A stretch of DNA of 59,858 bases, from contig JBEKTP010000001.1 of NCBI GenBank assembly GCA_049515915.1, positions 72,855 to 132,712 on the forward strand. Direction: 5' to 3'. The notes under the pieces were generated by a model that saw only the letters and a program-made list of their open reading frames with translations, had not been told where the DNA came from and searched no databases. The DNA comes from Patescibacteria group bacterium (lineage in GTDB: Bacteria > Patescibacteriota > UBA1384 > UBA12157 > JAENIV01). The translations under genes and the position numbers were made by a program. This document shows, piece after piece, positions 1 to 59,858 of this stretch (position 1 is its first letter; every line of letters starts with the position of its first letter).

Positions 1-312
1 CCTGACCGTTTGATCCAATCCCGTCCAACCGCGTTTTTCAACTAACACTTGCCAAAAAAATTTACTCTCATTTAAAACAGGAATAAATCCCTCTTGATCA
101 CTTACGGCAAGCTGACGAATCTGGCCGATAATCTCAGTAACCTCACTGAAGTATTCTTTATCTCCCGGTCTTTCGTCTTTTTCGATTCGTTCTTGCATCT
201 GAGCTAATGTTTGGTCTAATTCCTCTTGTGCCCTCGCTGCTTTTTCTTCATTGCTTAAATTTACTTCACTTGCTCCGAGATCTTTTGATTCTGGTTTGGG
301 AATTTCATTCAT
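1..312 (-). CDS. hypothetical protein, partial (runs off window)
   Basis: ATG at 312 after purine-rich RBS (AAAGGAAA); open to base 1: MNEIPKPESKDLGASEVNLSNEEKAARAQEELDQ...; absent from the ORF track because incomplete. Confidence 0.7.
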   Translation of the reverse strand, partial: MNEIPKPESKDLGASEVNLSNEEKAARAQEELDQTLAQMQERIEKDERPGDKEYFSEVTEIIGQIRQLAVSDQEGFIPVLNESKFFWQVLVEKRGWTGLDQTVR

Positions 313-395
313 AATATTTTCCTTTCTTTTTTATCTTAACTAATGATAATCCTTTGGTCAACCAGGCAATTTTAGGATCGACGTTATTACTCCAC

Positions 396-425
396 CAAAA
401 AGAAGCCCTTGCGAGCCTCTTTTTG
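396..425 (-). terminator. Rho-independent terminator closing the 16S transcript
   Basis: minus strand AAAAGAGGCUC-GCAA-GGGCUUCUUUUU. Confidence 0.8.
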
Positions 426-463
426 AAAATTTAATCTGGAAGAAACATTTGTTTTAAACATTC

Positions 464-490
464 CTTTCAGTATTTTTGTGGTTGCAAGAA
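464..490 (-). other. 3' arm of 16S precursor processing stem (partner 3039-3065)
   Basis: 27-nt inverted repeat with 3039-3065, 25/27 paired, flanking the 16S gene. Confidence 0.8.
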
Positions 491-647
491 ACGCTGACTA
501 TAACACAATCATATCTCCGCGATCGACACTATAATCCCTTGATTCACGCTTGCGCGCTTCACTCGGGACCTAGGTGTTTACTCCCTAGAAAGGAGGTGAT
601 CCATCGCCAGATTCCCCTAGCGATACCTTGTTACGACTTAGCCCTCC

Positions 648-1232
648 TCACCGACTTGGCCGTGTCCCGCATTCGCGGAATTCGGGCCCCGCCGACTCGG
701 CTGGCTTGACGGGCGGTTTTTTCAACCTGTTAATGTTACCATTAACAGCCGAAACACCACGGGGCAAGCGGTTTTCCCGCACCCTCGCGGTTACTGTCTT
801 TTTTCCATCTATTCTCATTCGTTGCTGGTATTTACGAAATTTTTGTATGCCTCTTGGAGTAAGATGTTCTTTCTTGGCAACGGCCTCTACCGCCTGACAA
901 AAAATTCTAAAACTTTTTGCCTTTTTGGCCTGTAAAGGATATTTTCGAAAAAAAGGTATTAGTTTTTCTTGAAAATCTTGGAGTTTCTGGATTTTGTATT
1001 TGACATGGGGATGCCAACCATATCTTTCGTAATTCAATTCGTATATATTGCCACATCCTAATGTCTCTCGAATTCTTTCCAGAATTTGTCTGTCATCAGC
1101 CCTCAACTCGATTTCAAACTCTAATTTGATTTCTCGACGATTCTTTAAAGTTTTATGCTGACCGATACTGATGGCAAAACATCCTTCTCCATCGATAAAC
1201 CCCGCAACATAATGGGGATTAAGTTTAGACAA
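648..1232 (-). CDS. intron-encoded single-motif LAGLIDADG homing endonuclease
   Basis: YVAGFIDGEGCF motif, FEIELRADD...LGCGNI pattern; ORF track start 1403 and ATG 1259 lie in ribozyme domains, so TTG 1232 after AAGGAG is the likelier start; stop TGA 650-648 is in the 16S exon. Confidence 0.9.
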   Translation of the reverse strand: MSKLNPHYVAGFIDGEGCFAISIGQHKTLKNRREIKLEFEIELRADDRQILERIRETLGCGNIYELNYERYGWHPHVKYKIQKLQDFQEKLIPFFRKYPLQAKKAKSFRIFCQAVEAVAKKEHLTPRGIQKFRKYQQRMRIDGKKTVTARVRENRLPRGVSAVNGNINRLKKPPVKPAESAGPEFRECGTRPSR

Positions 1233-1615
1233 TTTTGCTCCTTCCTCCGACTGAAACATCGGAGTACTATGAGCGCTGCAGACTTCTTGTATTACATTAA
1301 TAGGCTTGCGCTTTACTTTACCTCGAGTATAAATAACCCTCGAGGATAATACAAGATCTCCCTTGGTCATAAAAATACCATTCTTCACTATCTCGACACC
1401 CATATATTATTGAATCATTAAGTCTGCAAATCGCTTCTCCATGCACACGGAGGATCGCGCGGATTCAATAACCTTCGAGTATTCAAGCTAGCAAATGCTA
1501 CTTTCACCCTTCGCCTAGAAAGTCACCTTTCATTAGACTGTGATTTCGCTTTTTCCGGTTTGCAGGCCGGAAAGTTGGTTTCTCAACCAACTGGCATTTT
1601 TACGGCAAGGCGCCA
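718..1615 (-). mobile_element. group II (IIC-like) intron in 16S between E. coli C1397 and A1398
   Basis: exons join as GUACAC|ACCGCCCGUC; D1 closing helix CGUAAAAAUGCCA/UGGUAUUUUUAUG; EBS1 loop GUGUGCA (1448-1442) pairs with exon end UGUACAC; IIC-type D3 motif AAGUCUGCAGCGCUCAUAGUAC; D5 with CGC triad (756-791); D6 hairpin (720-754). Confidence 0.9.
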
Positions 1616-2032
1616 GTGTACAAGACTCGAGAACGTATTCACCGTGGTGTGCTGACCCACGATTACTAGCGATTCCAACTTCATGAGGGCGAGTTGCAGC
1701 CCTCAATCTGTACTGGGGTGGTTTTTGAGAGATTAGCTTAACGTTACCGTTTTGCGACTCTTTATATCCACCATTGTAGCACGTGTGTTGCCCAGGACGT
1801 AAGAGCCACGCTGATTTGACGTCATCTGCACCTTCCTCCGTATAAACTACGGCAGTCTCCTGTGAAAATTAACACAGAATACAGGTTGCGCTCGTTGGAC
1901 CACTTAAGGCCACACTCTACAGCACGAGCTGACGACAACCGTGCAGCACCTGTCTTAGGGTTCCGTTTCCGGCACGAGTCTATTTCTAGTCTCTTCCCTA
2001 GATGTCAAGTCCTGGTAAGGTTCTTCGCTTAT

Positions 2033-2067
<35 letters not shown>

Positions 2068-2070
2068 AGT

Positions 2071-2110
<40 letters not shown>

Positions 2111-2193
2111 TCCCAGGCGGCAGACTTAACGCGTTAGCTTCGCTACAAGAAGGGTCGATACTTCTGATAGCTAGTCTGCATCGTTTACGGCGT

Positions 2194-2227
<34 letters not shown>

Positions 2228-2874
2228 ACGCTTTCGCATCTGAGTGTCAGGATAACCTAGCAAGCTGCCTTCGCCATTGGTGTTCTTCCCGATATCAACG
2301 CATTTCACTGCTACACCGGGAATTCCGCTTGCCCCTGCTATCCTCAAAGATTTCCAGTATCGAACCCCGAACCGCAGTTGAGCTGCGGGCTTTGAAGTTC
2401 AACTTAGAAATCCACCTGCATGCGCTTTACGCCCAATAAATCCGGATAACGCTCGAGCCCTACGTATTACCGCTGCTGCTGGCACGTAGTTAGCAGGCTC
2501 TTATTCTTAGGGTACCGTCACAATCGTCCCCTAAAAAAGAAGTTTACACCCCGAGGGGCGTCTTCCTTCACGCGGCGTCGCTGCGTCAGACTGTCGTCCA
2601 TTGCGCAATATTCCCAACTGCTGCCACCCGTAGGTGTATGGGCCGTGTCTCAGTCCCATTGTGGCTGGTCAACCTCTCAGTCCAGCTACCCGTCGAAGCC
2701 TTGGTAGGCCATTACCCCACCAACAAGCTGATAGGAACAAGGCCGATCTTATCCCGCCGGAGCTTTACTCTTGCGAGACTATGGGACATTAACCCACCTT
2801 TCGGCGGGGTATTTCCCGGGATAAGGCACGTTCCTTGCTATTACTCACCCGTTCGCCACGCTCTTACGAGCGTA

Positions 2875-2932
<58 letters not shown>

Positions 2933-3038
2933 AAAATTGTTATGAGAATCTAGATTGCTCTAGATAAACATCTGACTTAGATTTCTTTTATTTCTAATCT
3001 TAAAGAAAGGAGTTTTTTTACTTCTATTACCATAGAAG

Positions 3039-3065
3039 TTCTTGCAACCGCAAAAAAACTGAAAG
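3039..3065 (-). other. 5' arm of 16S precursor processing stem
   Basis: CUUUCAGUUUUUUUGCGGUUGCAAGAA complementary to 464-490. Confidence 0.8.
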
Positions 3066-3259
3066 TATTTCGTTTTTTTACGATTTATTGGTTCGCACAT
3101 TCGATATTACGTTGTTAAAGTTCATGCCATCAAAGACAATCAAAAAAATTCCTGACAGTCGGAATTTTTGTGACTATCTTCGATACATTTTTAACGTTAT
3201 ATTGTTAAAAACTTTTCTCCATCAGCAAAACTCCTTGGAACTTATCACAGCTCAAGCTC

Positions 3260-3288
3260 ATCATAAAATATTTCGTGATTGATGTCAA
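3260..3288 (-). promoter_or_regulatory. sigma70-type rRNA promoter
   Basis: TTGACA-17 nt-TATGAT upstream of the 16S leader. Confidence 0.75.
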
Positions 3289-3310
3289 GAGCCTATATGT
3301 TAGTGGTTTA

Positions 3311-3327
3311 AGAATCAGGAATGAGGA
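3311..3327 (-). repeat. cassette 1 terminal helix, 3' arm
   Basis: UCCUCAUUCCUGAUUCU pairs fully (2 G-U) with 4430-4446; homologous to 22628-22646. Confidence 0.8.
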
Positions 3328-3720
3328 GGGGACGCGGGTGCGTCCCCTCGGTATGGAACGAGCAAAAGACTTGCTCGAGGATTTTATGTGCGGGCGCGTG
3401 TAGGTGCGCGCCCGCACTTTGCCTGTAACGAAATCTTCAGTTTTCACACCGGTTCGGTGTGTGTCAGCCGGAAGAGCATTCTCCTTCCACAGCAGTTTGT
3501 GCGACAACGAAAACGAATATGAGCCGAAGCTCGGGACTTGTGGTCGGATGGGCGCCGCTGCGGGTGAGACGTTGGCGCCCATCCTAGTTGTTGGCCACGC
3601 TATTTGGGGTTTACAAGGAACAGAACAACGTAGCGTGGGTCCATCTTGTACAGAGGCCCGCTTTCTCCTCTCTCTCACGGCCTATCGATAGGCCGAAGCC
3701 TAAGTTTCGTCAGAATAGCA
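3326..3720 (-). ncRNA. putative structured ncRNA downstream of tRNA-like gene 1
   Basis: series of strong hairpins: 3326-3349 (10 bp), 3360-3376, 3388-3417 (11 bp), 3445-3461, 3521-3532 and 3689-3702 (both cUUCGg on minus strand), 3546-3584 (11 bp), 3595-3638; no credible ORF. Confidence 0.65.
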
Positions 3721-3721
3721 A

Positions 3722-3808
3722 TGGCCCCGGCGGGATTCGAACCCGCGATATCCGTCCCGGGTCACTGCTGTGGCCCAGTAGCCTTAGGCCAAACTAGGCG
3801 ACGGGGCC
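3722..3808 (-). tRNA. tRNA-like gene 1 (87 nt), anticodon undeterminable, no encoded CCA
   Basis: acceptor GGCCCCG/CGGGGCC+A, D arm GCCU/AGGC, T arm GCGGG-UUCGAAU-CCCGC; anticodon arm CUGGG/CCCGG encloses 12 nt (CCACAGCAGUGA); 10-nt variable region. Confidence 0.75.
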
Positions 3809-4003
3809 CGTCATGTCATACAGTAGTGCCAGCGTGATTGAAAGATCCGGATCCACTTCCCTTACCGATTCACACCACGCCAGCCCTGGATCCATCTCAC
3901 CCGGCACCAGCAATCCAGCACGGTTAGATGGAAACATCTCTGCTTCCCTCGCCGCTTTGCCTGGCTGATAGTGCTTATGCACGACTGGCAGAAACCCCGC
4001 CAT
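3794..4003 (-). CDS. small hypothetical protein (69 aa); stop codon lies inside tRNA-like gene 1
   Basis: AAGGAGG 5 nt before ATG; last 15 nt overlap the tRNA 5' end. Confidence 0.6.
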   Translation of the reverse strand: MAGFLPVVHKHYQPGKAAREAEMFPSNRAGLLVPGEMDPGLAWCESVREVDPDLSITLALLYDMTGPVA

Positions 4004-4029
4004 CGTCGCCTCCTTTCAACCCTTTCTCT

Positions 4030-4113
4030 TTATCCCACCCAGTTGAAAGTCAGCCCCACCAGAATGATGGTAGCCATCAGAATTCCAAGCAGAACATCCT
4101 CCAGCTTCTTCAT
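4030..4113 (-). CDS. 27-aa hydrophobic peptide MKKLEDVLLGILMATIILVGLTFNWVG
   Basis: GGAGG RBS; ATGA overlap with upstream ORF; below ORF-track cutoff. Confidence 0.55.
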   Translation of the reverse strand: MKKLEDVLLGILMATIILVGLTFNWVG

Positions 4114-4205
4114 CGCCGTTTCCTCCGACTCCGGTAGATGACAATGGCTGGAGACGCCATAAAGAGGAACCATGCAACTGCCAACAGCCAGTGATACCAT
4201 TTCAT
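4110..4205 (-). CDS. 31-aa membrane peptide with basic tail MKWYHWLLAVAWFLFMASPAIVIYRSRRKRR
   Basis: AAGGAGG 5 nt before ATG; below ORF-track cutoff. Confidence 0.6.
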   Translation of the reverse strand: MKWYHWLLAVAWFLFMASPAIVIYRSRRKRR

Positions 4206-4217
4206 CGCCGCCTCCTT

Positions 4218-4436
4218 TCAGTCATCGACTCCGAAGAATGCAGCTCCAACTTCGCGGCGCCAGGCAACGGTGTGCCAATAAGCTCGATCGGCATCGGCTT
4301 CATCTTCAGAACGACTTGCCAGATCTGCTCTAATTGCATGATGTAATGCGATGTCTCTGGCCGTCACCCCGTACTCACGAAACCGGCTTTGGACATGATC
4401 CAGTTCGTTCATTATCAGATCCCCTTTCTTCCTCAT
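4218..4436 (-). CDS. small hypothetical protein (72 aa; alternative start 4412)
   Basis: ORF track; GGAGG before ATG 4436 and AAGGGG before ATG 4412. Confidence 0.6.
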   Translation of the reverse strand: MRKKGDLIMNELDHVQSRFREYGVTARDIALHHAIRADLASRSEDEADADRAYWHTVAWRREVGAAFFGVDD

Positions 4437-4446
4437 TCCTAATTCC
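4430..4446 (-). repeat. cassette 1 terminal helix, 5' arm
   Basis: GGAAUUAGGAAUGAGGA; homologous to 23152-23170. Confidence 0.8.
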
Positions 4447-4585
4447 CTCCTGCGCCCTTACTGAAAAACCTATTACAAAGTGTACTTTCAGTGCGGGCTA
4501 TGGAGAGCAAGCCAAATTTTTAAGTTGCAATATTTTCTTTTGTATTTTGTATTTTTGTATCGAATTTTTTGTAGTTTGTAGCAGT

Positions 4586-5206
4586 TTAACTTTTTATCAC
4601 TTGATCGACAATTCCATATTTCTTAGCCTCCGCGGCGGTCATATAGAAATCGCGGTCGGTGTCTTTTTCGATTTTGGCGATTGTCTGACCGGTATGTTTG
4701 GCTAAAACTTCATTAATCGCTTTTTTGATCCGTAAAATCTCGCGCGTTTGGATTTCGACGTCGGTCGCTTGGCCTTCGGCCCCGCCCATCACTTGATGAA
4801 TCATTACCCGCGCGTTCGGTAAAGCGTATCTTTTCCCCTTTGTGCCGGCCGCGAGCAATACCGCGGCGGCCGAAGCCGCTTGACCGATACAAATCGTTTC
4901 CACATCCGGTTTGATGTACTGAATCGTATCGTAGATCGCCATGCCCGCCGAAACCACCCCACCAGGTGAGTTGATATAAACGGAAATATCTTTTTTCGGG
5001 TCTTCCGATTCCAAAAACAAAAGTTGGGCCATAATCAAATTGGCGACATGGTCGTCAATCGGCCCACCCAAAAAGATAATCCGGTCAACCAAAAGCCGAC
5101 TATATATATCATAGGCGCGTTCACCAAACTGGGTTTTTTCCACCACCATCGGCACCAGATATTGATTGATAATTTCCTTTTTATTAAGAGAACTTTTTTC
5201 GTTCAT
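4586..5206 (-). CDS. clpP: ATP-dependent Clp protease proteolytic subunit
   Basis: [30 protein letters not shown] motifs. Confidence 0.98.
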
Positions 5207-5222
5207 TAATACCTCGACGTAA

Positions 5223-5251
5223 ATTATACTTTACATTCGAGCGTTTGTCAA
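5223..5251 (-). promoter_or_regulatory. consensus sigma70 promoter of clpP
   Basis: TTGACA-17-TATAAT. Confidence 0.8.
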
Positions 5252-6117
5252 ATCAGAAAAGAACGATAAGTATCCTTGAGAGTCTTTTCTAAACTGATCT
5301 TTGGCTGCCAGCCGAGTTTTTTAATTTTAGTGCTATTGACGCAATTTTTAGTGATGTCTGACAGCCTTATCCGTTTTAGGTCAGGTGCGGTTTTAATTTT
5401 CTTTTTCGAGATGGCGATGATCTTTTTTAAAACTGATTTCATCGAGACCGGATGACCAGGACCGATATTATAGAACTCGCCGGTTTTTCCCTTTTGCATC
5501 ACCATTTTGTAAGCTCGCACGCAATCGCGAACATCGAACAGATCTCTTTTAGTCTCCAGGTTGCCGACCGCGATTTCGCCGTTATCTTTGGTAGCCGCAA
5601 TTTCAAAACAAAAATCCGGCACGGCAAAACCAGGTTTCTGACCCGGACCAGTGTGGTTGGTGGCCCGCGTAATCACAATTTCAAGATTATCGCCATGATA
5701 CTTTTTTGCTTCGACTTCCATCTTTAATTTGCTTTGGTCGTAAAAACTTCCAGGTGAGGTCGCGGCATTTTCTTTGGCACAAGTCGACGTATTACCATAA
5801 ACATAAGCGGTGGAGGCCAGCAACACTTTGCAGGGTTTTCCGATTTCCTTTAAGGCCCTCAAAATATTGAGAGTGCCCTCGACATTAACTTCAAAAATTA
5901 AATTCTTATCTTTGCCGGCCCCGGAAGCAAACCCAGCTAGATGATAAACTTGATCCGGTTTAATTTTTTTTAAGTAAATTTTTACTTGTGAAAATTTGGT
6001 GATGTCGGCTTGCGGACGATCGAGCCGGTAAATTTTATCTTGACTACGCCCTAAAAGTTCAACTAAATATTTACCAACAAAACCGTCAGAACCAGTGACA
6101 ACAATTTTCTTTTTCAT
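5248..6117 (-). CDS. NAD-dependent epimerase/reductase, GDP-4-keto-6-deoxymannose reductase (Rmd)-like
   Basis: TGSDGFVG, YxxSK, NHTGPGQ, RDLFDVRD; adjacent to gmd. Confidence 0.8.
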   Translation of the reverse strand: MKKKIVVTGSDGFVGKYLVELLGRSQDKIYRLDRPQADITKFSQVKIYLKKIKPDQVYHLAGFASGAGKDKNLIFEVNVEGTLNILRALKEIGKPCKVLLASTAYVYGNTSTCAKENAATSPGSFYDQSKLKMEVEAKKYHGDNLEIVITRATNHTGPGQKPGFAVPDFCFEIAATKDNGEIAVGNLETKRDLFDVRDCVRAYKMVMQKGKTGEFYNIGPGHPVSMKSVLKKIIAISKKKIKTAPDLKRIRLSDITKNCVNSTKIKKLGWQPKISLEKTLKDTYRSFLI

Positions 6118-6118
6118 C

Positions 6119-7159
6119 TCAAATCCTAAAATTTTGCAGGGTGTCTAAATCTCTTTTTACTCGAGTAGTCAGATGATTTCTCACGTCACTTTCAACCATC
6201 ATTTTAACCAGCTCTTCAAAATCTACTTTCGACTTCCAGCCCAGTTTCTTTTGGGCCTTCGTTGGATCAGCTCTTAAATCCATCACCTCGGCCGGTCTCA
6301 TAAACTTCTGGTCGATTTTAACATATTTTTGCCAGTGATCGATATCAGCCGCCTTAAAAGCAGCGATGACAAAATCTTTAATCGTATGATTGACGCCGGT
6401 CCCCACCACGTAATCATCAGGCTTGTCTTGTTGTAAGATCAACCACATCGCTTCGACATAATCGCCGGCAAAGCCCCAATCTCTCTTAGCCTCTAAAGTA
6501 CCGAGCCTTAACTCCTTAGCCAAACCTAACTTGATTTTGGCCACCCCATCGGTAATTTTTCGAGTGACAAATTCTAAGCCACGGCGTGGCGATTCGTGAT
6601 TAAATAAAATGCCGCTACAAGCAAAAAGGCCATAACTTTCTCGATAATTCACGGTGATATAGTGGCCAAAAACTTTTGAGACACCGTAAGGCGAGCGAGG
6701 ATAAAAACGGGTTTCTTCATTTTGCGGCGGTAAAGCCGCGCCAAACATCTCCGAAGAAGAAGCTTGATAAAACTTCGCTTTGGAACAAACCTGTCTCATC
6801 GCTTCTAAAACTCTTAACACCCCCAGACCGGTATATTCACCCGTGGAAAGCGGTTCGCTCCAAGAACCTTTGACAAAAGATTGGGCGGCTAAATTATAAA
6901 TTTCGTCCGGCTGAATTTCAGTCATAATACTAACCAGCGATGACTGATCCCCCAGATCGCCGTTGACAATATGAATCTGATCTAAAATATGAGCAACGCG
7001 TTCAAGATTTTGAGTGCTGGTCCGGCGAACCATTCCATAGACTTCATAGCCTTTGGAAAGTAAAAACTCGGCTAAATATGATCCATCTTGACCAGTTAGC
7101 CCCGTGATTAAAGCCCTTTTTTTCTTATTCGTCTCCCCTTTCCTTTGATTTTCGGGCAT
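6119..7159 (-). CDS. gmd: GDP-mannose 4,6-dehydratase
   Basis: [39 protein letters not shown]. Confidence 0.97.
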
Positions 7160-7204
7160 TTTTATCCTCCTGTAAGTTAGTCCTTAGTAAATCAAAATTA
7201 TCAG

Positions 7205-7233
7205 ATGTTAAGAGAACTGGCAAGTTCTGTCAA
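7205..7233 (-). promoter_or_regulatory. gmd-rmd promoter with palindromic operator in the spacer
   Basis: TTGACA-17-TAACAT; AGAACT-N4-AGTTCT at 7213-7228. Confidence 0.6.
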
Positions 7234-7266
7234 GGACACTATCGATTTTACTCAGGGAGTACTAAT

Positions 7267-8451
7267 TTATTTTGTCGCCAAACTTATTAATTTTTCGAGA
7301 GCTTTTTTACCCGCTTCTTTATCCTTAGGATCAATCTTTTCAGATTTCACTATCTCTCCTAAAGCCAGACCAATTTTAATCGTACGTTCTGCTTGAGGTC
7401 TCAAACCTTCCTTAAATTCATCCAAACTTTTTTTCAAATTTCCAAGATATTGTTCAAACGTTAAACCAAACATCGAAACGCGCGAACGCATTTCATTGAC
7501 TTCGCGTTCAATTTCTTGCTTAATCAGACTTTCCGGCACGTCAACTTTAACCATCCGCAGCAATCCTTCCAAAACTTCATTTTCGATTTCTTTACCTTCT
7601 TTTTCTCTTTTTTGTTTGATAATATCTTCCGCGATCGATTTTTTAAGCTCCGGAACCGAGGGTTTTTGAAATTTTTTGGCAAAATCGTCGTTAATTTGAG
7701 GCAGGATGACTTTTTGTGTTTCTAAAACTTCCACTTTAAAATCTATTTTTCGCTTTTTATCTTCAGGTTTCGGCGACATTTCTAAACTAAATTCCTTTTT
7801 TTCACCCTTCTTAAGACCGATGAGTTTTTTTTCAAACTCGGGGATTAAAACTTTACTGCCTAAGATAACCGGATAATTTTTGCTTGATAAATTCTCGAGC
7901 TTGATCCCTTTTTCAAAGCCCTCAAAATTCATTTCCAGACGATCACCTTCTTCTAGCGGACCTTCAAAAGATTTAAAGTCGGACTGCTGCCGCGCAAGAT
8001 GTGAAATTACTTGCTCGATTTCTTCGTCACTGGCTTTGAAATTTTTAGTTAATTTTTTATGAGCCTTAATTTTCGTATAATCGCCCAATTCCACTTTCGG
8101 CAGCAAATCAATTTCTGCCTCGTATTCAAGTTCGGCCGTATCGGCCGTCAAATCTTTAAGCATTTTAATATTGATAACGGGCGGCGCAATCGGCAATAAG
8201 TTCTCTTTTTTTAGCGCTGAAGGATAACTTTCCTGCAAGGCCAAATCAACAATCTCCGAGTTAATTCGGTTTTCACCAATGGCCGAAAGAATCATCGAAC
8301 GCGGCGCGCTGCCGGGTCGAAAACCTTCAATTTGGACTTGGGGCGCGAGCTTTTTATAGACACGATCAAAAAAACCTCGCATTTCCGGCGAAGATAATTT
8401 TATCGTCAGCTTGGCTTTGGATTTCGGCAGTAATTCTTTTCTTATTTCCAC
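7267..8451 (-). CDS. tig: trigger factor
   Basis: GFRPGSAP ribosome-binding motif, FKBP-like middle domain; GTG 8451 is the likely start (track 8502). Confidence 0.95.
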   Translation of the reverse strand: MEIRKELLPKSKAKLTIKLSSPEMRGFFDRVYKKLAPQVQIEGFRPGSAPRSMILSAIGENRINSEIVDLALQESYPSALKKENLLPIAPPVINIKMLKDLTADTAELEYEAEIDLLPKVELGDYTKIKAHKKLTKNFKASDEEIEQVISHLARQQSDFKSFEGPLEEGDRLEMNFEGFEKGIKLENLSSKNYPVILGSKVLIPEFEKKLIGLKKGEKKEFSLEMSPKPEDKKRKIDFKVEVLETQKVILPQINDDFAKKFQKPSVPELKKSIAEDIIKQKREKEGKEIENEVLEGLLRMVKVDVPESLIKQEIEREVNEMRSRVSMFGLTFEQYLGNLKKSLDEFKEGLRPQAERTIKIGLALGEIVKSEKIDPKDKEAGKKALEKLISLATK

Positions 8452-8515
8452 AAGTTCAATGATAACAAAAAATCGCTCTTTTATCAATAGTCCATCAGAC
8501 AATAAAAATCTTAAA

Positions 8516-9634
8516 CTATTCTAACACTTCGAGCCCAGGTAATTTCTTACCGGCTAAATATTCTAAAGACGCCCCGCCGGCATTGGAAATAAAATCAAAA
8601 TTATCCGCTAAACCGACTTTTCGGACAAAAGCAGAAGTATCGCCCCCGCCGGCATATTTTTTGGCGCTGGAATTGGCAATAGCTTCCGCAATCCTCCAGG
8701 TGCCTCGGCTAAATGCCGGCACTTCGGAAACGCCCATGTTGCCATTCCAAAAAATGGTCTTGGCTTTTTTAATTTCATATTTATAATTGGCTGTCGTCTC
8801 CACGCCAATATCGACACCCATGAGCCCGTCAATTTCTTGAGTTGATTTAATGCTAATTTCTTTTGTTCCGACCGGCTTTTCTAAAGACTTTGAAAACAAG
8901 AGATCGGTCGGAAGAAACAATTTCTTAGATGAGTCTTTCTCAAAATTTTCAATAATTTTTTTAGTATAAGGCAAAACTTTTTCTTCGATTAATGACCGGC
9001 CAAGCTGATATCCTCGGCCCACCAAAAATGTACTGGCCACCACTCCGCCGATAATAAATACTTCCCCTCGATCGAATAGATTTTCAATGACCGGTAATTT
9101 GTCCTCGGCTTTTTTCCCACCGATAATAATCATCAATCCTTTTTTCGGACTTGATAGAATCTGAGATAAACCCTCGACTTCGTGCTGAACGGACATCCCG
9201 GCATAGCTTGGCAACAATTTGGCCACCCCGACCGTGGAAGCGTGGGCTCTGTGGCAGGTGGCAAAAGCATCCTGGACAAAAATGTCCTGACCCAACGCCA
9301 GTTTTTTGGCAAAGGCCAAATCATTTTTTTCTTCACCGGCGTTGAAGCGAAGATTTTCTAAGATATTCCAGTAATCATGCGTGCCGATTAATTCGACAAG
9401 TTTTTTTTCCACCGGCAAAATTTTCAAATGATTAACCGTCTGGCCCATCGGTCGACCAAGATGACCCATAATCGTGACTTGCCGCGCGCCGTTTTCAAGC
9501 AGATATTTAATCGTTGGGACGCTAGCCGATAAACGCTCACTGTCAGTTACTTTACCGTCAGTGATCGGTACATCGGCATCAATACGTAAGAGGATATTTT
9601 TACCTTTAATTTTTGCTTGTTGAACCTTTTTCAT
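8516..9634 (-). CDS. pgk: phosphoglycerate kinase
   Basis: GHLGRP, LENLRF, DAFATCHRAHAS, GGGDT, NAGGASLE. Confidence 0.97.
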   Translation of the reverse strand: MKKVQQAKIKGKNILLRIDADVPITDGKVTDSERLSASVPTIKYLLENGARQVTIMGHLGRPMGQTVNHLKILPVEKKLVELIGTHDYWNILENLRFNAGEEKNDLAFAKKLALGQDIFVQDAFATCHRAHASTVGVAKLLPSYAGMSVQHEVEGLSQILSSPKKGLMIIIGGKKAEDKLPVIENLFDRGEVFIIGGVVASTFLVGRGYQLGRSLIEEKVLPYTKKIIENFEKDSSKKLFLPTDLLFSKSLEKPVGTKEISIKSTQEIDGLMGVDIGVETTANYKYEIKKAKTIFWNGNMGVSEVPAFSRGTWRIAEAIANSSAKKYAGGGDTSAFVRKVGLADNFDFISNAGGASLEYLAGKKLPGLEVLE

Positions 9635-10136
9635 TTAATTTTAAGACTCCAAAAGCCATAACGCCGCCGATAAGTGCCGTGATGATTTGCGGCCAGGCCA
9701 TCATCGTGGCGGCTGCTTTAAGAGCGATATTATGATTTGAGATTAAGCCAATAACGATAGTTGATGTTAAATATAAAAAAGCGTATTTAAATAAGGTGCC
9801 GCCCAAAACGCCGGCCCAGTAGTTAGTTTTGCGCAGACTCGAAAACACGACTATTAAGATGGCATTGGAAATCATAATAAATGGAATCATGGGCGCTAAT
9901 GGCGCTAATAATAAACCCGATATTAAGGCCACCACCGACGGAAATAATCCGATCAAAACGGCATTTCCCGCCCCGATTGTCATTACGGCGATAAATAAGA
10001 CAGCGTTAACAATCGGCCCGGTCACAAATTGGTTGTGAATATAGTGTGGCACGACTACCGCCACGGCCATCAAACCTACAAACCAAGCAATTTCTTTAGC
10101 TCTTAATTTTTCTAAAACTTTTGTTTGAGCGTTCAT
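9606..10136 (-). CDS. integral membrane protein, ECF S-component/HymD-like, coupled to the hydrogenase
   Basis: 5-6 hydrophobic helices, QFVTGPIVNAVLF motif, WPQIITALIGG C-terminus; ATGA overlap with hydrogenase stop. Confidence 0.65.
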   Translation of the reverse strand: MNAQTKVLEKLRAKEIAWFVGLMAVAVVVPHYIHNQFVTGPIVNAVLFIAVMTIGAGNAVLIGLFPSVVALISGLLLAPLAPMIPFIMISNAILIVVFSSLRKTNYWAGVLGGTLFKYAFLYLTSTIVIGLISNHNIALKAAATMMAWPQIITALIGGVMAFGVLKLNEKGSTSKN

Positions 10137-11557
10137 TTTTCTCCTTCCATTAAACAAATTCTCGACTGCGATTTATCGTAAATCGTATGCAAATATTTTT
10201 TCGCTTTCGGGCTCCCAGCACAACCCAAAAATTCTTTATAAACTTGTTGGACGATGGGATTCTCGTGGGCCTTACGAATATTCTTTTTTTGATCAATTTC
10301 ATAGAGAGCTTTTCTTCTTTTGTCAATGACACCCATTTTTTGCGGCTTCGGCTGTCCGCCGCCGCCAACGCAGCCGCCCGGACAAGCCATCACTTCCACA
10401 TAGTGATAGATTTCGCCGCGATTAACTTCGGCAATAATTTTTTCGGCGTTGGCTAACCCTGTGGCAATGGCAATTTTGATCTCTTCCCCGCCGATTTTTA
10501 GCGTCGCTTTTTTAATGCCCTCCATGCCGCGGAATTCTTGATAATCTATTTTATCTAGTTTCTCGTTGTGAAATATTTCCGCGAAAGTCCGCACCGCTGA
10601 CTCTATCACTCCGCCAGAAGCACCATAAATCGCCCCGGCACCGGAGGCTTCACCCAGCGGTGAATCAAATTTTTCCAGCGTAATATTTTTCAAATCAATC
10701 TTGGCCAATTTAACCATTTTAATAAATTCGCGGGTGGTCAAAACCCAATCAACATCGTAACTCCCAGATTTATCCTCGCCCTGACGGCGGGATTCAAACT
10801 TCTTGGCAATGCAAGGCATAATTGAAACGACGACAATGTCTTTGGGATCAATATTTTTCTTTTTAGCAAAGTAAGTTTTAACCAAAACCGCCAGACATTG
10901 CTGCGGTGAACGAACCGTCGTGATGTGGTCAGCCAGTCCTGGATGGAAATCTTCAATATATTTTACTCGCGCCGGACAACAAGAAGTAAATAACGGCAAG
11001 GTATTTTTTTCGATTCGCTCTTTTAAATCGTGAGCTTCCTCATAAGTAGTAAAGTCGGCGCCGACATTGACATCAAAAACATAATCGAACCCTAATTTTT
11101 TTAAAGCGGCGACAATTTTCTCTTCCCAATTTTCCGCGACTGGGCCGCCAAAACTTTCGGAAACACTGACCCGAACCGACGGTGCGACTTGGGCCACCAC
11201 GCATTTAGTTGGGTCAGCCAAGGCCGCTTTCACCTCATCAATATTTTCTTTTTCGGCTAATGTTCCAGTTGGACAAGCGATCACACATTGGCCACAACGA
11301 GTACAATTACTTTCGGAAAAGTTTAATTTGCCATCTGGCCGAAAATAAAGACACTCCCCCACTTTTTCCTCGACGGGAATGCCAAGCGAATTATTGGCTA
11401 GACAAACCTCGCGGCAAAGACCGCAGCCAATACATTTTGACTCGTCACGAGTAATCGCGATATCACTAAAATCTTTGAAAGGCTTACCTTTCTGATTTTC
11501 CAGAACCGTTTGATGGGGTTTTATCTCAAACTTTTCACCATTAAATTCCACTTCCAT
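10133..11557 (-). CDS. hydA: monomeric [FeFe]-hydrogenase with two 4Fe-4S ferredoxin motifs
   Basis: CIGCGLC..C and CTRCGQC...CP; H-cluster motifs TSCCPAR, MPCIAKKFE, EVMACPGGCVGGGGQP. Confidence 0.93.
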   Translation of the reverse strand: MEVEFNGEKFEIKPHQTVLENQKGKPFKDFSDIAITRDESKCIGCGLCREVCLANNSLGIPVEEKVGECLYFRPDGKLNFSESNCTRCGQCVIACPTGTLAEKENIDEVKAALADPTKCVVAQVAPSVRVSVSESFGGPVAENWEEKIVAALKKLGFDYVFDVNVGADFTTYEEAHDLKERIEKNTLPLFTSCCPARVKYIEDFHPGLADHITTVRSPQQCLAVLVKTYFAKKKNIDPKDIVVVSIMPCIAKKFESRRQGEDKSGSYDVDWVLTTREFIKMVKLAKIDLKNITLEKFDSPLGEASGAGAIYGASGGVIESAVRTFAEIFHNEKLDKIDYQEFRGMEGIKKATLKIGGEEIKIAIATGLANAEKIIAEVNRGEIYHYVEVMACPGGCVGGGGQPKPQKMGVIDKRRKALYEIDQKKNIRKAHENPIVQQVYKEFLGCAGSPKAKKYLHTIYDKSQSRICLMEGEK

Positions 11558-11655
11558 AAGGCCTCACTGATAGCAAACTTAAACTAATAACTAATACTGA
11601 TCTTTCTAATTATATATGCGTTATTTGTTACAATTTATTATTAGTGAGGCAAGCT

Positions 11656-11850
11656 TTAGTCGAACAATGTCCGAAAAAGCCAGATGGCCCCGATTAAAAA
11701 CAAGACCAAGGCCACAATGGTCAGCACGGTCATGGGTGGGAACCAGCTCGTTCCCGTGTCGGCCGAGACGAAGATTCGATCCACGCCCAAGGTCAAGACA
11801 CCTATAATTAAAATAATAATCCCAATGGATGATTGAACTGATTTTTTCAA
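11656..11850 (-). CDS. small two-helix membrane protein
   Basis: 64 aa, two hydrophobic segments, co-oriented with neighbours. Confidence 0.65.
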   Translation of the reverse strand: MKKSVQSSIGIIILIIGVLTLGVDRIFVSADTGTSWFPPMTVLTIVALVLFLIGAIWLFRTLFD

Positions 11851-11882
11851 ACTTCCTCCTCTTTAGAATCCTTATTCATATA

Positions 11883-12287
11883 TTACTTATGTTGGTCAAG
11901 CCACGCTTTGAGAGTATTTTCATCCTGATAACCCGTCAAACGATCACCATTGGCGGCGATAAAAGTCGGCGTGCCATCGATTTTGTATTGCGAAGCCAAA
12001 TTAGAGTCCGTCGCAATATCCATCGGTTTAAGTTTATAACCTTGTTTGCCTAAATCAGGCAAGACGTCCGCTTCTTCTTGTTGACACCAATGGCAATAAT
12101 CGGAATAAAAAAACATTATCTTAGCGTCAGAAGAAAAATAGGTCTGATTTTGCGACAAGGCTGTCGGCGAGGGTGAAGAAGTGGCACTGCCACCACTGTT
12201 ATTTGAAATTTTCGAGTATCCAAAAATGGCAAAAACAACAATCACGACTAAGACGATACCAATCACGATTATCCAACTTTTACCCAT
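11883..12287 (-). CDS. membrane-anchored thioredoxin-family protein
   Basis: N-terminal TM helix, CHWC active site, GTPTF cis-Pro motif. Confidence 0.85.
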   Translation of the reverse strand: MGKSWIIVIGIVLVVIVVFAIFGYSKISNNSGGSATSSPSPTALSQNQTYFSSDAKIMFFYSDYCHWCQQEEADVLPDLGKQGYKLKPMDIATDSNLASQYKIDGTPTFIAANGDRLTGYQDENTLKAWLDQHK

Positions 12288-12307
12288 GGCGCTCCTCTAT
12301 TGGGATA

Positions 12308-13327
12308 TTATTTTTTGATTTTTTCTTCGACAAACTGGCAAAAGGCGGCTAAACGCTCCGAGTATCCCATTTCGTTGTCGTACCACGCGACAACTCTTAT
12401 AAGATTACCATCAATCACTTGGGTCGACAAGAGATCAACAATCGCACCATGAGGATCGCTTCGAAAATCAATACTCACTAATGGTTCCTCAGTAACGGCC
12501 AGGGCTTCTTTATACGAAGGATCAGCGGCCGCTTTTTTAAATGCCTCATTGACTTCTTCGACTGTCGTGTTCTTGCCGACTAATGCCACAAAGTCAACCA
12601 AAGAAACGGTCATTGTGGGGACACGATAAGATAGGCCGTCCATTTTTCCTTTAAGATCGGGAATCACCTCGGCGGCGACGATGGTAGCACCGGTCGTGGT
12701 GGGAATAATTGACTGCGTCGCCGAGCGAGCGCGCCTTAAATCTTTATGGGAATCATCCTGCAATCTTTGATCCATCGTGTAGGAATGGATGGTCGACATC
12801 GATGATTTTTCGATTTTAAAATTCTTATGTAAAACATCAGCCACCGGCGCTAAACAGTTTGTTGTGCACGAAGCCATTGATAAGACATCTTCACTCGGAT
12901 TAAATTCGGCGTCGTTGACACCCAAAACGACCGTTTTGACTTTTTCCGCCGCATCTTTTTTATCTTTAGCTGGTGCTGAAATTATTACATTTTTAGCTCC
13001 TGCCTGAATATGGGCGCCGGCGCTTTCGTGATCGGTAAAAACGCCCGTTGATTCAATAACAAGTTCAACCCCTAAATCTCCCCAGGGCAGCTTGGCCGGC
13101 TCTTTCTCTGTCAAAACTTTAATCATTTTTCCGTCAACCATCATTTGACCATCTTTAACCGCCACTTGCCCCGCAAACGACCCGTAAGTCGAATCGTATT
13201 TTAAAAGATGAACCAGTGTTTTAATATCGCCCAAATCATTAATGGCCACGATATCTAACTTTCTTTTATAAGCCGCCCGAAAAAAAGTGCGGCCAATTCG
13301 CCCAAAACCATTGATGGCGATTTTCAT
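12308..13327 (-). CDS. gap: glyceraldehyde-3-phosphate dehydrogenase type I
   Basis: INGFGRIGR, ASCTTNCLAP, WYDNEMGYS. Confidence 0.98.
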   Translation of the reverse strand: MKIAINGFGRIGRTFFRAAYKRKLDIVAINDLGDIKTLVHLLKYDSTYGSFAGQVAVKDGQMMVDGKMIKVLTEKEPAKLPWGDLGVELVIESTGVFTDHESAGAHIQAGAKNVIISAPAKDKKDAAEKVKTVVLGVNDAEFNPSEDVLSMASCTTNCLAPVADVLHKNFKIEKSSMSTIHSYTMDQRLQDDSHKDLRRARSATQSIIPTTTGATIVAAEVIPDLKGKMDGLSYRVPTMTVSLVDFVALVGKNTTVEEVNEAFKKAAADPSYKEALAVTEEPLVSIDFRSDPHGAIVDLLSTQVIDGNLIRVVAWYDNEMGYSERLAAFCQFVEEKIKK

Positions 13328-13353
13328 TTGCTTACTCCTTTCCAATTAAATAT

Positions 13354-13752
13354 TTAATTTTGATCAATAACGACCCACCCCCGGCGATCTTTTTTTCTAA
13401 AATTAATCGGGCTGATAAATTTCTGGGGATTCTTTAAAAATATGACCGTGGCAAAATGAGAATCCAACTTCTTTTGCCAAAAAGAATCTTCCATCGCGGT
13501 ATCTTCAAAGTGGACATCTTGCAAGGCTCGAACCATTTTAGGGGTAAGATTATCATAGAAAAGAACGTTTTCCACTAAAGCTCGGCCGATCACCCGTTCC
13601 CCCGATGTTTTAAGCAGAATTTCGTCATCTTTAGAAACTTCTAAATAAGGCAGGGTTCGATTTTGTGAGAGCCGGATTTCAACTTTCTTTTCCCCGCTCA
13701 GAACCTTCTCAGCCGCACCTTTTAGGAAAATCGCAAGGTGTCGGCGGGCCAT
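13354..13752 (-). CDS. ASCH/PUA-domain protein
   Basis: VLSGEKKVEIR (GxKxxExR) ASCH signature. Confidence 0.75.
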   Translation of the reverse strand: MARRHLAIFLKGAAEKVLSGEKKVEIRLSQNRTLPYLEVSKDDEILLKTSGERVIGRALVENVLFYDNLTPKMVRALQDVHFEDTAMEDSFWQKKLDSHFATVIFLKNPQKFISPINFRKKDRRGWVVIDQN

Positions 13753-14729
13753 CTGTACTCCTTCGCCCTCCTCGAAATTATATTTTTCCTCAACAATCCG
13801 CCTTGGGCCCCGATTACTCCCACCACCGAAGCGGCATTAATGACCCCCCATTTTAAGGAATCTTTCATGGACTCACCATAAATTTGGGCGGCTAAAAAAC
13901 CCGAAGCAAAGGCATCGCCCGCGCCCGTCGCTTCTAAAAGATGACCCGGATATGAACCAACTTTTAGAAAATCAATCCCGTTATAAGCATAGGCGCCTTC
14001 AACCCCGTCAGTAATAACCACGACCTGTGGACCCTGGAACTGAATAACTTTGGCCATGTCTTTAACCGTTGGAAAACCCGAAAGACCAGAAAGTTTTTGG
14101 GCTTCCTCGCGATTTAAAAATATAATACTTATTAATTTAAGTAAACCACCAAAGGAGTTTAATCCTCTCTCGATCTGCTCGCCACCGGGATTGAGGGCAA
14201 TTTTTATATCATTTTTAACGAGAGCGCTCACAATTTGATTAAATAATTTTTCGTAGCCTTCAGCCATAGGCCCCAAATAGTACCACATCGTTCCGGCGTC
14301 CGGTAATTTAAAATCCGCTGGACCAAAAGAATGATAAACAAAAATCGTTCGTTCGCCTTTATAAGATACAATGACTGAAAAACCTGATTTTTTCCCTCGG
14401 ATGATTTTCGTAAAAGAAGTCTGGACTTTTTTGTCCTCGATCGATTGACGGAGCTCTTCGCCCACCGTGTCACCTCCCAGCGCGCTGACAAGAGCCGTTT
14501 TTAGACCCAATTTTGTCAGCCCGACAGCCACGTTAGCGGCCGTGCCGCCATCAGAATACTGAGCGTCAGCAACGGTAATTTTATCACCTAAACCAAAAAC
14601 GAGATATTCATTATATTTTTCGTCCTTTGAAATTTTTCTACCCTCAATCGGTTTTTCCATTTCGGAAAGCGCCGGAAAAACGAAAATATCTCTCATGCAA
14701 TCGCCGATTGTGATACAATCATAAATCAT
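13722..14729 (-). CDS. PfkB-family carbohydrate kinase
   Basis: GGTAANVAVGLTKLG and ATGAGDAFASGF PfkB signatures; between fba and gap. Confidence 0.9.
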   Translation of the reverse strand: MIYDCITIGDCMRDIFVFPALSEMEKPIEGRKISKDEKYNEYLVFGLGDKITVADAQYSDGGTAANVAVGLTKLGLKTALVSALGGDTVGEELRQSIEDKKVQTSFTKIIRGKKSGFSVIVSYKGERTIFVYHSFGPADFKLPDAGTMWYYLGPMAEGYEKLFNQIVSALVKNDIKIALNPGGEQIERGLNSFGGLLKLISIIFLNREEAQKLSGLSGFPTVKDMAKVIQFQGPQVVVITDGVEGAYAYNGIDFLKVGSYPGHLLEATGAGDAFASGFLAAQIYGESMKDSLKWGVINAASVVGVIGAQGGLLRKNIISRRAKEYRWPADTLRFS

Positions 14730-15568
14730 TTTGAAACTTTACCGTCTGAACCAAACAACTTAATTTTTTCTTCAACCAGCCTTTGAACTTCGCCCATCAC
14801 CGGAATTAAAATCTCTCGGGGATCATTCTCGTGAGGGTTTTGGCTAACAACTTTTCTTATTGATTTTGAAAAGGTGAGCCGAATATCAGTGTCGATATTA
14901 ACCTTGGCAATACCATATTGAATGGCGGCGCGGATATCACTTTCGGCCACCCCGGACGCGCCGTGTAAAACCAGCGGCTTATCCGTCTTTTGGCTGATTT
15001 TATTTAAAAGACTAATCTTAAGATTTTCCGTTCCTTCACCTTCGCTCCCATGTTTTGAGCCAACCGAAACCGCCAAAAAATCCACCCCGGTCCGTTCGAG
15101 ATACCCCGGCACATCATCCGGGTCCGTGTAATCAATCGTATTTTCTTCCACTTTACCCAAATGTCCCAGTTCTCCCTCGCACGGCACCCCTTGATGATGA
15201 GCCAGCTCAACGGCGTGGCGAGTTTTGACTTCATTTTCTTCCAAAGGGAGACTCGAACCATCGAACATCACCGAAGTGTAACCGGCTCGAAGACATTTTT
15301 CGACGGTGGTAATACTTTGACCGTGATCAAGATGCAAGGCTACCGGGATTTTAGCTTGAAGAGCTTCTTCTTTAATCAACGCGGCTAACGTTTCTAAACC
15401 GGCATACTCAATCGCTTTTTCAGAAGTGGCGATGATGACCGGTGAATTTTGAGCTGTGGCCGCGGCAATAATTGCCTTGGTGATTTCCAAATCGGAAGTA
15501 TTAAAACAACCGACCGCATAACCGTTTTGGCGGGCTGCTAAAACCATTTGTTTGGAAGTCACAAGCAC
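14726..15568 (-). CDS. fba: fructose-bisphosphate aldolase class II
   Basis: LHLDHG, SVMFDGS, EGELG, LVLHGASG, KVNIDTD. Confidence 0.95.
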   Translation of the reverse strand: MLVTSKQMVLAARQNGYAVGCFNTSDLEITKAIIAAATAQNSPVIIATSEKAIEYAGLETLAALIKEEALQAKIPVALHLDHGQSITTVEKCLRAGYTSVMFDGSSLPLEENEVKTRHAVELAHHQGVPCEGELGHLGKVEENTIDYTDPDDVPGYLERTGVDFLAVSVGSKHGSEGEGTENLKISLLNKISQKTDKPLVLHGASGVAESDIRAAIQYGIAKVNIDTDIRLTFSKSIRKVVSQNPHENDPREILIPVMGEVQRLVEEKIKLFGSDGKVSK

Positions 15569-16369
15569 TTATTCTTCCTCTCTGCCAGCAATTTTTTCGC
15601 AAATTTTAATAAACTCATTGGCTTTCAATGACGCGCCCCCCACTAAAGCCCCATCAATTTCCGGTTGATAAACAAAATCTTTAATATTTTCCGAATCCAC
15701 CGAGCCGCCATAGAGGATTCTTATTTCCTGGGCAATTTCATCGCCGTATTTATCCGATAAAACCTTTCTTAATTTAAAGGCCATTTCATTGGCATATTCA
15801 CCAGTGGCCGGCGTACCAGTGCCGATTGCCCAAACTGGCTCATAGGCAATAATCACTTTAGAGACATTTTCGGCCGAAACACCCTTTAAAGCCGCTCTTA
15901 ACTCTTCCAAAATATCCATTTTAACGGAAATCTCTGAAGGACGGCCTCTCCCTTTTTTGACTTGAGGCATTTTTTTAAGTTCGCCGACAGCAATAATGGG
16001 CCTAATTTTATGCAGTAGCGCCGCTTGAACTTTATCATTGATTAAGGCATTAGATTCGTCAAAATGCATTCGCCGTTCGCTGTGCCCTAAAATAACGTAA
16101 CTGGCTAAACCTTCGAGCATTAAAGGTGAAATTTCCCCGGTCATGGCTCCTTTTTCAGCAAACCACATATTTTGGGCGCCAAGTTTCAGATTAGCCGGGG
16201 CATGTTCTAACAATTCCTGCATCGGCACGAGCCAAGTAAAAGGCGGGCATAAAACAATTTCCGCTTCTTCGAGTTCGTGAGCCGCATTGCGAATGGCCGT
16301 CGTTAAAACGATGGCGTCGGACAAAGTCGTATTCATTTTCCAATTACCAATAATCAGAGGCTTTCTCAT
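15569..16369 (-). CDS. tpiA: triosephosphate isomerase
   Basis: GNWKMN, GHSERR, AYEPVWAIGTG, LYGGSV, GALVGGASL. Confidence 0.98.
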   Translation of the reverse strand: MRKPLIIGNWKMNTTLSDAIVLTTAIRNAAHELEEAEIVLCPPFTWLVPMQELLEHAPANLKLGAQNMWFAEKGAMTGEISPLMLEGLASYVILGHSERRMHFDESNALINDKVQAALLHKIRPIIAVGELKKMPQVKKGRGRPSEISVKMDILEELRAALKGVSAENVSKVIIAYEPVWAIGTGTPATGEYANEMAFKLRKVLSDKYGDEIAQEIRILYGGSVDSENIKDFVYQPEIDGALVGGASLKANEFIKICEKIAGREEE

Positions 16370-16435
16370 TATAAATCTCCTTTAGTACTAATATACTATA
16401 TTTTTATCAAACGAGCCATGAGCACAACCGAGCAA

Positions 16436-17644
16436 TTATTTTAAATTCTGCCGATGTCTCAGACGGTAATATTCAATCGCAAACCGGTGAGCTTCGTCGC
16501 GAACCCGAAGTAAGAGTTTTTTATCGAACGATAAATTATTCGCCCCGATGATTTCGTTTTTATCTCGATCTGGTCCTTTGGCGATGCCGATGACTGGAAT
16601 GGGCAAACGCCTAATTTTTAAGATTTCTTTGGCCCCATTGACCTGGCCTTTCCCGCCATCGATTAAAATTAGGTCCGGCATGGCCCATTCGCTATGATTC
16701 AAGCGTCGATCCAACATTTCTTTTAAAGCGGCAATATCGTTGACGCCGGAAACGGTATTGATTTTGAATTTGCGATATTGCGACTTATCAATTAAGCCTT
16801 CGGTAAAAACAATCATCGAACCAACCGCGAACGCACCCGAAATGTTAGAAATATCGTAGGCCTCAATTCGAGACGGAATGTCTTGCGGATACAGCAGATT
16901 TTCTTCGGTGATTAAGGCGACATCTTGAATGTGCTTTAAAGCAAAAATTTTATCGCGTAATTTGGCCGCGCCTTCGAAATCCATTTTTTTGGCCGATTCT
17001 TTCATCTCTTTTTCTAATTCTTTGATGACGCTCTTTTTTTTGCCACGCAAAAACAGTTTTATTTGGCGAATGGTTTTTTGATAATCTTTCTTTTCCACCT
17101 TGCCGGCGCAAACGCCCGGGCATTGGCCGAGATGGTATTCAAAACAGGCTTTGCCAGACAAGGGTGTGCAAGATACTCGAAACGGAAAGATTTTACGAAT
17201 AATTTGGAGCGCCTCGCGGACTTGACCAGCCGATGGAAATGGACCGTAGAATTCTCCTTTGGGCAATTTTTGAGTGATTCTCGCCGGATATACCCGCGGC
17301 CACTCTTCTTTAGTAATAAAAATACCCAAAAAAGTCTTGTCGTCTTTGAGCTTAATATTATATTTTGGTTTATATTTTTTAATTAAGTCATTTTCTAAAA
17401 ATAAGGCTTCGATCACCGAATCGGTTTTTTTGGTTTCAATATTAGAAATTTGAGAGAGCATTTGTTCGATGCGCGTTTCCTGCGGCCGCTGAAAATACGA
17501 CAATGTCCGCCGCTTAAGCGAAGAAGCTTTGCCGATATATAAAGGACGACGATTTTTATCACGCATCACATAAACACCGGGACTATCGGGAAATTTTTTA
17601 ATTTTAAAAACAAGCTTTTCGTTCATGATTTTATATTTTAACAC
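16436..17644 (-). CDS. uvrC: excinuclease ABC subunit C, short form
   Basis: GIY-YIG N-terminus (PGVY...LYIGKA), RIEAYDISN, LILIDGG, RDEAHRFA; no C-terminal HhH. Confidence 0.93.
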   Translation of the reverse strand: MLKYKIMNEKLVFKIKKFPDSPGVYVMRDKNRRPLYIGKASSLKRRTLSYFQRPQETRIEQMLSQISNIETKKTDSVIEALFLENDLIKKYKPKYNIKLKDDKTFLGIFITKEEWPRVYPARITQKLPKGEFYGPFPSAGQVREALQIIRKIFPFRVSCTPLSGKACFEYHLGQCPGVCAGKVEKKDYQKTIRQIKLFLRGKKKSVIKELEKEMKESAKKMDFEGAAKLRDKIFALKHIQDVALITEENLLYPQDIPSRIEAYDISNISGAFAVGSMIVFTEGLIDKSQYRKFKINTVSGVNDIAALKEMLDRRLNHSEWAMPDLILIDGGKGQVNGAKEILKIRRLPIPVIGIAKGPDRDKNEIIGANNLSFDKKLLLRVRDEAHRFAIEYYRLRHRQNLK

Positions 17645-17661
17645 TTATTTAAAAAAAATAG

Positions 17662-20484
17662 CTATTTTTTTTGTTTCAGAACATTTTTTAAAAATTGGCC
17701 CGTATATGATTTTTGAACATGAGCGATTTCTTCGGGATCGCCGGTCGCCACGACTTTACCGCCGTCGTCGCCGCCTTCGGGTCCTAAATCGATAATGTAA
17801 TCGGCAGTTTTTATAACATCGAGATTGTGCTCAATTACTATAACAGAATTCCCAGCGTCAACCAAACGATTCAAAACATTTAACAATTTTTTGATGTCGT
17901 CAAAATGAAGGCCGGTCGTCGGCTCGTCCAAAATATATAAAGTTTTGCCTGTCGCCCGATGGGCCAGTTCGGTCGCCAATTTGACTCGCTGAGCCTCCCC
18001 ACCCGAAAGAGTTGTGGCCGGCTGACCTAAATGAATATAGCCCAAGCCGACATCATTTAAAACTTCTAATATATCCGCGATTTTAGGAATATCACGGAAA
18101 AAATCCAAGGCCTCTTCAACCGTCATTTCTAAAATATCAGCGATATTTTTTCCTTTAAATTTAACTTCTAACGTTTCACGGTTAAAACGTTTGCCGCCGC
18201 AAACATCACACGGGATGTAAACGTCCGGCATAAAATGCATTTCAATTTTAATCACGCCATCACCTTGGCAATTATCACAACGACCGCCGGAGACGTTGAA
18301 AGAAAACCGGCCCGGTAAATAGCCCCGCATCCTTGCCTCTTTAGTTTTGGCAAATATTTCACGGATTGGCGAAAAAACACCCGTGTAAGTTGCCGGATTT
18401 GAGCGCGGTGTTCGGCCAATTGGCGATTGGTCAATAATAATCGCTTTATCCAAACTTTCGGCGCCTTCGATCCGATTATATTTTCCCGGCCTTTCCAATG
18501 CACCCATTAATTTTCTCGCCAAGGCTTTGTATAAAATTTCATTAACAAGCGATGATTTTCCGGAACCAGAAACTCCCGTCACGCAAGTCAAAACCCCCAC
18601 CGGAAAATGTACGGTGATATTTTTCAAATTATTTTCGTTAGCGCCGTAAACACTTAAATATTTTTCTTTTATCTTCCGGCGGTTTTCCGGAACTTCGATT
18701 TTTTTTACGCCGGCCAAGTATTGCCCGGTAATCGAATCGGGTGTCCCAATAATATCTTCGATCTTCCCCTGAGCTACAATTTCTCCGCCGCGACGCCCGG
18801 CGCCCGGTCCGATATCAACGATTTGATCCGCTTCGCGCATGGTTTCTTCATCGTGCTCAATAATAATAACGGTGTTACCTAAATTCCGCAGTTTTAATAA
18901 GGTATTTAAAAGTCGAGTATTGTCGCGCGAGTGCAAGCCAACCGACGGTTCATCTAAAATATACAAAACGCCGACCAGACCAGACCCGATTTGAGAGGCC
19001 AGCCGAATTCTTTGTGCTTCACCGCCAGCCAAAGTAAAGGCCGCGCGGTCTAAAGTCAAATAATCCAAACCGACATCAACTAAAAATTTCAAACGGTTTT
19101 TGATTTCTTGAATGATTTTTTGAGCAATCAAAATTTCTTTGGCGGAAAGTTTTAAATTCTCAAAAAAATTGAATGCACTTTTGACCGTCAGCGCCGTGAC
19201 TTCGGAAATGTTTTGAGCTTGAATCATCACCAGCAAACTTTCTTTTTTCAACCTTGCCCCGAAGCACACTTCACACGGCCGGTTGCTCATATACCGTTCA
19301 ATTTCGCGGCGAACGTTATCGGACTCCGTTTGTTTGTAACGCCGCTCTAATAAAGGGATCATCCCTTCAAAATTGATCCAAAAAGTATTGGCATGGCCAT
19401 GAGTCCAGTAACGAATCTTAATGGTTTCAATGCCGCCTGAACCATGCAAAATCGAATCGATTTGTTTATCATTAAAGCTCGTAAGCGGCGTATGTTCCGA
19501 AAGTCCTAACCTTTGGCAAGCCGCCCTTAAAATTACACCGTAATAATTATTCGGCTTGTAAGACAAGGGTAAAATAGCCCCTTGAGAAATGGCTAGATTT
19601 TTATCGGGAATAATTAAATGCGGATCAATTTCTTTTTTAACGCCTAAGCCATCGCAGGTTGGACAAGCACCGTAGGGGGAATTAAACGAAAATACCCGCG
19701 GTTCAATTTCGGGGATACTCACGCCATGAACCGGACAAGTCAATCTTTGATTAAATATTTCCTCTTTTTTATTATGAGTAATTAAAACTAAACCGTCAGC
19801 CAACTTTAACGATTGTTCAATATCGTCGGTGATTCGACCGATATTTTCAGATTTGACTTCGACTTCATCAACCAAAATTTCAATCGTGTGCTGCTGGTAG
19901 CGAGCGAGTGTAACTTTCTTTTCTAACTCAATTATTCGACCATTGACGCGCGCTTTGGAAAATCCCTGCTTAAAATAATTTTTCAACAAGGTATGATATT
20001 CCCCTTTTCGGCCACGAACGACCGGCGCATAGATTTTGACTTTTTCGCCCTCGCCCAAATCGAGAACCTTTTCTACTATTTGCTCGACGGAAAGTTTAGT
20101 AATCGGCTCGCCGCCAATCGGACAATGAGGAATACCGATGCGGGCATAGAGAACCCTGAGATAATCGTAAATCTCCGTCACCGTGCCCACCGTCGAGCGC
20201 GGGTTGTGCGAAGCCGCTTTTTGATCAATTGAGATCGCCGGCGATAAGCCTTCGATTGATTCGACGTTCGGTTTTTCCATCTGCCCTAAAAATTGCCGCG
20301 CATAGCTCGACAAAGATTCTAAATATCGCCGCTGGCCTTCGGCATAAATGGTGTCAAATGCCAAAGTTGACTTGCCGCTCCCGGAAAGTCCAGTAAAAAC
20401 AATTAATTTGTTGCGCGGCAACTCAAGATTGATATTTTTTAAATTGTGCTCTTTCGCCCCGCGAATGATGATTTTATCGTACAT
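17662..20484 (-). CDS. uvrA: excinuclease ABC subunit A
   Basis: two Walker A motifs (GLSGSGKS, GVSGSGKS), zinc fingers, LSGGEAQR. Confidence 0.98.
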   Translation of the reverse strand: MYDKIIIRGAKEHNLKNINLELPRNKLIVFTGLSGSGKSTLAFDTIYAEGQRRYLESLSSYARQFLGQMEKPNVESIEGLSPAISIDQKAASHNPRSTVGTVTEIYDYLRVLYARIGIPHCPIGGEPITKLSVEQIVEKVLDLGEGEKVKIYAPVVRGRKGEYHTLLKNYFKQGFSKARVNGRIIELEKKVTLARYQQHTIEILVDEVEVKSENIGRITDDIEQSLKLADGLVLITHNKKEEIFNQRLTCPVHGVSIPEIEPRVFSFNSPYGACPTCDGLGVKKEIDPHLIIPDKNLAISQGAILPLSYKPNNYYGVILRAACQRLGLSEHTPLTSFNDKQIDSILHGSGGIETIKIRYWTHGHANTFWINFEGMIPLLERRYKQTESDNVRREIERYMSNRPCEVCFGARLKKESLLVMIQAQNISEVTALTVKSAFNFFENLKLSAKEILIAQKIIQEIKNRLKFLVDVGLDYLTLDRAAFTLAGGEAQRIRLASQIGSGLVGVLYILDEPSVGLHSRDNTRLLNTLLKLRNLGNTVIIIEHDEETMREADQIVDIGPGAGRRGGEIVAQGKIEDIIGTPDSITGQYLAGVKKIEVPENRRKIKEKYLSVYGANENNLKNITVHFPVGVLTCVTGVSGSGKSSLVNEILYKALARKLMGALERPGKYNRIEGAESLDKAIIIDQSPIGRTPRSNPATYTGVFSPIREIFAKTKEARMRGYLPGRFSFNVSGGRCDNCQGDGVIKIEMHFMPDVYIPCDVCGGKRFNRETLEVKFKGKNIADILEMTVEEALDFFRDIPKIADILEVLNDVGLGYIHLGQPATTLSGGEAQRVKLATELAHRATGKTLYILDEPTTGLHFDDIKKLLNVLNRLVDAGNSVIVIEHNLDVIKTADYIIDLGPEGGDDGGKVVATGDPEEIAHVQKSYTGQFLKNVLKQKK

Positions 20485-20612
20485 ACGCTAAAAGTTCCCG
20501 CGTTTGGCGGGTTTTCCTACACAAAGATTTTAAGTGCGGCTATATTGTAGCACAATAAACAGTGGAAATCTATTGACATCTGATTGCCGCCCCTCAATTC
20601 ATTTTCGAGAAC

Positions 20613-22571
20613 TTATCTAAGCCTCAATTTTTTAAGCTGAATAATCTCGTCACGCAAAATCGCCGCCCGCTCGAATTCTAAATTTTGAGCCGCTTTTTTC
20701 ATTTCGATTTCTTTAAAACGGATCGCCGCCGGCAAATCTTCGATTTTTTCTAAGTCAATAAATTCTGGGGTGACTTCGGGCCTGAGTTCATGATCGATAA
20801 TACTCTCGATCGTCTTTTGAATAGTTTTCGGTGTAATATGATGTTTTACATTAAATTTTATTTGTTTAGCCCGCCGGCGATTAGTTTCGTCAATCGCTCG
20901 TTTCATTGAGCCAGTCATATTATCGGCATACAAAATGACCATACCGCGAACATTTCGCGCTGCCCGGCCGATAGTTTGAACCAACGATACATCCGAGCGT
21001 AAAAATCCCTCTTTATCCGCGTCTAAAATTGCGACTAAGGAAACCTCCGGCAAATCCAAGCCTTCGCGCAATAAATTCACCCCGACCAAAACATCAAATT
21101 CACCTTTGCGCAAATTTTCCAAAATTCCCACTCGATCCAAAGTGTCAACTTCGCTATGCAGATATTCGGCACGCACGCCAATTTCTTTAAAATGGTCTGA
21201 AAGTTCTTCGGCCATTCTTTTTGTTAAAGTAGTAACTAAAATTCTCTCCTCCGCTTTGGCGCGTTTTTTGATTTCTTTGGTTAAATCATCGACTTGTCCT
21301 TCGATTGATCTTACTTCGACTTCTGGATCAACCAAACCGGTCGGTCGGATAATCTGCTCGACAATTTGTTTCGAATGTTCCCTCTCAAAGCTTGCTGGCG
21401 TCGCCGTGGTATAAATAACTTGATTTATTTTGGTCTGAAATTCCGGAAATTTTAACGGCCGGTTATCTCGAGCCGATGGTAAACGAAAACCATGTTCAAC
21501 CAGCGAATCTTTTCGCGATTTATCGCCCTCAAACATTCCCCGAAGCTGAGGAATAGTCACGTGTGATTCATCAATAATCATCAAAAAATCTTCGGGGAAA
21601 TAATCAATCAACGTATAAGGCGCTTGACCTTCTTTTCGGCCGGTCAAGTACCGCGAATAATTTTCAATTCCGGCGCAATAACCGATTTCACGAAGTAGCT
21701 CCAAGTCGTAACGCGTCCGTCGTCGCAGTCTCTCCGCCTCCACAAATTTCCCCCTTTTTTCAAAATAAGAAACCCGCTCTTTTAGTTCTTTTTCAATGGC
21801 CATAATCGATTTTTGCATCGTCGGTGATGTAACCACGAAATGCTTGGCGGGATAAATCATCAGTTTTTTTTCATCATAAAGTTTTCTCATCGTGACAGCC
21901 TCAAAAACCGTGATTTTAGTTAGCCAATCTTTCTCAATTTCGATCCGAATAATAACTTCTCGATCGGCCGGCATAATTTCAATTGTTCCGCCATGAACTC
22001 TAAATTTCCCGCGAGATAAAATTTCAGAGCGTTCAAAATACATTTCAACCAAACGATTAATAATATCCTCGCGCGCAATTTCCTCGCCCACCGCTAAATT
22101 TAAATGACTTTCGCGATAAACTTCCGGACTACCCAAACCATAGATACACGAAACCGAAGCGACGACAATCACATCGCGCCGCGCCAGTAACGCCTGGGTA
22201 GCGGCATGGCGCAACCGATCAATTTCTTCATTAATTTCAACATCTTTTTCAATATAGATATCAGTGTTCGGCATATAAGCTTCGGGTTGATAATAATCGT
22301 AGTAGGACACAAAATATTCGACGGCACTTTCCGGAAAAAAAGTGCGAAACTCAGAACAAAGCTGGGCCGCCAAAGTTTTATTGTGAGCGATAACTAAAGT
22401 CGGCTTTTGAACTTTTTCAATCACATTAGCAATGCTAAAAGTTTTACCCGAACCAGTCACACCCAATAAAGTCTGGTGTTTAAAACCTTTTTTGATACCA
22501 TCAACCAATTTCGATATCGCCGCCGGCTGATCCCCGGCCGGCTTGAATTTTGAGGAAATCTTAAAATCCAT
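20613..22571 (-). CDS. uvrB: excinuclease ABC subunit B
   Basis: GVTGSGKT, YYDYYQPEAY, DESH, QTIGRAARN, C-terminal UVR domain. Confidence 0.98.
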   Translation of the reverse strand: MDFKISSKFKPAGDQPAAISKLVDGIKKGFKHQTLLGVTGSGKTFSIANVIEKVQKPTLVIAHNKTLAAQLCSEFRTFFPESAVEYFVSYYDYYQPEAYMPNTDIYIEKDVEINEEIDRLRHAATQALLARRDVIVVASVSCIYGLGSPEVYRESHLNLAVGEEIAREDIINRLVEMYFERSEILSRGKFRVHGGTIEIMPADREVIIRIEIEKDWLTKITVFEAVTMRKLYDEKKLMIYPAKHFVVTSPTMQKSIMAIEKELKERVSYFEKRGKFVEAERLRRRTRYDLELLREIGYCAGIENYSRYLTGRKEGQAPYTLIDYFPEDFLMIIDESHVTIPQLRGMFEGDKSRKDSLVEHGFRLPSARDNRPLKFPEFQTKINQVIYTTATPASFEREHSKQIVEQIIRPTGLVDPEVEVRSIEGQVDDLTKEIKKRAKAEERILVTTLTKRMAEELSDHFKEIGVRAEYLHSEVDTLDRVGILENLRKGEFDVLVGVNLLREGLDLPEVSLVAILDADKEGFLRSDVSLVQTIGRAARNVRGMVILYADNMTGSMKRAIDETNRRRAKQIKFNVKHHITPKTIQKTIESIIDHELRPEVTPEFIDLEKIEDLPAAIRFKEIEMKKAAQNLEFERAAILRDEIIQLKKLRLR

Positions 22572-22627
22572 ATGGCGATATCATACCATATTTTTACAAA
22601 AAAATCTATTATTGATGAAATTAGTTC

Positions 22628-22646
22628 TAAGAATTAGAGATGGGGA
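22628..22646 (-). repeat. cassette 2 terminal helix, 3' arm
   Basis: UCCCCAUCUCUAAUUCUUA pairs with 23152-23170 (18/19). Confidence 0.8.
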
Positions 22647-22910
22647 GCGAGCCTCGCCGGCCGGCGGGGCTCGCGATAAGAGGATAAGAGAGAGGTGGGC
22701 GCCGGACCACAGCCAGTCTGACGCCCTCAAGATGGCACAAGTTGGGGTGGTGGGGGGGTGTCGACTTGAGCCTCCCTGATTTTAACCTCTCAAAGTTAGA
22801 GGGTGCGAGGGATATTTGGGTAGGGAGAACCCATTTATCCACAATGCCCTGGATCTTGGCTATTCACTCATTGACGCCGCTTCCCTTTTCGGACACTCGC
22901 ACCCAAATCA

Positions 22911-22986
22911 TGATAGGAACTTTCGGATTCGAACCGAAGAGCAACCATTAGCTACCGCTTGCTCTTCCATCCTAAGCTAAGTCCCT
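22911..22986 (-). tRNA. tRNA-like gene 2, degenerate anticodon arm, ends AUCA
   Basis: acceptor AGGGACU/AGUUCCU, D arm GCUU-AGGAUGGAA-GAGC, T arm UUCGG-UUCGAAU-CCGAA; anticodon loop UAGCUAA lacks U33; weak anticodon stem with G.G mismatch. Confidence 0.7.
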
Positions 22987-23035
22987 ACCCGACATAAGAG
23001 GAGAGGACCTTGCGGTCGAAACATCAGAGAGGCTT

Positions 23036-23158
23036 TTACCACAGGACGTAGCCCAAGTTACGCGTGACAAAAGGCCTGTCTGATTTAGTGTTTCCCATCA
23101 ACACGGACAAGGGCCTTGGGGCTAACCCGATCAGATAGCTCTCCTCACTTTTCCTCAT
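23036..23158 (-). CDS. possible 40-aa ORF within cassette 2 (MRKSEESYLIGLAPRP...)
   Basis: ATG lies inside the terminal-helix motif as in cassette 1, but no SD and it overlaps a structured domain. Confidence 0.2.
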   Translation of the reverse strand: MRKSEESYLIGLAPRPLSVLMGNTKSDRPFVTRNLGYVLW

Positions 23159-23170
23159 CTCTAATTCTCA
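23152..23170 (-). repeat. cassette 2 terminal helix, 5' arm
   Basis: UGAGAAUUAGAGAUGAGGA. Confidence 0.8.
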
Positions 23171-23193
23171 ACGTACGATATTGTAATATCACC

Positions 23194-23221
23194 ATTATAG
23201 TCTCAATTGGCGACGTGTCAA
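23194..23221 (-). promoter_or_regulatory. consensus promoter driving cassette 2
   Basis: TTGACA-16-TATAAT; GATATT-AC-AATATC palindrome just downstream; no substantial CDS before uvrB. Confidence 0.8.
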
Positions 23222-23231
23222 TTACTCATCC

Positions 23232-23274
23232 TTAAACAAAATCCCCTTCGTCTATGGTCAGGGATTTTGTTTAA
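23232..23274 (-). terminator. terminator of the rpsB...proS operon
   Basis: TTAAACAAAATCCC / GGGATTTTGTTTAA 14-bp inverted repeat. Confidence 0.7.
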
Positions 23275-23283
23275 ATTTATAAA

Positions 23284-23520
23284 TTATTCGGTATCCACCG
23301 GGGGTTCGTCATCTCCCGGTTTATTTTCACCAGTCTCATCATCACTTTCGCCATCGGTTATTTCGGCTTCGGGATCTTTAACCGCCGGTGTTTCAAGACT
23401 TCGAGCCATCGGCGCTTCCTCGCCTTCGCCGGTTTTTTCCACCGCGCCGCCGGACGCATCTTGGGTGCCATCGTCATCATCGTCACTAACCAAATTCGCG
23501 TTTGGGTCTTGGTAATCCAT
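23284..23520 (-). CDS. small acidic, probably disordered protein (78 aa)
   Basis: AAGGAGG 5 nt before ATG 23520; very D/E-rich. Confidence 0.75.
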   Translation of the reverse strand: MDYQDPNANLVSDDDDDGTQDASGGAVEKTGEGEEAPMARSLETPAVKDPEAEITDGESDDETGENKPGDDEPPVDTE

Positions 23521-23581
23521 TTTAACCTCCTTGTTCACTATTTTGTTCTTACCAATTAAATTCACTCCCAAGCTTTCGAGA

Positions 23582-24799
23582 TCATCGTAACAATTCGGCT
23601 ATCACTTCGTCAACAGCCAAAATCTTAGTTTCTTTTTCGGTCCTTTTTTTGACTTCAATTTTCTCGCCGGTTTTTTCACTAACAACTAATCGATATGGAA
23701 TACCTAAAAGATCGGCGTCGGCAAATTTAACACCGGCGGCGGTTTCGCGATCATCATAAAGAACATCAAGACCACTTTGAACCATTTTTTCATAAACTTT
23801 ATCGGCCTTTCCGTCAGTTAAATCAATCAAAACAGTTTTAAACGGCGCAATCGATTCCGGCCAAATAATGCCGTAGTCATCGTGCGAGACTTCCACGATG
23901 GCCGCCATCAGCCGCGGGATGCCAATGCCATAGCAACCCATAATAAAATTCTTCATCTTGCCGTCGGAGTCAGTAAAAGCGGCGTTCATTTTTTTGGAAT
24001 ACAAATCATCGAGCATAAAAATGTGCGCAATCTCAATTGCTTTAAGTGATTTGACTGCCCCGCCGCAGGATGGACATTTGTCCAAATCGGAAGTCAGCTC
24101 GACATTGACAGCGTAATCGCAGGCGCCGCAGATATAAATTGTATTTTCACCGGTTTCAGAAAGGAGCATAAATTCATTCGATTTCTTGCCGCCAATCGAG
24201 CCTGAATGAGAGCTGACAAGATGAACGTCCCGCCCCATTCGTTTGAATATTTTTCGATAAGCAATAATGACTTTTTCATAATAAGCTTCAAACTCTTTTT
24301 GATCAGCGTGAAAACTATAGGCGTCCTTCATCAGAAATTCTTTGGTTCGTAAAAGCCCGCCGGTAAAACGCTGTTCGTTGCGAAACTTCGTCTGAATTTG
24401 ATAGAGCATTTGCGGCAATTCCTTAAAGGAAGAAATGCGGTCCTGAACCAAATCGACAATGACTTCTTCGTGCGTCGAACCTAACGCTAATTCTTTATCG
24501 TGGCGGTCCTTAAGTTTAAGTAAAGGTGGATCCATCGTATTCCACCGGCCTGATTCTTCCCAAAGCTCTTTTGGCTGCAAAGCCGGCAGGAATATTTCTT
24601 GGCCGCCGATGGCATCCATTTCCTCCCGAATAATTTGTGAAATCTTAGTAATAACTCGCCAGCCGAGCGGCAATAACGAATAAACTCCGCTCATTTCCTG
24701 ATCGATATAACCGCCACGCAATAACAAAGCTGAGGAGATATTATCGGCCTCCTTGGGTGTTTCACGTTGAGTTTTAATTAAAGATTTAGAATACCTCAT
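23582..24799 (-). CDS. proS: proline--tRNA ligase, short form without INS editing domain
   Basis: THEE, FRNEQRF.GGLLR.KEF.MKDAYSF, MGCYGIG, GVKFADADLLGIP. Confidence 0.95.
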   Translation of the reverse strand: MRYSKSLIKTQRETPKEADNISSALLLRGGYIDQEMSGVYSLLPLGWRVITKISQIIREEMDAIGGQEIFLPALQPKELWEESGRWNTMDPPLLKLKDRHDKELALGSTHEEVIVDLVQDRISSFKELPQMLYQIQTKFRNEQRFTGGLLRTKEFLMKDAYSFHADQKEFEAYYEKVIIAYRKIFKRMGRDVHLVSSHSGSIGGKKSNEFMLLSETGENTIYICGACDYAVNVELTSDLDKCPSCGGAVKSLKAIEIAHIFMLDDLYSKKMNAAFTDSDGKMKNFIMGCYGIGIPRLMAAIVEVSHDDYGIIWPESIAPFKTVLIDLTDGKADKVYEKMVQSGLDVLYDDRETAAGVKFADADLLGIPYRLVVSEKTGEKIEVKKRTEKETKILAVDEVIAELLR

Positions 24800-24817
24800 T
24801 TTGCCACCTTTCTTTTT

Positions 24818-25873
24818 TTATCTCAGTCTCAATATATCACGAAAAGTAATGGCCAAAATTAAAATAATTAAAATAATAAAGCCGATGGTGTGGATAAGAT
24901 TCTCCACTTCTTGCCGCACTATTTTTTTACCGAAAATGCCTTCTAAAACTAAAAAGAAAATTTTTCCACCGTCAAGGGCTGGGAACGGTAAAATATTAAT
25001 AATGCCCAAGTTGATCGATAAAATGGCCAAAAGCTGCAAGATATAAATCCAACCAATTCTTAACGCTTCGGAAGTAAAATTGAAAATCCCGACTGGTCCG
25101 ACAACGGCTTGGCCGGCCTCGCCGGCTTTCCCTGTTGTAAAGATGCTGGCAATAATTCCCCACAAGGCCACAATAACCGCCGCAATACTCTTACCCACTT
25201 CGATCACCGCTGTTCCCAGTGCCCGAAAGAAAGGTTGTTTCACTTTTGTAATCGAAACCACCCCGACACCCAGTGGCGCATCACCTTGACCCAAAGTAGT
25301 CGTGAAATTTTCGCGGCGGTTATTCGATTGGATATTTAAAGTTACTTGCTCGCCAGCGTGAGATTTGGTAAATTGCTGAAGCTGGCTCGGCGAAGAAAAA
25401 CCGTTTAAAACATCGCCGCTTTCGAGACCGATTTTAGCGGCCGGGGAATCGGGCACCACCTCGACAATCATCACTTGAGAAGTTTTGGTGCCAGAAAGAG
25501 CGGCCGGATCAGAAACCAGCGGCGTCATGCCAATAGAAAAGCCAATGGCAATGACCAAAATTCCCAAAATAAAATTCATGACCACCCCGGTGCCGACAAT
25601 GGCAATTTTTTGCCAGATTTTCGCCGAATAATATGAACCAGGCTCTTTAACCGCTTCGTCTTCGCCGAGCAAAGAAACATATCCCCCCAAAGGAATAAGA
25701 TTTAAAGAATAGCGCGTTCCCCCTTTGACCACCGACGTAATTCTCGGCGGAAAACCAAAAGCAAATTCTTTGACTTTAACACCGGAAAGTTTAGCCACCA
25801 CAAAATGGCCAAACTCATGAATAAGAATGAGAACAATGAGAATCGCTATGAAGATAACAATAGTTAATAGCAT
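24818..25873 (-). CDS. rseP: RIP metalloprotease (M50) with PDZ domain
   Basis: HEFGH, GGYV, NILPFPALDGG. Confidence 0.95.
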   Translation of the reverse strand: MLLTIVIFIAILIVLILIHEFGHFVVAKLSGVKVKEFAFGFPPRITSVVKGGTRYSLNLIPLGGYVSLLGEDEAVKEPGSYYSAKIWQKIAIVGTGVVMNFILGILVIAIGFSIGMTPLVSDPAALSGTKTSQVMIVEVVPDSPAAKIGLESGDVLNGFSSPSQLQQFTKSHAGEQVTLNIQSNNRRENFTTTLGQGDAPLGVGVVSITKVKQPFFRALGTAVIEVGKSIAAVIVALWGIIASIFTTGKAGEAGQAVVGPVGIFNFTSEALRIGWIYILQLLAILSINLGIINILPFPALDGGKIFFLVLEGIFGKKIVRQEVENLIHTIGFIILIILILAITFRDILRLR

Positions 25874-25875
25874 TT

Positions 25876-26433
25876 TTAGATCGTCCGGATTTCTTTTTCT
25901 TTTGTTTCCACCTGAACGTTGATTTTTTTATTAAAATCTTCAATCAGTTTATTAAGTTCTTTTTCAGCCACATAACGGTCGTCTTCGGTAATTTGCTTAA
26001 CACTCTCCAGGTTTTTAATCTCCCGCCAGGCTTCTTCTCGAAGGTTTCTTAAAACCACTCGGCTTTCTTCAGCCATTTTGTGAATCATCCGCACTAGCTC
26101 TTCGCGCCGTTCGGCGGTCATCGGTGGTAAAGATAATCGAATAACTCGGCCGTCACTGGAAGGATTAAGACCAATTTCGGAATTTTGAATAGCGAGCTCG
26201 ATATCGCCCAACGCATTGGCATCCCACGGTTGAATGACAATTAAACTCGCATTAGGGGTGGTAATACTAGCTGTCTGTTTAAGCGGCACTTTTGAGCCGT
26301 AGTAACTGACCGAAATATTTTCAACTAAAGAAGCACTGGCTTTGCCAGTTCGAAGACTTCGAAAACTTTCGGCGAGATTATCCAGCACCTGTTGCATTTT
26401 AGACTGAAGGTTGCTAATGATTTTTTGAAACAT
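25876..26433 (-). CDS. frr: ribosome recycling factor
   Basis: LRTGKAS, IQPWD, IRLSLPPMTAERR. Confidence 0.97.
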   Translation of the reverse strand: MFQKIISNLQSKMQQVLDNLAESFRSLRTGKASASLVENISVSYYGSKVPLKQTASITTPNASLIVIQPWDANALGDIELAIQNSEIGLNPSSDGRVIRLSLPPMTAERREELVRMIHKMAEESRVVLRNLREEAWREIKNLESVKQITEDDRYVAEKELNKLIEDFNKKINVQVETKEKEIRTI

Positions 26434-26454
26434 TCTCCCTCGCTTTAGAGTGAA

Positions 26455-26913
26455 CTAATTTTCTTCACCTAATTCATATCGAACAAATCTCTTAATCTGA
26501 ATATTTTCACCAGTTTTAGCCACGGCTTGCTCAATTAAAGCTTGAACGGTCGAAGACTCATCTTTAATAAAATTTGAGGCTAATAAATCCTCAAGATTTT
26601 TCGGATTCATCGAGGCAATCTGCATCGCCAAGTCTTTGGCTAAAGTTTTAAACTCAGCATTGCGGGCCACAAAGTCAGTTTCGCAGTTCAACTCTAAAAC
26701 AACGCCAATTTTACCACTATGGCAATAGCATTCGATTAAACCTTGCTTGACTGATCTCTCTTGTTTTTTTTGGGCGATCACTTGAGCATGGCTGACTAAA
26801 ATTTGCTTAGCTTTTTCAAAATCGCCGCCGGTTTTTTCAAGCGCTTTTTTACAATCCATCACCCCCCCACCCGTTTCAGCTCGAAGTCTGGCTACAAGTT
26901 CACTCGAAATCAT
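26455..26913 (-). CDS. tsf: elongation factor Ts, short form
   Basis: LRAETGGGVMDCKKAL, ELNCETDFVA, GENIQIKRF. Confidence 0.95.
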   Translation of the reverse strand: MISSELVARLRAETGGGVMDCKKALEKTGGDFEKAKQILVSHAQVIAQKKQERSVKQGLIECYCHSGKIGVVLELNCETDFVARNAEFKTLAKDLAMQIASMNPKNLEDLLASNFIKDESSTVQALIEQAVAKTGENIQIKRFVRYELGEEN

Positions 26914-27665
26914 TTATCCTCCTTTGTTTTGGATTTTATCGAGGAGTTTACCTTTTCGGTTTTCTCATCCTTTTTAGCTTGAAACTTTTTTCGCAGAATA
27001 GTTTCTTTGACGCCACTTTCAACCGCATTCAGCAAAAGAGTAATGGTTTTTTCCGAATCATCATTAGCTGGAATCGGATAATCAATTAAGTCTGGATTAG
27101 CGTTGGTGTCGCAAATAGCCACGATCGGAATTTCTGTTTTAATGGCTTCTCTGACGGCCACCTCTTCATGAGCGGCATCAACGACAAACAAAACATCAGG
27201 CAGATATTTCATCTCTTTGATCCCTTCAAAAATGGAGTTTAATTTGGAAACCTTTTCTTCAATGCGCGATCTTTCTTTTTTAGTGTATTGATTAAACTTC
27301 TCGGTTTTCATTAATTCCTCAAGATTGGTTAACTGTTTGAGGCTGCGGTTAATTGTCTCGAAATTGGTAATTGTTCCCCCCAGCCATCGTTCGATAATAA
27401 ATGGCATCCCCAAGTCGGAAGCAACTTTTTTGACAGCCTCTTTAGCCTGCCGTTTCGTGCCCAAAAAAAGAATAATTTTACCAGCGTCAATCTCCTTTTT
27501 AAGGTATTCAATCGCCGTATTTAATCGAGCCACTGTTTGTTCAAGATCAATAACATAAACACTATCACGAATCGTGTAGGTGAAATCTCGGGCTCGAGGA
27601 TGCGATCTCTCTTTTTTATGACCAAAATGCGCCCCGGCCTCCAGAAGTTCGGTTAAAGTGGGCAT
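26910..27665 (-). CDS. rpsB: 30S ribosomal protein uS2
   Basis: LLEAGAHFGH, RWLGGTITN, DTNANP, PANDD. Confidence 0.98.
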   Translation of the reverse strand: MPTLTELLEAGAHFGHKKERSHPRARDFTYTIRDSVYVIDLEQTVARLNTAIEYLKKEIDAGKIILFLGTKRQAKEAVKKVASDLGMPFIIERWLGGTITNFETINRSLKQLTNLEELMKTEKFNQYTKKERSRIEEKVSKLNSIFEGIKEMKYLPDVLFVVDAAHEEVAVREAIKTEIPIVAICDTNANPDLIDYPIPANDDSEKTITLLLNAVESGVKETILRKKFQAKKDEKTEKVNSSIKSKTKEDK

Positions 27666-27733
27666 GTTCTTTGACTCCTTAGATAATCTTAATTAATTAT
27701 ACTAAAATATAGCCGAAACTGCTATCAAAAGAA

Positions 27734-27762
27734 ATCTTACCATATCTTATAGCTTTTGACAA
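27734..27762 (-). promoter_or_regulatory. rpsB promoter
   Basis: TTGTCA-17-TAAGAT with extended TG. Confidence 0.6.
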
Positions 27763-27798
27763 TAGACGACATTAGGATCGATAAAGCTGTTTAGACGG

Positions 27799-27827
27799 TT
27801 GCAAAATTAAGGTTTTTTTGATAAGAT
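27799..27827 (+). promoter_or_regulatory. rpmE-prfA promoter, divergent from rpsB
   Basis: TTGCAA-17-TAAGAT with extended TG. Confidence 0.6.
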
Positions 27828-27842
27828 ATTAATGTTTAAAAC

Positions 27843-28118
27843 ATGAAAAAAAATATCCACCCAAAATACTACAAGAATGCCAAAGTTACTTGCTCCTGCG
27901 GTAACACTTTTGAAGTTGGCTCAACTGTTCCCGAAATCCATGTGGAAGTCTGTTCCGCCTGCCATCCATTTTACACTGGCACGGCTAAATTTATTGATAC
28001 GGCCGGGCGAGTTGATAAATTCCGCGACCGAATCAAAAAAGCTGAGGAAATGAAAGCCAATCTTCAAAAGCAAGCAACCAAAATAAAAAAACCGCAAAAA
28101 ATAGTAAAAAGTAAATAG
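27843..28118 (+). CDS. rpmE: 50S ribosomal protein bL31, zinc-binding type
   Basis: [29 protein letters not shown]. Confidence 0.98.
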
Positions 28119-28124
28119 ATTAAA

Positions 28125-29006
28125 ATGTCCGATGATCTAAAAAAAGAGTTAGCGGAGATTGAAGAGTTGGCCAAGAAAACTGACGATCCCGAAATCAGAA
28201 AACTCGCTTTTGACGAAATTGAATCGATTAAAAATAAGCTCATCTCTTCCGACATAAATACCAATCGAAATGTTATTTTAGAAATTCGTGCCGGCACTGG
28301 CGGCGACGAAGCCGAGATTTTTGCCGGCGAGCTCTTGCGAATGTACCAGCGGTATGCTGAAAAAAGATCCTGGTATTTTGGGATTTTAAATTCAGATCGA
28401 ACCGCTTTAGGCGGGATTAAAAATCTCACCGCCGAAATTATTGGCGCGGACGCTTATCGCGATTTGCAATTTGAATCCGGGGTTCATCGCGTTCAACGCG
28501 TTCCTAAAACTGAAAAGTCCGGCCGATTACATACTTCGGCCGCTACCGTCGCCGTTTTGCCAGAAGTCGAAGAAGTTGATTTGCAAATTAACCCAGCCGA
28601 TATTCGAGTTGATGTTTATCGTGCTAAAGGTCACGGCGGTCAAGGCGTCAATACGACTGACTCAGCCGTCCGCATCACTCACTTACCGACCAGCACGGTG
28701 GTAACTTGCCAAGACGAACGCTCCCAGCTTAAAAATCGCGACAAAGCGATGAAGGTTTTACGTTCCCGACTCTATGAAGTTCAACAAGAAAAAAAACAGA
28801 AAGAGTATGGCCAAATGCGCCGTACTCAAATCGGTACGGGCGACCGCAGTGAAAAAATTAGAACTTATAATTATCCCCAAGACCGTGTGACCGATCATCG
28901 GATTAAAAAATCGTATCACAAAATAAATTCGATTTTAGAAGGCAATATCGATTCAATTATCGAAGATCTCAAAAAAGAAGATTTGGCTCTAAAACTTCGC
29001 AAGTAA
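28125..29006 (+). CDS. prfA: peptide chain release factor 1, N-terminally shortened
   Basis: GGQ, PKT (PxT) recognition motif, [23 protein letters not shown]. Confidence 0.95.
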
Positions 29007-30182
29007 TCAGCTTGTGGATCCTAATTTGACCTTGACCGTGTAGTCTTTGCTACCGCGCAAATATTTGATGGTCACCTCATCATTGGGGTTATACTGCGAA
29101 ATCACCCCGCCGAGGGAATTATTCTGGTCAAGAACCTGACCGTTGATCTCCAAAATGATATCATTTTCCTTGAGTCCCGCCTTATCGGCCGGACTACCCG
29201 AGATAACGGCATCTTGACCTTGACTGGCGGTAATTAATGCTCCTTGACTGACGGATAAATTGTTGCTCGAGGCAATGTCCGGAGTCACCGTCACATAACT
29301 AACGCCCAAATATGGCTTAATGATTTTTCCGGTTTTCTCATAAGAACTAATCGCCTGTTGGGCCTGATTGATCGGAATGGCAAAACCGATGCTTTGAGCA
29401 TCACTGGCCACCGCTGTATTGATCCCGACAACTTGGCCAGCTAAATTAACGAGTGGTCCCCCCGAATTGCCGGAATTAATGGCTGCATCGGTTTGAAGAA
29501 GGTTGTTGAGCTGTTCCGTACTCGTGCCGCTACTATCACCGGCTGTCAGCTGCCGTTCTCGGGCCGAAATCACGCCTACCGTGACCGTATTTTGTAACTG
29601 CCCCAAGGCATTACCGATGGCGACCACCCACTGCCCAACCTGCAAACTATTGGAATCGCCCAAGTCAACCACCGGTAAACCGGTAGCATTAATTTTTAAG
29701 ATGGCTAAATCATTCGTCGGATCTTCAGCCGCCACGGTCGCGCTGTAACTTTTCCCCGAGGCCATCAAAACCGTCAACGTGCTCCCCGACTCGGCCACAT
29801 GTTTATTGGTCAAAATTAAACCGTCATTGGTAATAATAAAACCGGTCCCGGCCGCTTGTTGCTGATAGACCTGACCAAAAAAATCCGAAACATTACTTGT
29901 GGTCGTAATCGAAACCACCGCCGGCGAAACCTTTTTAACCGTATCGATAATAGCCGAGGACTCTTCGAGCTGTAATTTCTCGGTTTTGGTCGTCGTCAAA
30001 TTGATCCCGCTATTTTGAATCCCGAGCGCTTTTTGAAGACTGCTGTTTGATGAAATAAAAAGCAAAGCACCCGTTCCGCCAACCACCCCCATTAAAAAGG
30101 CTAGGATTAAAAAAATGACAGTAAACTTCCCCCCACGATTTTTCTTAAAAAAGTCGCTGTCTAAATAGTTAATTTTAGCCAT
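29007..30182 (-). CDS. htrA: HtrA/DegP-like serine protease (TM, trypsin, PDZ)
   Basis: TNKHV, DLAILK, GNSGGPL, PDZ. Confidence 0.92.
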   Translation of the reverse strand: MAKINYLDSDFFKKNRGGKFTVIFLILAFLMGVVGGTGALLFISSNSSLQKALGIQNSGINLTTTKTEKLQLEESSAIIDTVKKVSPAVVSITTTSNVSDFFGQVYQQQAAGTGFIITNDGLILTNKHVAESGSTLTVLMASGKSYSATVAAEDPTNDLAILKINATGLPVVDLGDSNSLQVGQWVVAIGNALGQLQNTVTVGVISARERQLTAGDSSGTSTEQLNNLLQTDAAINSGNSGGPLVNLAGQVVGINTAVASDAQSIGFAIPINQAQQAISSYEKTGKIIKPYLGVSYVTVTPDIASSNNLSVSQGALITASQGQDAVISGSPADKAGLKENDIILEINGQVLDQNNSLGGVISQYNPNDEVTIKYLRGSKDYTVKVKLGSTS

Positions 30183-30194
30183 AAAGTTTTCCTC

Positions 30195-30458
30195 CTAGGA
30201 TTCGTTAGCATGCTCGTTTTCTTCCTCTTGAATCAAACGCCCTAAATAATAAGTGACCAGCACGGCAATGATGGTAATAATCATCGCATAAATGAGCTGG
30301 GAAATCAAGGTATTGCCCGGCGAGATAAAATGACTGATCAACGATTTGATCGTATCATTCCAGGCAAGGGCGGCCACCAGACCAAAACCGGCCGTCGCCA
30401 ACTGAATCATTGTTTTTAATAATTCCCGTCTTAAACTTTTTTTTCTGCCGTTAGCCAT
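30195..30458 (-). CDS. small membrane protein, DUF5654-like
   Basis: TAGFGLVAALAWND motif, two TM segments. Confidence 0.7.
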   Translation of the reverse strand: MANGRKKSLRRELLKTMIQLATAGFGLVAALAWNDTIKSLISHFISPGNTLISQLIYAMIITIIAVLVTYYLGRLIQEEENEHANES

Positions 30459-30459
30459 T

Positions 30460-31866
30460 TTACTTCCTAATCGTTAATTTGTCATTTAAAATTTTATTGA
30501 CCAATTGCGGATTGGCTTGGCCGCGAGTTTTTTTCATCACTTGGCCAATAAGAAATCCCAGCGCTTCTTTTTTACCGACTCGATAATCAGCGACTGATTT
30601 TTCGTTCTCTTTTATGACTTCGTCGATAATTTTACCAATTTCATTCTCTGAACCGATTTGGGTTATTCCTTTTTCCGCGATGATGTCGTCAGCCGATTTA
30701 CCCGAACTGATCATCTCGGCAAAAACTTCTTTGGCTATTTTCCCGGAAATTTCACCCTTTTCAAGCTTAGAAAGTAATTTTATTAAAGCATTCGGTGCGA
30801 TGTCTAAAATCCCTTCGCTTTTTAGCTCGTTGATAATCCAGTTAGCAGCCAGTTTAGGACTGACTTTTTCAGCCACTTTTTCAAAATAGAAGGCCTCATT
30901 TCGATCAATCGATATGATAGCGGCGTCTTGCAGAGCTAAACCCATAGCAATATAACGTCGGCGTTTCTTTGCCGGCAGTTCGGGAAGTTCTCTTTTAAGA
31001 TGTTTGATATTAAAAGCTATCCGTGGATGATACGGTGGAAGATCAGGCTCGGGAAAATAGCGGTAATCCTGAGCAAACTCCTTGGAACGTTGCGGTATAG
31101 TGACACCTTTAGCATCATTCCAACCGCGCGTTTCTTTAGTGATTTTTTCACTTTTTTCTAATAATTTCTGCTGTCTACCTTCTTCAAACAATAAGGCCCG
31201 CTCGACCATCCGAAATGAATTCATATTTTTTATTTCCACAGGTGTCCCCTCTTGTTCATTAATGGCAACACTAATATTTGCATCGCATCTAAAATTTCCC
31301 TTTTCCATATCCGCATCTGATACGTCCAGATATCGTAAAATCGATCTTAATTCTTGAATAAATATCTTGGCTTCCAAGGGTGTTGAAATATCTGGCTCGG
31401 TGACGACTTCCATCAACGGCGTGCCGGCTCGATTTAAATCGACTAAAGAATAATCCTTACTGGTTGGATGTAAAAGTTTTCCAGCGTCTTCTTCTAAATG
31501 CACACGTCGTATATTAATACGCTTAAACTCGCCATTCATTTCAATTTCAAGGTAACCTGCCTTACAAAAAGGCAGATCGTACTGCGAAATCTGATAACCT
31601 TTGGGCAAATCGGGATAAAAATAATGCTTGCGGTCAAAGCGGGAAAATTCAGCGATTTGACAATTCAAAGCCAGCCCGGTCTTTAGCGTCCATTCAACCG
31701 CCTGCTTATTGACCACTGGCAAAGTCCCCGGCATTCCCAAACAAATCGGGCAAACCAAAGTATTCGGCATTGCTTCTTCAGCATTATTATCACACCGACA
31801 AAACATTTTCGATTTGGTTTTGAGCTGGATATGAATCTCCAGCCCAATAACGGTTTGATAAGACAT
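30460..31866 (-). CDS. gatB: Asp/Glu-tRNA amidotransferase subunit B
   Basis: IGLEIHIQL, YFYPDLPKGYQISQ, HLEEDAGK, DLNRAGTPLME. Confidence 0.98.
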   Translation of the reverse strand: MSYQTVIGLEIHIQLKTKSKMFCRCDNNAEEAMPNTLVCPICLGMPGTLPVVNKQAVEWTLKTGLALNCQIAEFSRFDRKHYFYPDLPKGYQISQYDLPFCKAGYLEIEMNGEFKRINIRRVHLEEDAGKLLHPTSKDYSLVDLNRAGTPLMEVVTEPDISTPLEAKIFIQELRSILRYLDVSDADMEKGNFRCDANISVAINEQEGTPVEIKNMNSFRMVERALLFEEGRQQKLLEKSEKITKETRGWNDAKGVTIPQRSKEFAQDYRYFPEPDLPPYHPRIAFNIKHLKRELPELPAKKRRRYIAMGLALQDAAIISIDRNEAFYFEKVAEKVSPKLAANWIINELKSEGILDIAPNALIKLLSKLEKGEISGKIAKEVFAEMISSGKSADDIIAEKGITQIGSENEIGKIIDEVIKENEKSVADYRVGKKEALGFLIGQVMKKTRGQANPQLVNKILNDKLTIRK

Positions 31867-31873
31867 GATTCCT

Positions 31874-32086
31874 TTATTTTTTTCTGGCCGCCAGAACTTG
31901 TTGAACCGCTTCCTCGCGAGAAATCACCGTACCATCAGAACGGTTTTGACCTTGAAGTTTGGTAACCTGATCCCACTCGTCGTCAGTTAGCTCTCCAACC
32001 CGATCATCCAATTCATGGTCGTTTTCAATCTTATTAAGCGGCGGTTGTTTAATGATTTCGGCCGGATCAAATCTTTTGTCATCCAT
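31874..32086 (-). CDS. small hypothetical protein
   Basis: 70 aa, GAGG RBS, abuts gatB. Confidence 0.65.
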   Translation of the reverse strand: MDDKRFDPAEIIKQPPLNKIENDHELDDRVGELTDDEWDQVTKLQGQNRSDGTVISREEAVQQVLAARKK

Positions 32087-32191
32087 ACTTTACCTCTTAA
32101 AGCCAAAGGGATGTCCCCGAACGCTAGTTCAAATCTAGGCTGGCTAGGGCAGCCGCATTTGAACCAGAACGACCCAAGGCGATAATTTAAT

Positions 32192-32665
32192 TTATATCAA
32201 TTCATCTAAAGCTTTTTTAAAGTTACTAATCGTATCTTTGGCTTCATAATCCATCAGCTGATACTGGGCATTGTGGACTAATTCGTTCCTGACTTTATGT
32301 CCCTTCCATGCCGCGTCATAACTTTCTGGACTAAAGCGATTCCGCGAAGCCTTCAGCCGATCCGCCATGGTCATGCCCGGCGCCCTGAAACCCTTTAAAA
32401 CATGGTCAAGCAATTTATCGGCTTCAAGTACAGCACGGGCGAAATTGGATGGGCTTCCTAACCGCATCAATTGCTCAATTTCTTGCCATTTAGAGTGAAT
32501 AAATCCTCGATCCAATCCTCCGCCGGCCGCTCTTTGACCAGATTTTCTTCGCCCAAATAACAGCTTAAATGGCAACGTTATCAACCACCATATTGTTTTT
32601 AATATGCTTTCCAAAATGTTCCCACTTTTTTGCCCCTCACGGTAGCGATGGACTTGGTAAGACAC
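32192..32665 (-). CDS. conserved hypothetical protein (TM plus helical HEPN/DUF4145-like domain)
   Basis: GTG 32665 after GAGGAG; AVLEADKLLDHVL...RNELVH pattern. Confidence 0.7.
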   Translation of the reverse strand: MSYQVHRYREGQKSGNILESILKTIWWLITLPFKLLFGRRKSGQRAAGGGLDRGFIHSKWQEIEQLMRLGSPSNFARAVLEADKLLDHVLKGFRAPGMTMADRLKASRNRFSPESYDAAWKGHKVRNELVHNAQYQLMDYEAKDTISNFKKALDELI

Positions 32666-34091
32666 CTCGACTCCTCTCAAATGAAGAACCAAGGTCAAAT
32701 ATTTTGTTTTCCGAAAGCGCTGGCCCGATAATTTGCAAACCCACCGGTAAATTATTACTTAATCCGGCCGGAATACTCATCGCCGGCACACCGGCAAGAT
32801 TAATCGAAATGGTATAAATATCAGATAAATACATCGTCAACGGATCATCGGTTTTTTCGCCAAATTTGAAAGCGGTCGTCGGCGAAACCGGTGTCAATAT
32901 TAAATCAACTTTTTTAAACGCCTCGTCAAAATCTTTTTTAACCAAAGTTCTGACTTTTTGCGCCTTGGCATAATATTGGTCAATATAGCCGGCCGACGAA
33001 GCGTACGTGCCAAGCATGATTCGCCGTTTTGATTCGTCGCCAAAACCCTCAGAACGACTCCTTAAATAAACTTCCAATAAGTCTTTTACATCTTTGACAC
33101 TATGCCCATATTTAATTCCATCGTATCGCGATAAGTTAGAAGCCACTTCCACCGCCATAATATTATAGTAGACCGGCAAAGCGTATTCGGCATTCGGCAT
33201 CGAGATCTCGATAATTTCATGTCCCATTTTTTTGATCGTCTCGATAGCTTTTTCGATAACTCCTTTGACGCCCGCCGTCATCCCCTCCCCCATATATTCT
33301 TTGACTATTCCTATTTTAAATTTTGAACTTCGAGCTTCATCTGACATTTTAATTTTGTCATTTGGAATTGAAGTGCTATCCATTGGATCATAACCAGCGA
33401 TAACTTTATACATCATTACGGCATCTTCGACTGTTTTAGCGAATGGGCCGATTTGATCAAGCGATGAAGACATCGCCATCAAACCATATCTTGATACTTT
33501 ACCGTAAGTTGGTTTAAAGCCAACTACGCCACACAAACTGGCTGGTTGGCGAATTGAACCGCCGGTGTCCGAGCCCAAAGCAGCCAAACACATATCCGCC
33601 GCGACCGCGGCGGCCGAACCGCCTGAACTTCCACCCGGCACCCGCAACAAATCCCACGGATTTTTGGTTGTCTTAAAAGCCGAGTTTTCCGTTGAAGAAC
33701 CCATCGCAAATTCATCACAATTTGTTTTGCCAATAATAATCGCCCCCGCATCTTTAAGCTTCTTTACGACCGTGGCGTCGTATGGCGGCACAAAATTTTC
33801 CAAAATTTTCGAAGCGGCCGTTGTCTTGATGCCTTTGGCGCAAATGACATCCTTAATGGCAATCGGCAGGCCGTCAATTTCAGATAAGGATTTTCCTGCT
33901 GATCTCCGACGATCTGATTCTCCAGCCATCTTAACTGTCTCATCCGATAAGACCGTTAAATAGGCATTAATGTCTTTATCATGTTTATCAATTTGGGTCA
34001 AACAATCACTAACAATATCACCCGACGATAATTCATCGTTTTTTAACTTTTCCGACGCTGTTTTTAGAGTTAATTTATTGAGCTGGCTCAT
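32637..34091 (-). CDS. gatA: Asp/Glu-tRNA amidotransferase subunit A
   Basis: amidase signature GGSSGGSAAAVAA, SDTGGSIRQPA; ATG 34091. Confidence 0.98.
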   Translation of the reverse strand: MSQLNKLTLKTASEKLKNDELSSGDIVSDCLTQIDKHDKDINAYLTVLSDETVKMAGESDRRRSAGKSLSEIDGLPIAIKDVICAKGIKTTAASKILENFVPPYDATVVKKLKDAGAIIIGKTNCDEFAMGSSTENSAFKTTKNPWDLLRVPGGSSGGSAAAVAADMCLAALGSDTGGSIRQPASLCGVVGFKPTYGKVSRYGLMAMSSSLDQIGPFAKTVEDAVMMYKVIAGYDPMDSTSIPNDKIKMSDEARSSKFKIGIVKEYMGEGMTAGVKGVIEKAIETIKKMGHEIIEISMPNAEYALPVYYNIMAVEVASNLSRYDGIKYGHSVKDVKDLLEVYLRSRSEGFGDESKRRIMLGTYASSAGYIDQYYAKAQKVRTLVKKDFDEAFKKVDLILTPVSPTTAFKFGEKTDDPLTMYLSDIYTISINLAGVPAMSIPAGLSNNLPVGLQIIGPALSENKIFDLGSSFERSRGVLPSPSLP

Positions 34092-34383
34092 TTTCTTCAA
34101 AGACCGCTTTGACTTTGATAAACCCGTCTTCTTGCTCTGGGGTATTTTTTAATATTTCACCACGATCCCATTTCTGGCCTATTCGATCGTCAGTCGTCAC
34201 ATTTTCCATCTTATTTATCTGATTAATTGGCTTGATGTCAGCCGTTTCCGCCTTATCAAGTTTCTCAAAATATTCCAAAACCGACGAAAGCTGTTTCGTA
34301 AACTTCTCTTTTTCTTCGGAGCTTAATTCCAAACGAGCAAGACTAGCGACATGCTCGACATCTTGCCTTGATATTTTTGCCAT
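34075..34383 (-). CDS. gatC: Asp/Glu-tRNA amidotransferase subunit C
   Basis: MAKISRQDVEHVASLARLEL...FIKVKAVF; track ORF to 34782 is over-extended. Confidence 0.93.
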   Translation of the reverse strand: MAKISRQDVEHVASLARLELSSEEKEKFTKQLSSVLEYFEKLDKAETADIKPINQINKMENVTTDDRIGQKWDRGEILKNTPEQEDGFIKVKAVFEENEPAQ

Positions 34384-34410
34384 TTCTATCTTAAATCTTA
34401 CATTTTTTGT

Positions 34411-34439
34411 TTGACATATGCAACTTTTTAATCTACAAT
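34411..34439 (+). promoter_or_regulatory. promoter of GC-rich orphan gene
   Basis: TTGACA-17-TACAAT. Confidence 0.75.
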
Positions 34440-34470
34440 ATGTTTTACTGTAACCCAAGGAGCGCAGACG

Positions 34471-35304
34471 ATGGCAAAAAAGCATCGTGGAAGGCCGGCT
34501 CTTAATGCGGCCGCTGTCTGGCGTTGGATTGTCAATGGCATTCTCGAGATCGAACCGGTTCGACGAACACCGGCCTTCATTCTCACGAAAGGCAAGTCTG
34601 TTCGGCAACGATGGGTTCGCCGGCGGCGCGGTCAGATCGAAACGGCCACTGCCGTCACCTATCTCCGCCTCGGAACATTCCTGGTACCACGGTGGTTTGC
34701 CGTACCGAACTGGCGGGTCGCGCATCTTAAGGAGCGAGGCTTGGATAACCGGATCCACGGCTACGCCACCTTTAAAGGACAACTAAAGGAACTCTGTTAC
34801 ATGCAGGTAGACGATCTCGACCACTGCATGCGACAGCAAGTCTATGTCCTCGAGGGCTACGAGCATCCTGGAAAGCCAATCATGAGTGACTTCATGGCGC
34901 TGATGGATCGCCTGGCGCGAATCGAGGCGATCACCGGACATATCGCCAGCCGCAAAGCCGGTGTCGACAGTCTCCACACCCTAACACTGGCGCGGCTTCG
35001 ATCCCTTCGACGATCGCTCAGCTCAATCGTGGTGAATGCGCCAACCTTTCAGGGCGACACCGATGAAAAAAAGCGACAAACAGTTTTGGCTGCACTCGAG
35101 AAAGTATCGCGGGAATGCGGAGCAATTGCTATGAGACCGCTGGGCCGGCGGGCTCGCCGCGCCAGCCGTTCGCTTCGGCGCGCGGTCGAGCACATCAGAA
35201 CTGGTCGACTGAAACTCGCCCGCGTGAGAATCATTTCGGCCTACAACAACCTCGCATATCCGTTGTCAGAGGAAAAGATCCTCGACAGGTTAAAGCGAAT
35301 ATGA
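34471..35304 (+). CDS. orphan Arg-rich protein (277 aa)
   Basis: AAGGAG RBS, own promoter and terminator, GC-rich codons. Confidence 0.75.
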   Translation: MAKKHRGRPALNAAAVWRWIVNGILEIEPVRRTPAFILTKGKSVRQRWVRRRRGQIETATAVTYLRLGTFLVPRWFAVPNWRVAHLKERGLDNRIHGYATFKGQLKELCYMQVDDLDHCMRQQVYVLEGYEHPGKPIMSDFMALMDRLARIEAITGHIASRKAGVDSLHTLTLARLRSLRRSLSSIVVNAPTFQGDTDEKKRQTVLAALEKVSRECGAIAMRPLGRRARRASRSLRRAVEHIRTGRLKLARVRIISAYNNLAYPLSEEKILDRLKRI

Positions 35305-35329
35305 GTTATGCCCGCGTAATGACGGGCCT

Positions 35330-35361
35330 ACGCCAGAGCATCTTGCTCTGGCGTTCTGTTT
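35330..35361 (+). terminator. terminator after orphan gene
   Basis: ACGCCAGAGCA-TCT-TGCTCTGGCGT then T-rich. Confidence 0.7.
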
Positions 35362-36133
35362 AGTTCGCCGTTACTGCCACGTTATCGTAAAGCACGTGGG
35401 CATCTTCGTCATAAAGACCGATTTTGCCGCTCAAAAACGAGCTCGAAGCATCGGTGTAGTTTAGTACCAACGTGCCGTTAACAAATATTTGGATATTATT
35501 ACCTTTCAGAGCGACTTTATAGGTACTCAATGTATTCAATGTTAGCTTTGGTGTATCGGCGGTCGCTAAAAATGTCTGGGTACCATTGACGAATTTGCCC
35601 AGCTCAATGCCGTTGGTTTTGGGAATAAAGTAGTAGAAATGTTGGGCGTCTTGATAACGAAACAAAATCCAGCCGACTTCCCACGGATTCGGCGTGCTAC
35701 CGGTGCGAAGCTGCTGAACCGTATCCATTTGAACGCTCAAAATATAATTTGTCCATGACGTATCACCGGCGGCCACCAGTGCGGCGTGAGTTTCAGAAGA
35801 GGAAGTCGAAACCTGCGGCGCCAGACTAAGCTGGCTATTTACGATGGCGACCGTGCCATAGCCAGTATAAACGACCTGCCACTTTGACAAGGTACCATTA
35901 AAGTCGTCTGAAAAAAGTATGGCCGCTGCTGTACCTGATGTTGACGTCGGCGTAGCCGTTTTAGTGGGCGTCAGCGTTGGAGTTGATACCGGTGTCGGCG
36001 TCGATCGCCATCTTCGCGACATAAGATACGAGGCATCAACAGTGGGTTTTAAAAAGATAATTATGCCGATCATCGCATAGATTAAAATCACTAAAAAAAC
36101 GAGGAGAAATTTGAGACGCCGGTTTGATTTCAT
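35360..36133 (-). CDS. membrane-anchored extracellular protein, Thr/Pro linker plus concanavalin-like (DUF1080/LamG-type) domain
   Basis: N-terminal TM, TPTPVSTPTLTPT linker, FSDDFNG...GKIGLY...YDNVAV beta-sandwich pattern. Confidence 0.75.
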   Translation of the reverse strand: MKSNRRLKFLLVFLVILIYAMIGIIIFLKPTVDASYLMSRRWRSTPTPVSTPTLTPTKTATPTSTSGTAAAILFSDDFNGTLSKWQVVYTGYGTVAIVNSQLSLAPQVSTSSSETHAALVAAGDTSWTNYILSVQMDTVQQLRTGSTPNPWEVGWILFRYQDAQHFYYFIPKTNGIELGKFVNGTQTFLATADTPKLTLNTLSTYKVALKGNNIQIFVNGTLVLNYTDASSSFLSGKIGLYDEDAHVLYDNVAVTAN

Positions 36134-36165
36134 CGAACCCTCCTATCGAATTTTGAATGCTAATT

Positions 36166-38139
36166 TTATTTTAGCATATTAATGAAGGCTTCTTCGTTAA
36201 GCGTTTTAATACCGAGCTCTTTGGCTTTCTCGTATTTTGAACCCGGATCGGTGCCGACAATCACATAATCGGTTTCTTTTGAGACTGATTCCAATACTTC
36301 CCCGCCCAATTCGCGAATTTTGACCTTGGCCTCGTCACGCGTCATTGATTCTAAACCGCCGGTGAGAACAAATGTTTGCCCCAATAATTTACCGGCATGC
36401 TCTTTTTCTTTTTCAATATCCACCCCAGCCGCCATCAATCGTTCAACAAAACTAATGTTTATTTTATCTTGAAACCAGTTATAAATACTTTGTGCCACGA
36501 CATGACCGATATCGCGAATAGTATCAATTTCCGCCAAACTTGCTCGGCGCAAGCGTTTAATATCGTGAAAATTTTTCGCCAAATCGATAGCCGTCTCCTC
36601 ACCAACATTTGGGATACCCAGCGCATAAATGAATCTCGAAAACGTAATCTTTTTATGGCTTTGAATACTATTGATAATATTTTGGGCGGATTTTTCGGCG
36701 AATCTTTCAAGCGGTTCAACGTCACTAACCTTTAATTTAAATAAATCAGCTGCATCTTTGACTAATCCTTCTTCGGTAAATTTTTCTAAAATTTTCGGGC
36801 CCAAACCGGCCATATCAAACGCGGGACGCGAAACAAAATGGTCTAGAGACCGCCATTGGATCGTAAAACATTTTTTATTAACGCAACGGTAGGCGGCAAA
36901 ACCTTCAGCCCGAACTACTTTGCCGCCGCATTTCGGACAGGTTTTGGGGAAATGAAATTTACGAGCACTTTGAGGCCTTAATTCTTTTAATACTTCCTCG
37001 ACTTCAGGAATGACGTCACCAGCTTTATGAACAATCACCGTGTCACCGATACGAATATCTTTTTTACGAATTTCGTCTTCATTGTGAAGCGTCGCCCGCG
37101 AAACAGTGGAGCCCGCCACTAAAACCGGTTTTAAAAAAGCCACTGGCGTCAATACGCCCGTTCGCCCGACATTGACTTGAATATCTTGAATAACAGTGGT
37201 TGCTTCTTCCGGCGCAAATTTATAGGCAATCATGCCGCGTGGAGCTTTACCGATCACACCCAATTTTTCGCGAGCGGAATTATCGTTGATTAAAACTACG
37301 ATACCATCAATTTGATAAGGCAATCTCTCACGCTCTTTTTCGATTTCCTCTTTAAACTTCTCGATCTCACCCAAATTACGGCAAAATTTATTTTGAGCAA
37401 TTGTTTTAAAACCAAACTCTTTTAATTTTTTATGCGATTCTTCATGAGTTTTAGTCTCAACACCAAGTAAATCCCAGGCCATAAAATTCAACCTTCGCTC
37501 AGCCGAAATTTTGGGATCTAATTGACGAATTGATCCGGCCGCCGCATTCCTAGGATTCGCCAGTAACGCTTTTCCCTCTTTCTTATATTTAGCGTTTAAT
37601 TTATTAAATGTTTCAATCGGCAGATAAACTTCGCCACGGATTTCGCAGGAAACATTTCGTGATAGTTTCAAGGGAATCGCTTCAATCGTCTTTAAATTCT
37701 GGGTTACATCTTCTCCCACTCGCCCATCCCCGCGCGTGGCCCCACAAATAAAAATCCCATTTTTATAAATAAGTGATACCGCCAAGCCATCCATTTTTAA
37801 TTCCGCAAAATAATCTGGCCACGTCGGCTTAATTTTGGAATTACGCGTTTCCCATTCCTTAAGCTCATTAAAACTAAATGCATCAGTCAGCGAAAGCATC
37901 GGGTATTGATGCGTCACTTTGGTAAATTTTTCCAACGGTTTGCCGCCAACACGCTGCGTTGGTGAATCGGACGTCACAAATTCCGGATACTTACTCTCGA
38001 GTTCCTGCAGTTCGTGTTTTAAAGAATCATTTACTTCATCGGAAACTTCCGATTTATCTAAAACATGATAAGAATAACGATATTTCTCAATCTGCTCTCG
38101 AAGCTTTTTGATTCTTTCCTCAGTTTCTTTTTTGGTCAT
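36166..38139 (-). CDS. ligA: NAD-dependent DNA ligase
   Basis: ELKMDG, RGDG, NPRNAAAG, Cys zinc finger, HhH, BRCT. Confidence 0.98.
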   Translation of the reverse strand: MTKKETEERIKKLREQIEKYRYSYHVLDKSEVSDEVNDSLKHELQELESKYPEFVTSDSPTQRVGGKPLEKFTKVTHQYPMLSLTDAFSFNELKEWETRNSKIKPTWPDYFAELKMDGLAVSLIYKNGIFICGATRGDGRVGEDVTQNLKTIEAIPLKLSRNVSCEIRGEVYLPIETFNKLNAKYKKEGKALLANPRNAAAGSIRQLDPKISAERRLNFMAWDLLGVETKTHEESHKKLKEFGFKTIAQNKFCRNLGEIEKFKEEIEKERERLPYQIDGIVVLINDNSAREKLGVIGKAPRGMIAYKFAPEEATTVIQDIQVNVGRTGVLTPVAFLKPVLVAGSTVSRATLHNEDEIRKKDIRIGDTVIVHKAGDVIPEVEEVLKELRPQSARKFHFPKTCPKCGGKVVRAEGFAAYRCVNKKCFTIQWRSLDHFVSRPAFDMAGLGPKILEKFTEEGLVKDAADLFKLKVSDVEPLERFAEKSAQNIINSIQSHKKITFSRFIYALGIPNVGEETAIDLAKNFHDIKRLRRASLAEIDTIRDIGHVVAQSIYNWFQDKINISFVERLMAAGVDIEKEKEHAGKLLGQTFVLTGGLESMTRDEAKVKIRELGGEVLESVSKETDYVIVGTDPGSKYEKAKELGIKTLNEEAFINMLK

Positions 38140-38250
38140 TATAAGTTAATTATACCATATACGGCCCTTTTAATCCAGCAAGCATTATGCTAACTTTGTA
38201 AGTAGGAAGTCACGGCTTCTCATTACACTACCGCGAGAGGGAGCTTAAAA

Positions 38251-38565
38251 ATGGAAATTGCTCGTAGCAGCAACGTTCGCACGTCACACCGTTTCGAAGT
38301 CGGCGACACTGTTGTTGTCACCAGTCTTATTCAGTATCCGCGTGCAACTTTCAGCCGGGCTCAGCGTACCGGAACCGTGGTGGCCCTTGGAAAAGCAACC
38401 ATGGGTCCAGTTGTCTATGTTGACCTTGGCTGGCCCATTTATGAGGGTTGCATCGACTCCAAAGCAGCCGCTAACCAGATCGCTCGTGAAGTCAAAGCCC
38501 TCAATCCCTCTTTCGAGGGAGATGGCTACAGTATCATCTGTATCGCCGAGGACTTCGTCGAGTAG
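38251..38565 (+). CDS. orphan protein (104 aa) with possible SH3/KOW-like start
   Basis: GAGGGAG RBS, FEVGDTVVV...TGTVV pattern, own terminator. Confidence 0.7.
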   Translation: MEIARSSNVRTSHRFEVGDTVVVTSLIQYPRATFSRAQRTGTVVALGKATMGPVVYVDLGWPIYEGCIDSKAAANQIAREVKALNPSFEGDGYSIICIAEDFVE

Positions 38566-38588
38566 TTTGCCTTTCTTGTCACGTCATC

Positions 38589-38620
38589 AAGGACGCGGGC
38601 TAGCTGGCCCGCGTCCTTTC
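38589..38620 (+). terminator. terminator between orphan gene and htpX
   Basis: AAGGACGCGGGC-TAGCTG-GCCCGCGTCCTT. Confidence 0.7.
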
Positions 38621-38639
38621 TCTATACCCAGAACATTTT

Positions 38640-39560
38640 TTATTTAGATATCATTGCTCTCAGTCTTTTAATCCGCTCTTCGACCGGCGGGTGGGTATCA
38701 AATAAACCAGCGAACCAGCCACGGCTGCCGTGGCCATCTTCGACATTCTCTTTAAAAGGATTTTCGATATAAAGATGGGCGGTTGCTTTATTGGCTGCTT
38801 CCAGCGGTTCAGTATCTTTCGATATTATTTCCAGCGCCTCGGCTAATCCTTCGGGATAGCGCGTCAAGAGCGCTCCGCTCGCATCAGCGAGATATTCACG
38901 CTTTCTCGAAATGGCCAGTTGAATCAAAGTGGCCGCAATCGGCGCCAAAATCGCCATTACCAGCGCAATTATTAATAGTATTAACTGCAATTGGCCGCCG
39001 TTACCATCACTCCGGCGCCGGCCGCCGCCAAGCCACGTCCATCTTAAAAAGAAATCGGAAAGTAAAGCCACCACTCCCACCAAAACGACCACAACCGTCA
39101 TTAAACGAATGTCATAATTACCAACGTGCGATAGTTCATGGGCAATCACCCCTTCAAGTTCTGTTTTATTTAATTTTTCCAGTAAACCAGAAGTGACGGC
39201 AATGGAGGCGTGTTTCGGATCGCGGCCGGTGGCAAAAGCGTTCGGCGCCGAATCATCGATGAGATATATTTTTGGCTTCGGCAGCCCGCCAGCGATGGCC
39301 AGATTCTCGACCACGCGATGCAAATCTAAAAATGGCTCTTTGCGCGGCACTTCTTGAGCGCCGGATACCGCCAAGGTGATCGAATCAGAATAGTAATATG
39401 AAACCAAAGCCTGAACGACAGCGATAACCACCGCAATAATTAAAATCAATTGATTATTAAAAACATAGCTTAATAAATATCCCAACCCAATGACAAAAAT
39501 AAGGAAAAAACCCATCAGTAAGACGGTCCTCCTTTTGTTAGAATCGATATCCTTGTACAT
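38640..39560 (-). CDS. htpX: M48 zinc metalloprotease HtpX
   Basis: PNAFATG, AHELSH, SRKREYLAD, THPP. Confidence 0.95.
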   Translation of the reverse strand: MYKDIDSNKRRTVLLMGFFLIFVIGLGYLLSYVFNNQLILIIAVVIAVVQALVSYYYSDSITLAVSGAQEVPRKEPFLDLHRVVENLAIAGGLPKPKIYLIDDSAPNAFATGRDPKHASIAVTSGLLEKLNKTELEGVIAHELSHVGNYDIRLMTVVVVLVGVVALLSDFFLRWTWLGGGRRRSDGNGGQLQLILLIIALVMAILAPIAATLIQLAISRKREYLADASGALLTRYPEGLAEALEIISKDTEPLEAANKATAHLYIENPFKENVEDGHGSRGWFAGLFDTHPPVEERIKRLRAMISK

Positions 39561-39565
39561 GATTT

Positions 39566-40117
39566 TTAGAACTTAACTTCGGGCAGGGCTTTTTCGCCTT
39601 CGTCAGTCTGAAAAAGCTCGAAGGTTTTAGCGCCGACCATGCCGGCGAAAATATTATTCGGGAAAACTTGGATTTTAATATTAAAGTCCCGAACACTGCC
39701 GTTATAAAAACGACGAGCGGCTTCGATTTTATCCTCGGTATCAGTTAATTCGTCTTGAAGCTTTTGAAAATTGTCTGAAGCTTTTAATTCTGGATAATTT
39801 TCCGCCACCGCAAAAACCGATTTCAATGCGCCGCTTAAAACATTTTCCTTTTGACTGGCTTCCGCTGGACCTTTGGCATTAATCGCTTCCGTTCGAGCTT
39901 GAGTCACTTTCTCAAAAAGCTCGCGTTCATGTTTGGCGTAACCTTTAACCGTTTCGACTAAATTCGGGATCAGGTCGTGCCGGCGCTTAAGCTGGACATC
40001 AATATCCGACCACGCCTCTTGGGTCCGATTGCGTAATGTAATAATGCCGTTATAAACGGCGATAAACCAGATAATAATAATTGCCACAATGGCAATAATC
40101 ACCCAAACAATCGTCAT
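39566..40117 (-). CDS. lemA: LemA family protein
   Basis: WSDIDVQLKRRHDLIPNLV, ENYPELKAS, ARRFYN. Confidence 0.96.
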   Translation of the reverse strand: MTIVWVIIAIVAIIIIWFIAVYNGIITLRNRTQEAWSDIDVQLKRRHDLIPNLVETVKGYAKHERELFEKVTQARTEAINAKGPAEASQKENVLSGALKSVFAVAENYPELKASDNFQKLQDELTDTEDKIEAARRFYNGSVRDFNIKIQVFPNNIFAGMVGAKTFELFQTDEGEKALPEVKF

Positions 40118-40132
40118 AATTTACCTTTCTTT

Positions 40133-40930
40133 TTATTGGCCACTCGAATCGGTGACCGTATAAACATTTAAGTTGCCATTTAAAGTACCGGACTTATCTG
40201 TCTTATTGTCAAGAACAGCCGTCAGAGCAAATGTTTTGCCGTCTGAGGAATAACCATAATAATACTGAGGGGCTGCTGGATCATCCGGTAAAGCTGAGAG
40301 ATAAGTCGGCACCAATGCTTGGGCCAAAACACTCGATTGATCAGAAGTTTTGATTTTAGAAGAACTTATGGGATAAGCACCGTTATCGGCAAAATATTTT
40401 TTCAGCGCTAATTGTAAAGTGGCCAAGTCCTTTTTCCGCGTTGCATCGTTCGAAAGGGGAGACTCTGTGGGTGAAATCGCGACCGGGCTTGGCTTGACCG
40501 AACCGCCACCCCAAAGTTTTTCGACACCGCCTAAGTTTATATAGCCCTTCCATGAAAGAAAAACCAAAACAGCTAAAATCAACAAAATAAAAAGGATACT
40601 GATCAATAACCAAGATCCAACCGAGCTTGAATGGGGTGGGGCGGACGGATTTTCAAGATCTTTATCGGCGATGGTCGGAGGATACGAACTGCTATTTTGG
40701 GGAAAAACTAATCCTCGTGGGGGCACAGGAGTCGAAGAAGAGGCAGGCCCGGTGGTGGCGGGTGACGACGGCGGGGCGACTGGCGGAATGGGCCGATTCC
40801 CGCTTTGAGGAAAACTTGGTTTTCCTCCCATTGATTCGGGCGGAGTTAGCCCGCTATAATCAAACTGACTTGGTTCTGAATTATCTGGTTTATTGTTACC
40901 TGGCAAAGATTGGTCCATTACCCCTCCCAA
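40133..40930 (-). CDS. Pro-rich protein with internal TM and pilin/GspG-like C-terminal domain
   Basis: DATRKKDLATLQLALKKYFADNGAYP...LPDDP...YYGY pattern. Confidence 0.7.
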   Translation of the reverse strand: MGGVMDQSLPGNNKPDNSEPSQFDYSGLTPPESMGGKPSFPQSGNRPIPPVAPPSSPATTGPASSSTPVPPRGLVFPQNSSSYPPTIADKDLENPSAPPHSSSVGSWLLISILFILLILAVLVFLSWKGYINLGGVEKLWGGGSVKPSPVAISPTESPLSNDATRKKDLATLQLALKKYFADNGAYPISSSKIKTSDQSSVLAQALVPTYLSALPDDPAAPQYYYGYSSDGKTFALTAVLDNKTDKSGTLNGNLNVYTVTDSSGQ

Positions 40931-40967
40931 AAACTCTATTCGATACCTCGAACTTAATTACATCATA

Positions 40968-41393
40968 TCACTTTTCTGGACTAATATCTATCTCCACTTT
41001 GGCCAGATTTATCCCCGCTTTAATTTCCAACTTTGTTTTTCCGATCTGTTTTAAGGGAGCCACCTCGACAAGGCTGGGATCGATATTTAAAGCTTGAGCA
41101 ATTTCCCGACCCGTGATAGCCCGATACAGACGCCCTTGAGCGTTAACTTTGACTTTAAAAGCAATTTTTTTATCGTCAAGCGTTTTGACTTTTTCTTCCA
41201 GAGATTGCTTTTTCTTTTTGACTTCAAGGGCTTTGAGCGCCGAAGCGGCCAAAATTTTTTGGGCGGTTTTTCCAGAAGCCACCTCGGCTAAATTTTTCGG
41301 CAAAAGAAAATTACGGGCATAACCGGGTTTAACCTCGCGGATTTCACCCGCTTTACCTAAATTGGGAACATCTTTTAATAAAATAATCTTCAT
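40968..41393 (-). CDS. rplI: 50S ribosomal protein bL9
   Basis: [32 protein letters not shown]. Confidence 0.97.
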
Positions 41394-42589
41394 TATTTCG
41401 CCGCGTCTTGCAACGCCCGATCAAGCTGCGGATCTTTGCCTGCCGCCGTATCTTGCGCGGTTAGCCCAATTTCAACATCGGGTTTTAAGCCGACTTTATC
41501 GATGGTTGAACCATCCGGCGTCAGCCATTTAGCCACCGTAATTTTTAAGGCCGAGCCGTCAGGAAGATTGTCAATCTCCTGAACGGAACCCTTACCAAAT
41601 GAATTCTCGCCTACTAATTCCGCCCCTCGCGCATCGCGCAAAGCGCCGGCAACAATTTCTGAAGCGGAAGCCGAGCCGCCATTGATCAGCACGACGACCT
41701 TAGTATTGGCAAAAACACTATTCAAAGTCGTTTTCAGCTGTTCGACATGACCATCTTTAGATTTTTCCTGAACGACCACCCCTCGATTCATAAATAGGCT
41801 AGAAACATCAATCGCGGCATTTAAATATCCTCCCGGATCATCACGCAAATCGAGTACAATTCCTTTGGGATTTTTGGCCGCCAGTTCCGCCGTCGCTTGT
41901 TTAATCAAATCCGAGGTGTCGGTGTCGAATTGAGAAATTTGAATATAACCAATATTACCTTTCATTTCCCACTGAACCGACTTAATCGTAATTACATCGC
42001 GCGTAATGGTAAATTCTTGAGGCTGGCTAAAACCGGAGCGATTAATTAAAAGTTTGACCTTCGTCCCGGCCGCCCCGCGAATTTTAGTAATGGCATCGTC
42101 CAAAGACATGTTTGTCGTGACATGGTCATCAATGGCCATAATTTGGTCACCGGCTTTAAGGCCCGCTTTTTCGGCCGGCGAACCGGCGATCGGTGCCACA
42201 ATGACAATTTGATTATCCTTTTGGGAAATTTCCGCGCCGATGCCTTGAATTTGACCGGAGAGATCTTCATTGAAAGCCTTCGTATCCGTCGGGTCCATAA
42301 ATTGAGAATAAGGATCACCGAGGGAGGAAACCATACCTTTAATCGCGCCGTAAACCATATCCTGCGCGGAAGAGCTGCCGACATAATTGGCCATCACTTT
42401 ATTCCAGGTTTCCCAGAAAAGTCCAAAATTCACATTTGCCGGTTTGTCAAGATTGGTATTAATAATCTGGGGCGTATAATTTTTTTCAAAGATTAAGTTT
42501 TTATGACCAACAAGATAGCCAGCAAAAAAGAAAACAATCGCTAAAACCACGATTGAAAGATTTCGTTTCAGTTTAGATTTTTTTGGCAA
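41393..42589 (-). CDS. ctpA: S41 carboxy-terminal processing protease
   Basis: [29 protein letters not shown]. Confidence 0.93.
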
Positions 42590-42590
42590 T

Positions 42591-43718
42591 TTAATCTCCT
42601 AAACTTTTGTCGATGACGCCGCCGCCCAAAACTTTTAATCTCTCATAAAAAACAATTGATTGGCCCGGCGTAATCGCCCGCTGGGAATTTTCAAAAGTCA
42701 CTTCGGCTTTATTTTTTAATATTTTAACTGAACACGTTTCGATCGGATGGCCGTAACGAATCCGGCCACCGATATTTGACAAAAATTTCTGATGCGATGT
42801 TTCGGAATTAATCCAATTCAAATTGGTCACGATCAGTTTTTTCCGATATAAATCATCCTCATCGCCCACAATTAACACATTCTTTCGACTATCTAATTTT
42901 ACCACATAATAAGATCGCGGACCACCTAAGCCCAAACGTTCTCTTTGGCCAATGGTATAGTTAATCAAACCGGCGTGGAGACCTAGCTTATGACCTTGGG
43001 TATCGTAGATCGGCCCGGGTTTGGTCAATTTTTTAGCGTGGCGCCTTAGAAATCCGCAAACGTCGCGATCCGGAATAAAACAATTTCCTTGAGATTCTTT
43101 TCGTTCGGCCGTCGGCAGCTCTAATTTTTTGGCGATGGTCCGGACTTGCGGCTTGATTAGATCGCCCACTGGAAAAAGCATTTTTGATAATTTTTCCTGT
43201 GTCAACGTCCAAAGAAAGTAAGTCTGATCTTTATTCAAATCCTTACCTTGATATAAATAGTATTTCTTATGTTTAATATTTGATTTTTGATTTTTGATTT
43301 CTCCCATTTTTAAGCGGGCATAGTGTCCAGTGGCCAAAAAGTCACCTTCAAGCCCAAGAACTCTTCGTATTAAAATTTCGCCCTTGATATCGCGATTGCA
43401 AATCACACAGGGGTTTGGCGTCCGGCCGGCCTCGTACTCTCGAATGTAATCATCAACCACCGTTTCTTTAAACTCTTTTCTTAAATTAATCACATAAAAG
43501 GGAATCCCGAGCTTGTTTGCCACTCCCCGAGCCGCCGCGGCCGCCTCAGCCGAGCAACAGATATTTTCGCGTATCAAATCCGTCCGAGAGGCTTCTTCGG
43601 ACCAAAGTTTCATAAAAATACCAATCACCTCGTAGCCCTGCTTTTTCAAAAGGGCCGCCGCCACCGACGAATCCACGCCGCCACTCATGGCCACAATAAC
43701 TCTGGATTTTCTTTTCAT
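42591..43718 (-). CDS. mnmA: tRNA 2-thiouridylase
   Basis: SGGVDS, PNPCVICN, ATGHYA, KDQTYFL, AITPGQ. Confidence 0.97.
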   Translation of the reverse strand: MKRKSRVIVAMSGGVDSSVAAALLKKQGYEVIGIFMKLWSEEASRTDLIRENICCSAEAAAAARGVANKLGIPFYVINLRKEFKETVVDDYIREYEAGRTPNPCVICNRDIKGEILIRRVLGLEGDFLATGHYARLKMGEIKNQKSNIKHKKYYLYQGKDLNKDQTYFLWTLTQEKLSKMLFPVGDLIKPQVRTIAKKLELPTAERKESQGNCFIPDRDVCGFLRRHAKKLTKPGPIYDTQGHKLGLHAGLINYTIGQRERLGLGGPRSYYVVKLDSRKNVLIVGDEDDLYRKKLIVTNLNWINSETSHQKFLSNIGGRIRYGHPIETCSVKILKNKAEVTFENSQRAITPGQSIVFYERLKVLGGGVIDKSLGD

Positions 43719-43764
43719 TGTAGAGCCATTTTAGCACATTACTGAGAACTAATAAAGTTAACTT

Positions 43765-44568
43765 CTATTTCAGGATCGGCTTCTTGGCCGCTTCGACAAG
43801 GTTTTTCATGAGCATCGCCACCGTCACCGGGCCGATGCCGCCGGGGACAGGCGAGTAAGCTTTGACTTTAAAATAGACGGCTGGCTCAACATCACCTTTG
43901 ACTTCTCCCTCACTTTCAGCCGTGCCGGCGTCAAGAACAATCGCATCGCTTGAAACCATCTCTGGCTTGATTAAGCCCGGCACACCAGTGGCCGCCACCA
44001 ATATTTTCGCTTTTAACGTTTCATGTTTAATCTCAGGTGATTGGGCGTCGAAGATTCGGGGTTTTAAGCCCTGTTTGACCAAAATTTTTTCGAGGGGCTC
44101 ACCGACCAGCCGGCCATGACCAATCAGAACGATATCGCCCTCCCAGCTTAAATGATAATACTTCATTAATTCGATAATCGCCCCCGCGGCGGGCGGCGTT
44201 ATTTGACCTTGAAGCCCATCAATATCTTTTTTCGGGTCAACGGCTTGAATAATTTCTTCCGCGTCAATTTTTGCCGGTACCGGCAGCTGAACAACGATAC
44301 CATTAAATCGGTTGTTATTGTTTAGTTCATTAACTAAATCTAAAACTTGGTTTTCACGGGCATTTGTCGCAAAGTGAAATAATCGAAAATCAACGCCCAG
44401 CTTTTCCGCCACTGCTTCTTTGGCTCGAACATAAGTGAGACTGACCGGATTTTCACCCACTAAAATTACCGCCAAGGAGGGGATAGTCCCCTGTTCTTTA
44501 AGATTTTGAATTTCTTTTTTTAATTCCGCCTGGATTTTTTGAGCGACGATTTTCCCTGAAAGTTCCAT
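43765..44568 (-). CDS. folD: methylene-THF dehydrogenase/cyclohydrolase
   Basis: YVRAK, IVVQLP, KDIDG, VPGGIGPVT. Confidence 0.93.
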   Translation of the reverse strand: MELSGKIVAQKIQAELKKEIQNLKEQGTIPSLAVILVGENPVSLTYVRAKEAVAEKLGVDFRLFHFATNARENQVLDLVNELNNNNRFNGIVVQLPVPAKIDAEEIIQAVDPKKDIDGLQGQITPPAAGAIIELMKYYHLSWEGDIVLIGHGRLVGEPLEKILVKQGLKPRIFDAQSPEIKHETLKAKILVAATGVPGLIKPEMVSSDAIVLDAGTAESEGEVKGDVEPAVYFKVKAYSPVPGGIGPVTVAMLMKNLVEAAKKPILK

Positions 44569-44580
44569 CTTTTTCCTACT

Positions 44581-45534
44581 CTAATCGGTAAAGACTTGAG
44601 TAAACATTTTACCATAACTGCCGAGGTCAAGAACACCCACCCCGACGCGATTAAACGCTGGATCTAAAATATTTTGGCGATGTTCAAGCGAATTCATTAA
44701 ACCAATCATGGCCAAATCCTCCGTGGGAGCCAAGGCCAAATTTTCGCCGTCAACTCGAAATTGCGCGCCGGCCAGTGTTAAACGGTCAGAAGGCGTTACG
44801 CCTTGCAAATCATTGTGCGAAAAATATCCTTTCATCACCATATCAATCGCGTGACCACGCGCCACATTTCTCAAAAGCAAATCTTCCGTCAGTGGTTTTA
44901 ATCCAGCCTGGGTTCTGGCGCTGTTGATATCGCTGACCATTTGCTTTTCGGCGGCGGCATCAATCTGGTAATTGTCGGTTTTAAAACCCAAGTTACTGAC
45001 GGCCCCGTTTTGAGGAACTTCGCCGATAAATCCTAAACTATTATTCATTTGCCAGAGAGCGGTGTTAACTCGGCTTTCGATCGAAGCGGTCGCTTTAATT
45101 AAATGCCCAGTTAAAAATGAGGAAGAAAGCATTTCCTTAGTCTTATTGCCCACCGGCAAAACCATCACCAGAATTAAAAAAATCGAGACAATCAATGTCC
45201 CTTTGAGCGCGCCAATCAAAAGACCAAAAGATTTATTTGTGCCGCTACTTTGAATTTGATCGGGAAAATGTCGAAAAATAAAAAAACCAATTAAATAAAA
45301 AATAATTTGGACCAAAGTCCACAAAATAAAAAAACCGATCGGTTGGGTAAGGTTGGGTCCCAATCCCCAGTTTCCGAGCAGTGTTCCCATGACCGGATAA
45401 AATTTTAAGGCCACCAAAAAAGAGAGAACGATTCCCAAAAGATCAAAAGTTTGTTTGACAAAACCTTGGCGATAGCCGTCCACCACATAAATCGCCACAA
45501 TTAAAACGACAATTAAATCAATCCAAGTAAACAT
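44581..45534 (-). CDS. CvpA-CAP (SCP) domain fusion protein
   Basis: N-terminal CvpA-like TM region; C-terminal HAIDM...YFSH...GENLA...HRQNIL CAP domain. Confidence 0.88.
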   Translation of the reverse strand: MFTWIDLIVVLIVAIYVVDGYRQGFVKQTFDLLGIVLSFLVALKFYPVMGTLLGNWGLGPNLTQPIGFFILWTLVQIIFYLIGFFIFRHFPDQIQSSGTNKSFGLLIGALKGTLIVSIFLILVMVLPVGNKTKEMLSSSFLTGHLIKATASIESRVNTALWQMNNSLGFIGEVPQNGAVSNLGFKTDNYQIDAAAEKQMVSDINSARTQAGLKPLTEDLLLRNVARGHAIDMVMKGYFSHNDLQGVTPSDRLTLAGAQFRVDGENLALAPTEDLAMIGLMNSLEHRQNILDPAFNRVGVGVLDLGSYGKMFTQVFTD

Positions 45535-45603
45535 GTTTCAAATTTAAAATTTAAATCTCAAAATTGGGAGATTCAAGATATTGAATCTAAGATCCTTCTA
45601 AAT

Positions 45604-46008
45604 TTATTTTACTCGTTTCTTCTTTGTTTTCCAATCGGCGATAGCTTTTTCTAAAGCTTCGTGAGCCAAAACCGAGCAATGGCGCTTAACCGGCGGCAAA
45701 CCGCCTAAAGCTTCGGCGACGGCTAAATTGCCGGTCTTTAAAGCTTCTTTGACCGTTTTCCCCTTAATCATTTCTGTCATTATCGAAGAACTGGCAATCG
45801 CCGCGCCGCAACCAAAGGTTTTAAACTTCGCATCGCTGATAACATCCTCACTATTTTTTGGGGAGATTTTGATGTAAAGTTCCATAACATCACCACAAAC
45901 CGGGTTGCCGACTCGGCCCACCCCGGAAGGATTTTTAATCGCGCCCATATTGCGCGGGTGCAAGAAATAATCGGTCACCTTTTTATTATACAAACTATCG
46001 ATACTCAT
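45604..46008 (-). CDS. iscU: Fe-S cluster scaffold IscU/NifU
   Basis: GNPVCGD, FGCGAAIASSS, LPPVKRHCS. Confidence 0.95.
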   Translation of the reverse strand: MSIDSLYNKKVTDYFLHPRNMGAIKNPSGVGRVGNPVCGDVMELYIKISPKNSEDVISDAKFKTFGCGAAIASSSIMTEMIKGKTVKEALKTGNLAVAEALGGLPPVKRHCSVLAHEALEKAIADWKTKKKRVK

Positions 46009-46017
46009 TTTTTCTCC

Positions 46018-47214
46018 TTAATTATACGGGCTGATTGCCCTTAATCTCTTAACGACTTCTTTAATTTTTGAAATTGAAAAATCCAATTCGGCCTTGGTTG
46101 TTTCTTGACCAAACGAAAACCGCACTGAACCGGCGGCACGCATTGGGTCATCGAAGATTGCCATAATCACATGCGACGGTTCTAAACTCTGCGAAGTGCA
46201 AGCTGAGCCGGTGGAGCAAGCGACACCTTCAAGGTCCAGCGCTAACACAATTGACTCGCCTTCAATATTTTTAAAATATAAATTTGCATTGTTCGGGGTA
46301 CGGGATTCTTTTGAACCATTTAGATAAATTTCAGGAATTTCTTTAACGATCCGGTCCACGAAATAATCTCTCAAATTTTGCAATTTGGAGTTGTTATTTT
46401 GAGATTTAATTTTTGATTTTTGAATTATCTCAACGGCTTTCCCGAGCCCAGTAATAAAAGCGGTATTTTCCGTGCCGGCTCGAAGTCCGCGTTCTTGCTC
46501 ACCACCATCAATAATCGAAGCAAGTGGTGTACCTTTACGAACATACAAAACGCCAACCCCTTTCGGTGCCCCAATTTTATGACCAGCAATTGTCAGCATA
46601 TTAACATGTAAAAAATCGACGTTCATCGGCAAAAACTCGGCCGCTTGAACTGCATCGGTGTGAAAATAAATTCGTTGTTTGCGACTTTTATTTTCTTTTT
46701 CAATCATTTTACCGATTTCACGAATCGGTTGAATGGCGCCAATTTCATTGTTCGCATACATCACTGAAACCAATACTGTATTTAGTCGTATCGCTTTTTT
46801 AACTTTTTCGGTTTCGATAATACCATCAGTGTTAGGTTTTACATAGGTCACCTCGGCCAGTCCCATTTTTTCAAGCTTTTGGCAGCTGTGTAAAACGGCA
46901 TGATGTTCGATCTGAGAAGTGATAATGTGTAGGCGAGATCGGTTTTGAGATGATGTACTGAGTCTGTATATCAGTCCTTTGATCGCCAAATTATCCGACT
47001 CCGAGCCAGATCCCGTGAAAATTATTTCTAATGGACTTGCCCCCAAAAAACCGGCCATTGTTGCACGGCTATCTTCAATCGCCTTTTTCGCCTCTCGTCC
47101 AAAAGAATGAATACTTGAAGGATTACCAAACTCATTTTTGAAATACTTAAGCATCACTTCCAAAACTTCTTTTTTGACCGGCGTCGTCGCGGCATAATCT
47201 AAGTAGACTTTCAT
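46018..47214 (-). CDS. iscS: cysteine desulfurase
   Basis: YLDYAATTP, GNPSS, HTDAVQ, GHKIGAPKG, STGSAC. Confidence 0.95.
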   Translation of the reverse strand: MKVYLDYAATTPVKKEVLEVMLKYFKNEFGNPSSIHSFGREAKKAIEDSRATMAGFLGASPLEIIFTGSGSESDNLAIKGLIYRLSTSSQNRSRLHIITSQIEHHAVLHSCQKLEKMGLAEVTYVKPNTDGIIETEKVKKAIRLNTVLVSVMYANNEIGAIQPIREIGKMIEKENKSRKQRIYFHTDAVQAAEFLPMNVDFLHVNMLTIAGHKIGAPKGVGVLYVRKGTPLASIIDGGEQERGLRAGTENTAFITGLGKAVEIIQKSKIKSQNNNSKLQNLRDYFVDRIVKEIPEIYLNGSKESRTPNNANLYFKNIEGESIVLALDLEGVACSTGSACTSQSLEPSHVIMAIFDDPMRAAGSVRFSFGQETTKAELDFSISKIKEVVKRLRAISPYN

Positions 47215-47405
47215 TTGGCCAACTTTCTTAAATCCTCGACGCATTTTCGGCAGTTTCCCTGAAGTTTAAGATAATCTTGATACGATAAAACCACCGCGAC
47301 GGGCTCGCTATAGCGCATCACTTCAAAAACGTCACCGCTTTCCGTTTCGCGGATGACTTTGGAAATTTTTGATTGCAGCTCATTGACGTTAATAGTTTTG
47401 TTCAT
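47211..47405 (-). CDS. Phd/YefM-family antitoxin-like protein with C-terminal CRKC
   Basis: TINVNELQSKISKVIR...EVMRYSEPVAVVLSYQDY Phd pattern; ATGA overlap with iscS. Confidence 0.75.
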   Translation of the reverse strand: MNKTINVNELQSKISKVIRETESGDVFEVMRYSEPVAVVLSYQDYLKLQGNCRKCVEDLRKLAK

Positions 47406-47509
47406 CTTTCTTTTGCTCTTTTTGATCTTTAATTTTTTATTTATCAATTGTATATTACATTCTATATACCTTTTTGTCAAATCTTTCAACCTTACTCAGG
47501 GTAAATTAA

Positions 47510-47540
47510 ATGACCCGGGCAGGACTCCTGCCCGGGTCAT
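47510..47540 (-). terminator. terminator of GC-rich orphan gene
   Basis: perfect 14-bp stem ATGACCCGGGCAGG/CCTGCCCGGGTCAT followed by UUAAUUU on minus. Confidence 0.75.
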
Positions 47541-47568
47541 TGCGTCCACTGGATCTGATACGTACCGG

Positions 47569-48396
47569 TTAACCCCTTGCTTGCTTTGGGGGTTGAGCGA
47601 TGAAGGCGGCGAGAACAATCTCCTCGCCGTTTTGTCTCACCGCAAGGATATGCCGCTCGGAATCATGATCGAATCGGAGATAGCGGCAGGAATCCACCGC
47701 CACCAACCGGCCGACACCGCGCTTGAGATCTTCCAGATGCGGCGCCCAAAGCGGCGGGTCGAAAACGTAGGTACCCCCGGGCTTAAGCCGCTTACGCATC
47801 GCGCGGTTGATCACTCTGACTTTGATAGACAGTCCGTCCGCTGTCTTGAGAGGGCCGCTCTGAGTCTTGATGAGGCCGTTGGGCATTACGTAGATACGAA
47901 TGCCCTTAACAACCTGGAGTTGGGGAAAATCAGTTGGGTTAAGCTCGATCCCCGTCTCGACAGCCTCAATGGCCGGTTCCTGTTCTGGCGTAGTCGTCGT
48001 CGGCGCGGCGTTCAGCCAGAGTTCGCGCCCGTCGGCGTCCTTGACCCAAGAAATCATGAAGTCATCGAGCACGAGCTCTCGCTCGTCTCCTTCGTAGTAG
48101 AAGTAGAATCTGCTGCCATTCCATTCGATGTACCCTTGTTTGACCCGGTAGATCCCGATATTATGATCGAGCGGCTCGAGAGTCACCAGGTCGGGATGCG
48201 ACCGAGCAATCGCGAACATCACACCGTAGGGCGCCCGTTCGTTGAACCGGAACGAATAACCCCCGTCGTGGAAAAGCTCGAAACCGGCGTGAGACTCGCG
48301 CCGGCTATCCCGCGGTTGCCATGGCTCATCCGATCGCGAACTCCTCGGGAAGAGCTTGTCGACCGAGCGAAAAGTATCGAAAGGGTCCATCAGCAT
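47569..48396 (-). CDS. orphan protein (about 275 aa), GC-rich
   Basis: GAGGAGG RBS before ATG 48405/48396; promoter TTGACG-17-TATATT upstream; own terminator. Confidence 0.7.
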   Translation of the reverse strand: MLMDPFDTFRSVDKLFPRSSRSDEPWQPRDSRRESHAGFELFHDGGYSFRFNERAPYGVMFAIARSHPDLVTLEPLDHNIGIYRVKQGYIEWNGSRFYFYYEGDERELVLDDFMISWVKDADGRELWLNAAPTTTTPEQEPAIEAVETGIELNPTDFPQLQVVKGIRIYVMPNGLIKTQSGPLKTADGLSIKVRVINRAMRKRLKPGGTYVFDPPLWAPHLEDLKRGVGRLVAVDSCRYLRFDHDSERHILAVRQNGEEIVLAAFIAQPPKQARG

Positions 48397-48506
48397 TGCC
48401 GTCATCCTCCTCGGAATTGGTGACCAGTAGAAACTACCGGTTAAATACTGCAGCGCTAGGTGAAATATAGCACTTTTTCTTAAAATCGTCAATAAAAAAT
48501 TCAAAC

Positions 48507-49028
48507 TTACTGCACCGGGGTTTTTGTCCAGCTTAAAGAGTACAAAGTCAAATTATTATTTTCAGATTCAACCAGCAGCGTCAACTCATCCGAATCTCTT
48601 AAAAATTGAAAAGTTCTTTGATCACTACTTTCTAAAACCCAACCGCCACTTTCAAGTATTTTTTTATAATAATCGGTAATTAAACTGGAACCGGCCGGCG
48701 CCATATATTCATCGGTGACAAAGTTTTGATCATCTGAAAGATAATAGCTTGTTCGAATCGAATTCGGATATCGCGGCGCCACTGTCAAGTCCTCGCCGGC
48801 CACGTCAAAAGCGGGCATCGCCATTTGCGTGGAAGTCGGTTCCACGGTGGGCACGGTCACTGGGTTTTTAGAAACATTCAAGGCCGTGTGAGCGACCGTT
48901 TTGGCTTTCAAAAAAAGCCAGTAAGCCGTGCCGCCGGCCCAGAAAAATATAAAAAGAACAATCAAAATTAAAACCAGTGCCAGCTTAGAGAAAGACCTTT
49001 TCGCGTTGGAGTGCTTCGACTTTTCCAT
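48507..49028 (-). CDS. membrane-anchored hypothetical protein
   Basis: single N-terminal TM helix; host-like codon usage. Confidence 0.75.
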   Translation of the reverse strand: MEKSKHSNAKRSFSKLALVLILIVLFIFFWAGGTAYWLFLKAKTVAHTALNVSKNPVTVPTVEPTSTQMAMPAFDVAGEDLTVAPRYPNSIRTSYYLSDDQNFVTDEYMAPAGSSLITDYYKKILESGGWVLESSDQRTFQFLRDSDELTLLVESENNNLTLYSLSWTKTPVQ

Positions 49029-49096
49029 ACTCCCATCCTATCATCGCTTCATCTTTTTGTCATTTATCCTTGACCCAGACGTAATTTTATTCGGCT

Positions 49097-49855
49097 TTAA
49101 AATTTAAATAATTTTTCGGCGTTTTTTGAAGTTTGTTCAGCCACTTTTAAGAGAGGAAGTTTTTTTATCTCCGCAATTTTTTTGGCAATTTCAACCACAA
49201 AAGCCGGTTCATTTCTTCGCCCACGATATGGTTCTGGACTCATATAGGGACAATCGGTTTCAATCATTAGCCTGTCTAAAGGCACGTTTTCGATGACTTC
49301 CATCGTTTCAGAGTTTTTCGAAAAAGTAATTAATCCCGTAAATGAAATATAGAGACCCAAATCCAAAACAACTTTAGCAAAATTCCAATTCCCTTGAAAA
49401 CAGTGCATCACGCCCATTAGATCGTTTTTTTCTTCCATCAAAACTGACAAAACGTCGTCCGAAGCATCGCGCGAATGCAAAATCAGGGGTTTGGCAAATT
49501 TTTGGGCTAAATTTAAGTGTCTACGAAAAAGTTCTTTTTGCGCTTCCGCGCTCTGGTGATCATAATAATCCAAGCCTGTTTCTCCAACCGCTACGACTTT
49601 GGAATTTTTAACGATTTTTTCATACTCCGATATCTCGAAGTCTTCTTCTTTAACATGAATCGGATGAAGACCAATTGAGGCATAAAGGCCGCTCGGATAT
49701 TCACCAGTGATCTCGATTGCTTTTTTCGATGTTTCTAAATTCGAGCCAACGTTAATAATGGCTCGTACATCAGCGTTAAAAGCACGATCAATCGCTTCTT
49801 TGTAATCATCTTTGAACTTTTCAAAGTTTAAATGCGCGTGAGTGTCGATAAACAT
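49097..49855 (-). CDS. tatD: TatD-family nuclease
   Basis: IDTHAHL, GETGLDY, LHSR, HCF, ETDCPY. Confidence 0.95.
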   Translation of the reverse strand: MFIDTHAHLNFEKFKDDYKEAIDRAFNADVRAIINVGSNLETSKKAIEITGEYPSGLYASIGLHPIHVKEEDFEISEYEKIVKNSKVVAVGETGLDYYDHQSAEAQKELFRRHLNLAQKFAKPLILHSRDASDDVLSVLMEEKNDLMGVMHCFQGNWNFAKVVLDLGLYISFTGLITFSKNSETMEVIENVPLDRLMIETDCPYMSPEPYRGRRNEPAFVVEIAKKIAEIKKLPLLKVAEQTSKNAEKLFKF

Positions 49856-49884
49856 AATTCAAAATTTAAAATTCACATTTGAAA

Positions 49885-50721
49885 TTATTTTCCCAAGGTC
49901 GTAGCATACACAATGCAGCCTAAAATTACAACCGCGCAAGCCACGGTTCGAAACTTTAATTTTTCATGTAAAGTTACCTTCGAGAGCATATAAACCAAAA
50001 TTGGTGCCAAAATTAAGATTAACGAAGTGTAAATGACGCCATATTTTTCAAAGCCATAAAATTTAGTCACCATTTGAACAACTCCAAGAGCCGAACTCGA
50101 TAAAATCAGCCAAGTATTAGTCGAACTGATTTGCTCGACCCGCGGACGATAAAAAAAGTAAAAAAAGACAAAAAGAACTAGGGTTCTAAGAAAGTATAAA
50201 GCCACCGGTGAATAAGCTTCGAGCAAGATTTTTTGCAAAATAATCTCCACGGACATAAAAACCACGGCCAGAATCAAACCCCAAGAATATTGATCGAATT
50301 CAAAATGCTTTTTCTTTAAGTGCGCGATGATAAGCGCGATGGCCGCTAAAACCGAAGCAATAAAAACGTGGGCGTTGATATTTCGCTCAATCAAAATGGC
50401 CGCCAAAAAGATGGTAAACAAGGGCTGGAACATCATAATCAGCTCAAACTCCTGAACCTTTTCTTTCTGAGCGCCAAGATAGTAAAAAATATTCCAAACG
50501 GCAGCGGCCACGAGCATTCCTAAAAAGGCCAATAAATATTTCGGTTCAAGCGAGAGACTGGAAACTTTACCCAAAGAGGGCACGAAGAGACCCGTCAAAA
50601 GCATTAAAAACATAAAAAGAACGGGGATGAAAACTCGGATTTCCATCCGCCGCCGTGTGAGAATCACTTTATCGATAATTGTATTAGTCGCCGAAGATAT
50701 AGCCGAAATAAAAGCAAACAC
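49885..50721 (-). CDS. DMT/EamA-family transporter
   Basis: about 10 TM helices in two repeats. Confidence 0.8.
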   Translation of the reverse strand: MFAFISAISSATNTIIDKVILTRRRMEIRVFIPVLFMFLMLLTGLFVPSLGKVSSLSLEPKYLLAFLGMLVAAAVWNIFYYLGAQKEKVQEFELIMMFQPLFTIFLAAILIERNINAHVFIASVLAAIALIIAHLKKKHFEFDQYSWGLILAVVFMSVEIILQKILLEAYSPVALYFLRTLVLFVFFYFFYRPRVEQISSTNTWLILSSSALGVVQMVTKFYGFEKYGVIYTSLILILAPILVYMLSKVTLHEKLKFRTVACAVVILGCIVYATTLGK

Positions 50722-50760
50722 AACCCTCCTTTAGACGTTACAAGTTACACGTCTAACATA

Positions 50761-52182
50761 TCACCTTTTCCTGGGAAAAATCACGTACGGCTTTCTGCTT
50801 TTTAACTGCTCGGTGATTGACCAGGCAGTTTCGGGCATAAATGGATCAATAAGATATGTAATCTGAGCGAGTGATGCCAAAAGTTGACTAATAACTTCAT
50901 TTAATTTTTGAGGATTTTGCTTGGCTAATGCCCAAGGTTTTTCCAAATCAATTTTTTGATTTTCGGCGGTAATGATTTTCCAGATCAAATCTAAGGCTTT
51001 GTTAAATTCTAAGTTTTCAATCGCCCGATCAATTTCATGAGAGAGTTTCACCTCGAGCTGATATTGCCATTTAATATTGTATTTATTAGCCATTGTAATG
51101 ACCCGCTGAACTAAATTTCCTAAATCATTGGCCAGATCGTGTCGGTACCTTTGCTCAAGCCGTTCGATCGAAAAATCGCCATCTTGGCCGAACGGAATCT
51201 CGCGAAAAAGAAAATATCGCAACGGATCGACACCATAGGTTTTAACCACTTCTAATGGATCAATAACATTGCCTTGAGTTTTGGACATTTTTTCGCCATT
51301 GACAGTCAGCATGCCGTGAATAAATATTTTTTTTGGTAGCTCAAAACCGGTGGCCAAAAGGAGCGCCGGCCAAATGACACAGTGAAAACGCGAGATTTCA
51401 CCGCCAATCATTTGCAAATACGGCGGCCAATTGCCGCGTGAACCAGTGATATAATTTAACAAAGCGTCAACCCAAACATAAATTGTCTGCGTTTTATCCC
51501 AAGGCACCGTAATTCCCCACGGCACTTTGCTGCGGGAAATCGCCAGGTCTTGCAAAGGCTTTTTCAAAAAACTTAAAATTTCATTTTTCCGCGCCACGGG
51601 CATAACCTCAATTTTACCACTTTCAATAATTTCAATAATTTGTTTTTGATATTTGGAAAGTTTAAAAAAATAGACGTCTTCATAAACGGCTTGGCAAGCC
51701 GTTTTATGAATCGGGCAAAGATTGCCTTCCAATAATTCATTAGGCATTTTATATTCTTCACAAGCGACACAGTAAAGCCCTTGATAACGGTCCTTATAGA
51801 TTTCGCCTAAGTCATGAAGTTTCCCTACAAAATCCTGAACGTATTTTTCGTGGGCGGGGTCGGTCGTTCGAACAAAATTATCATACTTGATTTCTAAAGC
51901 CGACCACGCTGCTTGGTATCGAAGAGAAACTTCGTCCACAAATGCTTTAGGTGGTAAGCCCCGACTTTCGGCTTCTTGCGCAATCTTTTGCCCATGCTCG
52001 TCCGTGCCGGTCAAAAAGAAAACGTCGCGGCCGTGTTTACGCCAATAGCGCGCCAAAATATCGGCGGCGATTTTCTCATAAGCGTGGCCGATGTGCGGCG
52101 CTGACGTCGTATAATCAATCGCCGTGGTAATATAAAAAACATCTTTAATATTCGTTGATGGTTTCGGTTGAGTATTATTCAT
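50761..52182 (-). CDS. metG: methionine--tRNA ligase, short form
   Basis: HIGH, GTDEHG, YVWVDAL, KMSKT. Confidence 0.97.
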   Translation of the reverse strand: MNNTQPKPSTNIKDVFYITTAIDYTTSAPHIGHAYEKIAADILARYWRKHGRDVFFLTGTDEHGQKIAQEAESRGLPPKAFVDEVSLRYQAAWSALEIKYDNFVRTTDPAHEKYVQDFVGKLHDLGEIYKDRYQGLYCVACEEYKMPNELLEGNLCPIHKTACQAVYEDVYFFKLSKYQKQIIEIIESGKIEVMPVARKNEILSFLKKPLQDLAISRSKVPWGITVPWDKTQTIYVWVDALLNYITGSRGNWPPYLQMIGGEISRFHCVIWPALLLATGFELPKKIFIHGMLTVNGEKMSKTQGNVIDPLEVVKTYGVDPLRYFLFREIPFGQDGDFSIERLEQRYRHDLANDLGNLVQRVITMANKYNIKWQYQLEVKLSHEIDRAIENLEFNKALDLIWKIITAENQKIDLEKPWALAKQNPQKLNEVISQLLASLAQITYLIDPFMPETAWSITEQLKSRKPYVIFPRKR

Positions 52183-52219
52183 TTTTTTCGTATATTTGTA
52201 TCTATTTCGTATTAAATGC

Positions 52220-52864
52220 TTAGCGTATCAATATCACGAATTCTCCCTGCTCTTTAATTTTTGGTTGGATTGACGATACTTTACCGCGAAGGATTTCCTC
52301 AAATTTTTTGGTCAATTCTCGGCCGACAATGACCTGGCGATCACCCAAATTTTCTTTAATATCCATTAAGGTTTTTTTGATTCGATGTGGCGATTCGAAA
52401 ATGACGATCGGATACTCAAAATTCTTAATCGTTTTAAACAAGGTCTGACGGCCTTTTTTCTTGGGCAAAAACCCTAAAAATAAATATTTATCCGTTAAAA
52501 TCCCGCTTTGTGAGAGCAACAAAGTTGCCGCGTCCGGCCCGGGAACAGCCTCTACTTCAATTTTATGCTTTAGCGCCTCGGCAATCAAGACGCCGCCCGG
52601 ATCGGCAATCCCAGGCGTACCGGCATCAGTAACAAGGGCGATATTTTGGCCGGATTTTAGTTGATCGATTAAGTAATCAATTTTTTGCAAGCGTGAGTGC
52701 TGATGAAACGAAATCAAGGGTTTTTTAATATCGTAGTATTGCAGTAAGATTGCTGTCCGCCGGGTGTCTTCGCAAGCAATCAAATCTACCTCGCGCAAAA
52801 GACGCAAAGCCCGCAAAGTAATATCCTCTAAATTTCCGATAGGGGTAGCAACAATAAACAACAT
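52220..52864 (-). CDS. rsmI: 16S rRNA C1402 2'-O-methyltransferase
   Basis: VATPIGNLEDIT, EDTR, DAGTPGIADPG, ESPHR, RELTK. Confidence 0.96.
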   Translation of the reverse strand: MLFIVATPIGNLEDITLRALRLLREVDLIACEDTRRTAILLQYYDIKKPLISFHQHSRLQKIDYLIDQLKSGQNIALVTDAGTPGIADPGGVLIAEALKHKIEVEAVPGPDAATLLLSQSGILTDKYLFLGFLPKKKGRQTLFKTIKNFEYPIVIFESPHRIKKTLMDIKENLGDRQVIVGRELTKKFEEILRGKVSSIQPKIKEQGEFVILIR

Positions 52865-52889
52865 AATGAATTTTACAATTTATAATTTT

Positions 52890-54344
52890 TTAAAAGAATG
52901 CATAAATTGTCGCAATCGCTGTAATAATCATCAAGCCCGCCGCCAACCAACCAATCGTGGCGGTCAAGCGCGAGTTGTGATGAGAGTTCATTATACTCTT
53001 ATTTGAAGAAATAATCGAGATTAAAACCAAAATAATCGGCGCCACTAGACCGTTGGCGACAGCGGCGTAGATGAGAGCTTTAATCGGGTCGAGGTGAACA
53101 AAATTTAACAAGAGACCGATACCCATCGAAAGAATAATGACGCCGTAAAAATACACGGCCTGGCGCAAGCGCAAATTAAGGCCTTCGCGCCAGCCGAAAC
53201 TTTCGCTCGTGGCGTAAGAAGCCGAGCCGGCCAAAACCGGAATTCCCAATAGACCAGTGGCGATAATGCCCACGGCAAACAAGAGAGAAGCGTAATTACC
53301 AGCGAGAGGTTTAAGTGCCGCCGCGGCATCAGCGGCCGAACCGATATTGGTAATCCCGTGCGCAAACAAAGTTGCCCCGCAAACGGCAACAATAAAAAAC
53401 ATCACCAAATTCGAAAAAAACATCCCTACCCAAACATCCAAGCGCATTTTTTTAATTTCTTGAGAGGCCACCTGCTGCCGCGCAGCAATCGTTTCCTTGC
53501 CCTCGGAAATTTCCTCTTCAACTTCTTGAGAAGTCTGCCAAAAAAATAAATAGGGTGAAATCGTCGTGCCCAAAATGCCGGTAATTAAAATGATTTGGCT
53601 TTTGCTCCATGAAAGTGAAGGAATCACGGTGTGCTTTAAGACCGTAAGCCACGGAAATCCTTTGATCGTAAAAGCCGTCACGACATAAACCAGTAAAGTC
53701 AAGGCCAAATATTTAAGATATTTGGCGTATTTTTCATACGAAATAAAGATTTGCAAAATTAAAGACAAAGCCACAAAGCCGATAACTAAAAACCAAAAAG
53801 GTAAGAATGATCCCAGCAGCTGAGTGGCTTTGGCCATGCCACCTAAATCAGCGCCGATATTAAACGAGTTAGCGAGCAACACCAAAATCGCCACCGAATA
53901 AGCTAGCGTTTTGGGAAAGTGCTTCTTAATATTGTAAGCCAGCCCGCGGCCGGTCGCGAGCCCAATCCGCGCGCACATTTCTTGAACGACAGCCATCAGC
54001 GGAAAAGTCAGTGGCGCGAGCCACAGCAATTGAAAACCATATTTGGCGCCTTGTTGCGAATAAGTCGCCACGCCGGAGGGGTCGTCGTCGGCGGCACCGG
54101 TTGTCAGCCCCGGCCCCAGTCCATACCAAAAATGCTTGACCGTGTTGACCGGTGACACAGCCGCTTTTTTAACTACTTTAAGGCCACCTTTTTCCACTTC
54201 AACGGTCGTTTTGACCGCCTGAGCAACGGTTTTTGATGGCTCAACAATAATTTCTTCACCGAGTGCTTTTCCAATACTTAGACTATCAACCGGCAAGGTT
54301 TTTTTGAGTTCGTCTTTGCTTTCAAAAATTTCTTTCTTCGCCAT
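52890..54344 (-). CDS. NRAMP-family divalent metal transporter
   Basis: GAADDDPSGVATY, GTTISPYLFFWQ; ATG 54344 likely start. Confidence 0.9.
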   Translation of the reverse strand: MAKKEIFESKDELKKTLPVDSLSIGKALGEEIIVEPSKTVAQAVKTTVEVEKGGLKVVKKAAVSPVNTVKHFWYGLGPGLTTGAADDDPSGVATYSQQGAKYGFQLLWLAPLTFPLMAVVQEMCARIGLATGRGLAYNIKKHFPKTLAYSVAILVLLANSFNIGADLGGMAKATQLLGSFLPFWFLVIGFVALSLILQIFISYEKYAKYLKYLALTLLVYVVTAFTIKGFPWLTVLKHTVIPSLSWSKSQIILITGILGTTISPYLFFWQTSQEVEEEISEGKETIAARQQVASQEIKKMRLDVWVGMFFSNLVMFFIVAVCGATLFAHGITNIGSAADAAAALKPLAGNYASLLFAVGIIATGLLGIPVLAGSASYATSESFGWREGLNLRLRQAVYFYGVIILSMGIGLLLNFVHLDPIKALIYAAVANGLVAPIILVLISIISSNKSIMNSHHNSRLTATIGWLAAGLMIITAIATIYAFF

Positions 54345-54428
54345 ATTTTTAGTATAGCAGGAGATTTCGAGTTCCAAAAGAATTTTATTTCTTTAGCGCT
54401 TTCTCTCCTGGTCAGATCCTTCTTAGAT

Positions 54429-54854
54429 TTAAGGATGAAGTTTTCCGTACATAAAAATCGAACCCAAAACCGCGAAAGGAAGTGTTAATAATATCACCAA
54501 AATACCAAAAATTCGCGAGGTCCAACTTTTACGGCAGATTAAAAAAATCCCCGCCGCCCAACCAAACAAAATAAAAATGCGGGTAGAAATAAATTCTTTT
54601 TGAGAATTGTAGGGCGAAGCAAGTATTACAAAATTAAAGAGTACTCCCAAGGTGTAAGAAATAATTCCGATGGCTTTTTGCCAATTCGTTTTAAATAGAA
54701 AAAATCCTCCCCAAAAATAAAACGAGAGCATTAAAGGTATACCAACTGAAAGATTGTTATTTATTTGCCAAACGTTTCCAAAAAGATAATAAAATAAATA
54801 TATAAAAACAAAAGTTGAGATAAATCCTAAGAATATAAGACCTAATTTTTTCAT
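54429..54854 (-). CDS. small multi-TM membrane protein
   Basis: hydrophobic 141 aa, AT-rich. Confidence 0.7.
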   Translation of the reverse strand: MKKLGLIFLGFISTFVFIYLFYYLFGNVWQINNNLSVGIPLMLSFYFWGGFFLFKTNWQKAIGIISYTLGVLFNFVILASPYNSQKEFISTRIFILFGWAAGIFLICRKSWTSRIFGILVILLTLPFAVLGSIFMYGKLHP

Positions 54855-54898
54855 AACGCCTCGCGGTATATCACGACTTAGAAATTATTTTAGTTGTT

Positions 54899-55159
54899 TT
54901 ACCAACTCAAAAATCCACTGGGCAAATCGCCGTCGAGATACCACTTACCCTGATATTTTACAATCTTGATCGTTTGACCAGACTTTACTTTACAGTAGCC
55001 ATAATCACTGGTCTTACTAATAAGCTCTTTACAGCCGCGAAAAGCGTAATAATTATCAAATGTACTGTGGGCTTTTCGGAGCATAAAAAATTCATATATT
55101 CCCAAAACAATTAAAACTACAACAAGAACCAATATTAAAATTAAGATGTTCTTTTTCAT
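54899..55159 (-). CDS. small membrane-anchored protein
   Basis: N-terminal TM, CKEL...YGYC, KWYLDGDLP. Confidence 0.7.
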   Translation of the reverse strand: MKKNILILILVLVVVLIVLGIYEFFMLRKAHSTFDNYYAFRGCKELISKTSDYGYCKVKSGQTIKIVKYQGKWYLDGDLPSGFLSW

Positions 55160-55180
55160 ACTAACTCATATTGATATTGT

Positions 55181-55360
55181 TTACTTGGCCAAAAAGTGGA
55201 AAGCTTGGTAGACCAAGAATACCGGCCAGACAAGGGCTTTCAAAAATCCGACCACGCCCATGCCAAAACTCGTCGCTTGGCCGATAAAATAAACGGCCGC
55301 ACCAATGAATCCCAGCCCATAAACCGCGCTCGATACCCCATGTTTGTGCATACCTTTCAT
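55181..55360 (-). CDS. 59-aa membrane protein missed by the ORF track
   Basis: AAAGGA RBS; MKGMHKHGVSSAVYGLGFIGAAVYFIGQATSFGMGVVGFLKALVWPVFLVYQAFHFLAK. Confidence 0.8.
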   Translation of the reverse strand: MKGMHKHGVSSAVYGLGFIGAAVYFIGQATSFGMGVVGFLKALVWPVFLVYQAFHFLAK

Positions 55361-55380
55361 ATTATTCCTTTCTAAAGGCC

Positions 55381-55590
55381 TTAAATTATAATTGCGATAA
55401 TAAATACCAAAAGATAAATAACGACGAAGAATATCAAAAAGTTGAGAATATAATCAAAAATCTGCCGACTGAGTGTTCTCTCGGCAAGAATGTTAACATT
55501 TCGCAAGACAAAATTCATGGCGTAAATGACCAACAGCAAGGAAATAACCGCCGACCAAATAGCTCTCTTTAATGATAAAAACAATTTCAT
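55381..55590 (-). CDS. small two-helix membrane protein
   Basis: ATG 55590; hydrophobic. Confidence 0.6.
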   Translation of the reverse strand: MKLFLSLKRAIWSAVISLLLVIYAMNFVLRNVNILAERTLSRQIFDYILNFLIFFVVIYLLVFIIAIII

Positions 55591-55662
55591 AATTATCCTA
55601 TTCAAGTATACTCTTGAATTCCGACCGGTTGCAAGGTATAATGTGGGCAACTTAAAACTTAA

Positions 55663-56439
55663 TTAAATAGTACTCTTAAAGGTCTTGGTTAAATTAATCC
55701 AATCATCGAGCGTCAGATCTTCGGCGCGTTTAATCGGATCGATACTTGAACGTTTCAAAATATCGCGAACTTGGTCTTTCGGCAGTCGCAAAGTCGCCGC
55801 CAGCGAATTATGAATTTGCTGGCGCTTGGCCGCAAATCCGGCTTTGACGATGGCGAAAAATTGTTTGGGTTCGCTATCGGGAAGTTTTTCTTTGGGCACG
55901 ATTTTAATCACTGCACTGTCGACGGCCGGCACCGGGTAAAAATCGTCGCGGGGAACTTGAGCGACAATTTCTGCCGTCGCATAAAACTCTACTATTATAG
56001 TTAATAACCCCCGCGCCGATTCGCCCGCTTTAGCGGTGATTCGCTCAGCGACTTCCTTTTGAACCATCAAAACCAAAAGTTTCGGCCGCGGGCTATTTTC
56101 AATGAATTTTCTAATTAATGGTGAAGTGATGCTGTAAGGAATATTAGCAATAACTTTGTACGGGCCGATGAACTCGGGGCTGAAAAACAAAGCATCCTGG
56201 TGAATGATTTTTAAATTTTTCGCCTTGACGTTTTTTTTCAGCAATTCAATCAACTCGAAATCTTTTTCGACGGCGTAAACTTCTTTCGCATGTTTAGTCA
56301 GTTCTTCGGTGAGAATGCCGGTGCCGGGACCGATTTCTAAAACAATGTCGTCTTTCGATAATTCCGCCGCCTTAATAATCAGCGGCAACACTCCCAGGTT
56401 CTTTAAAAAATATTGTCCGAGATATTTTTTAGGTTTCAT
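55663..56439 (-). CDS. rsmA: 16S rRNA A1518/A1519 dimethyltransferase
   Basis: KKYLGQYFL, EIGPGTG, ANIPYSIT, QKEVAER, FYPVPAVDS. Confidence 0.97.
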   Translation of the reverse strand: MKPKKYLGQYFLKNLGVLPLIIKAAELSKDDIVLEIGPGTGILTEELTKHAKEVYAVEKDFELIELLKKNVKAKNLKIIHQDALFFSPEFIGPYKVIANIPYSITSPLIRKFIENSPRPKLLVLMVQKEVAERITAKAGESARGLLTIIVEFYATAEIVAQVPRDDFYPVPAVDSAVIKIVPKEKLPDSEPKQFFAIVKAGFAAKRQQIHNSLAATLRLPKDQVRDILKRSSIDPIKRAEDLTLDDWINLTKTFKSTI

Positions 56440-57341
56440 ATATTTAATGGCGGATAATATTTATCAACCTGGACATTTTGCAAAATGCCCATCCCGATCG
56501 TGCCACCAAGCGCTTGGAAAGCATCCAGTGAAAGATCAATCACGGCCGAAGTACCGACACCGCCACCGATAATCGTCACTGTTACCTCTCTACCATTATT
56601 TAAATTAACGACCGTCACTTTGGTGCCCGGTTTAATCGAATTATTAGAACCGGTCAGCGGTTTTTGATATGAATCGTAAGAAGCTTTGCCGCTGGCATAG
56701 ACAACGATTTTTGTCCCGACATCAACAATTTTATTAACCGGTTGTTTGACGACCGTGCTGGAGGTAAGCGTTTTTGAGACATCGACACCGTTAACTCTTT
56801 TGACGGTATAAGTATTTTGCTTTTGGCCGTTTTGACCTTGCTGCTCGACGCGAGTTTGATTTTTTTCCATCGTCGGATCATTTTTTTTAACCGTTTGATA
56901 AGCGATACTTTCCGTTTCGGTGACCTCAACTTCGGCCACGCGGGTAATCGTCACCGTCAGATCCGGCGTGATAGGCGTAGTGATAGCTGGGTCTGCCGTG
57001 TCTTCACCTAAAAGTCCGATGTTATTTTCCGCTAAAAGCCCTTGAATATCTTTCTGCCAAGTCCGATAAGTTGTGATGTGGCCGGCGTCATTGACAACGA
57101 CCGGCGTAGCGCGGATAATTGTCAACTGGCTTCCGACGCCAAGGGCCGGATCAGGAAAAACGTTAAACTTATCTTCGGGAAAAACCGTCACCCCAAGATT
57201 AGCCAACATCTCGTTAGCACTCTGAAAAGCCGGCGCGCCGTAATAAATTTCCGTCGGATGATTCAGATCAGAGCCAGCTTGCACGCCTGAAACGAGCGGC
57301 ACAATTGGATGGATACTGACATGAATAAACCAGAGTATCAA
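56436..57341 (-). CDS. YabE/RpfB-like surface protein (DUF348, G5, DPBB-like C-terminus)
   Basis: G5 pattern (QQGQNG...VKQPVNKIVDVGT), C-terminal GKASY...IDLSLDAF; start codon uncertain. Confidence 0.8.
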   Translation of the reverse strand: MILWFIHVSIHPIVPLVSGVQAGSDLNHPTEIYYGAPAFQSANEMLANLGVTVFPEDKFNVFPDPALGVGSQLTIIRATPVVVNDAGHITTYRTWQKDIQGLLAENNIGLLGEDTADPAITTPITPDLTVTITRVAEVEVTETESIAYQTVKKNDPTMEKNQTRVEQQGQNGQKQNTYTVKRVNGVDVSKTLTSSTVVKQPVNKIVDVGTKIVVYASGKASYDSYQKPLTGSNNSIKPGTKVTVVNLNNGREVTVTIIGGGVGTSAVIDLSLDAFQALGGTIGMGILQNVQVDKYYPPLNI

Positions 57342-57388
57342 TAAAATTTGAGTTAAAATAGCTCCTCCGTAATTTAGATACTATCGCG

Positions 57389-59242
57389 TTAGATTCTTTC
57401 AATCAAGTCTTCGGGAATATCGCCCAGGAATCGCGAGGGTTGGCTTCGGGAAACCGTGCCGTAAATCATCCGATTTTCCGCCCAGGAAAGATAGAGCCGT
57501 TTACAGGCCCGCGTCATGCCGACATAGCAAAGCCGGCGTTCTTCTTCGAGCTCGGACGGATCCATAAACGAACGGGCATGGGGGAATAGCCCCTCCTCCA
57601 TTCCAACCATAAAAACCACCGGAAACTCCAAACCTTTAGCGTTATGTAAAGTCATCAGTGTCACCGCCTCGGCGGAAGGATCATAATTATCAATATCGGA
57701 AATGAGTGAAACTTTTTCCAAGAAATCCTCCAGATTTTCCGATTGAGCGGCGACTGATTTTAATTCTTCAATGTTTTCCCAGCGCATCTCCCCTTCTTCA
57801 GTTCCATCTAAAATCCAATCTTTATAGCTGGTTTTAAAAGCGACTGAATCAATTAACCGCGCTACTTTAAAGTCTTTGACACTTTCTCTTAACTTCGTGA
57901 CCATCTCATTAAATTTTTGAATTTTGGGATTTTCATTTTGAGATTTGAGATTTGCATTTTGAGATTTATCCCCAATCCCTCTCGGTGGTACATTAATAAT
58001 TCGTTTCAGCGAAACCCTATCGTCCGGATTAGCAATAAGTTTTAGGTAGGCTAAAATATCTTTGATTTCTTTTCGCTCGTAAAACCGCAAAGCCCCGACA
58101 AGGCGGTACGGCATCGAACGCTGGAGTAGGATTTCTTCTAAAATGCGTGACTGAGCATTAGTGCGGTACAAAACAACAAAATCATTGTAAGAGCCGATAT
58201 GCTTTAAAGCATTTATTTCATCTAATATAAATTCTACTTCCTCAATATCGTTGGCTGCTTGGTAGACGGTCGCCGGCAGTCCATCTTCATTTTTCGTCCA
58301 AAGACTTTTCTCCGATCTTAAAACATTTTTTTCAATAACCTGTTGGGCGACATTAAGGATATTTTTTGTCGAGCGATAATTCTGTTCCATTTTGATAACT
58401 TTTGCTTTCGGATAGTCTTTTTCGAAGTCCAAAATGTTGCGGAAGTTAGCGCCACGGAAAGAATAAATTGATTGAAAATCGTCACCAATAACAAAAAGAT
58501 TTTGATGGCGTTCGGCCAAAAGTTTAATTAAAACATATTGGGCGTGGTTGGTGTCTTGATATTCGTCAACTAAAATATATTTAAATAAACTTTGCCAACG
58601 CCGGAGCGCTTCGGGAAACTTTTGGAAAAGTTCGACCGTTTTCATAATGATATCGTCGAAATCCAAAGCATTAGCCACTTTGAGATCTTTTTGATAACGC
58701 TCATAGACTTTTTGAATAATTTCGCCGAAATAACCCTGGGCGTAGCGTTTGTAGCCGACCGGGTTAATGAGCTCGTTTTTGGCCCCGGAAATAAAATTTT
58801 TGATCGTTCGAGGATTGTATTGTTTTTTATCAAGCTCTAAAGAGTCCATGACGTGCTTGATCGCCGAGAGCGAATCGTCTTCGTCGTAGATAGTAAAAAA
58901 CCGGCGATAGTCCAAGGCGGTGATTTCTTTACGCAGAATTTTGACGCAAACGCTATGAAATGTCCCCGCCCACGGAAGCAATTTTTGATTTGCTGTACCA
59001 AAAGCGTTCGGCCCAAGCAACTTCTGGATTCGGCCAATCATTTCTTGAGCCGCTTTATTAGTAAAGGTAGCAATTAAAACATTGTATGGCGAAACATTTT
59101 TTTCTTTGATTAAATATGCCACTCGATGTGTCAGCGCCTTAGTCTTGCCAGAGCCAGCACCCGCGAGGATAAGCACTGGCCCTTCCGTCGTTTTAACCGC
59201 CTTAATTTGTTCTGGGTTTAGACCATTAAATATAGTAGACAT
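57389..59242 (-). CDS. pcrA: UvrD/PcrA superfamily I DNA helicase
   Basis: LAGAGSGKT, VDEYQD, GDDFQSIYSFRGA, NYRST, TLHNAKGLEF, YVGMTRA. Confidence 0.96.
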   Translation of the reverse strand: MSTIFNGLNPEQIKAVKTTEGPVLILAGAGSGKTKALTHRVAYLIKEKNVSPYNVLIATFTNKAAQEMIGRIQKLLGPNAFGTANQKLLPWAGTFHSVCVKILRKEITALDYRRFFTIYDEDDSLSAIKHVMDSLELDKKQYNPRTIKNFISGAKNELINPVGYKRYAQGYFGEIIQKVYERYQKDLKVANALDFDDIIMKTVELFQKFPEALRRWQSLFKYILVDEYQDTNHAQYVLIKLLAERHQNLFVIGDDFQSIYSFRGANFRNILDFEKDYPKAKVIKMEQNYRSTKNILNVAQQVIEKNVLRSEKSLWTKNEDGLPATVYQAANDIEEVEFILDEINALKHIGSYNDFVVLYRTNAQSRILEEILLQRSMPYRLVGALRFYERKEIKDILAYLKLIANPDDRVSLKRIINVPPRGIGDKSQNANLKSQNENPKIQKFNEMVTKLRESVKDFKVARLIDSVAFKTSYKDWILDGTEEGEMRWENIEELKSVAAQSENLEDFLEKVSLISDIDNYDPSAEAVTLMTLHNAKGLEFPVVFMVGMEEGLFPHARSFMDPSELEEERRLCYVGMTRACKRLYLSWAENRMIYGTVSRSQPSRFLGDIPEDLIERI

Positions 59243-59273
59243 GACAAGTCATATTGTAACAAAATTTAGACAT

Positions 59274-59304
59274 GAGAAAAGGGCAAGGAAATCTTCCCTG
59301 CCCT
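59274..59304 (-). terminator. Rho-independent terminator upstream of pcrA
   Basis: AGGGCAGGGAA-GAU-UUCCUUGCCCU-UUUCUC. Confidence 0.75.
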
Positions 59305-59360
59305 ACAAGTGGTAACTGGAGAAACTGTAGAAACGTGGTAATGAAGCAACGGATAGCCCT
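59274..59360 (-). ncRNA. putative ~85-nt small RNA
   Basis: between promoter 59367-59395 and terminator 59274-59304; no start codon. Confidence 0.45.
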
Positions 59361-59366
59361 GACTAT

Positions 59367-59395
59367 AATTTAGCATAAAAGCACTTTTTTGTCAA
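59367..59395 (-). promoter_or_regulatory. promoter
   Basis: TTGACA-17-TAAATT with extended TG. Confidence 0.65.
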
Positions 59396-59396
59396 C

Positions 59397-59698
59397 AAAA
59401 AAGGCGCGATGGATTGCGGCCTATAATTATTTTAATATTGACCGATCCTCGCGCCTTTGTGATAAGGGCAAAGTAATTGGCTTTGTCCCTACCACAAACA
59501 TTTGTTTGTCATAAGGACTGCATTACCCTACCCGTTTTTCCTGCCGTTAGCTTGCTTTTTTTGAGGTACTTTTCGCGTTTTGTTTTTGTTTTTTTATTTT
59601 TGGATTTACGGCAGGGAGAAGATCTTGAGTATGAAAAACCCTCCTTATCTTTTCCCTAACGATTTCCCCTCCCTTATTAACGTGCGATTTGATATTAT
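59397..59698 (-). ncRNA. putative ~300-nt structured ncRNA
   Basis: strong promoter, multiple helices with minus-strand G-U pairs, 60-nt A-rich loop, terminal hairpin plus U6. Confidence 0.6.
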
Positions 59699-59704
59699 TA
59701 AAAC

Positions 59705-59733
59705 ATTATACAATAATTTTAAAGAAAAGTCAA
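59705..59733 (-). promoter_or_regulatory. strong promoter with no downstream CDS
   Basis: TTGACT-17-TATAAT with extended TG. Confidence 0.8.
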
Positions 59734-59739
59734 CCCTGC

Positions 59740-59858
59740 TGTATTCAAGAACTCAATGCAACATTATTTAATTTGTTATATTCACCCTCCAAGACCTCAC
59801 AAGGTGTTTGAAAGCCCAATATTTTTCGTGGACGATTGTTTAATTCCCAAGCAATATC
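59740..59858 (-). mobile_element. right end of an IS30-family insertion sequence
   Basis: terminal IR TGTATTCAAGAACTCAATGCAAC (59740-59762) resembles the IS30 end. Confidence 0.85.
59745..59858 (-). CDS. IS30-family transposase, C-terminal fragment
   Basis: DIAWELNNRPRKILGFQTPCEV...VALSS*, the IS30 C-terminal LNNRPRK.LG..TP motif. Confidence 0.88.
   Translation of the reverse strand, partial: DIAWELNNRPRKILGFQTPCEVLEGEYNKLNNVALSS

Follow-up and report, generated by a model that had tools for sequence, protein, structure and literature searches.

The tRNA-like element on the minus strand of the window (the whole 59,858-nt stretch of Patescibacteria group bacterium DNA analysed here) is probably a decaying, tRNA-derived cargo module of a larger RNA cassette, locked into a hairpin, and neither a free-standing gene nor a demonstrable switch. 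Its host, a structured RNA cassette in the genome of a Berkelbacteria (CPR) member, appears not to have been described before, and the cassette family is more interesting than the tRNA-like element itself.

Anatomy and predicted fold of the tRNA-like element

Each feature named in the original prediction occurs where it was placed, on the minus strand. The element and the helix that competes with its cloverleaf lie at the following positions.

22914..22986, minus strand: tRNA-like element (Rfam tRNA model, 34.9 bits; ARAGORN, 22912-22987; folding energies)
22959..22967, minus strand: 5′ strand of the 9-bp helix, GAAGAGCAA (pair probabilities 0.92-1.0; 1/2000 shuffles)
22936..22944, minus strand: 3′ strand of the 9-bp helix, UUGCUCUUC (overlaps the first three T-stem bases)

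ARAGORN calls a tRNA-Ser(GCT) at 22912-22987, and the Rfam tRNA model matches 22914-22986 on the minus strand with 34.9 bits (E=2.5e-6, in a search restricted to 111 nt; gathering score 29); the same model missed the element in whole-window and 1.1-kb scans. The score lies above the curated threshold for canonical tRNAs, with an alignment that runs through the acceptor, D and T arms only and skips the anticodon arm as a local gap. The acceptor stem is canonical, with 7 bp (AGGGACU/AGUUCCU), and can be extended to 10-11 bp (GGUAGGGACU(U)/(A)AGUUCCUAUC), in agreement with the 10 bp of the original prediction. The D arm (GCUU-AGGAUGGAA-GAGC, with GG) and the T arm (UUCGG-UUCGAAU-CCGAA, judged against a GTTCRANYC loop) are also canonical. 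The anticodon arm, AGCGG-UAGCUAA-UGGUU, is degenerate: its five stem positions read A-U, G.U, C-G, GxG and G.U, which do not make a 5-bp stem, and the loop UAGCUAA has A33 and not U33. As the original prediction had it, the 73-nt cloverleaf ends in AUCA, since the encoded tail is A-UCA, with UCA rather than CCA after the cloverleaf.

Bacterial tRNA-Ser is expected to have a long variable arm and G73. The variable loop of the element is 4 nt long, with no long variable arm, and its discriminator is A73, which is canonical in general but is not the G73 of bacterial tRNA-Ser. The element cannot be a normal tRNA-Ser, and the earlier observation that its nominal GCU anticodon comes without U33, a long variable arm or G73 was correct on each count. 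Judged from its sequence, the element is tRNA-derived or tRNA-like in origin. Similarity to the tRNA covariance model, lost decoding features and presence or absence among close relatives are found together, as in a tRNA pseudogene or relic, and the acceptor, D and T arms, still consensus-like, could be under continuing selection as a top half.

The ARAGORN call, the model score above gathering and the standard 73-nt length would suit a genuine non-canonical decoding tRNA, either a short-arm tRNA-Ser(GCU) of the kind found in animal mitochondria or a suppressor. Such a tRNA is scarcely credible here, given A33 in place of U33, the GxG opposition in the anticodon stem and the joint absence of the long variable arm and G73. 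The element also has no CCA, while the tRNAs carried as cargo by related cassettes (Met and Phe in L088, Gln in L146) encode it; its cloverleaf is half as stable as those of the real tRNAs compared; and it is deleted in a relative, L161, whose UvrB is 97% identical.

An 8-bp helix, AAGAGCAA/UUGCUCUU, had been predicted to compete with the D arm. It exists and is in fact 9 bp long, GAAGAGCAA/UUGCUCUUC, joining 22967-22959 with 22944-22936, so that the D loop and the 3′ side of the D stem pair with the variable loop and the 5′ side of the T stem. The helix takes the 3′ strand of the D stem and three T-stem bases. Of 2000 dinucleotide shuffles of the core, 1 produced a Watson-Crick helix of such length, and non-native helices were at most 6 bp in the other 14 distinct ARAGORN tRNAs from all fetched DNA. 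The 9-bp internal helix is beyond chance.

In the predicted rod this helix replaces both the D stem and the anticodon stem. The cloverleaf has a predicted energy of -14 to -15 kcal/mol, compared with -31 to -35 for the minimum free energy (MFE) rod (-35.4/-31.2), a difference of 16-21 kcal/mol in favor of the rod (16.1 for 76 nt; 21 for 80 nt) that applies to naked, unmodified RNA and ignores tertiary contacts, proteins and co-transcriptional folding. Among 15 tRNAs, the element has the weakest cloverleaf and the largest gap between cloverleaf and MFE (0-14 kcal/mol in the other 14; median 3.4 over all 15), and its cloverleaf is not near the MFE. Pair probabilities of the D and T stems are ~0 in the predicted ensemble, and the rod recurs inside the 561-nt fold of the cassette. 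The naked RNA is thus predicted to fold as a 26-bp rod, not as a cloverleaf, and the folding model argues against a balanced bistability between the two: the competing folds that had been proposed do include a real alternative helix, but they are far from equal. Because the helix is so far beyond chance, pure random decay fails to explain it, and the rod, or the rod/cloverleaf pair, has therefore likely been under some selection.

Loss in the closest relative and the downstream complement

Two further features bear on the history of the element.

22922..23123, minus strand: 202-nt block absent from L161, the closest relative (pairwise alignment; boundaries +/-2 nt, AG at both junctions)
22818..22826, minus strand: UCCCUACCC, exact complement of the 5′ acceptor strand GGGUAGGGA at 22990-22982 (sequence; retained in L161)

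L161 diverges from the window by ~12% at 4-fold sites. The block that it lacks spans most of the 5′ domain of the cassette and the whole tRNA-like element except the 3′ acceptor strand, and the remaining cassette is intact there and 93% identical, against ~12% neutral divergence. Because L161 keeps the 3′ acceptor remnant AGUCCCUAUCCA, in which the end reads A-UCCA, together with an unpartnered GUGAGGAGAG strand, the alignment indicates a deletion in L161 rather than an insertion in the window. This shows that the element is dispensable in L161; its loss there does not show that it lacks a function in the window lineage.

A discrete, polymorphic 202-nt block with AG at both junctions could also be read as an integration scar or att site, that is, as a mobile insertion that brought in a partial tRNA and left UCCCUACCC and GGGUAGGGA as remnants of its repeats. 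tRNA genes often serve as integration targets. We regard this reading as highly improbable, since the remnant and the unpaired 5′ strand kept in L161 fit a deletion, the repeats are inverted rather than direct, there is no integrase or other mobile gene nearby, no second copy of the block occurs in any fetched DNA, and there was no phage or IMG/VR match.

The downstream complement of the acceptor strand, also part of the original prediction, is exact at 22826-22818 but statistically weak: when the rest of the cassette was shuffled 2000 times, 226 shuffles (11%) gave a complement of at least 9 nt to some part of the element and 34 (1.7%) gave one to the element's first 12 nt. The GGGUAGGGA/UCCCUACCC pairing appears in the MFE of a 186-nt excerpt and is absent from the excerpt centroid and the full-length fold. 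In L161, UCCCUACCC is unchanged although its partner strand is gone, so it is not kept for pairing with the acceptor strand.

These results bear on a functional, switchable tRNA mimic in which the cloverleaf, a D-stem-less form or the long-range pairing with UCCCUACCC would, for example, gate processing or protein binding. The non-random 9-bp helix, the consensus quality of the T arm, D arm and acceptor, and the excerpt MFE are consistent with it. Against it stand the 16-21 kcal/mol advantage of the rod, the missing long-range pairing in the centroid and full-length folds, the weak 9-nt complement and its persistence in L161 opposite a deleted partner; in addition, the element is found in no other homologous cassette among all fetched DNA. 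A switch is very unlikely on this evidence, and the claim of a functional mimic is not supported, given the dominance of the rod, the deletion in L161 and the absence from other homologues. The tmRNA/YrlA-like elbow imagined for the D-stem-less form was not supported either, as neither family gave an Rfam match at E<=10.

The original prediction was to be given up if homologues showed random decay typical of a pseudo-tRNA or integration scar, without retention of the alternative helices. The outcome comes close to this without strictly reaching it: no homologue retains the element, and for that reason decay within a retained copy is not observed and a switch has no comparative support. That formulation did not foresee a rod helix that is itself unlikely by chance. 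No variants were found over the region in 4/24 DNA runs, and the peat population is clonal; the element is known from this one lineage. A search for RNA-seq runs turned up none with the window cassette or with that of L088.

The host cassette and its relatives

A small acidic ORF and uvrB flank a ~560-nt transcription unit on the minus strand (~23187 to 22627), which lies upstream of uvrB and whose variable 5′ part contains the element. A Pfam scan of seven ORFs around the locus identified EF-Ts, RRF, RseP, a class II aaRS, a small ORF with no match, UvrB and UvrA. The parts of the cassette are, in transcribed order:

23194..23221, minus strand: cassette promoter, TTGACA-16 nt-TATAAT, a 12/12 sigma-70 match (sequence)
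23152..23171, minus strand: 5′ clamp strand UUGAGAAUUAGAGAUGAGGA, core GAAUUAGRRAUGAGG (paired with 22646-22627 in both MFE and centroid of the 561-nt fold)
22994..23148, minus strand: variable 5′ domain closed by GUGAGGAGAG/CUCUCCUCUUAU (MFE; mostly missing in L161)
22896..22904, minus strand: 5′ strand of the inner frame helix, GGGUGCGAG (sequence conserved in L162, L142, L083 and L146)
22758..22842, minus strand: stretch of 85 nt with no substitution relative to L161 (alignment)
22801..22809, minus strand: 3′ strand of the inner frame helix, CUCGCACCC, followed by conserved GGUUAAAA at 22787-22780 (fold and homologues)
22647..22674, minus strand: GC-rich hairpin GCGAGCC-CCGCCGGCCGGCG-AGGCUCGC, which abuts the 3′ clamp strand (comparison of copies)
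22627..22646, minus strand: 3′ clamp strand UCCCCAUCUCUAAUUCUUAG, complementary to 23171-23152 (motif match at 22631-22648 on the plus strand; folding)

The promoter sequence suggests that transcription probably starts near 23187. TTGACA with a -10-like hexamer at 16-18 nt spacing also lies directly upstream of six other uvrB-locus cassettes (L161, L162, L083, L088, L142 and L145); in L146 the upstream sequence begins at GACA, which leaves the first T of the TTGACA outside it. The 561-nt fold, with z=-6.2, includes a leader-trailer clamp helix of 15-20 bp between UUGAGAAUUAGAGAUGAGGA and UCCCCAUCUCUAAUUCUUAG. Over 9 distinct cassettes 95.6% of the cells of this helix are paired, and 2 pairs show compensatory A-U/G-C changes; its 5′ strand includes an exact 18-mer common to L083 and L088. 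Within the 85-nt stretch, which was picked after looking, ~10 changes would be expected at ~12% neutral divergence. We found no homologue of the variable 5′ domain in any fetched DNA.

The family was defined by pairing flanks (5′ GAAUUAGRRAUGAGG and 3′ CCUCAUYYCURAUUC) with a GC-rich hairpin before the 3′ flank. In the window copy the flanks 23167-23153 and 22645-22631 pair and the hairpin lies at 22674-22647; a hairpin of differing sequence occupies the same position in 10 of the 11 listed copies, with none evident in the minimal L145. Two coding readings of the region were set aside, because a 1-nt indel in L161 breaks the 71-aa ORF at 22842-22627 and because no conserved frame begins at the ATG within the 5′ flank. 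Transposon terminal inverted repeats are a less likely identity of the flanks: neither a transposase nor a target-site duplication is present, the transcribed strand has more G.U wobbles than AxC mismatches, and the copies occur at two orthologous loci and are not scattered.

Of 14 distinct Berkelbacteria lineages, 8 have a homologous cassette at the uvrB locus (L081/window, L161, L162, L083, L088=L151, L142, L146=L159 and L145=L163) and 6 do not (L082, L084, L086, L087, L164 and L165). The slot between leader and inner frame holds different cargo in each lineage, namely tRNAs, an ORF or unrelated hairpin domains. L088 has canonical, CCA-encoding tRNAs Met and Phe, and L146 a canonical CCA-encoding tRNA-Gln together with an aberrant, CCA-less Ala-type tRNA. 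A 21-aa hydrophobic ORF (MGRWIAILLAILALILASGVR), starting a few nt past the leader, comes first among the cargo of L083, L145 and L146. A paralogous second cassette lies downstream of clpP and carries another aberrant tRNA; the tRNA-like sequences of second cassettes (window 3722-3808, L149a and L149b) have acceptor and T arm in common and differ in the middle. Overall, the cargo of cassettes of 160-1140 nt comprises tRNAs both canonical and aberrant, small ORFs, a toxin-like peptide and a thioredoxin gene, and Pfam and PHROGs searches of the small cargo ORFs gave no match save thioredoxin.

Comparison of the L083 and L146 3′ modules revealed 8 compensatory pairs; their GC-rich hairpin shows 2. 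MAFFT/RNAalifold did not align window-type with L083-type 3′ modules beyond ~35 nt, and structural homology of the 3′ module is claimed within the L083/L146 pair only. A scan of GTDB genomes with UvrB gave matches of at most 62% identity in many phyla, none with cassette RNA. In viral contigs the 5′ flank motif matched only heptamer repeats (GGAATTA/GGAATGA) and chance coding sites, and the inner-helix and 3′-flank motifs found no true copy, the L168 match being coding. Phage GenBank searches with cassette DNA and a cassette-2 ORF gave no match, and a search of the published literature turned up no account of cassettes like these in CPR.

For RNase P and RNase Z the acceptor/T minihelix is the main requirement. 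The element might be a working processing signal, its acceptor and T arm recruiting both enzymes much as mascRNA does in MALAT1; a 5′ piece and a 3′ module, which the clamp could hold together, would result from the cleavage. The consensus state of the top half and D arm beside a degenerate anticodon arm points in this direction, as do the genuine tRNAs, which need excision, in the same slot of L088 and L146 and the shared acceptor and T arms of the second-cassette elements. We nevertheless hold a processing signal to be possible but unlikely, as the T arm is not formed at all in the predicted ensemble and L161 lives without the element.

The reading we favor remains that of a decaying cargo module. 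A cargo tRNA would have kept its acceptor, D and T arms but no longer its paired anticodon stem, U33 or the full CCA (one C is missing), and the module would be the relic of a once-functional cargo tRNA that now behaves as one more hairpin insert of a large RNA, or, at most, as what is left of an RNase P/RNase Z site. The rod helix may owe its fixation to the protection it gives the cassette RNA against cutting by tRNA-processing enzymes.

Comparison with known RNAs and significance

Like tRNA pseudogenes, the element is recognised by the tRNA covariance model through acceptor, D and T arms, has neither U33 nor CCA nor a fully paired anticodon stem, and is absent from the nearest relative; unlike them, it contains a non-random 9-bp helix that gives a stable rod and is embedded in a conserved structured transcript. 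mascRNA and menRNA (MALAT1, NEAT1) are likewise tRNA-like sequences within longer non-coding RNAs, aberrant in the anticodon arm and intact in the top half. They are eukaryotic, conserved and shown to be cut by RNase P and RNase Z, whereas the cloverleaf in the window is predicted to be unformed and the element is dispensable in L161. Rfam mascRNA gave a sub-threshold match only (17.2 bits; gathering 42.5), on a genuine L146 tRNA. YrlA and the tRNA-like domain of tmRNA share with the element the mimicry of acceptor and T arm and the lack of a normal anticodon function, but the element has no tag reading frame and its acceptor is not made by transcript ends. ARAGORN and Rfam found no tmRNA and the gene order is not permuted, and standard and permuted tmRNA were rejected on these grounds; YrlA had no Rfam match at E<=10, and rsr was not among the seven Pfam-scanned ORFs around the locus. 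Group I and II introns were likewise rejected (no Rfam/ARAGORN match; gene order), as were RNase P RNA (suggested by a GAGGAAAG resemblance; no Rfam match) and SRP RNA (a GUCC-GAAA-GGAAGC resemblance; no Rfam match, not conserved in L142 or L162).

At the level of the cassette, the leader-trailer stems of rRNA/tRNA operons, which are RNase III substrates, offer the parallel of a long covarying helix flanking stable-RNA genes in one transcript. The cassette differs in reusing a ~15-nt core at two loci and across species and in enclosing ORFs and non-tRNA domains too; the flanks of the window's own 16S are unrelated to the cassette clamp. The type I toxin mRNAs typified by hok (fbi/tac) also have transcript ends that pair, and L083, L145 and L146 begin with the 21-aa hydrophobic ORF, but no antisense RNA was identified, many cassettes have tRNAs or no ORF, and the window copy has no conserved ORF.

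GOLLD has a 3′ region that is conserved and a 5′ region that is less so, lies near tRNA islands, and has a linker that sometimes contains phage-encoded tRNAs (PMC12286853). The cassette resembles GOLLD and ROOL in its conserved frame helices, a 3′ part conserved between close relatives and a variable 5′ slot sometimes filled with tRNAs. It is shorter (160-1140 nt), chromosomal at two fixed CPR loci and not found in phages, and some copies have ORFs. The likeness is architectural only. GOLLD, ROOL and other large RNAs in Rfam did not match the window cassette (E<=10) or L146 (E<=5). An extension of this parallel would make the clamped units undescribed modular Berkelbacteria RNA cassettes that swap tRNAs, tRNA-like sequences and small genes at the uvrB and clpP loci, with embedded modules serving as functional handles for processing or display, as GOLLD linkers do, and the window element as a gate for RNase P/Z splitting of the RNA into two clamp-held pieces; we consider this proposal, taken as a whole, distinctly doubtful.

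tRNA callers will list both window "tRNAs" as genes (Ser-GCT and one of undetermined type), and neither looks capable of decoding. Alone, the tRNA-like element is a modest result; it matters for leading to its host, a promoter-driven, end-clamped structured RNA cassette at two conserved Berkelbacteria loci that turns over its cargo and is without counterpart in Rfam. Provided that the family is real, it would represent a large modular non-coding RNA of CPR with covalently embedded tRNAs, loosely parallel to GOLLD, and the sequence of states from functional tRNA through aberrant tRNA and rod to deletion would provide a natural series for how embedded tRNAs are neutralised or lost.

Locus and sequence of the tRNA-like element

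The host is a Candidatus Berkelbacteria (CPR) from peat/wetland metagenomes, whose best named UvrB relatives are Berkelbacteria, and the region is identical in at least 24 peat/wetland runs. A 73-nt, cloverleaf-capable sequence lies on the minus strand in the 712-nt gap that separates the stop of a small acidic ORF (23284) from the start of uvrB (22571), in the gene order EF-Ts, RRF, RseP, class II aaRS, small ORF, gap, uvrB, uvrA. Because promoters, tRNAs and ORFs share one direction, the minus strand was taken as the transcribed one. A terminator-like hairpin follows the small ORF and is succeeded by a perfect promoter, TTGACA-16-TATAAT, at 23221-23194. The next 561 nt (~23190 to 22630; fold z=-6.2), here called cassette 1, are closed in the predicted fold by a terminal clamp and contain, in order, a 5′ domain, a rod formed by the tRNA-like element, a domain closed by GGGUGCGAG/CUCGCACCC, another domain, and a GC-rich hairpin that adjoins the 3′ clamp strand. 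There is no notable GC rise in the 2-kb window holding the cassette.

Principal features of cassette 1
23171-23152, minus strand: 5′ clamp strand (leader), UUGAGAAUUAGAGAUGAGGA, paired with 22646-22627 in the 561-nt fold
22990-22911, minus strand: tRNA-like region, GGGUAGGGACUUAGCUUAGGAUGGAAGAGCAAGCGGUAGCUAAUGGUUGCUCUUCGGUUCGAAUCCGAAAGUUCCUAUCA
22646-22627, minus strand: 3′ clamp strand (trailer), UCCCCAUCUCUAAUUCUUAG

The small ORF (23284-23571, minus strand) is acidic and of low complexity. In L161, the locus of the closest relative, 20 of 78 residues of its counterpart (2250-2486) are changed; at 80% nucleotide identity, versus 95-96% for uvrB and the aaRS gene, it is evolving much faster.

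ARAGORN called a 76-nt tRNA-Ser(GCT) at 22912-22987. The Rfam tRNA model, searched against 111 nt, matched 22914-22986 at 34.9 bits (gathering threshold 29, E-value 2.5e-6), covering the acceptor stem, D arm and T arm and treating the anticodon arm as a local gap; the model did not report the element in a whole-window scan or a permissive 1.1-kb scan. The tRNA resemblance exceeds chance, given the low covariance-model E-value and no more than two ARAGORN calls across the 60-kb window. The sequence details in the original prediction were confirmed: the tail is near CCA (A73-UCA), the acceptor helix extends to 10-11 bp, position 33 is A and not U, the variable loop is 4 nt with no long arm, and G73 is absent. 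A complement of the acceptor strand, UCCCUACCC, is present downstream at 22826-22818, and the competing helix AAGAGCAA/UUGCUCUU, described as 8 bp, is in fact 9 bp long (GAAGAGCAA/UUGCUCUUC).

Predicted folding and comparison with the closest relative

In naked-RNA predictions, the cloverleaf reached -14.0 kcal/mol (80 nt) or -15.1 kcal/mol (ARAGORN's 76 nt), against minimum free energies of -35.4 and -31.2 kcal/mol, respectively. The minimum-energy rod has 26 pairs, comprising an 11-bp acceptor, GGAU/GUUC, the 9-bp helix and 2 apical pairs, and the same rod appears in the 561-nt whole-region fold. Ensemble pair probabilities were 0.0 for the D and T stems and 0.92-1.0 for the 9-bp helix. For cargo tRNAs of related cassettes, the gap between cloverleaf and minimum was 0-7 kcal/mol and the cloverleaves lay at -23 to -30 kcal/mol; among the 15 tRNAs compared, the element had the largest gap and the weakest cloverleaf. 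The proposal that it is a switchable tRNA mimic is not supported by this suboptimal-fold comparison, as the two folds are unbalanced: with 16-21 kcal/mol between them, the term switch is difficult to justify.

The 9-bp internal helix is beyond chance, since only 1 of 2000 dinucleotide shuffles of the tRNA-like core gave at least 9 Watson-Crick pairs and non-native helices in the other 14 distinct ARAGORN tRNAs of all DNA fetched measured 4-6 bp. The 9-nt downstream complement is statistically weak: 11% of shuffles matched some part of the element and 1.7% matched its first 12 nt.

L161 is 97% identical to the window in UvrB, with 4-fold-site divergence of 11.9% (uvrB) and 11.7% (aaRS gene), and has the cassette too, at 93% identity. 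Missing from L161 are window positions 23123-22922, a 202-nt block with AG at each junction that comprises most of the 5′ domain and the whole tRNA-like element up to the T arm. Because L161 retains an unpartnered GUGAGGAGAG, the lost domain's 5′ strand, and the 3′ acceptor strand as AGUCCCUAUCCA, alignment of the two loci indicates a deletion in L161 from a common ancestor that had the tRNA-like element. That ancestral element possibly carried a proper CCA, as the UCA of the window corresponds to UCCA in L161. No second copy of the 202-nt block was found in any fetched DNA, and contigs of four peat/wetland runs held no variant in the region.

An 85-nt stretch, 22842-22758 (minus strand), chosen after the alignment had been viewed, shows zero substitutions between the window and L161 where ~10 would be expected. 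It contains UCCCUACCC and is thus conserved with or without the acceptor strand, which tells against that strand as the partner of UCCCUACCC; the conserved GGGUUAG at 23125-23119 could be the real partner of the stretch. The 85 nt also include the inner-helix 3′ strand and GGUUAAAA, and the adjoining C-rich tract (22757-22742) is the most variable part of cassette 1.

At L161 5323-7018, uvrB is followed by an Lcl_C-domain protein and a bAvd-family gene, which look like part of a diversity-generating retroelement; synteny is broken downstream of uvrB, since in the window uvrA follows directly.

A family of clamped RNA cassettes

Synteny around uvrB is retained in Berkelbacteria at 73-97% UvrB identity, with a variable upstream gap. 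A homologous unit occurs in 8 distinct lineages (the window's own, with L081; L161; L162; L083; L088 with L151; L142; L146 with L159; L145 with L163), which have in common the leader core GAAUUAGRGAUGAGG and the complementary trailer CCUCAUYYCURAUUCUUA. TTGACA-type promoters were seen upstream of homologous cassettes, and tblastn confirmed uvrB downstream of metagenome-derived copies. In six lineages (L082, L084, L086, L087, L164, L165) the gap is only 70-200 nt and holds no such unit; near uvrA, L082 carries a gene for a Y1 transposase (PF01797).

The cassette frame is structured as RNA. Over nine distinct flank pairs, 95.6% of clamp cells are paired, falling to 30-50% when the partner strand is slid; at two positions both strands have changed (A-U to G-C and G-C to A-U), with GxU and AxC intermediates. 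The outer clamp extension has G.U wobbles in the window and L161 (UUGAGAAU/AUUCUUAG) and reads UUAAGAAU/AUUCUUAA in other cassettes. A GC-rich hairpin precedes the trailer in all cassettes but the minimal L145, and almost every copy has its own hairpin sequence. In L083 and L146, the 3′ modules (265 nt) agree on a consensus of 56 pairs, 8 of them compensatory, and their unpaired stretches are highly conserved. Window-type and L083-type modules align over the first ~35 nt only; these types appear to have in common only the flanks, inner helix, GGUUAAAA motif and overall layout. Neither frame nor 3′ modules matched Rfam 15. Between leader and inner helix lies a variable slot, whose cargo differs by lineage.

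Cargo of the variable slot
L088: tRNA-Met(CAT) and tRNA-Phe(GAA), each canonical and CCA-encoding
L146: 21-aa ORF, tRNA-Gln(CTG), and an Ala(TGC)-type tRNA whose acceptor is mismatched and which lacks CCA
L083, L145: 21-aa ORF alone
L162, L142: unrelated hairpin domains, 150-240 nt
Window: 150-nt domain and the tRNA-like element

The L146 'tRNA-Ala(TGC)' (771-841) is aberrant cargo, scoring 61 bits on Rfam tRNA with an AxC acceptor-stem mismatch and no CCA, and missing the G3.U70 pair that alanine identity would call for. The conserved 21-aa hydrophobic ORF (L083 3484-3549, equivalent positions in L145, L146, L159 and L163; MGRWIAILLAILALILASGVR / ...AVLVVILAGGVR) starts 5-7 nt past a Shine-Dalgarno sequence, AAAGGGGG, at the end of the 5′ flank and resembles a type I toxin or leader peptide; cassette 1 has no counterpart. 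In several relatives, cassettes are flanked by a repeated hairpin, AACGGCTCA-N5-TGAGCCGTT with GGTTTA after it (L083 3925-3975; near the cassettes of L142 and L149), that is like a REP element or terminator.

Between clpP (4586-5206) and the 16S promoter, the window has a paralogous cassette at ~4445-3309 (minus strand). The flanks GAAUUAGGAAUGAGG and CCUCAUUCCUGAUUC are compensatory relative to cassette 1. Inside are 3-4 small ORFs with strong Shine-Dalgarno sequences, for which neither Pfam nor PHROG gave a match. The tRNA-like element of this cassette is as follows.

3808-3722, minus strand: type-II tRNA-like, 87 nt; 39 bits on Rfam tRNA; 8-nt anticodon loop GGCCACAG; no CCA

L157 and L149 also have orthologous cassettes after clpP, L149 two of them in tandem (~4483-3254, locus coordinates), one of which contains a thioredoxin gene. 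The three clpP-locus tRNA-likes (one in the window, two in L149) have a common acceptor (GGCCCCG/CGGGGCC-A) and T arm (CGCGGGUUCGAWUCCCGCC) and completely different D and anticodon regions, a pattern suggestive of selection confined to the top half. The cassette family thus repeatedly carries aberrant tRNAs whose top halves are intact.

The adjacent 16S rRNA gene (~590-2938, minus strand; Rfam match 1571-2938) appears to have a ~900-nt insertion near its 3′ end, encoding a LAGLIDADG-type ORF (...NPHYVAGFIDGEGCF...) and containing a group-II-D1D4-1 Rfam match (40.6 bits, 1238-1320); the universal 3′ end of 16S (GTCGTAACAAGG...GGATCACCTCCTTTCT) is at ~640-590.

A probable tRNA-derived relic within the cassette

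The tRNA-like element is probably a tRNA-derived relic; the reading that fits best is a tRNA carried as cargo by the clamped RNA cassette, with its decoding function lost. Its damage is concentrated in the anticodon arm and CCA, and L161, a sister lineage, has deleted it. The 9-bp helix that locks the rod is built from sequence that tRNAs leave free to vary (variable loop, T-stem sequence, D-loop), and it calls for more than random decay. Features that were tested contradict a decoding tRNA, a tmRNA/YrlA-type mimic and an integration scar alike. The strongest competing reading is that the element is still a processing signal, as its intact top half and the genuine tRNAs in the same slot of other lineages would suggest, but the prediction that no T arm forms counts against it. 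On the reading as a relic, refolding mutations would have been tolerated or favoured after tRNA function was lost, making the element one more hairpin insert of the cassette RNA; refolding may have protected that RNA from RNase P/Z cleavage.

In layout the cassette is like GOLLD RNA, whose 3′ region is conserved, whose 5′ region varies and whose linker sometimes contains tRNAs (PMC12286853), and like the leader-trailer stems of stable-RNA operons. It differs in matching no Rfam family, being chromosomal in a CPR bacterium and being able to carry ORFs. Literature searches found no description of a clamped RNA cassette, and no phage or IMG/VR copy was found. The tRNA-like element alone is of modest interest; the cassette family that it revealed is more worth study, by census and transcript mapping.

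Follow-up and report, generated by a model that had tools for sequence, protein, structure and literature searches.

A predicted structured non-coding RNA next to pcrA in a Patescibacteria genome, and the candidate RNA family to which it belongs

The locus and its transcription unit

We analysed a stretch of 59,858 nucleotides (hereafter the window) from a genome of the Patescibacteria group (793 kb in 11 contigs, 97.5% complete). The Patescibacteria, or CPR, make up a large share of bacterial diversity; their genomes are tiny, few regulators are known in them, and their RNA level is almost unexplored. At the end of the window the 3' end of a transposase gene, an RNA gene and pcrA follow one another on the minus strand. 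The transposase fragment (59745-59858), which we take to be IS30-like from its C-terminal motif LNNRPRK..LG..TP, runs to the contig end and is not part of the RNA; its 37 amino acids gave no match in NCBIfam. Only a few bases separate the end of the IS30-like element from the -35 box of the RNA gene downstream of it. The syntenic downstream neighbour, pcrA (57389-59242; TIGR01073, E = 4.9e-241), has its own TGTTACAAT promoter-like element; another promoter-like site (59395-59367) and a hairpin resembling a terminator (59304-59280) lie between pcrA and the RNA terminator.

As judged from the sequence comparisons described below, positions 59699-59397 of the minus strand are strongly supported as an independent gene for a structured non-coding RNA of ~300 nt, predicted to be independently transcribed. 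The gene is preceded by a sigma-70-type promoter (59705-59733, minus strand) made up of TTGACT at -35 (59733-59728), a 17-nt spacer and TATAAT at -10 (59710-59705), which agrees with the consensus at 11 of 12 positions and is the top promoter-like site of the region. A TTGAC-17-TATAAT/TATACT promoter is found at an equal distance in every homologue, both its sequence and its position being kept. Since relatives without the insertion sequence have the same promoter, it is native to the RNA gene rather than supplied by the IS30-like element. We infer that transcription starts at ~59699, where an AAU is conserved across homologues. The gene ends with an intrinsic terminator (59397-59455, minus strand) that consists of an irregular hairpin of 53 nt, GGCGCGAGGAUCGGUC...GGCCGCAAUCCAUCGCGCC (59455-59403), and six U residues (59402-59397). 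The near-perfect promoter and the terminal hairpin with its U6 had been recognized in the original prediction, made from the letters of the window, and both were borne out; every helix listed with them is likewise present on the minus strand where it had been placed. The 308-nt RNA has a minimum free energy of -93.7 kcal/mol versus -60.2 +/- 4.8 kcal/mol for dinucleotide shuffles (z = -6.98), and none of 100 shuffles folded equally well.

The gene has little coding content. From the IS30-like fragment (59745-59858) to a 36-codon frame past the terminator, no ORF on the minus strand reaches 25 codons. The earlier statement that no ORF start lies between promoter and terminator was too strict, as ATG and GTG codons do occur in the 3' half of the gene; however, the longest frame has 24 codons, no frame in the gene has a properly spaced upstream Shine-Dalgarno box, and none is conserved. 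A frame ending in KKAS-stop, noted at the same time, does exist in the A-rich tract described below, but the tract is conserved in neither sequence nor frame. Frames that open with ATA, ATT, ATG or GTG after the purine boxes of the RNA were rejected as not being conserved as frames, and so was the MVGTKPITLPLP frame that crosses the conserved core. The recurrence of GGUAGGGAC elsewhere in the window, which had been noted in a tRNA-like gene, is real (~22985) but at chance level (one extra 9-mer in 60 kb, ~0.5 expected). Conservation of the promoter, the terminator and the covarying helices thus upholds the main point of the original prediction, that the locus encodes an unannotated, independently transcribed structured non-coding RNA.

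Comparison with known RNAs and distribution

A scan for variants of 6S RNA, RNase P RNA and tmRNA, proposed as a check of the original prediction, gave no family match. With Rfam 15 (4227 families) no match was obtained in the region at gathering thresholds, and nothing credible at E <= 10; the best match at this level, ncS025, was a chance match to the terminator (23 bits, cut-off 46). No Rfam family matched in seven homologous loci, and neither these loci nor the window had a riboswitch or T-box match. The resemblance of GGGUGG to a T-box was rejected, as the UGG of the box is not conserved, and that of UAUGG to the 11-nt GNRA receptor was rejected because of the wrong strand arrangement. 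RNase P RNA (RF00010) had no match in the region, and the genuine gene lies at C11:13939-14261 (199.8 bits). ARAGORN found no tmRNA in the window; the genuine tmRNA of the genome is encoded on another contig (C6:43417-43730, tag AKPNLAPALALA), and the tmRNA reading was dropped on account of this gene and of the KKAS frame not being conserved. Neither the region nor the genome had a match to 6S RNA (RF00013) at E <= 10, and 0 of 162 genomes of the class scored above the family cut-off. The 6S fold was rejected as well: the consensus of the window RNA has no 5'-3' closing stem and is made of three separate domains, with the terminator hairpin at the 3' end.

For SRP RNA (RF00169), a search of the region and of the genome at E <= 10 was likewise negative, and no SRP helix 8 motif of the GGAAGCAGC type was found in non-coding context. 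We further searched for the protein partners of SRP RNA. No DTAGR-type GTPase (Ffh/FtsY) was found in six frames of the genome, where PF00448 gave only P-loop matches, to a Mur ligase and a GspE-like ATPase; PF00448 was found in a single genome each of the class (1 of 162) and of a phylum sample (1 of 201), and 14 of 14 control genomes were positive. The SRP RNA reading was dropped because Ffh and FtsY were not found. Loss of SRP has already been reported for Parcubacteria (Nelson and Stegen 2015, PMC4508563), and the absence across our phylum sample is an extension of that published loss, not a new finding. Among RNA chaperones and regulators, Hfq and CsrA (E. coli and B. subtilis queries) and ProQ (E. 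coli query) were not found by tblastn, at BLAST-level sensitivity (best E = 0.56).

We also ran the homologue search that had been proposed, and the same promoter-RNA-terminator layout was found in relatives. By BLAST, the region was present in 8 of 8 genomes of the same family, in 2 of 3 genomes from the rest of the order, and in one additional family; each homologue has, in the RNA sense, the same promoter and the same terminator hairpin. We then built two covariance models, R1 from the 3' two-thirds of the RNA and a second-generation model, R2, from 33 sequences; being home-made, both give rough E-values. R1 matches 24 of 162 class genomes and R2 57 of 162, mostly with one copy per genome; the remaining 105 genomes without an R2 match could reflect divergence or true absence. 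Outside the class, R2 matches only one genome in a 401-genome phylum sample. The window RNA itself reaches 141.6 bits with R1 and 124.5 with R2, and has the features that define the family: a core of P1, P2 and P3 with a C-G/U-G step in P2, an A-rich linker, and the loop ..UAAUUUAAA..GGGCCGA in the terminator hairpin. From these comparisons, the window RNA is a predicted member of a previously undescribed RNA family of the Berkelbacteria-type CPR class, with sizes of about 170-450 nt. A metagenome scan added 26 further copies. No similarity to the family was found in viral contigs or in phage and plasmid collections, and a mobile-element origin was rejected for the lack of a match in these collections. 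The label 'housekeeping-type' used in the original prediction fits in part: the RNA is no variant of 6S RNA, RNase P RNA, tmRNA or SRP RNA, and belongs to a lineage-restricted family with one gene copy in most families of one CPR class.

In the order to which the window belongs there are two paralogues per genome, as R1 reveals a diverged second copy in every such genome. The two have the 3' module in common and differ in the 5' domain. The window carries the 'type A' paralogue, which is the dnaB/pcrA-linked type; the second copy of the same genome lies upstream of guaA (G000:C2:73017-73181). R1 and R2 match only these two loci in the genome, which argues that the terminator hairpin is no generic terminator or repeat.

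Across the family, the RNA gene usually lies beside the replicative helicase gene dnaB. In the window's own family, dnaB, the RNA gene and pcrA follow one another in the same orientation. Elsewhere the RNA gene comes after dnaB or, in several families, is convergently oriented to it, and type B is flanked by ftsK and rnj. The genome that contains the window has dnaB on a different contig, followed by unrelated genes, and an IS30-like element abuts the RNA promoter at the contig end, so that the dnaB-RNA linkage has been broken there.

The conserved 3' module and the variable 5' domain

The conserved core (59466-59533, minus strand), defined by the RNAalifold consensus and covariation over 33 sequences, consists of three helices. 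P1 is formed by GGGUAGGGUAAU/AUUACUUUGCCC (59533-59522 / 59477-59466), P2 by GUCCUUAU/GUAGGGAC (59518-59511 / 59492-59485), which includes a C-G and a U-G step, and P3 is a variable hairpin, ACAAAC-AAAU-GUUUGU, within 59509-59494; the internal loop of the core reads AAAGCCA. A linker, UUAUCACAAA (59456-59465, minus strand), connects the core to the terminator hairpin. With ten type A sequences RNAalifold returned P1, a continuous P2-P3 hairpin and the terminator hairpin. In type A RNAs of the own family only, CCCUUAUCAC of the linker can alternatively pair with GUGGUAGGG, with covariation seen by eye (AUGG/CCAU, GUGG/CCAC, GUGG/UCAC).

In the alignment of 33 sequences, which was fitted to the covariance model and is hence biased toward the tested structure, 94.4% of cells are paired versus 41-50% with slid partners, and double changes are found in 39 of 42 core base pairs (8/8 in helix 1, 12/14 in helix 2, 2/2 in helix 3 and 17/18 in helices 4-7); 0 of 500 shuffles reach the observed values. 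Despite the model-fitted alignment, the contrast with the slid controls and the range of pair types remain clear. The step in P2 is nearly invariant (C-G in 31 of 31, the adjacent U-G in 30 of 31), and the pairs that flank it switch, from CUUAC/GUAGG to CUAAC/GUUGG, CUAAU/AUUGG or CUUUC/GAAGG. The terminator hairpin is kept in sequence throughout the class, chiefly in its AU-rich loop, ..CGGUCAAUAAUUUAAA.UA.AUUUGGGCCGA.. (family consensus CGGUCAAUAAUUUAAAGUAAUAUUGGGCCGA). To judge from this pattern of conservation, the terminator loop and the C-G/U-G step of P2 look like recognition surfaces. A pairing of the segment at the X' position (see below) with the 5' strand of P2 was rejected, as it holds only for two relatives, G001 and G007.

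In the 5' domain there is a Shine-Dalgarno-like purine box, GCACGUUAAUAAGGGAGGGGA (59665-59685, minus strand; family consensus G[C/U]AC.UUAA.AAGGAGGGGA), which is found in both paralogue types and in distant members, and is complementary to the 16S 3' end, GAUCACCUCCUU (590-601 of the window). It is followed by segment X, UCGUUAGGGA (59653-59662, minus strand; ACGGCA... in relatives), and by a hairpin (59614-59656, minus strand) formed by GGGAAAAGAU/AUCUUCUCCC (59656-59647 / 59623-59614), which presents a second purine box, AAGGAGGG (59646-59639), in its apical loop; an equivalent hairpin with the AAGGAGGG loop is present in relatives. Segment Y, CCUGCCGU (59608-59615), is a partner common to X and to a third segment, X' (ACGGCAGG, 59540-59547), all on the minus strand. 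Pairing of Y with X' closes an A-rich tract of 60 nt (59548-59607, minus strand), single-stranded and poor in G and U, with a AAAAACAAAAACAAAA core.

Thus CCUGCCGU can pair with either of two copies of ACGGCAG, and both pairings covary. For 11 RNAs that were registered by hand, a count by script gave 86% pairing for X:Y (32-58% when slid) and 87% for Y:X' (34-64% when slid), versus 24% for X against X', although, as the segments were picked by eye, these counts are supportive and no proof. Compensatory variants of Y/X' include CUUGCCGU/ACGGCAAG, CCUUACCGU/ACGGUAAGG and UUCUUCUUAC/GUAAGAAGAA, and whole triplets change together in G011 (GGUAAGAAGA / UCUUCUUACC / GUAAGAAGAA) and in G025 (ACGGU.AGG / CCUUACCGU / ACGGUAAGG); compensatory changes in the three segments recur in further metagenome copies. 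In the window RNA, the best fold with X:Y and the best fold with Y:X' differ by 2.8 kcal/mol.

The interval between Y and X' is a site of variable insertion, with ~10 nt in G009 and G011, 40-60 A-rich nt in the own family, up to ~250 A-rich nt in other families, and a structured insert of ~300 nt in the second-copy lineage. Most type A relatives have the purine box, the hairpin with the AAGGAGGG loop, Y and an A-rich tract closed by X'. The type A RNAs of G001 and G007 (167 and 238 nt), however, have none of this domain (X-Y-X', purine boxes and A-rich tract), which argues that the 5' domain is not the essential part of the RNA and that the 3' module carries the common function.

DnaA boxes and possible function

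Perfect DnaA boxes, TGTGGATAA, are enriched ~20-fold around the RNA genes, with 15 in 92.7 kb of loci versus 0.7 expected, and 15 of 15 lie 49-290 nt upstream of the core. Boxes with up to one mismatch number 1.4-1.8 per kb over the 400 nt that precede the core, versus mostly 0-0.4 per kb elsewhere. Metagenome loci (185 kb), a set that overlaps in part with the first, contain 8 perfect boxes, of which 7 are located 54-202 nt ahead of the core. The boxes occur in only about a quarter of the loci, and there is none at the window's own copy, where the IS30-like element abuts the promoter. In single-copy families they lie upstream of the promoter, and two of the own family's type A genes have one ~11-12 nt upstream of the -35 box, at the position that the insertion sequence takes in the window. 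In type B the DnaA box forms the 5' arm of the first hairpin; this arm stays UGUGGAUAA and the 3' arm varies, which argues for a constraint at the DNA level. A reading of the loci as oriC was rejected: in the same genome an origin-like cluster of six boxes flanks dnaA-dnaN (contig C2, ~117-118.7 kb), at a distance of 44 kb to the second RNA copy, and neither RNA locus has a switch in GC skew.

The placement of the boxes suggests a replication-coupled control of the RNA. It resembles that at DnaA-regulated promoters (autoregulation of dnaA, B. subtilis sda and other DnaA-box clusters), in that perfect TGTGGATAA boxes closely precede the -35 box or fall within the first part of the transcript; here, however, the regulated product would be a structured non-coding RNA, and DnaA binding is a prediction from the boxes. 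We know of no DnaA-controlled structured RNA family that has been described, and if such control is real, this would be, as far as we know, the first structured RNA family under the replication initiator.

Several observations suggest that the RNA acts in trans: its terminator looks constitutive, its gene neighbours are not constant, pcrA comes with a separate promoter-like element, and we noticed no conserved segment that would compete for the terminator stem. We consider it very probable that the RNAs form a new family of trans-acting structured non-coding RNAs. As a whole, the explanation that accounts best for the data, and which we favour with moderate confidence, is a dnaB/pcrA-linked type A trans-acting non-coding RNA of this new family, for which a titrating or RNP mechanism is the likeliest. 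The conserved 3' module would be an invariant handle for a partner, probably a protein, and the 5' domain would be accessory and bistable. Pairing of Y with X would form the hairpin that displays AAGGAGGG, and pairing with X' would close the A-rich tract, so that exchange among the three segments may toggle a Shine-Dalgarno mimic together with an expandable A-rich platform. The purine box and the A-rich strand could then engage a binder of single-stranded RNA, either the 30S subunit (through its anti-Shine-Dalgarno) or a protein of the S1 or RRM type; an RRM protein is encoded in the genome at G000:C6:51200-51466. The RNA would be an abundant RNP or a titrating RNA, its synthesis tuned by DnaA through the boxes at the promoter, which would couple translation or RNA metabolism to the replication status.

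Titration as a specific mechanism is tentative, and the type A RNAs of G001 and G007, which are without the domain in question, speak against it as a universal function. The original prediction also put forward a protein sponge, a putative role with parallels in the sponges of the CsrB/RsmZ type and in CrcZ with its A-rich Hfq/Crc sites; GGA-containing purine boxes presented in a hairpin loop and an expandable A-rich single strand that precedes a strong terminator are the common features. Here, however, CsrA and Hfq, the usual partners of sponges, had no tblastn match in the genome, the motifs are few and not arrayed, the domain is missing in two relatives, and the conserved part is a different, 3' module. 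The most elaborate version, a DnaA-controlled bistable riboregulator or RNP whose 3' two-hairpin handle recruits a dedicated protein and whose switchable 5' domain captures the 30S subunit or a single-strand RNA-binding protein, is improbable in all its parts together; if true, DnaA occupancy would set the level of the RNA and thereby tie translation capacity or RNA turnover to the initiation of replication.

A covariation-supported RNA gene that runs from promoter to terminator, is present in at least a third of a class and is duplicated in one order would amount to a new class of RNA. It should be tractable through its linkage to dnaB, pcrA and ftsK, the DnaA boxes at or inside the gene, and the conserved two-state 5' domain. 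Among the closest counterparts are the large orphan RNAs raiA motif RNA, OLE, ROOL and GOLLD, which are also lineage-restricted, supported by covariation, independently transcribed (as is predicted here) and equipped with variable insert domains; the present family matches none of them in sequence or structure (Rfam 15), is smaller (170-450 nt), belongs to one CPR class, and is linked to dnaB and to DnaA boxes.

A different trans-acting role, which we regard as rather unlikely, is that of a base-pairing sRNA, in which the pyrimidine-rich segments CUUCUCCCUGCC and GCCCUUAUC or the AU-rich terminator loop would pair with mRNAs, for example at Shine-Dalgarno regions, and X/Y/X' would gate the seed. 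UCCC and CUCC motifs are typical seeds of Hfq-independent sRNAs. The alternate sequestration of Y by X or X', paralogues that are alike in the 3' module and unlike in the 5' domain, and DnaA boxes suggestive of a regulated regulator are also consistent with an sRNA. However, Y is paired in both conformers, and conservation is strongest in the helices and the terminator hairpin, with no obvious single-stranded seed. In addition, no conserved target was identified, and RNAs of 170-450 nt are larger and more structured than typical sRNAs of the seed type.

Lower still we place an analogue of 6S RNA or a binder of the replication machinery, that is, an abundant DnaA-controlled RNA that would bind RNAP, DnaA, DnaB or the primosome and not ribosomes. 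6S RNA (RF00013), too, is a structured RNA with a gene and strong promoter of its own and a length of a few hundred nt, and it forms paralogue pairs in some bacteria; Bacillus subtilis has two 6S RNAs. Canonical 6S RNA was undetectable in the genome and in the 162 class genomes, so that its niche appears to be vacant in the class. Most families have one copy of the present gene, and its promoter is strong. A replication partner would fit the tight synteny of the RNA with dnaB and pcrA, the position of type B beside ftsK and the enrichment of DnaA boxes. The structure, however, does not fit: there is no match to the covariance model of 6S RNA and no rod, the ends are unpaired, no central bubble lies between long helices, and the 3' end is a conserved terminator hairpin. 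Moreover, the gene is not at oriC (dnaA-dnaN, contig C2), and the synteny with replication genes may be a historical accident.

We also considered, and find very unlikely, a cis-acting leader (riboswitch or attenuator) of pcrA or other genes, with the hairpin as a regulated terminator and X/Y/X' as the sensor. Alternative 1:2 and 2:3 pairings followed by a terminator are what such a leader would contain, and the own family has pcrA downstream in the same orientation; guaA is located downstream of the own second copy. Complementarity of Y to two direct-repeat partners is indeed shared with the 1:2/2:3 pairings of attenuators, and also with the non-native 5' hairpin of E. coli SRP RNA, a case of helices that rearrange as the transcript folds co-transcriptionally; from SRP RNA the window RNA differs in having no match to the covariance model and no Ffh or FtsY in its genome. 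The switch, however, is unconnected to the terminator, which argues against an attenuator: a stable core of ~70 nt separates X' from the terminator, and we noticed no conserved competitor for the terminator stem. Furthermore, pcrA has a promoter-like element of its own, with the extra promoter-like site and terminator-like hairpin in between; several families have the RNA convergent with dnaB, which leaves no gene downstream of it; the neighbours of type B differ; and there is no riboswitch or T-box match.

Finally, an mRNA for a very small peptide, or an RNA that engages ribosomes through a mini-ORF, is hardly credible despite the perfect Shine-Dalgarno-like boxes, since the boxes are not followed by any conserved start codon or frame, close relatives have candidate frames of different lengths and sequences, and conservation is at the nucleotide level, third positions included, and tracks the helices.

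A second copy in the same genome

We found a second copy of the RNA gene in the same genome, outside the window, at positions 73077-73375 of contig C2, about 130 nt upstream of guaA. This paralogue has its own promoter (CTTGACAAGCC...TATGAT), a purine box (AACAAGGAGGGGAA) and an A-rich tract closed by CUUGCCGU...ACGGCAAG; its core has diverged from that of the window copy, and the terminator hairpin is conserved. The genome also encodes a small single-domain RRM protein (LYVGNL...KGFGFV; contig C6, 51200-51466), which is a candidate single-stranded RNA-binding partner for A-rich RNAs.

DnaA boxes and the IS30-like insertion

Upstream of the window copy, an IS30-like element (59740-59858) stops a few bases from the -35 box. 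The insertion separates the RNA gene from dnaB, which is now on contig C3. Two related genes of the same dnaB/pcrA-linked type (type A; loci L028/L109 and L092) carry a perfect DnaA box (TTATCCACA) about 11-12 nt ahead of the -35 box, which suggests that the insertion may have removed a putative DnaA operator from the window copy. The genome's own dnaB has one perfect DnaA box just upstream (C3:84338), 9 nt ahead of its open frame and about 57 nt ahead of the start of the tblastn match. An origin-like region is found at 115741-118714 of contig C2, where dnaN (115741-116880) and dnaA (117277-118692) lie on the minus strand and rnpA and yidC adjoin. Six perfect DnaA boxes occur there, some between dnaN and dnaA and others upstream of these genes.

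The pcrA side and inteins

Between the RNA gene and pcrA, the minus strand of the window contains a further promoter-like site (TTGACA-17-TAAATT, including TG; 59395-59367), followed by an 11-bp terminator-like hairpin (59304-59280). A small tandem transcript may be produced from 59274-59395; no counterpart of the pair was noticed at the same position in the relatives read. As a separate observation, two relatives (G008 and G001) have a conserved promoter-driven element, UGCUGGGAAC.GACCGACCAGCUAGA...UUUCCC, downstream of the type A RNA (about 1660-1800 of locus L006 in G008; also locus L007 in G001).

We also noted that dnaB of several relatives (loci L026, L035, L036, L047 and L048) contains an intein, a LAGLIDADG/HNS-type insert immediately ahead of SIEQDADVV. 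The pcrA genes of the related genomes G001 and G007 seem to carry an intein too, after VVGDDFQC.

SRP, rRNA and tRNA genes

Neither Ffh, FtsY nor SRP RNA was found in the whole genome. Within the class, PF00448 was present in only one genome out of 162, and in a Patescibacteria sample in only one out of 201. For Parcubacteria the lack of SRP had already been published (PMC4508563); the present results agree with that finding and extend it.

The 16S rRNA gene of the window (590-2938, minus strand) appears to be interrupted near its 3' end by an insert of roughly 900 nt. The Rfam match stops at 1571, directly past GUCUUGUACAC, the true 3' end (GGAUCACCUCCUUUCU) lies at about 586-603, and a group II intron D1-D4 match (1238-1320) falls between the two. 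At 3722-3808, also on the minus strand, ARAGORN reported an 87-nt tRNA with a four-base anticodon (ccac) and no identity assigned, which scores 39 bits with Rfam tRNA.
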